64,000 nt of DNA, taken from positions 1 through 64,000 of the forward strand of contig JAAILG010000954.1 in the NCBI GenBank assembly GCA_012026655.1, read 5' to 3'. Numbering within the stretch: position 1 is the first letter of the stretch; each line of letters begins with the position of its first letter. Below are positions 1 through 64,000 of the stretch, in pieces. Source of the stretch: Hydrolagus affinis (taxonomy: Eukaryota). A program made the translations under genes and the position numbers. The notes under the pieces were generated by a model. That model did not search any database. It saw only the letters and a program-made list of their open reading frames with translations, and was not told where the DNA came from.

Positions 1-130
1 ATGGTCGTGGAGGCGGGTGCGGGATAATACACGGGCTGCAGAGTTTTGGATGACCTGCAGCCTGTGAATGGAGGAACTGGGGAGGCCGACGAGGAGAGAG
101 TTACCATAGTCGAGCCTTGAGGTGATGTAT
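1..130 (-). mobile_element. L2-like LINE fragment in GCH1 intron 1
   Basis: G-rich antisense ORF2-like sequence (gggataata...ggctgcagagttttggatgacctgcag...gagttaccatagtcgagcc). Confidence 0.5.
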
Positions 131-239
131 GCGTGCACAAGTGTTACTAAAGGAAGAAAGGGGGGAAAGATTAGGTTTCTTTTTACAAATAACATTGTTA
201 AGATGTGTAATTCCCTGGCAGGTGTAGTGGTCAGGGTAT

Positions 240-460
240 CAGCTTTCAAGAAGAAACTAAATTAGCTACAAAAAAAGGAGCAATTTGCAGAGGGGGTGGT
301 GGGGGGGGAATAGCAACTTGTATTTACACTGAGCCATTCACAGGGGTTTGTGACTCAGAGCGTTTGCGGCAGGTAAGCAGGACAGACTGGATTATTCTTT
401 CAAAGAGCCAGAGCAGACATTGATGATGGACTGAATGGCTTTCTTCTGTGCAGTTCTATG
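240..460 (+). mobile_element. Degenerate CR1 3' tail
   Basis: ctttcaagaagaaacta...ttctttcaaagagcc...gatggactgaatggctttcttctgtg. Confidence 0.5.
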
Positions 461-1610
461 GTGGCTTTGTGTCTCGAAAATAGATTCAGATATTTGGGAG
501 CTGTAACATGGCCTTCAACTTCATTTTGTTCTCATTCAGTGAGTAAACCATTAACTATAATCACATATAAATGGCCCTACAGACCTTTAAACATAGGAAA
601 TGTATATACAGCACAGGGAGATAACATTTAGGGAAGATTTGTATCATCAGCAACCTGAACAATGTTAATCCAGGTGTATGACATTTGTCATTGGGGTGAC
701 ATTGAAGATCTAGATTCATTCAATTTAATGTATTGATTTTGTTTGTAATTTTCAAAAAAAAACATTTATCAAAGACTTGGTGGTTTTATCAGTTGTGTAA
801 AATACTCATCAGATCACACACCATGTCCCCAAACTTTGCTGAGGGTTGGGGGAATACAGAGGATAAATAACTGGTGACTTAATACAATTATCAACCCATA
901 CGGATAAAATAACGAACGAATCCACACAGCTAAAATAGCCGATCACATCAGGTCTCTCTGCCTTGTAGTGGAGACGAGGTGGCAGAGGGAAAGAGATTGA
1001 TGCGTGTGGAAATAAGAGATTTCTAAGTCTACAAACAAGGAAGCAACTTAATTCTCAGAGACGAGTGAGAAAAGAATAATGTATTGAACAACTAGATCAA
1101 TTCAACCCGATTTGCTGAGTTTTCTTTCACGATTTTATTGAGTCAAAGCCAATGAGATTTCGTGTGTGTCAATGGAGAAAATCAGAACCCAAGTCAAACA
1201 AACTGACAGAATAAAAGCTTTGGTCACTAGCCTGGCCAGTAACCAACGATAACTGGGTGGGGGGGGGGGAGAAACACACACACACACACACCTCATTCAT
1301 CTGACCATTTACAACCTTCTCAAAACCATTAACACAACTTCAGTACAATTAATAAATGTAGATATATATATATATACTGTATATAGATAGATATATAATT
1401 TTTAAAAAGCAAAAAAAAACGTAAGGGCAACATTGACACTTTTAAGTTCACTTTTACCAAACACAAGAGAGTGAAAATTATAGCAGTAATAATCTTAATA
1501 TTCATAACAATTCTTGCATTTGAAAATTGTCAGAAAAGTTGAATGAAAAAAAGTGAGGAAAGGGAGCCAGCAAGCCTGCTGTCACTTCGACTGTCAGTGA
1601 ATCAGCAGCC

Positions 1611-1742
1611 TCTCTCTCTGTACCCCCTCTCTCTGTATCCCTCTCTCTCTCTCTCTGTACCTCTCTCTTTGTACCCCTCTCTCTGTACCCCTCTCTCTCT
1701 CTCTCTCTACACCTCCCTCTCTCTGTGTGTGTGTCTGTGTGT
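1611..1742. repeat. (CT)n/(TG)n compound microsatellite at start of GCH1 intron 1
   Basis: tctctctctg taccccctct ... ctgtgtgtgtgtctgtgt. Confidence 0.9.
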
Positions 1743-1746
1743 TCAC

Positions 1747-2074
1747 CTGAGATAGTCTCCTGATAGCCTTTGGTGAAGAACTGCATGGCTGTGGCAGCTC
1801 TCCAGGGTGTTTTGAGGAGCCCCTGTCTCTGGGGATCCTCTCCCAGCCCTCTCAGGATGGCGGTGTAGGCAGCCTCCAGACTGGGCAAGTTCATCTGGTT
1901 GTCCTCCAGGCTGCGGGTCCGCTCCTCTCGCCACTGGTCGGGGGCTTTCTTGCCCTGAGTGTCGGGCGGCTGTGTCGGGTGACCGTTCACACTGTGACTG
2001 TGACTGGGCTGACCCGAGCCGGCAACAGAGCTCAGCATCTCCAACCCCTTAACTCGCTGCTTTCCCAGATCCAT
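1747..2074 (-). CDS. GCH1: GTP cyclohydrolase 1, coding exon 1 (gene continues beyond window start)
   Basis: Translates MDLGKQ...[48 protein letters not shown], the hallmark GCH1 sequence. An in-frame TGA directly precedes the ATG at 2074. Phase-1 donor G|GTGAAC at 1747/1746. Lies next to WDHD1 as in mammals. Confidence 0.96.
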
Positions 2075-2089
2075 TCAGCCAAAGGGCAG

Positions 2090-2278
2090 NNNNNNNNNNN
2101 NNNNNNNNNNNNNNNNNNNNNNNNNNNNNNNNNNNNNNNNNNNNNNNNNNNNNNNNNNNNNNNNNNNNNNNNNNNNNNNNNNNNNNNNNNNNNNNNNNNN
2201 NNNNNNNNNNNNNNNNNNNNNNNNNNNNNNNNNNNNNNNNNNNNNNNNNNNNNNNNNNNNNNNNNNNNNNNNNNNNNN
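2090..2278. other. Assembly gap (189 N)
   Basis: Run of N just upstream of the GCH1 ATG, next to a simple repeat. Confidence 1.
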
Positions 2279-2545
2279 AAGCAGAGAGAGACAGACACAC
2301 ACAGACAGACAGAGAGGGAGAGACAGATGCAGACACAAAGAGACAGACACACACAGAGAGATAAACAGAGAGATAGACACACACACACAGAGACAGACAC
2401 ACACAGACAGACACACAGAGAGATAGGCACACACAGACACAGAGAGAGACAGACACACACAGACAGATAAACAGAGATAGACACACACAGAGACACACAC
2501 AGAGAGATAGGCACACACAGTCACAGAGAGAGACAAACACACACA
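2279..2545. repeat. (AG)/(AC) compound microsatellite upstream of GCH1 ATG
   Basis: agagagacagacacacacagacagac... low-complexity array. Confidence 0.92.
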
Positions 2546-2654
2546 GGGGGAGGGAGAGAAGGGAGGCACTTTCTCAGTGCACAAGTTTTTAGGGAGAAGT
2601 AGCTCTGTTGCCGGTTGCTGCTGCTTTTTTTTTGAGGGGGGGGAGGGAGAGAGG

Positions 2655-2755
2655 GGGAGCTTTTAAACACAACGTTTCCGGCTCCTTTTGTACAGTACAA
2701 GCCCCAGACCTACCATTGGTTGCGGGGATCTTCGCACGGAGCCATGCGTCATTCA
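2655..2755 (-). promoter_or_regulatory. Putative GCH1 proximal promoter (CRE half-site, CCAAT, ETS, TATA-like)
   Basis: On the - strand, 5' to 3': TGACGCA (2751-2745), CCAAT (2719-2715), CCGGAA (2681-2676), TTTAAAA (2667-2661). Same CRE-CCAAT-TATA order as recalled for the mammalian GCH1 promoter. Confidence 0.55.
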
Positions 2756-4498
2756 TTGATGACATTTTACATCAGAGACAATATGTGTACAGTTCAGTGC
2801 AAGCCACCAACAACACTCACAGTAACAACAGGAACCACAACAGCTTCGTCAGCAGATCCGCTCCCCCACCTCACTGCCCACACTTCATTCACCTCCTTTT
2901 GAACGACCACCAACTTTTTAAAATAAATCACAAATATTTCATTAGAAAAAGGTGTTTTTTTAAAAAAAAAAGGTTCTCACTAACTGTTTGAACTGATTTG
3001 CAACTCTTGTACTGTACTCGAGTTTTGCCCACAAAGAGTCAATTCACTTTACAGTATATTGTGTGAGGCACTTCCGAGATGTCGGGAAGGCGTGATAAGG
3101 CACTATGTCAAATGCAAGGATTATAATAATAATAATTATTGCCCAGGTTAATGGCTAAAGAGAGTTTTGTTTAATAAAGAAAGATCGTACAAGACTGAAT
3201 GGCAAGGCTGTGACCCAGGGATTGCAAAATGAAGCTATTTTAAAAAGTAATCTAGACCCTTTTTTTTTGTTGTTGTTTCAAAATACACAGTAAATTCACC
3301 CGTCTCTATATTCCGTGAAGCATTTTAAGACATCTCAACGAATAAGATGCTATAGCAAATGCAAGGATTATTACTATTATTACACTGGGCCTGCTGTGGC
3401 TTTTCGGTGTTAAATTTCAGTATCTGCAGATATCCATTTATTTCAGTCATTAGAATAGTGTTAAACATAACTTTCCTAGTACTGTACTTGAATTGTTTCC
3501 ATTTATTAATGTCAGGAAGACAAATCCTTGTTATGGAAGATCTTCACAGAAGTACAGTATATGAATGGGGATCATAGGCTGATTAAATTAATCATATTTT
3601 ATTAAAGATGGTGCCTCTCAAATGCCTAAAACTGTCAAATATACGGCATTTAATATTCTGGAAAGCAATTTGCCCAATACTATACCATTATTTGAGGTAA
3701 ATCAATTCAGTTAATTCTTGCACCATCTAGGGGTTAGCTACAGAATAACAATGAATGATAAACAAAATCTACTAGTTTGTGTCTGTGGGAATGAGTTAAG
3801 TCATGGCTCTGGACATAGGACATGAATTTACGGAATGAGTTCTTTTGAAAAATGACCCTAGAATGGGAAACAAGGTATTGGACAAAAGAAGGCCACCGGA
3901 ACACAACAGCCATATATACTGCTAGCTACAACTAACCTCCTTGGGCTTTCTCTCCTTTTCTTCCTTGGCTGAGAGTCTGGTGCATCTTGTTTTGCTCGTT
4001 CCTATAAGGGTGGTAATTAATGGAGGGAGTGTGCATCATAACAGATAAGAGACTTGCTGTTGACACAAATAATTTAAATTCCTTAATTCTTATGCATTCA
4101 CAATTTTCACAATCTATTTTAAAAACACACATATTGGAAGCAGACTCATTCTTGATTAAACAATTTTATATGGATGAAAAATTCAAATAACAAAATGCAA
4201 ACACTAAATAAAATCAAAACTTGTAAGACACATTCTAGGATTTAAACAACAGCTCGTGGAAATCTTTTACACTTTTGAAAGACTTTTGTCTGGATAATTA
4301 TAATGTACATTACAGTGGAATCTTTTACCTTGTGAACTACAAAACTGCAAAAACAATCCAATAAAACTGGTAATTAATCTCTAAAGCTACTGGTCACAAC
4401 AGTAAAACCAAATATAGTTGAATACATCATGATTCTTATTGTATAACCTGGAATGGTTTTGGCTTTTTCAAAGATCTTGGCAATAGATCCATCAAAAC

Positions 4499-4504
4499 TT
4501 TATT
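4499..4504 (-). terminator. Candidate WDHD1 polyadenylation signal AATAAA
   Basis: tttatt on the + strand ~400 nt past the stop codon. Confidence 0.4.
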
Positions 4505-4900
4505 TTACATACTGCACACACAAGATGTTTGCTCATGAAATCAGGGCGAAATCCTCAAGGCATCACCATATCTATTTTTTAAAGTTTCCATAAATGTGAA
4601 ACAGTGGTGTGACTCCTTCAGCTTTATCCCTCACAGAAAATCTGTGTACGTTTTCTGCCATTCATTGGTGCCCTCTCGACTCCCAAAGCCTCGTTGCAAC
4701 CCAAAATTCTGTGATACAGCATTGTTGATCATGCTTTTGTATACTAAAATATACTCTATTCAAGAGATATTAAACGTCTCAATAGAGAAATTATGGAATA
4801 CGTATTTTAAATGATGCAAAGCATCAGTTTGAAATACTTTTAACCAAGTTACAAAGACATTAATATGTGAAAAATGTATCAAAGTAATCTGATGTACTGC

Positions 4901-7900
4901 TTAATCCTTTTTAAAGGCAAATGCTGACAATTTTGAATTTGTAGATACTTGTGGTGGTTTCTGCTTCTTTGCAAAACTCTCTTCAGAAGTTTCCTTTTTG
5001 TTTTCCTGCTCATTTTCCTGCTGATCTTCACTTGGGTCTTGTGAACGTTTGCGTTTTTTAGCATCCTCTCCATTGTTGATGCTTCCACTACCTTTTTTAG
5101 CTCTGTTTGTCCAAGACTGGAAGACAAATGTTTACTACAGGAGGAGTTTAAAACTGCACTATCATTACCAATGGTGCTAAAGAAAATCAGTTTATATTTA
5201 ATATCCATGTTTAGAATAACAATTAACAAAAAAAAGACTAATACCAAACCATAATTTTGTACTCAATATTACCAATAGAACAGTATGAATTTCCACTCCC
5301 CACTATTCCATAGAATTTCTCTCTCTCCTTCTCAGGTGCTCTGAGTTTGTCATACTGATAGCCATGAGAATAGGATTTACTTAGCATGAAGAAGATTAAC
5401 AGAAAATTACCAGTTTCTATCTTTCCCTGATTTAAAAAAATCTTCCATCATTCAATGGAGAAAGGAAAAAGAGTCAACGTTTTGGGTCTACAACCTTTTG
5501 TCTGACGAAGGGTTGTAGATGCGAAACGTTGACTCTTTTTCCTTTCTCCATGGATGCTGCTTGACCTGCTGAGTTTCCTCAGCAACTTTTGTTTTTGTTT
5601 CAGATTATCTGTAGTATTTTGTGTTTTGTTTCCATCATTCAATGTTGTATATGGTCTTTGACTATTATCATATGCATCAATCATGGATAGGGTCATAGCA
5701 TAGAGAAAGCAGTTTCCCCCAGTGTTTTTTCTTTCTTCATAGATGCTGCCTGACCTGCGGAATGTTCCCAGTGATTTCCACTTTACAGTATATCTTGTAA
5801 AGTGCTTTTAGGTGTCTCAATAATGTTACATGATGCTACATCAAATACAGTACAAGGATTATTAGAATTTGCTTTTGTTTGTTTCCTTTCAGTTTCCCTG
5901 CCCAATTTCTCTCTGAACTCAGTCTTGATCGAATTTGTTGCTATGTTTAACCAAATTTTGCTCGCTTTATTTTTAAGAAGTTGTTTGACTTGAATTTGGG
6001 GAAAATTTTACATTTTTTTTTGATATTCACTCTTTTTTTAAGATACAAAAACACCTTGCAATAGGAAATAAAAGCTGAATAAAGGAATTTTAATTAAACT
6101 ATTTACTTCTGAAAAAGTTTAATAGATCCCTAAAAACGAGGAGATGGCTAGATTATCAAAGCCTTTCATTCATCCCAAACAGCACATTCTATTTCACAGT
6201 CTTGTTAAAATTGATCATCTATAATTCGTGCTAAGGTCCACACAAAAGCCAATAAATTCTTCTTGTTTTGAAGTGAGCATAAACTGGTGTGTTTCTGCAT
6301 CTGCTTGCCATGCTTATCTAAAAATTTCATCAGCTCAAGAAGATATAAATCGATACTACTAAATTTACATAGGTATGGTTCCTCAGCAACATCCACTTCA
6401 AACCTATTCAGGTAGGTATCCTTTTGTTGTTTCTGGGAATTGCAATCAAGATCAAGCAGCAGTAGAGAGCAGTTTCCAATATCAAAGCTTCTGTTATTTC
6501 CTGGTTTTCACAAGACTATCAGATCAAATGCTCTACCTACAAAAACACCCAAATGGATTTATATTGACCAATTTAATTACACAAGCAGATTAGTTTTTAC
6601 CATTTGGTTTTAAAGATTAAAAATGCTTCCTGTTTTAATGAAACAGGAATTGCTCAAATATTTTAATATGTTCTCAAGTATATATGGCAAATGCACAATG
6701 TTATTTTCAGAATTGTCATGAATTATTATTTGCTCCACGTGCAAGCAAAGTGTGCATGCAAATGTGGATTCTCTATCCCAGAAAGCGTAATAAACAGAAT
6801 CAACCAGGAGGCTTAAAAAGAGATAAATGTTTTTTTTTAAATTAAGTGCATTAAGGAATATGGGGTAAAGGTATTAAAGATCTGCAATGATCTCTCAAAC
6901 TAGCAGAACAGACTTGATGGGCTAAATGGCTTCTTCCTGACTGCCAAACTGTTTAAATTAAGTGAAGTAAAAATAGTATTTGATATATCACCTCATCACT
7001 TTGTTGAGAAGTCTCAAAGTGTTTCACTTACATATACAGCAACGTGGATTGATTGACTGTATACTTTGTGGGTGATGTGATATACCTGTGTATAAAATAA
7101 TAAATTCTTTTGCTAACAGTTTTTTAAAAAAAACTTTCATTTAATTTGCCAATTTAATTTTCTTGATATCAGATAGAACACATTGTAGGTTTGATGCATT
7201 CAGGTAACTTAAATCCTAAAAACACCTAGTATCAACTACAAAGATTAGAATCCCATACCATCCTCTCCTCAGATGTCAGCACACGGAATCGATTCATGCC
7301 TTCTTTGATTATTTCCTCTTCCTCCAAATCAGGATTGTCAGTAAGAATGGCATTTCTGTTTTCTTCTAGCCACAGTTGGAATCCTGTTTTAGGCCTTTTA
7401 CAAAAAACACATAGTTTAATTATAAATTGCATTTTGTAGTTCCTTGCCATTGAGTGGTGAGCAATTGTAATCCAACATGAAAAGGATAACATGAACACAG
7501 CTCAAAGCTGGATTTATGTGGAACCCTTAAGCATAAAGCAATAATAATAATCCTTGGATTTGATATAGTGCCTGATCATATCTTTGAGGCATCTCAAAAT
7601 GCTTCAGAATACGAGTAATGCCACTGAACTCACTTTTTCTTCTCTGCCTTTGTTTCATCCAAAGTGACAACTGGTACGGGATCAGTCTTTGCTGCCTTTA
7701 CTTCCACAATTTTATTGCCAGATTTGAGGGATGTTGATTGGAACAATGTAGCTTGGGTCTTCAAAAAGACATCAAATAAAATTAGATGCAGAGATCGAAA
7801 AATTGTTGTCAAAATAATATTATCTTCAGTTTTTGCTGATGAAGAACGTAGTGCATTCATGGGTCATCAATTATCATTCATTTAACTACCAAAATAGCAC

Positions 7901-10900
7901 TTAAATACCAAACTGAATAAAAAGAGTTACTTCATATGGAAACATAAAAACATGGAAACATTTTTCAAGGATTCCAGCTGAATGGGAACTTTAAAAAAAA
8001 CAATCTTGCAGACTAGCTTGTAACGACAGATCTAAAATTCTATTTATTCTTGGCCTGCAAGTCCATTTTTCTTAAGATGTAACCATCATGGAAAATTCAT
8101 GATACCATGATACATTACTTCTTCCTTGGCGTTTTGAGATCTAATTTGAAATATTTCTCTTCAATTTTATCGAATGTAATCTCTTGTATTGAACAAAAAC
8201 TAGTTCTTATGAAACACGTTTTCAAGATTTTAGTACCTGCTTTGCCTTTGGTTTTGGTGCTAGAGGCTTCAGGACCAATGATCCTTGCTTGTTTGTCGAT
8301 GGGTTGCTGGTGCCCATTGATTTCTTACTCACTTTGGTCATATTGTCCAGAATATTGGCATTTCGTGCATGGTTGCCAGCAGATGTGGAAGATGTTGCAG
8401 CAGATGTCACCTAGGGGAAGGGAATACCACAATTGTTTGGGCTTTCATCAGTAAAGTTCATTACATTAGTTATATAAAATTATGTGACACTATCTTCCTC
8501 TTTTGAGATTTCGTCTTGACATTAAAGGCGCTAGCATTTACTTTTTACGTAAACAGATTTTGAATTATCTATAATTTGCTGAGCTCTTCTATAGTTCCCT
8601 AAATGGATTTATTTTTATCAAAATGGTTTCTGTCTGTCTGTGATCCAGGTACGCATAATTTTAATGCTAATTACAAAATGCCTAACATATCACACTTGGC
8701 AAATCTTGATATCTAGGATAATTTCTTACCTTAAAGGGATTTCCACGCCCATAATTATTGATTACAAATGCCACTGTAGACAAGATAAAAACTAGTTAAA
8801 ATTGGCACTTACTATTCTCCCAAAGTATTCTGAAACTTCTAGCAAAAGTCAGTGGCGGCAGTGATGTAGAAAGTTTCACCCACAGGATTTAAAAGGAAGG
8901 GATTGTGGTTCTATTAAGAGTTTTATTAATCCATCTTACCCTAAAAATCAATATGTTTGATAAATAGTCACTAATGGCGATGCATAGCACATTGTTATAT
9001 AATACAATTGTGTTATTGAGTAATAAAATGTGTTTAGTTGGATGGAACGGACTTGCCCAAAATATCTACATTTTTGGAATGATGCAAATCGGTGAGAACA
9101 CGCACTTAGCCATAGGGAAGAGAAAGAATATTGAAAAAAATAGGTTTTTGACTTCTAATAATGCCCATATGAGACACCTGAAGCATTTCATGAGAAATAG
9201 TGGCCAGTGTATTTGGTGGATGCTATGCTTTGAAACTAAAAATGTTCATCTTGCTGTTGACAAACAAAGAAACAATTCACCTCTTTCACCTGGGTGACCC
9301 CAATCTTACAATATGTGGACAATGCCAAGAATGAAAAATGTTGTAATTTATTTAATAATAATCCTTGCATTCGATATAGCACTTTTCATGTCTTCTAGAC
9401 GTCTCAAAAGTGCTTCACAGATTATGCTGTAAAGTGACTGTGAGTTTGTGGGCGAAACACAATCACACTAACATGCAGATGGGCAGCACAGTGATGCTTT
9501 AAGTTAATGCCATACTACTTATTTACAATCTTATGAAATAAAGTTCTGTAGTACAATATAAAATTCCATTTGTCGGGCAGACTTCTCAAGACAATAGACA
9601 GTAAATATGCAAATTTATAAATATGTAAATATACATACTGGTTTTTGGGGTTGTTTTTTCAGTAGAGTTGAGATCTTTACTGAATGGATTTAGCTCTGCG
9701 GAGGAATATTGCAAGTTACAATTCCATTCAAGAAATGCTCCAAAGTGCCACAAAGACTTAGACATTACTTTGATAAACTGCCACTCGTGAATAGCTCAAC
9801 TATAAATGTTGATCAGCACAAAAAATTGGGTTGTGCACCATGGTCTTCTATGACATAAATAAACTTATATTGAGAGAAAAAAGCCTTATCGCATGACAAA
9901 CATTGAGATTTACTTTCTAAATAATCCAATAATGTACAAACAAGCAATATTATTATACATGATTTTCAGGGAAGGGCAGTAATAAACAATTAACATTTCT
10001 ACTTGACTTTAGAAACAGATCTTTTCCTGAGTTCACTTCACAAAGCTCATCCCAACCTTCAAATACATGAGGCAACATTAAAGATTTTAGTACCAGTTGG
10101 ATTTTTTGTCTTTCCAACCCTTTTTTTTCCCTCCAATCTTATTAAATGACAAAAGAGTTGCAACAAGCCAATCATCAATATCCCTGTATATAATTCTAGT
10201 TTCTGATTGCAGGGACAGAGTTGTTTGTGAGATGTGATTAGGCTGAATCTAGTTTAATGTCTAGTTCAAAAAGGTAAGTATTTTATTCATGGACTTACTT
10301 CTTCTTGCCTCATGTACTTCCAGGGTATTCAACCCATCTCCACCATCCAATTCTGCATTATCATCAACAGTGTTTTCCTCATATTCTAATTCCTCCTCCT
10401 CTGGATAACTTTGAGCTTGAGACTGCACATGTGATAAATTCCATCCAGTTTTACTGTAACAACATGCATAAGACAATTTCAGTAATGATTGCAGCAACAT
10501 TCAGAATAAAAGATTCATTTTCTAAAAGACTGTTTTATTCATACTTAATGCAGGAGGCATTCGTAGTTAACAATGTGGATTTTCCAGCTGTATTTTAAGT
10601 TTATCAATTTGCATAGACTCATTTAATCTAAATACATTTGAAATAGCAGAGTATGTGAATCAAATGAACAACTGGAAATGCTTTAAATTGACTGTTTTAA
10701 ATTGATCCATAATTACAAAAAGCACTTTACCAGCTGACGATTTTATTCAGTAGTTCAACTCAAAGCCAATTCCCACTCTTCAAATAAATGGTTTCAACAA
10801 TTTGCATATTTGTTACCGCACAATATACAAATAGAAAAGCCCTGTTCAAATTACTCATAATATACAGTCTATACAGTCTTTTTGTTCCCTCAGGTACAAT

Positions 10901-13900
10901 GTAGTAAAGCGTTGCAAAAGACCTTTCAACTCCCTGTTCATTATTGTGCAAACTAAACATCAGCACACAAAAATGGTGAAACAATTGAATAATCTTTGAA
11001 ACAAAAACGCAAAATACTGGAAATCTGAATCAAAAACAGAAGTCGCTGGGAACATGCAACAGGTCAGGCAACATCTATGGAGATGTCAGTTCTGCCAAAG
11101 GATCGTGGACGTGAAACGTTGACTCACTTTTCCTTTCTCCATAGATGCTGCCTTACCTGCTGAGTGTTCCCAGCGACTTCTGCTTTTAACTTTGAATCTG
11201 TTTTTAACTTTGAATCATAGTTCCTCTCAGTAGTCTTGAATGATAAAATGTGGAACATAATGTGGAAATCACTAAGCAATGTGGATTGTTCATCAAGGTA
11301 TTTCAAAACTTAGAAGGATACGTGAGAGTAGAGGTAGAATTCAGAACATAAATTCACAATTACGAAAATGTCAAACAAAAAGATAGAATACCCAGCACTC
11401 ATTCCAGCTCTAAGATCCTCTTCAACTTCCTGTACGTCCATCAACTCTGCAGCTTTCTCTTGAGCTACATAGCTAAGCCGCTGAGCAAGGTTTAGACGCT
11501 TTGAACGTGAAGCATACTTAATAGCTAGGCCCAAGACATTCTGGGTCATAAACTCAGAAAGCTCTTCACAGCGGAATTCACGTTCTAACTTGCATGACAG
11601 CTAAAAACATAAAAATAAATGTCTGTTAGATTTGATTTTCCTCTGCTTCTGAATAAATCTCATTAAAAAAAACTGATTACTTTTTACTTTATCTGTATTT
11701 TAAAAAAAATTTGGGTGAAATTAAATGTATAATGTATGGATATACGTAAACTAGTGCTGAGTTACAGTAGTTTGTGATGTGTTGTGATACATGGTCACTA
11801 GGAACCAAACTGAAGATATGCATCTCTCATTTCAATTCAGAATGGAAGAATTAAAGAACAATTAAAAAAAACTTGCATTTATACAGCGCCACTCACCAGG
11901 GTAGCATTCCAGAGCAAGAATACAGTTTTAAACTTGGGAGAAGGAGATATAGTAGGATTTCATACCTTTCATTGTCGTTTGTGCTTCAAATGAATGCTAA
12001 ATGTGTATCATTTGGTACTGAAGAATTAGAAAGCAATCTATTTAATTACTCTAAAACTTAATACTGGTAACATATTTTTCCAGGATCAATATTATAAGTT
12101 TTTAATATAAGACTTAACTTTTGTTAATGATCACTATTATCCATACATTTACTAGGTTGAGGTTGTAGAAACTAATTTGTGTGTGAACAAAAATCCCTAT
12201 AAAACCATCAGGTTTAAAACAAATTTTAAAATTTATCAGTACACATTTCTGTAAATATGGACATATATATCTGAGGTATGCAGGAAAGCAGCAGAAACTT
12301 GAGAGGGGTGAGAAACATATGTAATTTCACTTGCATGGACAGCAGAAGTTTATCAGGAATTTACTCACAGCAAACATCTTCATTAATAGCTCTTGTTGTT
12401 CTTTTAGAGCTTGGCCTTTTGCAGCTTCATCAATTTGGTAGCCATTTGTCTCCAGATAGTCAAAATGCTTATGGAACAGAACAGATCGCCAGAAGTGCTC
12501 CTAGAGGAAAAAGAGAGTTTATAACCCATGCTACCAACTTTTCAAACAGATTACTACTTTAGACTTCCCATACCTATATTCAGATCAATGCTGTCAGTGC
12601 AAAACAACAGGTTACTTAACACAAACCTCCATCTGTCCTTTTTCTGAATCAATCTGACAATAAGGAAGCTTGAATGGTAGGATTGCTACAGCTGGGCGTG
12701 GAAGTGTAGGTGGGAATCTGGATCCTTTACATGGAATACACCTGTTAGAAATGAATACAGAGATGGTCTTGCGGATATAGTTGTACAGCAGTCATTATGC
12801 AATTTATATTTCAATTTTAATATTTTTGCCCTGGAATAGGATTTTTTTTTAAAAAACTTTTTACTTCTATTGCATCATCACTATCTAATGTGTTTTGTAT
12901 CATATCCTGGCTATTCTATTTCAAACAATCACAATAAACATCTACTAAACTGCATTGTGCTTACCTGAGTTGCGCAGGATTTTCGTGGATCCCAACTATC
13001 CAGTAGTGGTCAGATTTGCCCTTGCAATGGTCCTGAATGTTACAAACAGGAATCCAGGTGTTCCCCAGAGCTCTGTTCATCATTTGCACTGTTCCTTCAG
13101 AGTCTGAAAATGCTGGGGTTCCTGTGAAAATATAATTAAAATAAGGCTTACAATAAAGATAAACCTGAACTTCAGTGAGCAACAGTAACTTTGGATCATT
13201 AATCGATTTAGAACAAGTAATTCATTAATTGCCATAAAATGAGATGGTTGTTAAAAAAAACTGAGAAAAGGAGAGCATTATAGAGGAAACAAAAAATAAT
13301 TGTGCACTATTTTGAACATACCGTATAATGTTTCTTTTGAACTAAAAAACATTGTAGAAAACATGGCAGTTTGATGCCAAGTCGAGCACTGTATACATCA
13401 GCTGTTTTTAAAAAAAAAAAATGTGTTTTACTTGTCCAATTGTCAAACCTAATAGCCTATAAAGTGTTTCTGAAATAGAATTGCACTCCAGGATTGAATC
13501 ATTTGAAACTACAAATTGCACCAATATAATATTTTTTATGACATTCAGTTGTGACACCCCGTCATTGAGACAGTCGTGTAGACAAAGCTTTAGAGTCCCT
13601 TAACTTGCATAACATTTGACCTAGAAGCACTTAATGCAGACACCAGGTGCCAAAACTGTCAAACTATCCCCATCAGCAGCACTTATAATTCGTCACACTC
13701 ACAAGGTCAAAATCTGTGTTTTATTTCTTGCAGGATATTTATCTTCAACAGCTATTTATCCTGCAGGATAAAAGCTGATTGTTTCGTTCAAAATTATACT
13801 TATATCTCCAAATACAAAACACAGACCACCTCCAAACCACCTACGCCCTCTGCTGTCATTAGGTTGCAATGAATTTCCCCTGTGAAACATGGTGATACTG

Positions 13901-16900
13901 CAATAAACAAATATAAAATTGCCATTAATGCATTATTTTAAAACCTTCCAGGAAATGACAGGATTAATGCATCTTATTTCTTGATATGTTTAGAACATTT
14001 TTTTGTTCCCTCAGGTACAATGTAGTAAAGTGTTGCAAAAGACCTTTCAACTCCCCCTTCACCAGGATTTCATCTCTTCCACTGTGTTTTGTGTTGCAAT
14101 AGTTCCGAAAATGTACATTATTGGTCACTGGAGCAGATATTAAAGATCCACATTCTCACCTTCAGCAGAGAAGCCCTGCCAGGTTAGGTATGATTTCCGG
14201 GTGATAGGGAGAGCAACTCCTTGCAGAATCTGTTTACTTTTTCCTAATTCCATTAGTTGCATTCCCAGACATTGATCTCCATCAAACCCGATGCCTGAGA
14301 AGAAACCAAAATATAATATTTGTAATATTTCTAAAGCCCCAAAACGTTTGGGAAGAGAATATTTCAAATAATAGAACTGAATGGCTGAGTGGTTAGATTG
14401 TATTCAAGCAGTATAAGCAATTACAAATCGATTTTGAAATTTCCAATAATTACTCTACTGTATACAACAGGCATAAAGCACTAAGAGTTTGATTAGATTT
14501 TTTAAAAATCAGGCTGTAATTGTTAGGTAGGCATTCCACAGCTGCAAAGGCTTCCACATCTGGTTGACGGTTGGAGAGGAATTAACATATCCAACATCTA
14601 ACCAAATAATAGGCTTAAGAAGCTTAAACTGGCAATAATGTATTTTGAGCAAAGCAGCAGTTCTTCTGTATGATCTGTCTGTGCACAAGACATTTAGAAC
14701 AGTGTAGTGACAGAAACTGAAGCTGACTTTGAAAGCAATTATATGAAGAGAAAACAGAACCTGGCCATTTGAAACAGAATCAGTGAAGGTAATTGGATGG
14801 CAAAGAGACAATAAATATCCCAAAGTAATTTCAGTGGTTCCCAAATATACTTATTATGTTTGTGCTTAGGCCCTCTTTATAGAAGAACCCATCACCTCCT
14901 GAAGCTATTTACCAGTAGAAAATTGAAGGCATGGTACAAATAGCCTCTTGTTTCAATTGAAAAGACTACATCTCAATTACATTTTGTCACTTCCAGGCTG
15001 GGAAATTTCTAAAATTCATGTAGATAATGCTGCCATGGCTATGAGAAAACTAAGGACCTGCAATAACAGCTACATAATCTTAAAAACACGCAAACGTATT
15101 TCCATGCATTCTATCAGCTTTATTGGTATGGTTAACGAGCCCTCGGATACAAACAAGCAGAACAGCAAGACTGATCTCCTCAAGTAAAATCAAGGAGGAG
15201 TGGGAGGCACTGGCTCATTCATCATTTACCTGCAACAAACAGAATGAAAGAGTCAGCTGGAAATTCTCAACTGCACTACCTACTATTTTAACCCAGCACT
15301 GCTGGCTAATTATGCTGGGAGTACAAAGGAAAGAACACTTGGCATCTTAAATGCCTACTACTGTATATCCTCAAGATCAAGCCCATTCTCTATCAGAATA
15401 TGTTTGTTGGGTGTCAGCAGATGCACCATTGTACTGTATATATTTACCTAAAGGAACATTGACTCGTATATTCATGATTTTCCTCTTGATAGAACATTGT
15501 TTTGCAAACGTGTGGTATAAATATTTTAAAATAAAAAACTGATAGTATTAAGAATCCCTTAGAAATTCTTATGATTATTTATGCTGGAATCTCAACTAGT
15601 TTCGATAATAGTGTTTCCCCTGCTCCCTTAGGTTTAGGGCATATATTGAATTGGGACGTCCTCTCAACGTGAAAGGCGCTATATAAATGTAAGTTTTGAT
15701 TGATTTGATTGATTGAGTCTTCAGAAGTTGCTTTGGACAAGGCATGCAGCAAATTTTTAACATTTAAAAAATGTTTTGACTTTATTCAGAATTTTTCAGG
15801 GGGTTCAGCATTCAAAGATTATAATGCTTGCAGAATTTGAAAGCCATCTTTCACCTAATACAGTAAAAGCCTATTTATCCGGCACCCGATCAACCGTAAC
15901 TTCCGTATAACTGGCATCGCAAAAAAAAAGGTCCACATTCGGAATTTATCCAGAAAAATGCATTGAATTTTTTTTAAATTATTTTTGCGTTTTCAGCCAA
16001 ATATCCGGCATGCACTTTAACTGGCATTGGCCAGGTCCCGAGGGTGCCGGATAAACGGGCTTTTACTGTACTTAGTTTTCCAAGTTTCCATAGTCTAAAA
16101 GATAAGACAGGCTGACTCCCCTTCCAGTGAATCTTAGGGCCCTATACAAGTCATATTTAGGCAATTTCAGCCCATTTCTGAGAGGTGAGAGTCCTCGGTA
16201 CAAACTGATCTAAGAATCAGCACAAATTGGCGATTTTGTTTATAGAAACCACAAGACTTGTGTAGAAAATTAAAGTTACGATGAAGGCACATTTTGCCTT
16301 CATTATAGAGTTTTAATCTAAACTGTACGCACTTTACTAAACAGTAACAGCATCAAATTTCAAATCTACTTACCTCTGTGATGAGAAATCAGTAGCTGCT
16401 GTCCGTGCCCTGTCATGGACACGACAGGTCCTGCTAGACTGAAGATTTCCTTCTGTACACCACCAATACTGAAGATGCGAATAATCTGGGCATCAGTAGA
16501 AACAGCAGCCCAACCTTTACCCAGGCAAATAGCTTGAATGTTTTCATCTTTTGGCATAACTATCATCCACTCCTTATTTGCATCCGTGGAACTGAAGTGA
16601 ATGCACTGGAGTGTGCTGTTGGAAAGAAAATTGTAGTACTTTGCTTTATAAAGGAAGGCTTCATACAAATAGCCTCTTGTTTCAATTGGAAAGACTACAT
16701 CTCAGCTATATTTTGTCAAGTGGAATCCTGTAGCTCAGTGGTTAGAGCACTCGCCTTTCAAGCGAGAGACCTGGGTTCGTTTTCAGGCAGGGCGAAACTT
16801 TGGATAAGTTTCCTTACTCCACATGCCTGATTATAATCCCTCAAAACAATAATAAAATTGGTCATTTCAATCCACAACTATTTGTGGGACACTGCTGTGC

Positions 16901-19900
16901 GCTATTGGCTGCCACGCTTCATTCACATATATAGTCAATTCGCTTTACAAACGCTTTGAGATGCCTAGAAGACATGAAAAGTGCTATAATGCAAGGATTA
17001 TTATTATTAGATAGAATACTTGAAAATGCATAATAACTTACTTTTTGGAAAACAACTTGAGAGTTTGTTGAGCTGAATCCCAAAGGCAAACAATATAGAG
17101 CTTCCCCAATGGTGTGATGTACTGGATCAGACTTGTGAAGCACTACAACATATTAGAACTACTACAAATTAAATTGAGAAATTCCCAAGTTCTCAACCAC
17201 ACTGGTCATTTTCATCTTTTGGGTAGAAAAGATCTACCAAGATGGTTGATCCATCACTAGGTTGTGCAATTACAGGGAGGAAAGCTGTTTCTTTTCCTGT
17301 TCCTGGGTATCAATACTGGAACAATGGACTTGAAAAGTTTAATACTGTGCAAGACAGCAATTCGCATTTAAATCTGCTAGGCTGAGTTTTGAAAGTAAAA
17401 GGGGGCAAAATAAATAAAAAGGTTATCAAAAAGCAATGACAAAAATGTTTCAGTTCAGGTACCCCCAAAATTGTAAATCAATCAAGTAACACTTGTGATG
17501 TAGTAGGTGCTAATTCATTAAGTACAACTTATTCTTGACAAATAAAACATAAGACATCACTGGCCTATCTTTTACCTGGGCAGCTCATCAGATTTCTCAC
17601 AAGCTAGTAACACTGCTTCCTGTGATAAATCAGCCATGGTGTGGTTCAGGACATTGGTCAGGTGCATCGCATGGTGTACAGAGGTATCATGAAATTCCAC
17701 ATCAATAGCATTATCTTGTACATCATTGTAGCAGCGAATAATACCAACTGAATTCCACATCTAGCAATCAATCAGAAGCAATCAATTAACAAATAAAGAA
17801 TGCAGTGTCTTAACTTTAAGTGCTTAACTTTAAGTAACTCTAAGCGCTCTGAGATGCCATCCGGCGTGGAAGGTGCTATATAAATCGAAGTTGTTGTTGT
17901 TGTTAACTCCAGCCTGTACCTGCAAAAGTATTTGGTTTTAAAATGTAATGCACCGATTCCTTTTAAGTGCTACAGAAAACTGACTTGCAAATTAAGTGAT
18001 CTTTTTTTTTAAAAAAGTGAATTTAACAATATTCCACAATTTTCCATGATCTTACATTTTGAAGGACAAAATAATCTCGGAGGCTAAAATTATAGGACTC
18101 AGGACCCTGAATTATCAACAATCATAATGGAAAGAGACATTTGCAGATCATTTTGAGGTAGGCTTTAAATAGATGCATTTTTATATTTTAACCAGCAACA
18201 GAAAATTAAAACTAATTGCAATAATTTCCTAAGTTTTGATGAATTATGTTCTACAAATTGAAATTTAAAAAGAAAAAAACACAACTACATTAACAAATAC
18301 ATTTCCTTTCACTCAGATAATTGGCCTTGGTTTCAACTGAGGAGGAAGTGTGTTCTATGGAATAGTCATGCAGTCCTACATATTACGAAGAGTGATAGTG
18401 TAGGTTTGCAGGTCTCCTATTCCTTTAACAGATCATGTTAATAAGTGCTTTGAAACAGATGTTGAGTATAATGTAACCCTATTATGTATAGGCACTGTGC
18501 ATCTCCTGAATCTAGCTGTCTACTTCACTTTTAAGATGGCACAATCTGAATTAGTTACACACCATGGTCCTGTGCTTACCATGAACCTATGCATAAGATG
18601 AGAGGGTGTGGAACAAGGCTGAAACGGCTTCTGCTGAGGTGTCGGCATTGGCCCAGAATAACGTACTGATTCTGGTACAGTTGGTCTACTAACAGCTTGG
18701 TCACCATCATCAGTTCGATCTTCCTGGGTGGGAGATCCAATATCTGAAAACAATTCAAAATGATAGAATAATATTTTTACACTCATCAAATGGAAAGGTG
18801 ATGAAATCCCCCATTATTCAATGAAAATGAAGTTAATATTAAATAAAAAAGTTAATTTTTTAAAGTCATTTAAATTATAGAACAGATACAGTGATTATTG
18901 CTGTGCCATACCGTGGGAGTTATCATCATCAATAACACGATGAATTTTGGATCGGCTGCGCGGAGTCTTCATATCGTACTCGCCATCATCTTCATCATCA
19001 TCCACTAATGGCTGCCGTGTTGGTGACGACTGTGACAGATTTAGGCGATCCTTTGTTTGCAAGTCATTGTCATCTTCATCAAAAAGCTCATCAAAACTAG
19101 GAGCTGCTTTTGAAGTTGGTTTCTAAACAAAAGCACATGCAGTATTTTAATTACAAAAGAAATGGAAATTGAAGATCGTGAATGACAAGTACCCACAGAA
19201 TTATAAATGGAATCATATAATTAAAATTACCTTATTGCCAGAATCTACTAAAACATCTTCAAGAAGTCCAAGATTTCCTTCACAGTCTGTATATGCTATT
19301 TTTCCTCCTTTGGGATGCCATGCCATTGCAGAGATTTTGAAAGCCTTTTCATGCTGCAACCTATAGAAGTACATATCTAAGCTTAATTTAGAATATATTT
19401 ATTCCAATAATTATTAACCATTTCCGAATGTCAATTAAGAATAGCAAACTGGAATAGTATGATGCCTCTGAAATAGCTAGAATATTCTCCAAACTGCAGT
19501 TAGGGGTTTAAATTCTGAAACTTGTAGTAGTATGGAGAAATACAACTAAAACAGTTACACTGCTAACATCTTCTCAATAAACCTGCAAACAGCTGATAAA
19601 CAGCCATAACTGAACTGATTTGCAGCAAAAAGCTTGGTGGATCATTTCTCCCCCAAATAAAAATGTGGACCTTCACATCACACATCTTTTAAAGGTCAAT
19701 TATCAAGCTATTAAGATTTTTAGAAAAATGTTTTATTTCATAGTTTATTTCCCATTTAACTCAATTACGCCTAATCATATATTGCTCCCATATCTGTAGA
19801 GGTTCTCACACCACATTTCTTGCATTATTGGATGGGACACAGAAAGAAAGAGACCACACAAACTAACACACAATCTTTCTCTCTTCTATTCGCTAACATC

Positions 19901-22900
19901 TCAACTAGTCATAATCTTGCGCTCTTTTATTGATTCTATTAGGTTTATAGATTCTCTGAATCTTCCTCACAAATTCCAAATATGCCATCCCGTTTGCTTT
20001 TCCTGCATCCTCAGCATTGAAATCAAAACTCATCACAATCTCTCCTACACTATTATAATTGTCCTAATGTTTATACAGTAATGCTAGAGGTATTTTAGTC
20101 ATGGCTCTCTATAAATAACAGCGTTAACAATATGGAAGCATCAACAAATATAAATGTTTGACCTTTAATACCTTACAGACACTGTATCCTTCCAATTCTC
20201 AACATCAGAATGCAATGAAGTAATCATACATGAATACAAGGAATATTTTACCTTTCAACACACTCTTTCGTCTTTACATTCCACACCACCATAGATCCAT
20301 TAGCACTGCCAGCAGCCAAGTAGCAACCACAAGGAGACCATGATACAACATTTATTGGCTGAAGAAAGAAGAGTATTTTTACCAAAGTTTTTCTACACAA
20401 AACATATGCAATTTCAACTAAATTTAAATAAAGAGCAATTATTTTTTGGAATATTAAAAGAATTGCCCCGTGTAACCTTCAAAGGAAGAAGGACTACTGT
20501 ACAAATGTTCCATTAACATTTTAAAATCACAATCAATGAAAGCATTTATTTTCTGATTTTTCTACATATGCATTAGAATGTTGATGCAGCGATATTATCT
20601 GACCATTAATCATGATCAATATAGGACATGTAAAATATTACAGTACAGGTGATGCTCAAGTCTCCAGTCGATGAGAACTTTTACTAATGCATATGTTTCT
20701 CTATATTAAAGTACAGTACAGCTATTTTCAACTATAATGTAATACTTACCTCAGTGATGCTATGATCTGAAAGATCAAAACTGTTTTGCCAGGTTTCTCT
20801 TTCATATAGTTTAATGGTTCTATCCACTGGAATGGCCAGGAACTGTATGCATTCACCATACAGAAAAGGACAATAAATTATAATGCAAAAAAATGTTCAA
20901 ATTATTACCAGAATTAAATATCCATTTATCTATCCATCTTAGAGGATAAAATCAGGTTCAAGCTATGTCGCTCCACAGCTGAAATATCAGTTAAACTGAC
21001 AAAGTTTACAAATACAACATGGCCAATTTGAGCAATTGAGGACAGCTTGCAGCAGTGGCATTAAATCCCAGTGAAATCCAGTGCCTTCCAGAGAGGGCAA
21101 AAGAGAACTAAAATGGGGATTGATTTGAATTAAAATTCAGGGTTCTTAAAGCAAAACGCAAACAAGAATATTTTTAACTATTCAATGTATTTAATCAGCA
21201 AAGTTTTTAAACTTATGATTTCTCAAGCCACTTATTAAACTCCTCCACGAAAATAATTATTGTCTTTAGTGACACAATTTTGATCTGTATGATTAATTTA
21301 CCCAGAATAGTATTGAACATCAGTGTTGTTTGCCCAACAAACAGTAATCTTGACTGAGTCATAGCTGTGAAAATTAATTTCAGTGTGCTATTCTTTGTGT
21401 GGAAGGGTGTGAAAGGCGCTGTACAAATGTAATTTTGTTGCTGTTATTGGAGGGTAGTAACTTACCGTTCCAGTCTTTGACTGCCATTCAAGTCTACAGA
21501 TGGACGAAGTTAAGCTGACATCATTGTGTATTTTTAACAGCGACCAATTTATTACACGTGTCTACAAGAGAAAAGTTTTGTTTAATACAAGTATTCTCTC
21601 ATTCATTAAATACTATTTTGATTATCTTGTAAATTATTTTAATCAGATTTAAGAATTATAATTAATGCAACAGTTTTTCCAGTCTGTCTTGCTTAATGTA
21701 AATAGAGTCCACTAAAGGTGATTTTACAAGTCAATAAACTAAATACCTAATACAGCTCAGTGAGGGAAACTTTGATCCTGCAATCTAAATGAAAAGCTTG
21801 AGAAACCTGAAGTTCAAAATAGCTAAAAACTACAGATTAGATAAGGCATTGTATTCAATTTCCATACACATATGCAGCAGAGAAGATGGAACATTCATTC
21901 TGATCAGTTCTTTGTGTCTTGCAATTTCCTATAAAAGGTGCCCATCTTACCTGATCTGCAATTTTCCAGACAAATACTGAACCATCACAGCTAGATGAGG
22001 CCTGTGAAATGAAAAACATTATGATGGTTATGTACCGTACTGACCTTTTCATATTACAGTAAAAGCCTGTTTATCCGGCACCCTCGGGACCTGGCCAATG
22101 CTGGTTAAAGTGCGTGCCGGATATTCGGCCGAAAATGCCCCCCCCGCCCACCAAAAAAAAAAATATATGTATATTTCAATGCATTTTTCCGGATAAATTC
22201 CGGTTAATCGAATGAGGACCTTTTTTTTTAGCAATGCCGGTTATACGGAAGTTACAGTTGATCGGGTGCCAGATAAATGGGCTTTTACTGTATTAGGTAC
22301 CATAGGTATATTAAAACAAAAATGCTGCACTTGTGTAATTGACTTTACAGAATATATTTCATAGAAGTTGTATTAACAGTTTACCAGAAATACATCCTTT
22401 GGATCAAAAGCAACACTGAGGACTGGACCACTGTGACCTCGAAAAGTCTTCTGTTGGCTGTTGTCACTAATATCAATGATCTTCACCATAAAGTCACTGC
22501 AAGGTACACAGTTGAAAAAAAATCAGACCACACGAGCAAATAATAATACAAAACTAATAGAATAACAACTTGCATTTAAAGAGCATCCTTTACATGGGAT
22601 GAGTCTTGGAGAGCTTTTAATAAACAATAAAGTGTAAATAAAAACATTAATCTCTTGCGATTACTAAAAAGTTTACATTTCTAAATAAAATGCTTGCATT
22701 TGTTTGCGATAGTACATTGAAATCAACACAAACGTAATCTAGATTTTTATTCCACATCTTGTTATGTTCACATCTCACGTCTAAAAATAATAATAATCCT
22801 TGCATTTGATATAGCGCTTTTCATGTCTTCTAGACGTCTCAAAGCACTTCACAGAATATACTGGAAATTGAATTGACTGTATATTTGTGGGAAAAATGTG

Positions 22901-24076
22901 GCAGACAATTGCGCATAGCAGTGTCCCACAAACAGTCGTGGATTGAAATGACCAATATACAATTCAATTAAATTGAAAACTAAAAATTCTGGGATAACAG
23001 AGATAATGGAGATAATAGAGATGGGCATGAAATATTTGCACCATCTGTGAAGTTACCTGGAACCAACAGCGACTTGGGTGCCTGAGTTATTGAAGACGAC
23101 ATGGTTTGCTTCTGCAGTGAAACGAGTTAGAATTCCATCTGGTGTACCCTCAGGAAAGGAATGAACTTGAACTATGTTGTTAGAAACAGTAGTGACAAGC
23201 AGTCCATTCTAAAATCAGAAACAAATGTATTTAAGGTAAGTATTAATCCTTTAGAACCATTTTAAAGAGAGAAAAATGCACTGCTTAGATCTGAACAAAT
23301 GGCAATACAGCAAAGACAATATGTTGAAAAGACATATTACTGAATGTAGTACAGCGCATAAAGTCAATTAGAAGAAGCAACTGTAATTTATGAGAATGGG
23401 AATTTAGATTATCTGAACAGAGCAAAGAAATCACATACCTTTAGAGCCACAGAATAAACCTTTTCGCCCATATTGATTGATTTAGGATCATCATCATCCA
23501 GACTTTCCCATATCCTAACATCTCCATCACTGCCAGCTGTCACAATAAATCTGAAATGCCAAACAGACGAATGCCTGATTATAACAATGAGAAAGTTACA
23601 TTTATAGAGCGCCTTTCATGTCCCAAGGCGCTGAACAGTCAGGGGGTCAGGTTAATTTCTTACATAAGATTATTTCAATTATATTGTCATCAATTTGTAT
23701 ATAAATACCAAGTCATGGAACCTTTCGACCCATTTCGGCATTCATTGTCAACACCTTCAATCATAGTGTAGATAGAGGGGAAAACTCTATTCTGCTCTAT
23801 TCCAATGTTTATTTATTGTTTTTGCCTCTACAGTTTTCTCCTTCCTCAACACTGAATTGTGCTGAGGTATGTATGGCTTGTAGGATATGGTGCACAAGAG
23901 ATACAAGAGGTAAAAAGCTGACATTTGTACACTAGAACTACTTTTAAAAGAAAAGTAATCAGAACCAAAGTTGTACAGATTATAGTGTTTACAACTTACC
24001 TTCCACTTTCACAGTAGCAAATTCCAGTGTACCCATCTGGATGAGCATATCGCATTGGCTTTTTCTCAGCTGGCAT
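4901..24076 (-). CDS. WDHD1: WD repeat and HMG-box DNA-binding protein 1 (And-1/Ctf4), 25 coding exons, ~1128 aa
   Basis: Coding exons (- strand, GT-AG, phases consistent, sum 3387 nt): 24000-24076, 23439-23550, 23057-23208, 22385-22496, 21951-22001, 21466-21561, 20750-20842, 20252-20358, 19231-19360, 18912-19122, 18580-18743, 17576-17760, 16374-16615, 14160-14294, 12965-13121, 12627-12741, 12369-12500, 11392-11600, 10299-10453, 9639-9695, 8730-8773, 8237-8410, 7634-7758, 7259-7394, 4901-5116. Starts MPAEKKPMRYAHPDG. SepB motif WNSVGIIRCY...DVEFHD, HMG box PKTGFQLWLEENR, ends KLSAFAFKKD*. Confidence 0.95.
5455..5610 (+). mobile_element. Penelope-like element terminal fragment with inverted repeat
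   Basis: ctgacgaagggttgtag..cgaaacgttgact..ctccatggatgctgcttgacctgctgagt is typical of fish/shark PLE ends. 5455-5550 is a long imperfect palindrome. Confidence 0.7.
6820..6945 (+). mobile_element. Degenerate CR1 3' tail
   Basis: attaaggaatatgggg...atgatctc...gcagaacagacttgatgggctaaatggcttcttcctg resembles the end of 33758-34507. Confidence 0.55.
11005..11195. mobile_element. Penelope-like element remnant, head-to-head inverted arms
   Basis: Left arm cagaagtcgctgggaaca..caggt..catctatggaga is complementary to right arm tctccatagatg..acctgctgagtgttcccagcgacttctg. Confidence 0.7.
15861..16068 (+). mobile_element. Tc1/mariner (pogo/Tigger-like) MITE, copy A
   Basis: TIRs cagtaaaagcc..tttatccggcaccc / gggtgccggataaa..ggcttttactg, flanked by a TA target duplication. 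Confidence 0.88.
16720..17009 (+). mobile_element. tRNA-derived SINE with L2-type tail
   Basis: Head gtggaatcctgtagctcagtggttagagcactcgcc (A box) ... gggttcg (B box). Tail gcgct..aatgcaaggattattatt. Confidence 0.88.
22057..22290 (-). mobile_element. Tc1/mariner MITE, copy B (inverted relative to copy A)
   Basis: Same TIRs and TA flanks. The interior is the reverse complement of 15861-16068. Confidence 0.88.
22786..22955 (-). mobile_element. 5'-truncated SINE (3' half)
   Basis: aataataatccttgcatttgatatagcgcttttcatgtc...ttgaaatgacc. Similar tail-only fragments near 3030-3140, 3290-3382, 7540-7610, 9355-9460, 44235-44320. Confidence 0.8.
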
Positions 24077-24184
24077 TGTTAAATTGATTCACCTGCTTTA
24101 GAAAAATACCTTTTACTTTTGAAAAAAAAAGTATAACATGGCTGCGTAGGTTAGGATACGTTACGACCTACAAAAACAAGATTG

Positions 24185-24520
24185 ACTTTCATGTCGGGAG
24201 GACATCCTAAGGCGCTGGACTGTTTTGGACAAGAGCTGGAGGTCGGGATCGGGGAGGAAGAAAGGTGAACGACGGTACAGTCGAAGAGGACAGTCTTAAG
24301 ATGGAAGGGGTTGAGGCAGAGGGACTGCAGGATGGAGTTCCAGAGAGTTGGGGTAGAGTGGCTACCAATGGTGAGGCAGGTGACATAAAGGAGGCCAAAT
24401 GGAGCAGGCAAGGATATTAGGAAATCCCATGGAGGGCTTTGAAAGTGAGGACGAGGACCTTGAACAGTATCCTCTGTGTGTTGAAAAGCCAGTGGAGTCA
24501 TGCTAGGATGGGGGTGATAG
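24185..24520 (-). mobile_element. L2 LINE 3' fragment
   Basis: Similar to 26438-26830 (ctttcatgtcgggaggacatcctaaggcgctggac...gagttccagag). Confidence 0.75.
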
Positions 24521-24764
24521 GGTTGTACTTCACAGGATATACCCTAAAGTGGGTTGACTATTGTGTATTTAGTGGAACCCACAATATTCTCTCTCACTTT
24601 GTCACTCATTCATCTGTCTGTCACTCACACACACAATATATAACAGTAATCGTTCATTTGATATAGCGCCTTACCCATTATCCATTGTTAAATCAAGAAT
24701 AGTTTTTGATCTTCAAGGTGATATATTACCTTGTGGCTATCATAGTACTATATTACTAATATAG

Positions 24765-25066
24765 TACTGTAGCTCAGTTGTTAGAGCACTCGCTTTACTA
24801 GCAAGAGAACTGAGTTCAATTCCCGGCAGGGTAAAACCTTGGGCAAGGTTTCTTACTCCACCGCTTGATAATAATAATCTCTCAAACAAAATTGGTCATT
24901 TCAATCCATGACTGTTTGTGGGACACTGCTGTGCGCAATTGGTTGCAGCGTTTCCATGACATATATACAGCCAATCCACTTTACAATATATTCTGTTAAG
25001 TGCTTTCAGATGTCTAGAAGACGTGAAAAGCCCTATATCAAATGCAAGGATTATTATTATTATTAT
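24765..25066 (+). mobile_element. tRNA-derived SINE
   Basis: Same head, body and (att)n tail. Confidence 0.87.
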
Positions 25067-25099
25067 CACATTACTACCACCACCCCCCCACCCGCCCCC

Positions 25100-25470
25100 T
25101 CCAACTCACTGCCCTCCTCTCACACTCACTGCCCCCCTCAAACATTCCCCCTTCACACACACTGCACCCTCTCACTCACTGTCCCCTTCACACTCAATAC
25201 CCCCTCACACTCACTGCCCCCTCTCACTCACTGTCCCCTTCACACTCACTGCCCCCTCTCACACTCACTGTCCCCCCTCACACACTCACTGCTCCCCTCT
25301 CACACTCACTGCCCCGTCTCATATTCCTCCCTTCACACTCACTGTCCCCCCTCTCACACTCACTGTCCCGTCTCAGAATTCCCACACTCACTCTCCTAAC
25401 ACACTCACTGCCCCCTCTCACACTCACTGTCCCCCATACTCCTCACACTCACCATCCCCTCCACACCGCT
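25100..25470. repeat. ~19-bp minisatellite (ctcacactcactgccccct)n in WDHD1 intron 1
   Basis: Tandem imperfect units read directly from the sequence. Confidence 0.9.
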
Positions 25471-25487
25471 CACACACTCTACCTTAC

Positions 25488-25590
25488 CGTCTCTCTGTCT
25501 CTCCCTCAATGGCTTCACTCCGAGGCGGCGGTTACTCTCCTCGCTCAGCGCGAGCCCAGCTTTCTCACTGACACACACCGTCTTTCCCGC
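25488..25590 (-). other. WDHD1: Probable non-coding exon 1 of WDHD1 (5' end approximate)
   Basis: Donor ACG|GTAAGG at 25488/25487 at the edge of the CpG island. The ATG-bearing exon has an acceptor at 24093/24092, so an upstream exon is required. Confidence 0.65.
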
Positions 25591-26080
25591 CACTCGCTAC
25601 GTCACAGGTCAAGCCGCGCTAGGGGGGCGTTTTCAAACCAAACGCGTCATCATCGACTCCCTTCCCCCCCCCCCCCCCACCACTAACACCAACGGCCGTC
25701 CCGAGGGGTTGTGGGGGGTTCTGACTTTCAAAATGACACAATGACGAACCATTTGGATGGAGGGCGGCTGTCAATACATTTGATGTAAATAATAATGTGG
25801 TTTATTTTTGCGACATGAGGAGGAGAGGGGAAGTGTCCGTGTGGGTCGGTTGTAACCGTCATTTCCGCCGCTCAGTTAGTCGCGTCCGGGGGTCACAGTG
25901 TGAAGGGATCGGGCGGCTCGAGGCCTGCGAACGTCCGTTTCTCTCCCTTTCTCTCCCCTCAACTGTCAAACACCCCTTGACACCCGATGCTGTCTTATTA
26001 TAACGTCCTCCTCCCGGCGAAGTAATAGAGAGGGTTGAGGAAAAAAAACAACCTGAGCTGCCGGGCATTGCTAGGTAAGG
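25490..26080. promoter_or_regulatory. CpG-rich bidirectional promoter WDHD1/SOCS4
   Basis: CpG-dense island between head-to-head genes. E2F site TTTCCCGCC 25583-25591, CRE-like TGACGTA (-) 25598-25604, CHR TTTGAA (-) 25632-25637, ETS GGAAGT 25829-25834. Confidence 0.8.
25840..26074 (+). other. SOCS4: Probable non-coding exon 1 of SOCS4 (5' end approximate)
   Basis: Donor TAG|GTAAGG at 26074/26075. Candidate acceptor ttttccccttgtag| at 27867/27868 upstream of the CDS. Confidence 0.6.
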
Positions 26081-26437
26081 CTTTTAAAGCGGGGCTGTCA
26101 TCCGCGGAAAAAAAAATCAGCTTTTTTTTATTATTATTAAGTGAAATCGTGTAGATGCCGATTAAATCTCCCTCCTCCCCCCCTCCCCCCACCCTAACCC
26201 CGCTCCCCTCCCTCTTTCCCTCCTCAACCAACCGCGAAGGAATTTTACAAGAGATTCACCGACTTTTAAATAAAACTATTTAAATAAGGGCCGCAGCGAG
26301 AAACCGTAAACCAGTAGTGTTGCGTATGCTTCATTTCTCTGTGAGGGCTTTGGGAGATGTCAGATTTTGGGCGAGGGGCAAAGTGGAGGATGTTAACCCC
26401 CCCCCCCCCATGCCTATTGCAGTGCCGTACTTTCTCT

Positions 26438-27157
26438 AAACAACAGCAACTACAACAAAACTGCACTTGTGTAGCGCCTTTCACGTCAGGAGGACGTCCC
26501 GAGGCGCTGGACAGTCATTGTTTCAGACCAGAGCTGGGATCGGGGTCTGGGAGGGTGGAGGGTAAAGGAGGGATTTAGGGTGACCGATGGGACCGTCGAA
26601 GAGGAGGGTCTTGAGGCGAGACTTGAAGGAAGTCAGGGAGGGGGCGAGAAGGAGTTCCAGAGGTTGGGGGCAGAGTGGCTGGAGGTTTGCCCGCCAGTGG
26701 TGGGGTGGGTAGGTCTGGGGACGTGGAGCAGGCTGGAGCCTGCTGAGCGGAGGGGCAGGAAGGTTGGTAGGCAGTTTGGAAATCGCAGTGGGGTGAGGCC
26801 GTGAAGGGCTTTGACTGTGTGTGAGGACCAGGATCTTGAATTGGATCCTCTAGGTGATGTGGAGCCAATGGAGTCAGGCGAGGATGGGGTAGATGAGGGT
26901 CACAAAGCTTGGAGTGGTAGAGGACATGGGCCTCAGAGATCTGGATTATCAGCAACCCATGGAGGGAGGAATTGGGAAGGCAGACAAGCAGGGCATTGTG
27001 ATGAAGGCATGAATGAGGGTTTTAGCTGCCTGGGGGATGAGGTAATGGTGGAATCGGGCAATATTGCGGAGGTGAGGGAAGGCAGAATGGGTCATTGCTT
27101 GGATGTGGGGAGGAAAGACAGTTGAGGATTGAACGTGACACCTAGGTTTCTGACAAG
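26438..27157 (-). mobile_element. L2 LINE 3' fragment in SOCS4 intron 1
   Basis: Reverse of the L2 tail (gcgcctttcacgtc-ggaggacgtcc; aac repeats) joined to degenerate ORF2 C-terminal sequence. Confidence 0.8.
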
Positions 27158-28036
27158 CCTGCAGTAAGCCTGTGTGTGTCTATAAACCTGATCTACATGT
27201 AGTGTTTGTATCCGAGCCCTTTCATTGATAAGGTTTTGTTTTTGCATTTCCAACTTGCATGCCGCTGTCTAAACAAAAATGTACAAAATACTCAGGACTC
27301 TTTGTTACTCAAAGCTGAAGTTGGTTTCTTCATGAGTTGATTGTTCTCTGGGCACAACTTGATCAATAATTCAATTTGCCTGGGTTTCTCTACACCCTTT
27401 AGAAGAGATTACCTACACTGTCTCATTGTGATTTTCCATGAAGCGTATGTAAAAAGTATGATGTCAGGTTGGATTCCCCCCCACACACACAACACACCGT
27501 CACTAAATGAGAATCTGACACCTGTACCACGTCAACACAGATTGGAGGTCAATCTAGCTGGCACCACACTTTAAAGAGTCACAGAGCTTCAATTCTATAC
27601 TACCAGTATTCCATAGTACAACCCAACTTGTGTATATTTGGTCCAAGCCACTATCACATCTTATTTAAGAACATGAACTGAATGTTATTTCAGTATTATT
27701 ATTATAAACAATGTCACACCAGAGAGAACACTAATGTGTTACTCCCAGACTGACAAGGACTATTTGCATACTCTACATGGTACATTTAATTATATGTTTG
27801 ATTCAGTTGATACAGTTGCATTAATACGTCAAGGTAAAATTTCTGATTCTTGTTTTCCCCCTTGTAGATGTTCCTCCGAGGAAGCACTCTGCAGTTCTTT
27901 AGACAGTAGCAAGATGAAATAACTACTGAAATTCAGCAATATAAGTATAGATTTTTTGTTTGAATTTGCCGCGGACAAACAACGGCCCTGAATAGTTTGA
28001 ATTCAGATTTTTAACTTTATTTCAAGGTTAATTAAA

Positions 28037-29350
28037 ATGTCAGAGGAAAAAGGAGCAACATCTCGAAATGTAGATGTAAGGCCCAAAGTCAACCGAGGCA
28101 GAAGTGCTGATCATAAGGATGGTTATGCTTGGAGTGGTAAGAGGTCACGTTCAACTAAAACTGAAGCTTCTTCAGGTAGCGAGGAGAGACAAACATCTGG
28201 AAAACAATCAATCCCTTCACGAAGAAGGGAAAGAAGATTGAGCTCCTCTTCTAGACAAGATGTTGATGATTGTGTATGCAAACTACCCAGTCGATCACTG
28301 AAACAGAAGATCCAAGATGCAATAGTTCAGTGTTTCCCAGTTAAGGTACATAACCATAAACACTCTGCAGCTCTCACTTCAAAAAGAAAAATTCACATCA
28401 GTGAACTGATGTTGGATAGTTGCCCTTTCCCAGTTGGTTCTGAGCTAGCTCAGAAATGGCACTTGATTAAGTGGCACACTGTTCCAGGGACTCAAAGGTG
28501 TGGGGTTTGGGGAGCATCAGCAGTGGGATTTGCTGATGATGAGGATGACAGGCTACGGGAAAGACGCAGAATGAGCATTGAACAAGGTGTTGATCCTCCT
28601 CCGAATGCACAGATTCACACATTTGAAGTGATATCCCAGACCAATGCACTGCACGGCCCAAAGTTACCACTTGGGATGAATGAATTAACCTCTGAGAGAG
28701 GGTTTCATTTTCAAAACAATGAAATTGACTCTGATGATGAAGTGTTGACTCTTACACAATCTCAAAAGCAGAATGGAGCAAAAATGGATTCTGATGAGGG
28801 AATAAATCATCCAACTTCACTTCATAAAGACCATACCCAGATTGACTACATTCACTGCCTAGTCCCAGATCTATTTTGGATCAGTAAGAATCCAAGCTAT
28901 TGGGGTGTTATGGATAGATATGGTGCTGAGGCTTTGTTAGAAGGTAAGCCAGAAGGAACATATCTGCTCAGAGACTCGGCCCAAGAGGACTATCTGTTCT
29001 CTGTCAGTTTCAGACGCTATAGCCGCTCCCTCCATGCCAGAATTGAACAATGGAATTACAACTTCAGTTTCGATGCTCATGATCCCTGTGTCTTTCATGC
29101 ACCTAGTGTAACTGGTCTCTTGGAGCATTACAAAGACCCAAATTCCTGTATGTTCTTTGAGCCGCTGCTGTCACTTCCACTGAACAGGACCTTTCCCTTT
29201 TCACTTCAGCACCTCTGCAGAGCTGTAATTTGCAGCTACACTACCTATGATGGCATTCATAGTCTTTCCGTGCCACCAGCAATGAAAACTTACTTGAAGG
29301 AATACCACTACAAACAAAAAGTTCGAGTGTTCAGGTGCGATGAACTGTAG
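28037..29350 (+). CDS. SOCS4: Suppressor of cytokine signaling 4 (single coding exon, 437 aa)
   Basis: N-terminus NVDVRPKVNRGRSADHKDGYAWSGK is SOCS4-type. SH2 domain WGVMDRYGAEALLEGKPEGTYLLRDS, SOCS box PFSLQHLCRAVIC...LKEYHYK. Head-to-head with WDHD1 like mammalian SOCS4. Confidence 0.95.
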   Translation: MSEEKGATSRNVDVRPKVNRGRSADHKDGYAWSGKRSRSTKTEASSGSEERQTSGKQSIPSRRRERRLSSSSRQDVDDCVCKLPSRSLKQKIQDAIVQCFPVKVHNHKHSAALTSKRKIHISELMLDSCPFPVGSELAQKWHLIKWHTVPGTQRCGVWGASAVGFADDEDDRLRERRRMSIEQGVDPPPNAQIHTFEVISQTNALHGPKLPLGMNELTSERGFHFQNNEIDSDDEVLTLTQSQKQNGAKMDSDEGINHPTSLHKDHTQIDYIHCLVPDLFWISKNPSYWGVMDRYGAEALLEGKPEGTYLLRDSAQEDYLFSVSFRRYSRSLHARIEQWNYNFSFDAHDPCVFHAPSVTGLLEHYKDPNSCMFFEPLLSLPLNRTFPFSLQHLCRAVICSYTTYDGIHSLSVPPAMKTYLKEYHYKQKVRVFRCDEL

Positions 29351-31265
29351 TGATAACGTGGATCAGCAGAAAACCAATGGCCTACAATAAATTCAAATTT
29401 GTAAAGCACCATAAACATTACTAATCCATAAAGAAATTAGTTAGTGTTTGTCTTAAATAGAAGTTTACTGGCACAGTATTTTGATAAGATACTTTTTATG
29501 GACTGTTTACTTTAACATTATTCTCTATTGTATTCAAACATTCCCACTTGATTTCCTTTTTTTTTACAGCAGTGCATTTAAAACTGCTTTACTTTGTCAG
29601 ACAAAATATTTATTTGACTTTTTCTCATGACACTCACCTCTTATGGTTTTACCTAAAACAGGACTTTGTCATTTCATCCATCTGAAAACCAAGTGTATTT
29701 GCATTTGATCTCAAGACTAAACATTTCTAAAGTCAATTCAAAACATCAAAGAATTGAATGTATAACCATAAATTTATTTGCACTGTTTTTATACTTTTCC
29801 AAATGTATTAATCCATAATTTGTAGAGCTCGACAAGTGTAACAAAATACAATACGAATGTAACCTGGGTTATTGCACTGTAACTTTCAAATTCATTTTAC
29901 ATGAGTAAAAACTAACAAAATGCTGTTGTTTGAAGTCTGTTTTATACAATAATGCAGTTTAGAAATGTATTCTTAACTTTCTAATAACAAATCTAACAAT
30001 TTAGTATCAACTGATCTCAAAAGAAATAACCAAAGGTTGATTAGAAATCAAGCCAGAAGATGACAAAAAGACTAACCAGGAACTACATCTGAGCAGCAGG
30101 AAATGGTCAGTGAGTCAGAATACTGACCAAATAAAACTTAAAACATATGTGGAAGGATGCAGCTGAAAAGGAAATGGAACTGAAGTCTAAATTAGAATAT
30201 TTAAAGCAAGACAGTAAACAGCTGGAAAGTAGAGATAATCTTTGTTCATTTACAGAGTTAAAGTAAGAAGTCTCATTTTTTTGGGGTCAGGTGAGGGGCT
30301 GACACAGAAATGTATCACCATAGTTTTCAAACCGGACAAAATTTACATATATGGAAATTTCCCTGTCTGGAATGAAATGCAGTCTCTCCCCAGAGACACG
30401 CACAGTGCTTATCTTATTCCATAATGTAAAATTTAATAACTCCTTTACAAGAAGTTAATTAATAATTTAATAAGTATATTCTATACTCACTTTGCTTAAA
30501 GGATTGTTTGAAATCACATGGGCTCCCATACAATCTTTTTGTCTCTGTAGAGTACAATAAACTAGATCTATGCTTCCAAATTTAACATTGGAATTTGTAA
30601 CTGGATTGCTCAATAAGCAACAAAGACAATAAGGGAATTACTTCGTCCTGACTCATGGAAACCCACCTTGGAACATAGACACTGTCAGAGCAGAATTCCC
30701 CCAAGTCATGCTCATATACTTCCGATTTTCTTATTAAAGAATCAAGTTAAAAAATGGCCACATTCTGATCTCCATTTAAATTTTAGGAAAGTTTTATTGT
30801 TAAATACAGCATTGCTAGTGTTCAATCAAAAACGATAAGTGGCACCCAGATTGAAAACAAACTACCAACTGACCAATGGAATACACCATGGAAGGCTTAC
30901 AAAGAGTGCAAGGGGCTGACTCACAAGTGCTCAAATCAAGTTCTTATTCAGAAGATTCTGTTTTTGGAGACAATCTATACTTAACTGCTGCGGACCACCC
31001 TTGTAAACAAAAGTGCATTACAGGGTGTGCTAAATGGATGGTTGTGCTGAAGTAATGCTACCAACTTTAATAAAAAAAACATTGTAACTAACTTAAGTTT
31101 GAAGAATTCCATCATTGCACCACCATCACCACACCCATCCCTACCCCCACATAGAATTATATACAAAAGTCTTTGGTGTAACTTTCCTAAAATGCATAGA
31201 TACACATTTTTCTATTTTCAACATACAAAAAAAGCCTTGACTGAAGCATTTTTATCATTCACCCA

Positions 31266-31500
31266 ATAACAACAACAAAATTACATTTGTATAGCACCTT
31301 TCATGTTGGGAGGATGTCCCAAGGTGCTGGACAGAGCGTTTCAGACCTGAGATGGGCACGGGATCTGGGAGGGTGTGGGAAAGGAAGGGGAGGTGACCAA
31401 TGGCACCATTGAAGAGGAGGGTTTTGAAGTGGATAGGGAGTGGGTGAGGCAGGGGGATTGCAGAATGGAATTACAGATGTTGGCGACAGAGTGGCTGGGA
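31266..31500 (-). mobile_element. L2 LINE 3' fragment
   Basis: aacaacaacaaaattacatttgtatagcacctttcatgttgggaggatgtcc... same family as above. Confidence 0.75.
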
Positions 31501-33757
31501 GTGAAAATCAGCACAGTAGTAAATGTATGCAGAATGAGACAATCTGACTTGATCAAGTTTGCTGTTGGCTGATGGTCCGGTTCTGCTTATTTCAGAAATG
31601 GATAATTACTTTTAATAATTAAGGCAAGGGCTCAGTTATGAAAATGGCTTTGTATGAAAGTGGAAGCTTTTGGATAGTCTTGGGGAGTTGGATTATACAG
31701 CATTGTTTCCTATATTCTTAAATAATATCCAGAAGATAAAATATATAGAAAGCAAAGGATACAAAATGTAAATTACAATTTCTTAACCAATCTCAGTATA
31801 TATATTTGAAACAATAATCCAATCTCAGAAGGAATTGAGGCTTTCATCATAAAATGCATTTACAGAGAAGTTAATGTTCTTCACTGATACTCCAGCTGTC
31901 CTTGTGTTGGGTGAATGATCTATTAATAACATTCTGAGAACTTCCTGGTATTGCCTAATGAACAGTATGTCTCTGTGCTAAGTGAATGTGACATGTGTTT
32001 CAGTGTTTAGGGAAATTCCCATATAAATGAACTTCATCTTAATCGATTTCCAGCATGATCCACTGTTCCAATCACTCAGAAATAAAGTTGATTTAAGTTA
32101 TTAAATAATGCAGCTGTGTTAGTGCACCCTAGCTGTGAAACATAATGAAATAAGAACACTTAAGAATCATTCTAAATCATTATGGAATACATTTTGCAAG
32201 AGATTAATTTTCTGCAGGCTTTTAGAGCTGAAAGGGTGATGTTGCTTGATCTGTAAGTGTAATTATTCCATGATACTGTATATCCCATTAGAAATATCCG
32301 ACCATGTGTTCCACAGTAACCCCAGTTCTTAACATTCTACAAGCATTATTAGGCACTGGGTCGAGATCAGAAGAAAAGTGCACAGTTTAGAATGAATTAC
32401 AATAGACACATATGTGAAAATGGACTGTCCAAAAAGGAGATAGAATAAGATTGGGACACCAACGTCTATTGGGAATTGGACAGCTTCTTGGTAACGGAAG
32501 TAGATTATAGTGGTAGATTGGCTTTTCACTGCAGAACATTTCTGAGGTTATTTCCAATGGGATATACTTTAATCGCAGAGCAGATCAAGCCACTTCACGC
32601 TTCCATCTTTAAAAGCATGCAGAAAATTAACCTCAGATTGGCTTGTTGGTAAAGGAAACAGATTGTAGTATGGCAGATTGGGTTTCTTGGTAAAGAAAGT
32701 ATAGTACATTGTAGTACTATAGAATGTACAGTAGATTGAGGGGTAAGAGAGAGACTTGTGCAAGTGATTTTTAAAAATCTTTGGGACTGGTCAGATGTAC
32801 ATGATAGTCTTTCCTGTTTGTTTCTAGATTCGCTCACGATTATTGAAAAGATTGCATTAGTTTAACTAATTTACTGCATATGTGCTCCAATCGAGCATCT
32901 ATTATTTGCTCTGGCTGATTGTTTATATTGACTGAAAGACATGCTGAAAATCTAGTTAAAACTGAATTGTGTATTTGCTACCTAGTGGGCAATGCAAGTC
33001 ACTAAATTTACAATGAGAGTTTCTATTTGGGACTTGTTTCTACACTAAATGTAAATTGAAAGATTTACTTTATTGAGTGAAGGGAGCAGAGTAAACCCCA
33101 GGTTCTTTCAAAATGTTACAAGGAATGGGGGGAGAAACAACATAGGCCTGAGGGGTGGGGGAAGAAGAAAAAAATCATAGAGCCTCTGCTTCTGAGACCA
33201 CTGCTGGAATATGAACCTGTGTGGATGCCTGGTGAGAACAAAATCGAGTTCAGTTGAACCCTGCTGCTGAAATAGTCTGCCGACACTCGCTCTCAAGGCT
33301 CACACACAAAAAAATGATGAACGGCAGAGGGGCAGAGCCTGGAGAAGAATATGCCAGCATGAGCTGGGAACACATGCTGTGTTTACTAATATTGCTGTGT
33401 GAACATTTGCGCTCAGTTGTTGCTGAAATTAATATTCTTCAGAAATCAAAATTAAGGGTTTAATTGATTCAATGTGATTTACTGTGTTCATGAAAGTATT
33501 GAAAGCAATGGACAATTGCTGCAATAAGTACAGTCCACCAATTGTATCAAAGAATGATACCCATTTAATATGAATGACATGATTATAGTATACCACAATG
33601 TACCAACATACATAATACTGCACAACATAATTTTAACACTAATTCATATGTGTAAACTTTCTACATCACAATATAATCTGATCTGGTTATTTATTGATTT
33701 TTACAAACATATCTTTTGGATACATTTACATGTATAAGAACCTGGCAGATTATGTTT

Positions 33758-34507
33758 TAGAAGGGGAGAGACTAAATAGTGTTAGAGTTCAGAGGGACTT
33801 GGGTGTCCTTGTACACCTGTCACAATAAGTTAGTCTGCAGGTACAGCAAGCAACTAGGAAGGCTAATGGTATGTTGCCATTCATTATAAAAGGGTTGGAA
33901 TATAAGAGTAGGGAAGTCTTGCTGCAGCTGTATAAGGCCCTGGTGAGACCGCACCTAGAATATTGTATGCAGTTTTGGTCTCCTTATTTAAGAAAGGATG
34001 TACTCAACTTGGAGGGGGTACAGCGTAGATTCACTAGGTTGGTACCTGGGATGAGGGGGATGAGTTATGAGGTTGAGCAATCTAGGCCTATATTCTCTAG
34101 AATATAGAAGAATCAGAGGTGATCTTACAGAAACCTATAAGATAATTAAGGGGCAAGACAGAGTAGATAGTGGACGACTATTTCCCCTGGTTGGAGAAAC
34201 TATAACCAGGGGTCACACTCTTAAAATCAGGAGTCAGCCTTTTCACACAGAGTTGAGAAAAACGTCTTCACTCAGAGGGTAGTGAATTTATAGAATTCTC
34301 TACCCCAAAGGGCTGTAGATGCCTCAATCGTTGAACATATTCAAGACTGAGATCGATAGATTTCTTGTGGATAAAGGGATTAAGGGATACGGGGATAAGG
34401 CGGATAGGTGGAGTTAGAATAGATGAGCCATGATCTTATTGAATGGCAGGGCAGGTTCGAGGGGCTGAATGGCCTACTCCTGCTCCTAATTCTTATGTTC
34501 TTATGTA
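33758..34507 (+). mobile_element. CR1 LINE, 5'-truncated 3' end
   Basis: ORF2 C-terminal motif LYKALVRPHLEYCMQFWSPYLRKD with frameshifts. 3' UTR gaggggctgaatggcctactcctg and (tcttatgt)n tail. Confidence 0.92.
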
Positions 34508-35428
34508 TTCTGATAGGCCCTCACACCACTCTATCAATGAGCAAATGTCACTTAAGAGTAAATATTGATTAGATTTTAGTCTGAATGTCAACTTAAAATG
34601 ATCAATATTATAACTTGGTCTTGATACAAATAGCTATTCCTGTGTGAAGTACGCTATATAAATGCAAGTTATTGCCTGTTGTATAACAACGTATGATCAC
34701 CAATTAGCATATGCACACTAAAAGCAGACAAGCTCCATCAGCACACATCATCCTTCAAATTATGATAGAGAGCGTCAAAATGAGCAATTGAGCCTCCTGT
34801 TGTCACACTTCACCTCAAATTACTTTTGAAGATCAACAATGCTATTTGAAATATTCTGACTACGAATGGAGCCGGATATTTTGGGAAGCAATTCTTAGGG
34901 TCCACACTCAAATCATACTTATGACATTGGTTTGCTTACATAACTGACAATCAATAAGCAGCAGAGATCACTCAACAGTGAGGCTTGCTGGAAACATACA
35001 TTCAATGAAACATATCCAGTTTGACAAGAAAAATTTACAGGCTTTTGTAAAAGCTATTGAGAGCACTAAAAGTTGAATCAGCGGCAAAACATTCGGCCTT
35101 TCCATTCAATGTTCAATTTGGTACATTTGGTAGTTACAAAATAACTAAAATCATTTATAAAAATGTTAGCATATCAGACAGCTTTGCCTCGTCCCATTTC
35201 CTCTTCGCATCCCATTAATTCAACACGACTGCTTGGTTTGTTTCAAAGATCTGCTCTCAGCAGGAACGTGGGATCAAAACTGGTGACGAGCAAGCTAAAT
35301 GGACTTTGTGAGGTATCAGAGAAGGTAATTGGCAAATCACACCTCACAGAATTTCATGCCATCAAGCATAGATTTTTTTTCTTCTGTTTCGCTCAATCAC
35401 TGCTAAATAAGGCAAATGCTGTTTTTTT

Positions 35429-35556
35429 TCAAGGAAGATTGTGAAGTGGGTTTTCAAAATACAGTGGAGTGGATTCTGGCAACCTTTGGTGATAATACTT
35501 TCTACTTACAAGGAGCAGTACAAACATTTCCAGAATCTTTGCATGGTGATCTATTT
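35429..35556 (-). CDS. OSTalpha-like terminal coding exon
   Basis: CTACAG| acceptor. Encodes (Q)[41 protein letters not shown]. Confidence 0.85.
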
Positions 35557-38500
35557 CTGTAGATAAATGATAGGCAAGTTATTGGAAGGAAATGATAAAA
35601 AAAAATCTCAAAATATCCGATTGCTGACATAGTAATTAAACAAACTGACATGCATGAGATTATCATCACAATGTAGAATTAGCAACAATTTGTGTAGCGT
35701 TTTTCTTATACAGTGGGAGGACATCTTAAATTGCTTCACTCAACCGAAAGGGGAAAATAGATGAACATTGCAGGAATGATTGCCTGGAATTATTTGAACA
35801 GGAATAGTTGGGCTGGAGAATATTTATCACATTTATAGAAGTGCAAAATACAATGCCAGTAATAGGAACTGCGGGGAGGTGCCAAGATAAACAACATCCC
35901 ACATATTTCCTGTTAACTAAGAATGGAACATTCCAGCCTCATCATGTTAAAATACCCTGCCGGCCTTCATTGTTCAGGTTCACACCAAGAATGGGGAGTA
36001 AATTTGAGCAACCAAAGCATCACGACAAAGCCTAATCCTGTCTTTATCTGACATCTGCATGGGAAAATGTTCCAGCAAGGATCAATTGATAACAGCCATG
36101 GGCAGGACCTCTCTTGGGTTGTAAGGTTTTTTCAACTTTCCCGGTTGAAATCAGCTAATTCAGCACAGCCGGGGGGAGAATTGTGCTTTAAACCTGCTCT
36201 GTTTGGCTCATATTAGTTATGGTCTTTCTCCAGTGAGCTTCAAATCTGTATCTAAATATACTGCTTAACAATATTTCAGAGGACAATCCTTATTCAACAT
36301 TACAATTAGGTGGCAATTGTGTATCCTGCTGAAATCTAGATTCAAATTCTAAGTGTAACTATTGTATTTTGCTGCATACAAAGGACAATCTGATGTCTGT
36401 ACTGAGAAATTTGATATTGCTACAGTACCACGATACTTACGTAATGCTCTGTTTTTGGAGGAATACAGGGGTACGCAAGGAATGACATTGTAAGTTGCAA
36501 GACTGCTCAGTATCAGTGGCTGAAGATTGCAAACAATGACGTAGACAATGATAATTGCATATTTAGCCACAAGATGATATCCTGTTTCTGCAATGCCAAT
36601 GGCTGCTTTCAGCAACAAGTTAAATGCATATAAGGATAAAAAAGCAGACACATTCAGCAGAATCTTGATGTAGAACAAGGGATCACTTAGATGTACCTGG
36701 AAAAGAAAGTTTCATTTATTAATATAGCTCAATCTTAAATTTCAAGCCTTGAGGGCCACTTCAGAATTATTATCCAACATATATTCATTTATATACAACA
36801 TATTTTATTATACAACGTATATTAATTCCCAGTACCTTGGGACATCTTCCTGACATGAAAGGCGCCCTTTTAATGTAATTTTGTTGTTGTTGTTCAGGAA
36901 AGTACAATATCTTTTTCTAGAATATATTGTAATTCATAAACTGATTTAAATAAAGTATAGTACATTTTGGTGTTTCTAAACTACACCATCAGTGAGAAGA
37001 TACAAAGCCAAACATTTTACTAAATATGAAATGAGTAAAATATAAAGCATTACAAGAATTAAATTAAACTGGAAAGGATACTAATGATATATATTTTGCC
37101 AAAGTTGCACTTTATTCCAGGACCAAATTCAGGTATTCGAGGATCCAGTGGAATTTTAGATAATCATTAAGATTAAATTGTCAATTTTAGCATAGATTAT
37201 TCATTCTGTTAGCACCCAAAGGTCATAAAACACAATGTAAACTTAATTTTGCTGAAGCTAGCAAAATTAAATCTGCTGATAAAAATTAACCCCTTCGTGA
37301 ATGAAATGAATTGCCTGAATTCTTGGATGTGAAAAAAAATGCAGACCGGATTCAAAGTTACCTGTCCATTATTATATTCGCCATCAGCCCATAGGATGGT
37401 AGAGATAAACTGGAGTAAAGGCTGCAGGGTCAATGCCTGCAAGATGCCAATTCGAAGGATTTTGTAAGCTTTTCTGTGGGACACATATCCCAAATAATGT
37501 TAATTATCAGAATTACATTTCTGGATTTACTTTCTAAAGTATCACACACAACCCACATTTCCTCTTTTATGTGTTGCATAGTTCCAGTCATCTTTATTTA
37601 GTTCATTGCTGATATAATGGAATATCAGACATTGTGTAACAATAAATACTCCTTGCCTTTGATAAAATGCTTTTTACATCAGCAGGACATCCTAAAGTGC
37701 TTGAATAGATTTATTAAAACGAGGCATAATTATGAAGTTTAAAAAAGCATTTTTATCAGGAGGATTTTTAGCCAGGACAGACAGAAGAAACTATCTTCTC
37801 TTTTTATACAGCACCACGGGATGTTTAACATCCAGTTGAATGTTACCCTGTGTGAAGGGCGCTATATAATTGCATGTTGTTGTTGTTGATTAAGTAGAAG
37901 GGACCCTGAATTAAGTCTTTGCTTTGTGAACTACAAAACAAGTTCATTCATATAAAACATTAACCATGAACCTGCAAATGTCATATGCAAATATTGTTTT
38001 ATTCAATATTACATTATTGTACTTATTATCTTCATTTCAAATGATCCCAATGTTTTGTTACTCAGAGTGAAATGTGATCCGGATAAATGACTAATATAGT
38101 AAATATATGCAATTTGTTCTCAATTTTTAACCTTATATTTTATGAGTTTATACTTTTACAATTATTTTACTTGGTCGGATTCTCACATTTAATAAACAAG
38201 TACATAGTTCATCAAGAAAGACATTTAAGACACCAAGTCTTAAAAACCAGACATGCAAAGCATTTTCATACAATTTATTGCTCACAGACAAAAAGGATCC
38301 TGGACCACTTGATATCTATAGGGAACAGTTTAAGGTAAGAATGACAGGATCAGTTTTATTCCTCTCTACACTGTTTTGTTGGTGGCATCTCAATTTATCA
38401 GATTCCAAGAGTCCCACACAATGGATGAACTAAGACATCCACAATGAATGATTCATGGTTCACTGGATGTTAATTGAGCAAATAGAAAGCAATAAAGAAA

Positions 38501-41500
38501 AACACCATAGGATATAATAGCTATGTATTACATTGTTAAAAGAAATATGGCAATACTATACCTGCTTATTTTGACCTTTGGTAGGCAGGTACAACAGCAG
38601 CAGCAAGGTCCCAAATTTAATGGTGTATCCACATATTGCAGTTTATCAATAGCTTCAGTGACTCCTCCAAGGTAAGCAATAGTGAGGTGGAAGAAACCAA
38701 ACAATGATAAACTGGCATATCTAAGTAGAGAAAGTCAGATTAGACATCAAAAATACATCCCTTATCAATGCAGTTATGCAAAGCATCTTTAATATACAAT
38801 ACAGTACGAGTAAGTGGAGTCCTGTAGCTCAGTGGTTAGAGGACTCGCCTCACAAGTGAGAGACCTGGGTTTGATTCCCAGCAGAGCGAAATATTGTGCA
38901 AGTTTCCTTACTCCACATGCCTCTGTTTACCTAGCAGTAAGTAGGAACCCAGTTGTTAGTTGATTGGCGGAACGCTTTTCCGAGGGTCATAATTCGTTTA
39001 ATTATTCATTTTAATCCACGTCTGTTTGTGGGACACAGCTATGTGCAATTATCTGCCACGTTTCACCCACAAACTGTAGTCAATTCACTTTGCATATATT
39101 TTGTGAAGAATATATGACGCGGTAAGGCACTATATGCAATGTAAGGATTAATATTATTACTGTATTATTATTACGTTACTTACACTGCACTCACAAAGTC
39201 CACCAGGATTCCTGCTCTTGGAACAAACATCCCCAACTGATAAGCAACGGTAGTTACCTAAGAAAAAAAAGAGCAGAATTGTTTTCCTGAGATTGCTTTA
39301 TCTCCTGTACTTTGTATTTATGTGAAGGTTCACAGAACCACAAACTTAAGCAGTGTTTGGCTGTGATGAAAATCACCATGATGCCAACTGAACATCCTGT
39401 AAACTATGTTATTAAAGTGCGGGTGGGAGAAAGGAGTAGAAAGCGGTAGAGAAAGGAATCCCTGTACTAAAACTACTGCTAGTCAACAACCAAAACGGTT
39501 CCACATGTTTAGGCCCTTTACACATAGAAATTTCCTAACATCGAATGGGATGTGCACTCTCTCCCTGTAGGGATGTATGTTTCTTTACCTAATTCTGGAG
39601 AGTGTTAGATACAGTTTGACAAGAGTCAAGATTTGGGGATCCCAGTGTGTGTGTGTGTGTGAGTGGTATGTGTTAGGGTACTATTGGAGTACTAACAGCA
39701 CATAGTTTGCAATTGAGAGCATAGCCTGGCAAGCTTCCTATCCATTAGGTCTTTGGCTCAACAAATGAGCTGACTGAGAGTGTACATCATGTAATGAGGT
39801 CTGCAATGTATCTTGATGGTTAAATTACAGTAATGGCAATAATAATAATCCTTGCATTTGATATAGCGCTTTTCATGTCTTCAAGATGTCTCAAAGTGCT
39901 TCACAGAATATACTGTAAAGTAAATTGACTGTACAGATGTTGGGTGAAATGCAGCAGCCAATTGCGCACAGCAGTATCCCACACACAGTCATGGATTGAG
40001 TGACCAAATTATTATAGTTTTTTTTGAATGGTTTATTATTAAGCTTATGGAGTAAGGAAACTTGCCCAAGGTTTCGCCCTGACCTGCCTGGATTCGAAAC
40101 ACAGGTCTCTCACTTGTAAGGTGAGTGCTCCAACCACTGAGCTACAGGATTCCACAATACAATACTTACAGGAAATAAGGCCAGCACCACCATAGTTTTC
40201 TCCTTGATTAAAGTATTCAAGACATTGTTGTTCACATATATCCATAGCTCTATGAAGATGCAATAATTGGCAATTGCTACAGCATTGAGTACAACCATGA
40301 CAGCAATTCCATCAGGTGTGAGGTCTAGAGTAAGAAGGGAATAAAAAGATACCAAATTGCTCTCAGTATTATTTGAATTTCCATGAAAAGTGGAACATTA
40401 AGCTGGCATTAGCAGTACAGTGATATCTGATAGTTAGAAATTACAAGGTAACAGTCAGTTTGTGATAGGATTTCACTCTGCCAGTATATCAATTGCATAC
40501 AATTTATTTCAGGAATTATACCACATTTCCATACAACTGATGCCATCCCTCTTCCCAACCAACCTTTCTCCCTCAGGCTTCAAGTGATAAATTACAGCAC
40601 CAGCTGTGTCTGGAACACTTTAAAATCAGTTCTAATGAAATCAGTTTCCAAGCAGTTTCTAAACTGACGCAGCCCAGATAACGCAAAGTTCATCAAATGC
40701 ACCTGCCTTTTTACAAACAGCACCCACAGCTCAGACGTCTCATACACTCAAGCTGGGCTTTGGTCAGCCTTCAATGGCAGTGATATGAAACATTCTGAGC
40801 CAACTTGCAATATAAAAGTCCCATTGTTTGGGGTGCTCATAGTTTCTCGCTGGCTTGCTGACGCCTTTGTCTTTATTTTCTGCTATCCCTGACTGGTTGT
40901 GACAGTGTTATTAATTGTGAGCTCCCATCACATCATGCTCAGCTGCGGAATGTTGGCAGAATATTAATGCCCTTTCCCTGCTACAATTCCACGCGTCTGA
41001 CTTTCAGATATGACTTGTAGAGATGTCCTCCCGACAAAAGATGTTGTACAGATGTGATTTTATTGTAGTTGTTGTTGTAGAATAGCCCCCAGTTTGCCTT
41101 GAAGACAAGGCTTTGCAGAAACCTTTGGGACTTCTTTGCCCCGCCGGTTTCGCTAAACTTCAAGCACATGCTGCTCAGTTGACATTTCAACAACAAGAAC
41201 AAAATTACATTTGTATAGCGCCTTTCATGTTGGGAGGACATCCTCCAGTTGGCCAGTCAATGCTTTGTATGCATTATTCCCACTGAATTCCTGCTTTTCA
41301 ATTCAAACTGTAAATATAAAATTGTCCTGCGCCCGAGCTCACAATCCAGCTGTCTGATCCAAATTGTTGCACTGTCGATTAGAATTTGCCTTTTGGATGA
41401 GACATAAACACACGGTCTGTTTGTAGGTGGAAGTTAAAGATTCCCCGATTCCATTCCAAAACAGAAAGGACTTCCCCTGTTTGGTCATGCTGGGGCCTGC

Positions 41501-41730
41501 TTTACAATTCTGTGATAGGAAAGAACAAAATGAAAGAGCAAGCAGATTTTCCTAGATTTAGTTACCCGGCTTCTCGAACCTGGAAACCTGCTCCCTGCAA
41601 GGAAAGCACACAATACGGCATTGAACAAATGTAAGCGAACATTCAGTAATCATTTGCAGTCATTCCGTAATGTAACTTTACCTTTAAGCAGGTCAAAAGA
41701 GTACGGCAAACTGTCACTGCAGTTGGGCAT
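35429..41730 (-). CDS. Organic solute transporter alpha-like (SLC51A/OSTalpha family), 7 coding exons, ~310 aa
   Basis: Exons 41682-41730, 40170-40324, 39184-39257, 38562-38720, 37362-37473, 36441-36696, 35429-35556. All GT-AG, phase-compatible, 933 nt with no internal stop. Contains the family Cys cluster [21 protein letters not shown]...[13 protein letters not shown] and [15 protein letters not shown], with about 7 hydrophobic segments. Confidence 0.9.
36441..36696 (-). CDS. OSTalpha-like coding exon 6
   Basis: 256 nt, TTTCCAG|...|GTAAGT. Encodes [14 protein letters not shown]...[28 protein letters not shown]. Confidence 0.9.
37362..37473 (-). CDS. OSTalpha-like coding exon 5
   Basis: 112 nt. 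Encodes [37 protein letters not shown]. Confidence 0.88.
38562..38720 (-). CDS. OSTalpha-like coding exon 4 (cysteine cluster)
   Basis: 159 nt. Encodes [19 protein letters not shown]...[20 protein letters not shown]. Confidence 0.92.
38814..39165 (+). mobile_element. tRNA-derived SINE, longer variant
   Basis: Same head and tail, plus an internal segment gcctctgtttacctagcagtaagtaggaaccc that the other copies lack. Confidence 0.87.
39184..39257 (-). CDS. OSTalpha-like coding exon 3
   Basis: 74 nt, TTAG|...|GTAAGT. Encodes [24 protein letters not shown] (compare human GLWIPRS). Confidence 0.87.
39841..40155 (-). mobile_element. tRNA-derived SINE
   Basis: Reverse-complement copy. Its head lies ~15 nt from the donor of OSTalpha-like exon 2. 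Confidence 0.87.
40170..40324 (-). CDS. OSTalpha-like coding exon 2 (TM1)
   Basis: 155 nt, CTAG|...|GTAAGT. Encodes [31 protein letters not shown]...LALFP. Confidence 0.85.
41325..41500 (+). mobile_element. Ancient Deu-domain SINE remnant
   Basis: gcactgtcg...ccttttggatgagacataaac...aggtggaagttaaagattccc resembles the recalled Deu core. A second antisense remnant lies at ~37762-37842. Confidence 0.55.
41682..41730 (-). CDS. OSTalpha-like coding exon 1 ([16 protein letters not shown])
   Basis: ACAATG start, donor G|GTAAAG, acceptor TACAG| at 41736/41735. Resembles the OSTalpha N-terminal Cys/Pro segment. Confidence 0.7.
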
Positions 41731-43540
41731 TGTTACTGTAATAAGCGAAGCTTCGGGTGAAATGGTTCAGGAATGTTAAGGGCTAAATATTCCACTTCGG
41801 TCAAGTGCTGCTGTGGCTTCTTGTTAAAGATCTTGTTGCTGTTCGATACTTTGTTGTACCCAAGTACAGTAAAGATAAGTATTTGCGCAACAATGCAGCA
41901 TTTTATTCTGCCAGCTACTCGCCCCCGCATTACACACAGAATAGGCAACAAAATCTATTCTCCAGGCAAGACCAGAGGCATTGATTGCTGAGTCAAACCG
42001 AAAGAGAAGTAAGCAAGAAAAGTGAACTTTGCAATGTAACCCTTCATGTGCTGTAAGCTTTTTTTCATTCTATTGGTTAAAGGACCAAAGAATCACTATT
42101 TCTTGACAATATTTTCCAAAAGTACACTGAAAACACAAGAGAAGTATTAGAAAAATAAATGAGTTCTGCCACATCTCCCTTTGAGATGGTGACGCCCTTT
42201 TAGTCCAAATCTGCAAAGGGTTAAGGTTTTATCAGCTACATGACTAACAGACAACCAGTAATAAAAGCAGGATATTGAACTGAGATATTTGATGTGGACA
42301 GAAGGTGCGAGTTGGAACAATTGCAAAGCGGATAAAGGATTTTACCAGAATTGGAGCTAGTGTTTAGGGCTTGGCTTTAAGATAAGAGAGTTACAGTAAA
42401 TTAAACTTTACAAAGCAACAGTAACTGACCCTTGCCTAGATTATCCCCATGATAGTGGAAGTTTTGAACACTGACTACATTAATCTAGCTTGCAGCCTGA
42501 CCAGCAACATTAGTTTTGTGAGCCAGCTCTGGTCTTCTCTAGGGTTCTAAGCTACAATCACCTCAAACCTGCTTAGCAACACCCTTTTCTTGGAAATCTC
42601 CAAAGAGCTTTGCTAACCTGACATTCTGGTGTCTGGAATCTAAAAGGAAGAATCCAGGTGTAGGTGGCAAGGTAGGAAGAAATCCATGTGTGTGGATATA
42701 TAAAATATATAATATATATAGTTCTTTGTATGTCAAGGATTATTGCTGTTACCACAGTCCCTCTCTCGCTAGTAAAAGTGTCTTGAGAGAGAGGAATGGA
42801 GGATGGGCAGAAAATCTCTTTGGCCCATTTATCTCTTCCTTCCAGAATCTGAACATAATAGTTCTCCCATCAGATTTTTTTTAAATAAAAAAAACTTTGT
42901 CCAGCTTCCTGGTCTTAACCGCCCTACCTGCTAACTAACTCACTCCAGTCACTGATTAACCTCTGAATAAAGAAATGCTCTTTGGCGCCCATGCCTTTGC
43001 ATTCTTCTGTGTCCTCTTAATTACCATACAACTACTCACTCATTTGACACACTGCTTTGAGTTACTGGAGCAACTTCTACAGTCTGTCCTTCCCATTATA
43101 TTATTCCGCTGTGTTTTTTTAAAATCTCTGTAGAAGGAAACACTTATGTGTTCTTTTCTCTAAACTAGACGTTCACAAAGCCACAACTTCTATAACCTAA
43201 CTGGTTATGTAACTCTCCTCTTTCCTTTAAGTCAGAAGACTGAAAACAGATGTTATTAGCTGAATCAGATTCCATGAGAAAGGATGTGAAATAATCAGAA
43301 TGCAGCAACCACAAACATATCAGTTCATTTTGCTTTCCAGATGGGGCTTCAATGCCCAAGTATTTGAGAATCAGCCAGAATAGCTGCAGCATTGATACGG
43401 AACATGGACTACAGGAACCTTTATATACAGTGTTAGATCTTATTGGTGGGATCTTAACAGCTCCTATCAATAAAGAGAATGAGACCACATAACCCAAAGT
43501 TCTTTGCCCTTTCGCTGTGTGTGTTAATTCAGATTCCACA

Positions 43541-43850
43541 TAATAATCATCCTTGCATTTTGATATAGAGCTTTTCACAACTTCTAGATGTCTCAAAAAG
43601 CTTCACAGAATAATAAAGTTAATTGACTGTATATTTGTGGGCGAAACACGCAGGCAATTGTGCACAACAGTGTCCCACAAACAGTCATGGATTGAGTGAC
43701 CAAATTGTTACAGGTTTTTTTTGACGGATTATTATTAGGTGTATGGAGTAATGAAACTTGCCCAAGTTTTCGCTCTGACCTGCCTGGATTCAAAACACAG
43801 GTCTCACGTTTGTAAGGTGTGTGCTCTAACCACTGAGCTACAGGACTCCA
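43541..43850 (-). mobile_element. tRNA-derived SINE
   Basis: Reverse-complement copy with head and tail. Confidence 0.87.
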
Positions 43851-46256
43851 TATAATCTCAGGGTCATTGATTCCCACAAACTCGCTCCCCAGTGAACATT
43901 CTTGACAATCTACTGTTCAAACAATGCTTTAAAATTAAAGAACACTACAGCTATTGTCGCAATAGGAATTGATTAACCTGATGTATTTGCAGGAATGTTT
44001 CAGAGATCCCAGTGCACTGATGCTGAACTCTTATTTCACACTCAATCCACTTTTTAGACAATGTTTTTACATTTTTAAAAAAATCAAAAACAAGCAAAAG
44101 GTTTGTAAAACAAAGTCATATGTTCTGGGAGATGATCTACGCACAACAGCAGTCCTTAAATGAGAACTGGAGGCTATTTAATACTCTCTTGTAATCATCA
44201 TTGATCCCCAACAAAGGGCCTCTTATACCAATGGATAATAATCCTTGCATTTGATACAGCGCTTTTCACATCTTCTAGACAACTCAAATTGCTTCACAGA
44301 ATATACTGTAAAGTGATTTGAAAATGAACTTGTGAAACAGCTTCATAAAGGCAAGCCAACGAAGAAACATTTCTGTTTAGTTTCAAAAATATTTGCTGAA
44401 GGAAATAAGGATTAAGGGTTAATGACTCCATTGCTTGAATATGATGACCACAAGATGGAGCTCAGAATACATGCTCAATACAAACATTTGCCTTTTTTCC
44501 TATTACAGTATTGTATCTCAGTTTATTCAACAATTGAAAAGGTATTGGATGAGAGACCTAGAAATTTAAATATCCTGCAGTCTATAAGCAAATATTGAAT
44601 TTGTGTACATTTGAGTTACTGCACAATGCCTTGTCCATAATCAGCGTTCAGTGCTCAATTTCTGCATCACCTTCACTCACTGCACAATACTCACCATACA
44701 CGTTGCCTGGTTTTCTGCTGTTCCTCTGTCACCACCCTTTGTATCAACCTCTGACAAACTAAGGGTTGATATTCTGAAGTATTACATTTTAGATGCTGGA
44801 GATTAAATAACAACAACAACTTGCATTGATATGGGGCATCTCGGAGCTCTTAACAGTAGCAGAGCTGATACTGATCAGTGACATGTATTCTAGAAATGTG
44901 AAGCGGCGTCTGTCTTTATGTTGTACATGGAAGTTGAAGCGCTCTGAGACGCCATCCGGCATGGAGGGCACTATATAAATCGAAGTTGTTGTTGTTGTTG
45001 GAAGAGCTACAAATGATCAACGTGAGAGCAGGAAAACAATGGAGTGTTAACAAGACGTTGGGTTCATAAAGCTTTTGGAAGGAAAACGACGGTGCATATG
45101 CAAGTCGTAGGGAAAAAAAACTCTTTGTAAAGTAGGTCTTGTGCCTGCACATCACAAGCACTCAACAGAATGCTATTCTGACTCAGGAAAGCCTCACAGC
45201 AGAGATCACACAAGTCAACGCAACATACTTAGAGCTCCATGAGAGAGATGTGCTTTGTATCTTGAGATGCTTTGCCAGGCGCTTGCCCCATATACAGTGT
45301 ATTTTTTCCAAATCAAAGCCGTCCATCCAACAAATTCTATTTGTTGGCACATTGTTGTTTTCAGTTCAGTAAAGCTGAAAAGTCATTGACTGCCACCCCC
45401 ATAGTTTAATTTCCCAATCCAGTCTCGATTTGAATGATCAAAAGTGTACTTTTAACAACTCTCCGCTGAATCTAACAGCATATTTGCAGCTGCTGGTTTG
45501 CCTTTCTTCCAGCTCCAACCAGCCCAATGTGACAAATAGCCCCCTTCTGTGCCGTGCTCATTATAATTCTATGACAAATGTCACTTCAATTAAGAAGATG
45601 AATAGCCCCATTTGAATTTCGGCCCAATTTCTTGCACGTCGCAAATCTGGAGGAGAAAGGAACATTTTCTTTTCTTTGTACTACACGGGGAAAGTGTCAC
45701 TTGGTATCTAATTGCAAGCCGCCTCATTCCCAAGAGCAGGTAGTGTGTAAGTGTGCTGCCATTTACCCAGCTCATTTTGGTTGCCCAGTATTCCCACATG
45801 CTCGTGCTAGTTGCAATGCTGTGAGGGAAAAGTATCGCCATTAAACAGGAACACAAGGCAACAGCTAAGAATTATATGGCCTTCTCATCGAGACACCTGA
45901 AGATTATACATAAATGTGCTTAGCTCTTCGTTCCTCAGCAACAAACAACATGCTGTGCAAATAGAAATGCGAAAAGTTTATACATTTTTTCCCCCACAAT
46001 TTTGAATTCTATGTTGTCAACCGTGTGATAAAGAGCGATGATCTGACAATCTCAAATCTCCCAGAGGTGAAAAAGAGGGGCAAAGTGTGGTCTCGGATCA
46101 GGCAGATGAAAGAATATAAATTATGAAAGACTCACACTTAGTGCAACATCGAGGACAATTTGTAAAGTACAAAGTGGTTTCTGGTTCTGTACTTAAAACA
46201 GAGCTTGATGTCAGTGCTCTGGGACGCTATCCTACATGAGGGGCACTATCCCTAAC

Positions 46257-46635
46257 CCTGTCAAGTAGCTCAGTGATTAGAGCATTCGCCTTACATGCGA
46301 GACACTTAGGTTCGATTCCACGCAGGCCGAAACCTTGGGCAAATTTCCTTAACAGCAACAACAAAATTACACTTGTATAGTGCCTTTCACGTCAGAAGGA
46401 TGTCCCAAGATGCTGATTTACTCCACGCCTGATAATAATCCCTCAAGAAAAAAAACAAGAAAAAATTGATCATTTGAATCCACGGCTGTTTGTGGGACAC
46501 TGCTGTGTGCAATTGGCTGCCACATTTTGCCCACAAATACACAGTCAATTCACTTTGCAGTATATTTTGTGAAGTGTTGTAAGACATTTAGAAGGCGTGA
46601 AAAGCGCAAATTCAAAATGCAATGATTATTATTAT
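46257..46635 (+). mobile_element. tRNA-derived SINE interrupted by an antisense L2 tail (~46351-46415)
   Basis: SINE head, then aacagcaacaacaaaattacacttgtatagtgcctttcacgtc (L2 tail, -), then the SINE resumes at ttactccacgcctga. Confidence 0.8.
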
Positions 46636-48190
46636 ACATACAAGTAAGTTATTGTTTTTATTAAAGGGTATCTAAACCAAACTGAGTTCCATGTATCCCA
46701 GCTATCACATGGGATAATTTATAATTAATTTACACAGCTGGAAGAAGTCTTTAGTTCTCACATTAAGATGAAAATAGTACATTTGAGCAGAAAGCAAGAT
46801 CCAGGAATATCTGTGGGAATACACTGCCAGAAGATGCATTAACGGGCAAATATTTGGACATCTGAAATAGAGTCAGTCTGCTCATGGCTTTGGTTATCAG
46901 CAGAAGTTAACAACTTTAGATGCTCAGTGTCTTCTGATTCATCTCTTTCTAATGTTCCCAATGGATAATTGATTCACATGCAAGATCTTCTAAATGAATT
47001 CAGGATCAATAACTAATCTATTGTTTAAATTCACTGGGTGCCACTAGGTAATCAAAACAGAGTTGGTTAATTCTGATCAGGTATCAACAGATGATTTCCT
47101 CACTGATTGAAATCCATTCTAAATAATTAAACTCATTGCAAAGCTCAGCTTGAATTATCATTTGGATTAACATCTTTACAAGGCTACAAAGTAAGGCAGG
47201 ATGGTGATCTGAAAAATTCTGACACAGATATTTTTCAAAATTTCTGAGACAGCTGTTTGTGACAATTTATCTGAATGCCAGTCACATAAAATATCAAAGT
47301 ACAGTACTATACTTCAAATCTTATATTGCTTCAATCAAAGATGTGGCCACCTTTACTGTTATCCACCACTGAATTGGTTCCAATTTATTGCTATATTTAA
47401 TTTAGTCATTGCACGGAATGAACATGAAAAAAACCTTACTGAGTGTCATTGGCCTTATTCCTAAACTTCACAATAACTGCCCCATTCCTAACCCAGGCTT
47501 ATTGCATTGCTCACTTAGATTTGGTGTGAAGACACATTTGAAAGTGATGTCCTTAGAGGTCTTATTTTCCAATTTTAAAATGTCTCAAGACTAACCAAAC
47601 AGCTCAAAGAAGTACAGCTTCAATGGTATGATTTGTTTATGAAACGATCAACTCCAAAATAAATTCTAAGTTGCTTTCGCTCATGTTGACAAGCTATATT
47701 GCACATATCTTCACAGACCAGTTGGACCAAATATCCTGTTACCAAGTTCAAATAATTCTATCAATAAATTTCTCATGCTTTTGACAATAAGTCACCAATA
47801 TTAAACTTGGATCACTTAATCCTCCATCAAGATCCATTCTTATTGACTCCAGTCTTGAACAATTTCCCGAATTCGACTTTACGTAACTTCTCCCCCTCGT
47901 TTATGAACTTTAGCAAGGTTTTGCAGGTAAGGAATGGGGCTGACTGACCTAACATGACATGAAGCACCTGAAAGCCAGCACTGCAAACTGACCCCGTCTT
48001 CACCAGCCGAAGATTTTAACGACATCACTTGGAAATCACATGTTGCCAGGAGCTTTGTCCGTGGAAGACATTTTATAATTTAAAAAAACATGAAATATCA
48101 TAAACAGTGGCACTCATAACATTCAAGGCGGGGATGCTTTCTTTAAAAAAAGAAGTCTGAAAATATTTAACATATTTATAAAATAAATCC

Positions 48191-48196
48191 TTTATT
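48191..48196 (-). terminator. Candidate ACTN1 polyadenylation signal AATAAA
   Basis: tttatt on the + strand ~355 nt past the stop, followed by U-rich sequence on the - strand. Confidence 0.45.
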
Positions 48197-48549
48197 ATGC
48201 TGTGTGATGAGTGAACTTGAATTTTTTTGTGCGCGATGGTGAGTTACAATGTGGCCTGTTTTCAATATACATAACAGGTGTACGTTAGTAGAAAAACATG
48301 GAATGCGACATTGTGCTTGACTACAGACATCACAACAAACGTAAACGGTACATTTTGATTTTTTGGGGGGAACATTTTGAGAAAAATACCTATTTCTATA
48401 ATAAAATATGTTTTGAAGTTGTCTGAAGAAAAAAACATTTCTTCTGTAAACTGCACTTGCCATCCCAAGCAGACATTTCGCATTTTCTTTAGTTTAAAGC
48501 CAATAGAGGTGAGCAGACACTGGCTGCATCTGAAAGATGCAGGTTTTTT

Positions 48550-62514
<13,965 letters not shown>

Positions 62515-64000
62515 CTGGGACAGGGAGACAAAGACTTCATTCAATTAGTCTAACTGTTGTTAACTGCACTGGACCGGACACATGAATTAACTTCTTCCAT
62601 TGAGTTAAAAGCCTCCTGGGGATATACATTTATTGGCATATTTGGGTGTGGGGGCTGAAAAGACCCCCCCACACACAAAAATGAGTGGAAAAAAAGAGGA
62701 AAACTGCAGTGGAAAATGTCCCGCAATCACTCTGCAAAGCTGAACATTTAAAAACCATGTTATTCAGTTCTCGGCAATTGATCCCTTTTTCTTTCCCCTT
62801 CACCCCCCAAATTAATTCAGAAAGCAGATGGCCACTGGTCACGTCATTGGCGGTTCAACGACTAACCAGCTGGTAGGAGATGTGTCAGGTTGACTCCACG
62901 TTCAATTCACCTTTGGCTGGAAAATATTCTGGTTCAACATCTTTCCCAACAACATGGCTGAGATCCAAAGGAACCGTGTGAGGAAACACAGCCCCAAAGG
63001 GTGTTCCTCTACCACATATGCTCTACCACTGGGCTGTAAGCCCAACTCTATTATTAAAACACAGCACATCCTCAATTTCGTAGCAGACCTAGAGAAGGGC
63101 ATTAGAACAGGACGTGGACTCGAGCCAATCGGTTCTTCACAGGTTTTGTCCTGCATCTTGCTCACGTCATTCAGGGAAGATTAAGCAGAGGCTAGGTACT
63201 TGGTCACTGGGAAGGAAACAACAGGGAGGTGGGAAAACTAAGTAACCAAAGCAGCGGCAGCAGGGCTGGTTGAGGATCAGGGGTAAAACGTAATGCAGAC
63301 ATGTTCACTATTTAGAACTTAAGACACACTTGTATTAAAAATGACCATCTCTGAGCCTTTCCTCAGTGTGATTCAAGAGCATGACTGGGAGACTACAACC
63401 AGCATAGAATTTACCATAGTTTTGATGCAGTGAAGGAACATGGCACATTTAGTGCAATCAAAAACCGCTGATGATCTCCATTCAGCGTGACACAGCAGCA
63501 GTGGAAGAATTTTACTCGCAGGCAGATTCAGGGAGGAATCCACCAGAGACAACTAAAATCTAAAGCTGTCACACTCTCTCTCTCTCTCTCTCTGACAGTT
63601 TGTAAGGGTCTGATTGAGATACGACTGGGCAACTCTCAACGGACCCCGATCACTGCCCTAATGAAGCACAAGTTGGCAATCTTTTTGCTTTCTCCTGGAG
63701 ATTATTTGATGAAAGAACTGAGGTAAAAAGACTATTGCCATGTGTCTATGAATTGGTTCTTTCATAGACTGTATGCATTGGGGGCTTGAGATCAGCCAGC
63801 AAACTCCAGAATACTGTATATTGCAAAATCAGAGAAGTACCCCAGTAATTTGAATGGAAGGCACAATTGGCAGAAACATGGCAATAGTGTACTTCATTAT
63901 ATTCGGTTTTAACTCTTCTGTCTACTCAGAGCCCCAACATTCTCCACGGGAGATTATTATGGCTAACTCACATCCCATCTACAGCTTGCACTGAAAGGTT

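Follow-up and report, generated by a model that had tools for sequence, protein, structure and literature searches.

Recent structures of human OSTalpha/beta tell which residues to compare in relatives of the OSTalpha subunit (SLC51A). Arg241, Arg244, Gln260 and Lys191 of the human protein are substrate-contact and tunnel residues, and the TMEM184 proteins have the OSTalpha fold (PMC13346981). According to the available sections of PMC13581589, one 'superdark' family of seven-helix proteins, with features like those of GPCRs, includes both SLC51A and TM184A-C. A GPCR-like or trafficking role has recently been proposed for TM184C. Skate Ostalpha is given as 41% identical to the human protein in the available part of PMC5942847. 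The term 'alpha-like' appears as the BLAST label of a chicken gene in the accessible portion of PMC4592991 and as a table row in that of PMC7011509; its remaining occurrences in the literature search are listings.

The window analysed here is the whole stretch of 64,000 nucleotides from Hydrolagus affinis contig JAAILG010000954.1. We consider it very probable that it contains an intact, transcribed gene of a third gnathostome OSTalpha branch, whose product most likely moves sterol-like anions. This branch, clade 3, stands apart from both SLC51A proper and the 'si:dkey-16n15.6' type (clade 2), and the members retrieved come solely from chondrichthyans, bichir, lungfish and a few teleost lineages.

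Structure and transcription of the gene

The gene was read directly and checked by script as seven exons on the minus strand, 41730..35429, with coding exons totalling 933 nt (310 codons and a stop). All six introns are GT..AG with a pyrimidine-rich tract ahead of every AG. Upstream of the ATG at 41730 an in-frame stop is found 12 codons away with no intervening ATG. Exon 1 (41730..41682, 49 nt, 16 whole codons and one base) begins with this ATG, carries an NCS sequon at 41724..41716 (codons 3-5) and is followed by the donor GT at 41681-41680. Exon 2 (40324..40170, 155 nt, 51 whole codons) encodes the first transmembrane helix and the loop after it, and exon 3 (39257..39184, 74 nt, 24 whole codons) a conserved VPRA stretch. 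The ORFs 39894-40109 and 39884-39988 were considered for exon 3 and rejected: neither has a Pfam match, and their sequence is that of a tRNA-like SINE's tail. Exon 4 (38720..38562, 159 nt, 52 whole codons) encodes the end of helix 3 and a short intracellular helix, and includes the motif GPCCCCCxCLP at 38611..38579, 11 residues of which six are cysteine; the cysteine-rich motif of the helix 3-4 loop is thus present in the sequence, and its palmitoylation is predicted. Exon 5 (37473..37362, 112 nt, 37 whole codons) encodes helix 4. Exon 6 (36696..36441, 256 nt, 85 whole codons) encodes helices 5 and 6, the counterpart of the substrate-groove region of human OSTalpha. The coding part of exon 7 (35556..35429, 128 nt, 41 whole codons) encodes helix 7, the ILEMF...SRKYY motif and the C-terminal tail, and ends in TGA at 35431..35429. 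The 3' untranslated region extends at least over 34700..35428, where RNA depth is continuous and of the strand sign found for the exons; inspection of these positions by eye revealed no canonical AATAAA.

The open frame of 310 codons across seven exons, with canonical splice sites throughout, bears out the original prediction of an intact gene, and the motifs which it named were all located (NCS in exon 1, GPCCCCCxCxP in exon 4 and ILEMF...SRKYY in exon 7). Its placing of the gene between SOCS and ACTN genes also agrees with a SOCS ORF at 28037-29350 on one side and an alpha-actinin exon at 54290-54655 on the other.

The seven exon pieces are collinear, end to end and without gaps, on a Callorhinchus milii protein of 310 residues (P0046, UniRef V9L032). 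Identity was 11/16 for exon 1 (P0046 residues 1-16), 41/51 for exon 2 (18-68), 23/24 for exon 3 (69-92), 50/52 for exon 4 (94-145), 34/37 for exon 5 (147-183), 77/85 for exon 6 (184-268) and 39/41 for exon 7 (270-310), i.e. 275/306 or 90% with no insertion or deletion. The four residues outside the 306 come from the split codons G|AC, GT|A, AG|A and C|AA and, by eye, are the same in P0046. The Hydrolagus gene is the orthologue of that encoding P0046. Both proteins have NCS, GPCCCCCxCLP and a common 19-residue motif, while differing at about 10% of residues. A C. milii RefSeq isoform, P0147, has another C-terminus, to which exon 7 matches at only 14 of 41 residues. The M-x-N-C-S start is common to most clade-3 members, and of the 51 columns invariant in 19 such members the Hydrolagus product keeps 50, the exception being Leu202 to Phe. 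It also keeps 28 of the 34 near-invariant columns and has the residue of C. milii at the other six.

Transcription was examined in three polyA RNA runs whose organism label differs from the DNA source. The stretch read took in the 3' end of the gene, with exon 1 outside it, and the depth over exon 2 was unreadable owing to an adjoining SINE. In all three runs the RNA was confined to exons and to a single strand, covering exons 4-7 and the 3' UTR and falling to about zero a few bases inside the introns. The depth in the three runs was 5/0/1 in exon 4 at 38707 against 0/0/0 at 38725 and 38524, and 2/3/8 in exon 5 at 37460 against 0/0/0 at 37615, 37218 and 37200. Exon 6 gave 7/0/4 at 36474 and 5/2/4 at 36686, with 0/0/1 at 36432 and 0/0/0 at 36706 on its flanks. 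The exon 7 bin 35300-35499 gave 7.0/6.7/6.8. Depth in the four bins of 34700-35499, for the 3' UTR, was 1.7-10 with the first mate on the plus strand only, the same sign as the exons. Spliced reads had been named as a check on the gene. Strand-specific exon coverage was obtained from 3/3 runs, but no exon-exon joint was found among the joints listed, which were repeat-derived (intronic SINEs). We infer the splicing of the seven exons as modelled from the depth edges and homology only. At least five coding differences separate the public runs from the Hydrolagus DNA, a tiny and incomplete count; four of the five listed are nonsynonymous (V>L, S>N, I>V and S>A) and one is silent, which by itself is no sign of purifying selection.

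Family membership, fold and phylogeny

Searching 1.84 billion proteins with exon 6 alone gave 27 matches with a best E of 9e-34, a similarity far beyond chance. Pfam PF03619 (Solute_trans_a, the OSTalpha/TMEM184 superfamily) has a curated cut-off of 24.9 bits, and this was exceeded by the stop-to-stop ORF of exon 5 (E = 3.9e-6, 26.8 bits) and by that of exon 6 (E = 3.1e-8, 33.7 bits). The other four of the six single-exon ORFs scanned, exon 2 among them and exon 3 being outside the scan, had no PF03619 match. The orthologue P0046 matched PF03619 at 116.5 bits, spanning positions 7-263 of a profile 267 positions long. In the PDB, human OSTalpha was matched by exon 6 (E = 3.3e-6) and by exon 4 (9ljg_A, E = 5.2e-3); exon 5 alone had no PDB match, and exon 2 had none other than adenylosuccinate lyase at E = 0.2, which was rejected as a chance match. 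These Pfam and PDB matches uphold the assignment to the OSTalpha family made in the original prediction. The ESM Atlas search gave generic OSTalpha clusters only, and no TMEM184 protein was among the matches of any homologue search.

The fold was examined on P0046, which is 90% identical to the Hydrolagus product, using an AlphaFold model of mediocre quality (mean pLDDT 61, pTM 0.60) with seven long helices. The top three Foldseek matches of this model were human OSTalpha chains (E = 2.5e-9, TM 0.65-0.66, 27% identity). All matches after these were GPCRs with TM 0.3-0.5, the first of them at E = 0.037. As modelled, then, this close orthologue of the Hydrolagus product has the seven-transmembrane OSTalpha fold.

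Clade 3 consists of proteins of about 310 residues from chondrichthyans (sharks, rays and the chimaera C. milii), bichir, lungfish and a few teleosts. A bichir clade-3 query gave 25 clusters at 300-699 bits, the next match being a teleost slc51a at 145 bits. A careful tree of 64 rows, in which the Hydrolagus gene was represented by exon 6, gave support of 100/100 for clade 3, 98/93 for its chondrichthyan part, 99/94 for its bony-fish part and 100/99 for exon 6 and Callorhinchus as sisters. The teleost slc51a clade and clade 2 each had 100/100. Branching inside clade 3 follows the species tree. How the three clades and the outgroups branch relative to one another had low support (43/25 and 55/45), and rooting failed as Lingula and Glandiceps formed no single outgroup; the tree is compatible with an origin in the two vertebrate genome duplications without favouring it. 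A homologue search with a hemichordate query returned only 3 proteins, all hemichordate. No canonical SLC51A of shark, skate or tetrapod was retrieved in the homologue searches, and the canonical SLC51A used for comparison was that of teleosts. Judged against teleost slc51a, the Hydrolagus gene does not group with SLC51A proper.

All three types occur in Polymixia (P0028, P0143 and P0195), and clades 2 and 3 occur together in Heterodontus, Heptranchias, Erpetoichthys, Protopterus, Lampris and Centroberyx, so that several species have two or three of these genes. Clade 3 has been lost from most vertebrate lineages. Its origin dates back to the divergence of cartilaginous from bony fishes or earlier, and the proposal of an ancient paralogue separate from SLC51A therefore holds, with the correction that vertebrates have at least three such clades and the gene cannot be called the second paralogue. 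As for the phylogeny that had been suggested as a check, the gene fell outside teleost slc51a, which stood for canonical SLC51A in the tree, and the suggested Pfam search, run on the exon ORFs and P0046, matched PF03619.

The gene itself was not hidden. Of the 25 clade-3 protein clusters, 24 already carry an NCBI or UniRef name, including C. milii XP_007886317 and UniRef V9L032, so as a gene find it is ordinary, the orthologue of a predicted gene. The NCBI name of XP_007886317 is 'organic solute transporter subunit alpha', without '-like'. Cataloguing clades 2 and 3 under nearly the name of SLC51A invites wrong orthology calls, of which this entry is an example. A literature search of main texts found no description of clade 3, although supplementary gene lists could name such genes, and the name 'si:dkey-16n15.6' was absent from the papers in that search, supplementary files being outside its scope. 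Clade 3 is thus in gene catalogues, yet nobody appears to have studied it.

Orthology, decay or a receptor-like role

The name of XP_007886317, and the failure of the homologue searches to retrieve any other canonical chondrichthyan SLC51A, would fit genuine 1:1 orthology to SLC51A of human and skate, in a gene merely fast-evolving in cartilaginous fishes. However, clade 3 also includes bichir, lungfish and teleosts in species-tree order, Polymixia has a clade-3 gene beside a canonical-type slc51a, and the AU test rejected the union of the chondrichthyan clade-3 members with teleost slc51a (log-likelihood difference 39, p = 0.0004). Against human OSTalpha in the PDB, Salmo slc51a scored 233 bits, clade-3 C. 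milii 122 and clade-2 Heterodontus 109. Because of the teleost slc51a tree, these scores and the 27-29% identity to human found here against the 41% reported for skate Ostalpha (PMC5942847, in the part available), the gene is taken not to be SLC51A; simple orthology is largely refuted and we regard it as extremely improbable. Equally hard to credit is a decaying or silent relic, a unitary pseudogene in the making whose frame is open by chance. The nonsynonymous changes among the listed differences (4/5) and the disappearance of clade 3 from most vertebrate lineages would fit such a relic, but they have to be set against the 310 open codons over seven exons with canonical splice sites, the 50 of 51 clade-invariant residues kept, the 90% identity to C. 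milii with no indel, and the polyA RNA over exons 4-7 and the 3' UTR in 3/3 runs.

An intact clade-3 gene could still encode a functional seven-helix member of the family which is no solute carrier and acts instead as a GPCR-like protein or trafficking regulator. This agrees with the GPCR-like features described for the 'superdark' family (available sections of PMC13581589), with the GPCRs which make up all Foldseek matches beyond the OSTalpha chains, and with the failure to keep three human OSTalpha groove or tunnel residues. Those GPCR matches are weak (E >= 0.037), however, and OSTalpha is by a wide margin the nearest protein. The cluster of cysteines that gives the transport groove its shape is kept, and the C-terminal tail is short, about 20 residues past helix 7, leaving little space for arrestin-type motifs; in the same sections of PMC13581589 SLC51A alone in the family has no arrestin-type codes. 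A receptor-like or trafficking role is unlikely in our view, though less so than orthology or decay, and a carrier of clade 3 is the reading preferred here.

Proposed function and comparison with known proteins

A seven-helix carrier, palmitoylated and with an altered substrate groove, is the probable product. Its N-terminus would be extracellular and glycosylated, and the cysteine cluster in the helix 3-4 loop would be S-palmitoylated; the human counterpart of this cluster holds a lateral lipid-facing groove on helices 5 and 6. Such a protein would most likely transport amphipathic, sterol-like anions down their own gradient. The specificity is probably unlike that of SLC51A because, of the two arginines that bind sulfate, only one has a basic counterpart (Lys), and Arg244, Gln260 and Lys191 are replaced by Ala, Ile and Gln. 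No transport data for clade-3 members were found in the literature search.

Vertebrates other than mammals have two additional OSTalpha-type genes of old origin, those of clades 2 and 3, which are obvious candidates for carrying bile salts and steroid conjugates in early vertebrates. A bolder scheme, to which we would give only a small chance, is that the first jawed vertebrates already possessed three or more OSTalpha-type genes. The 310-residue branch would be a dedicated carrier with its own substrates, working with a partner of its own, perhaps, or with none, and tetrapods and most ray-finned fishes would have lost it independently. Chimaeras, sharks, lungfish and bichirs use sulfated C27 bile alcohols, which would be one candidate substrate class. 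If this were so, SLC51 would be a three-branch family with the mammalian member as sole survivor, and the changes Arg244 to Ala, Gln260 to Ile and Lys191 to Gln would mark a specificity switch.

Residues were mapped by pairwise HMMER alignments to those named in PMC13346981. Human OSTalpha (PDB 9ljg, 9uo2 and 9unv) has the same Pfam family and fold as the clade-3 protein. Both have clustered cysteines between helices 3 and 4 and the motif ILExF...R.YY in helix 7, and in clade-3 C. milii the Glu116 position is still acidic (Asp) and the Arg241 position basic (Lys). However, identity is only 27-29%, the cluster has six cysteines where the human one has seven, and the N-terminus is 28 residues shorter in the alignment, as the original prediction of a shorter N-terminus had it. 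In C. milii Trp234 is replaced by Tyr, and Arg241, Arg244, Gln260 and Lys191 by Lys, Ala, Ile and Gln; by eye exons 5 and 6 of Hydrolagus have this same set of four. At these four positions Salmo slc51a carries Met, Arg, Gln and Lys, and since it is without Arg241 the groove residues cannot serve as strict markers of the family.

TMEM184A/B/C share the Pfam family PF03619 with the clade-3 protein. The 'si:dkey-16n15.6' type (for example Latimeria P0150 and Heterodontus P0160), of the same family, resembles it in the N-terminal NCS, the six clustered cysteines and the Tyr at the Trp234 position, and the two types are present side by side in shark, bichir and lungfish species. The 'si:dkey-16n15.6' type differs in its length of about 410-430 residues, its long C-terminal tail, its own 100/100 clade and a much wider range, which takes in amphibians, squamates and most teleosts.

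Exon structure and the orthologous protein

The seven exons of the OSTalpha-like gene were read directly from the minus strand and their borders checked by script: E1 (41730..41682), E2 (40324..40170), E3 (39257..39184), E4 (38720..38562), E5 (37473..37362), E6 (36696..36441) and E7 (35556..35429, with the TGA at 35431..35429). All six introns run from GT to AG with a pyrimidine-rich tract ahead of each AG, and their 5' ends read GTAAAG, GTAAGT, GTAAGT, GTATAG, GTAACT and GTAAGT. The exons sum to 933 bases, i.e. 310 codons and a stop, bearing out the uninterrupted seven-exon frame of the original prediction. The ATG is preceded, 12 codons upstream, by an in-frame stop, and no other ATG stands between the two. 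Four codons are split by introns (by eye: G/AC, GT/A, AG/A and C/AA). The motifs named earlier are all present, NCS at codons 3-5, the cysteine-rich 11-residue motif in E4 and ILEMF...SRKYY in E7.

The exons were searched one by one, as translations of their whole codons. A Pfam scan of eight stop-to-stop ORFs, six of them with the true exons E1, E2 and E4 to E7, found the proposed family, Solute_trans_a (PF03619), in the ORFs of E5 (E = 3.9e-6) and E6 (E = 3.1e-8). Against the PDB, human OSTalpha was matched by E6 (E = 3.3e-6) and, via the cysteine cluster, by E4 (E = 5.2e-3); E5 gave no match and E2 a chance match only. With E6 alone as query, 27 of 1.84 billion representative proteins matched at E <= 1e-3, the best being a 185-residue fragment (9e-34, 65% identical) followed by a protein of 313 residues, P0003 (1.2e-14).

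A query with a bichir protein retrieved the Callorhinchus milii orthologue P0046 (UniRef V9L032, 310 residues). E1 to E7 lie on it gap-free at residues 1-16, 18-68, 69-92, 94-145, 147-183, 184-268 and 270-310, with identities of 11/16, 41/51, 23/24, 50/52, 34/37, 77/85 and 39/41, or 275/306 overall. The P0046 residues outside these pieces are exactly the four split codons, which encode the same residues in the window. Since all seven pieces and the split codons fit the independent protein of a related species, this sequence comparison confirms every predicted splice site. The source of the window is most likely a chimaera-like fish distinct from C. milii. A RefSeq isoform of the C. milii protein (P0147, XP_007886317) differs at its C-terminus, where E7 is identical at only 14/41 residues; this is due to an alternative last exon or to an erroneous prediction. 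A Heptranchias isoform likewise ends early.

An alignment of 19 proteins of the ~310-residue branch that includes the window gene, here called clade 3, has 51 invariant and 34 near-invariant columns. The window retains 50 of the former (the exception being Leu202, which is Phe) and 28 of the latter, the remaining six carrying the C. milii residue.

RNA reads over the exons

One public run, which contains 53% of the region's sampled words, is probably DNA and possibly the source. Three polyA RNA runs, all from a single sample (X2, X3 and X4), were mapped to 34700-40699 at 90% likeness, exon 1 being beyond this range; two organism codes, A and B, appear among the labels of the runs. Nearly all RNA reads in repeat-free bins have one direction (first mate on plus), and the depth in the opposite direction is at most 0.34 in these bins and 0 in the exon bins quoted here. 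Depth (X2/X3/X4) is 1.7-10 over the 3' UTR and E7 (34700-35499), 8.2/1.4/6.3 over E6 (36500-36699), 1.7/1.9/5.7 over E5 (37300-37499) and 4.0/0.8/1.0 over E4 (38500-38699). The intron bins at 37900-38499 have depth 0 (one bin 0.15 in X3) and those at 36900-37299 at most 0.56. At the edges of E6 the counts are 7/0/4 (36474) and 5/2/4 (36686) inside and 0/0/1 (36432) and 0/0/0 (36706) outside; at the E4 edge they are 5/0/1 inside (38707) and 0/0/0 outside (38725). This tracking of the exon model, with drops at the borders, is good evidence that the exons are part of a mature transcript of the minus strand whose 3' UTR spans 730 bases or more. The RNA support for the gene is one-strand depth confined to exons; the joints listed (there are 2787 further ones) are repeat-derived, from intronic SINEs, and none is an exon-exon joint.

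The tRNA-like SINE is present in two copies, at 39890-40160 (minus) in intron 2 and at 38814-38963 (plus) in intron 3, with the head 'tagctcagtggttggagcac...gttcgaatcc' (by eye). Reads pile up on it, the summed contig word depth reaching up to 12 million and RNA depth thousands, and nearly all joints in the read mapping stem from these two copies. The E2 and E3 bins are unreadable because of the SINEs. Two ORFs near 39900-40100, considered as exon candidates, had no Pfam match and are part of a SINE.

At positions 34975, 35108, 35179, 35223, 35275, 36631 and 37460 all covering RNA reads of the three runs differ from the window, as do the contigs of the DNA-like run, so that the individual in the window is ~0.3-1% from both samples. 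Among the coding differences listed between public runs and window, four of five are nonsynonymous (V258L, S187N, I151V and S98A; L205 is silent), which counts against constraint in an incomplete list and a number too small to weigh.

Family position, neighbours and names

The bichir query gave 142 matches, of which the best 120 were listed, the remaining 22 scoring too low for the block formed by the first 25 clusters. These score 300-699 bits, the next match below them being teleost slc51a at 145 bits; 22 are named 'alpha-like', two 'unnamed protein product' and one, from Logan, is nameless. The block comprises proteins of 16 chondrichthyan species (Callorhinchus, Scyliorhinus x2, Chiloscyllium x2, Carcharodon, Heterodontus, Heptranchias, Mustelus, Pristiophorus, Pristis, Hypanus, Mobula x2, Rhinoraja and Narcine), those of the bichir Erpetoichthys and the lungfish Protopterus, six from teleosts (Polymixia, Lampris, Lota, Arctogadus, Lepidogalaxias and Centroberyx) and one lungfish-like Logan contig. 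Proteins of tetrapods, coelacanth, gar, bowfin, sturgeon, ostariophysans, salmonids and percomorphs are absent from it. A query with coelacanth P0150 revealed a third type, 'si:dkey-16n15.6' (clade 2, ~410-430 residues), which among the best 120 of 238 matches occurs in sharks, bichir, lungfish, coelacanth, amphibians, squamates and many teleosts. Its proteins (P0150-P0270) have a long C-terminal tail and are conserved from sharks to squamates and teleosts.

A careful maximum-likelihood tree was built from 63 proteins picked by the author from 270, plus E6 of the window, with teleost slc51a standing for canonical SLC51A in place of chondrichthyan or tetrapod proteins; a search for further SLC51A proteins gave three hemichordate ones, none chondrichthyan or tetrapod. 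Three clades were obtained, each with 100/100 support, and the tree gave no resolved order of these clades and the invertebrate outgroups. Within clade 3 a chondrichthyan half (98/93) stands against a bony-fish half (99/94), matching the species tree, and E6 is sister to Callorhinchus (100/99). Polymixia has all three types, and clades 2 and 3 occur together in Heterodontus, Heptranchias, Erpetoichthys, Protopterus, Lampris and Centroberyx. As the halves of clade 3 mirror the species tree and several species have multiple types, the window gene and SLC51A were already separate in the ancestor shared by all jawed vertebrates.

Forcing chondrichthyan clade 3, the window and teleost slc51a together, a group defined after inspection of the tree, lowered the log-likelihood by 39 units (AU p = 0.0004). 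Against human OSTalpha in the PDB, Salmo slc51a scores 233 bits, C. milii clade 3 122 and Heterodontus clade 2 109. The C. milii protein is 27% identical to human OSTalpha by Foldseek and ~29% by counting the HMMER match line, against 41% for skate and human according to PMC5942847. The separate clade, the AU test and the lower scores and identity argue that the gene is not the 1:1 orthologue of skate or human SLC51A. The idea of an ancient second OSTalpha paralogue thus holds as to its age, though it is not the sole extra one, clade 2 being another.

The neighbours named for the gene proved right in kind by Pfam and PDB matches. An intact single-exon SOCS ORF of 437 residues (28037-29350, plus; SOCS box, SOCS N-terminal domain and SH2 by Pfam) is convergent with it, ~5 kb beyond 34700, the lowest covered 3' UTR position. 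Upstream of the SOCS gene, 24900-25700 (plus) and 26575-26955 (minus) are GC-rich (0.47-0.49), their GC skew swings strongly, and they hold long Pro/His/Thr/Ser-rich low-complexity ORFs; they resemble simple-repeat sequence more than a gene. The first exon of GTP cyclohydrolase I (1502-2074, minus) was identified by Pfam; next to it, within 1502-2584, come a masked run of N (2090-2278) and a low-complexity repeat of the Cys/Val/Leu-Ser kind. An alpha-actinin rod-domain exon (54290-54655, minus) had no Pfam match at E <= 1e-3 and matched PDB 1sjj 'actinin' (E = 6.8e-26) with 93.8 bits versus 77 for alpha-actinin-2; it is presumably ACTN1.

The window gene was described as hidden; it is the orthologue of a gene already predicted and named in databases. 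Supplementary gene lists aside, no published description of clade 3 as such was found in the papers searched, with 'alpha-like' present as no more than a BLAST label or a row in a table, nor any mention of 'si:dkey-16n15.6'. Database naming of the OSTalpha types is inconsistent, 'organic solute transporter subunit alpha' at NCBI being used for the C. milii clade-3 protein and, often in this plain form, for clade-2 proteins of other species. In chicken, an 'alpha-like' gene near EIF2S3/PCYT1B (PMC4592991) may belong to clade 2. The window gene draws attention to two OSTalpha-type branches of non-mammalian vertebrates that have yet to be studied.

Comparison with human OSTalpha

An AlphaFold model of the C. 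milii orthologue, of middling confidence (19-sequence alignment; pLDDT 61, pTM 0.60), has seven long helices, a short helix following helix 3 and a disordered cysteine loop. Foldseek with this model placed the three human OSTalpha chains on top (E = 2.5e-9, TM 0.66), and beyond these it gave weak GPCR matches with nothing below E = 0.037. A GPCR-like role without transport, as proposed for TM184C (PMC13581589), seems unlikely for the window protein.

According to a research highlight on the human structures (PMC13346981), the helix 3-4 loop of OSTalpha carries seven palmitoylated cysteines, and Cys161 packs against Trp234. Helices 5 and 6 bear a lateral groove in which Arg241 and Arg244 bind the sulfate or sulfonate and Gln260 contacts the bile acid, and a tunnel with Lys191 is gated by Pro209 and Glu116. 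Positions were mapped via HMMER alignments, and the window exons have the C. milii residues at all mapped sites (by eye). The N-terminal part of the window protein is 28 residues shorter than that of human OSTalpha, in agreement with the shorter N-terminus predicted. The seven cysteines are six in C. milii clade 3, Salmo slc51a and Heterodontus clade 2 alike. In the same order, Trp234 is Tyr, Trp and Tyr, Arg241 is Lys, Met and Lys, Arg244 is Ala, Arg and Lys, Gln260 is Ile, Gln and Ile, and Lys191 is Gln, Lys and Arg; Glu116 is Asp in both C. milii and Salmo and Pro209 is Asn and Val, neither being mapped in Heterodontus. These residues suggest that the scaffold and lipid anchor are kept together with one basic groove residue, and that three substrate or tunnel contacts are lost. 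The clade-3 protein would most likely be a carrier of the same mechanical kind as OSTalpha with an altered substrate range.
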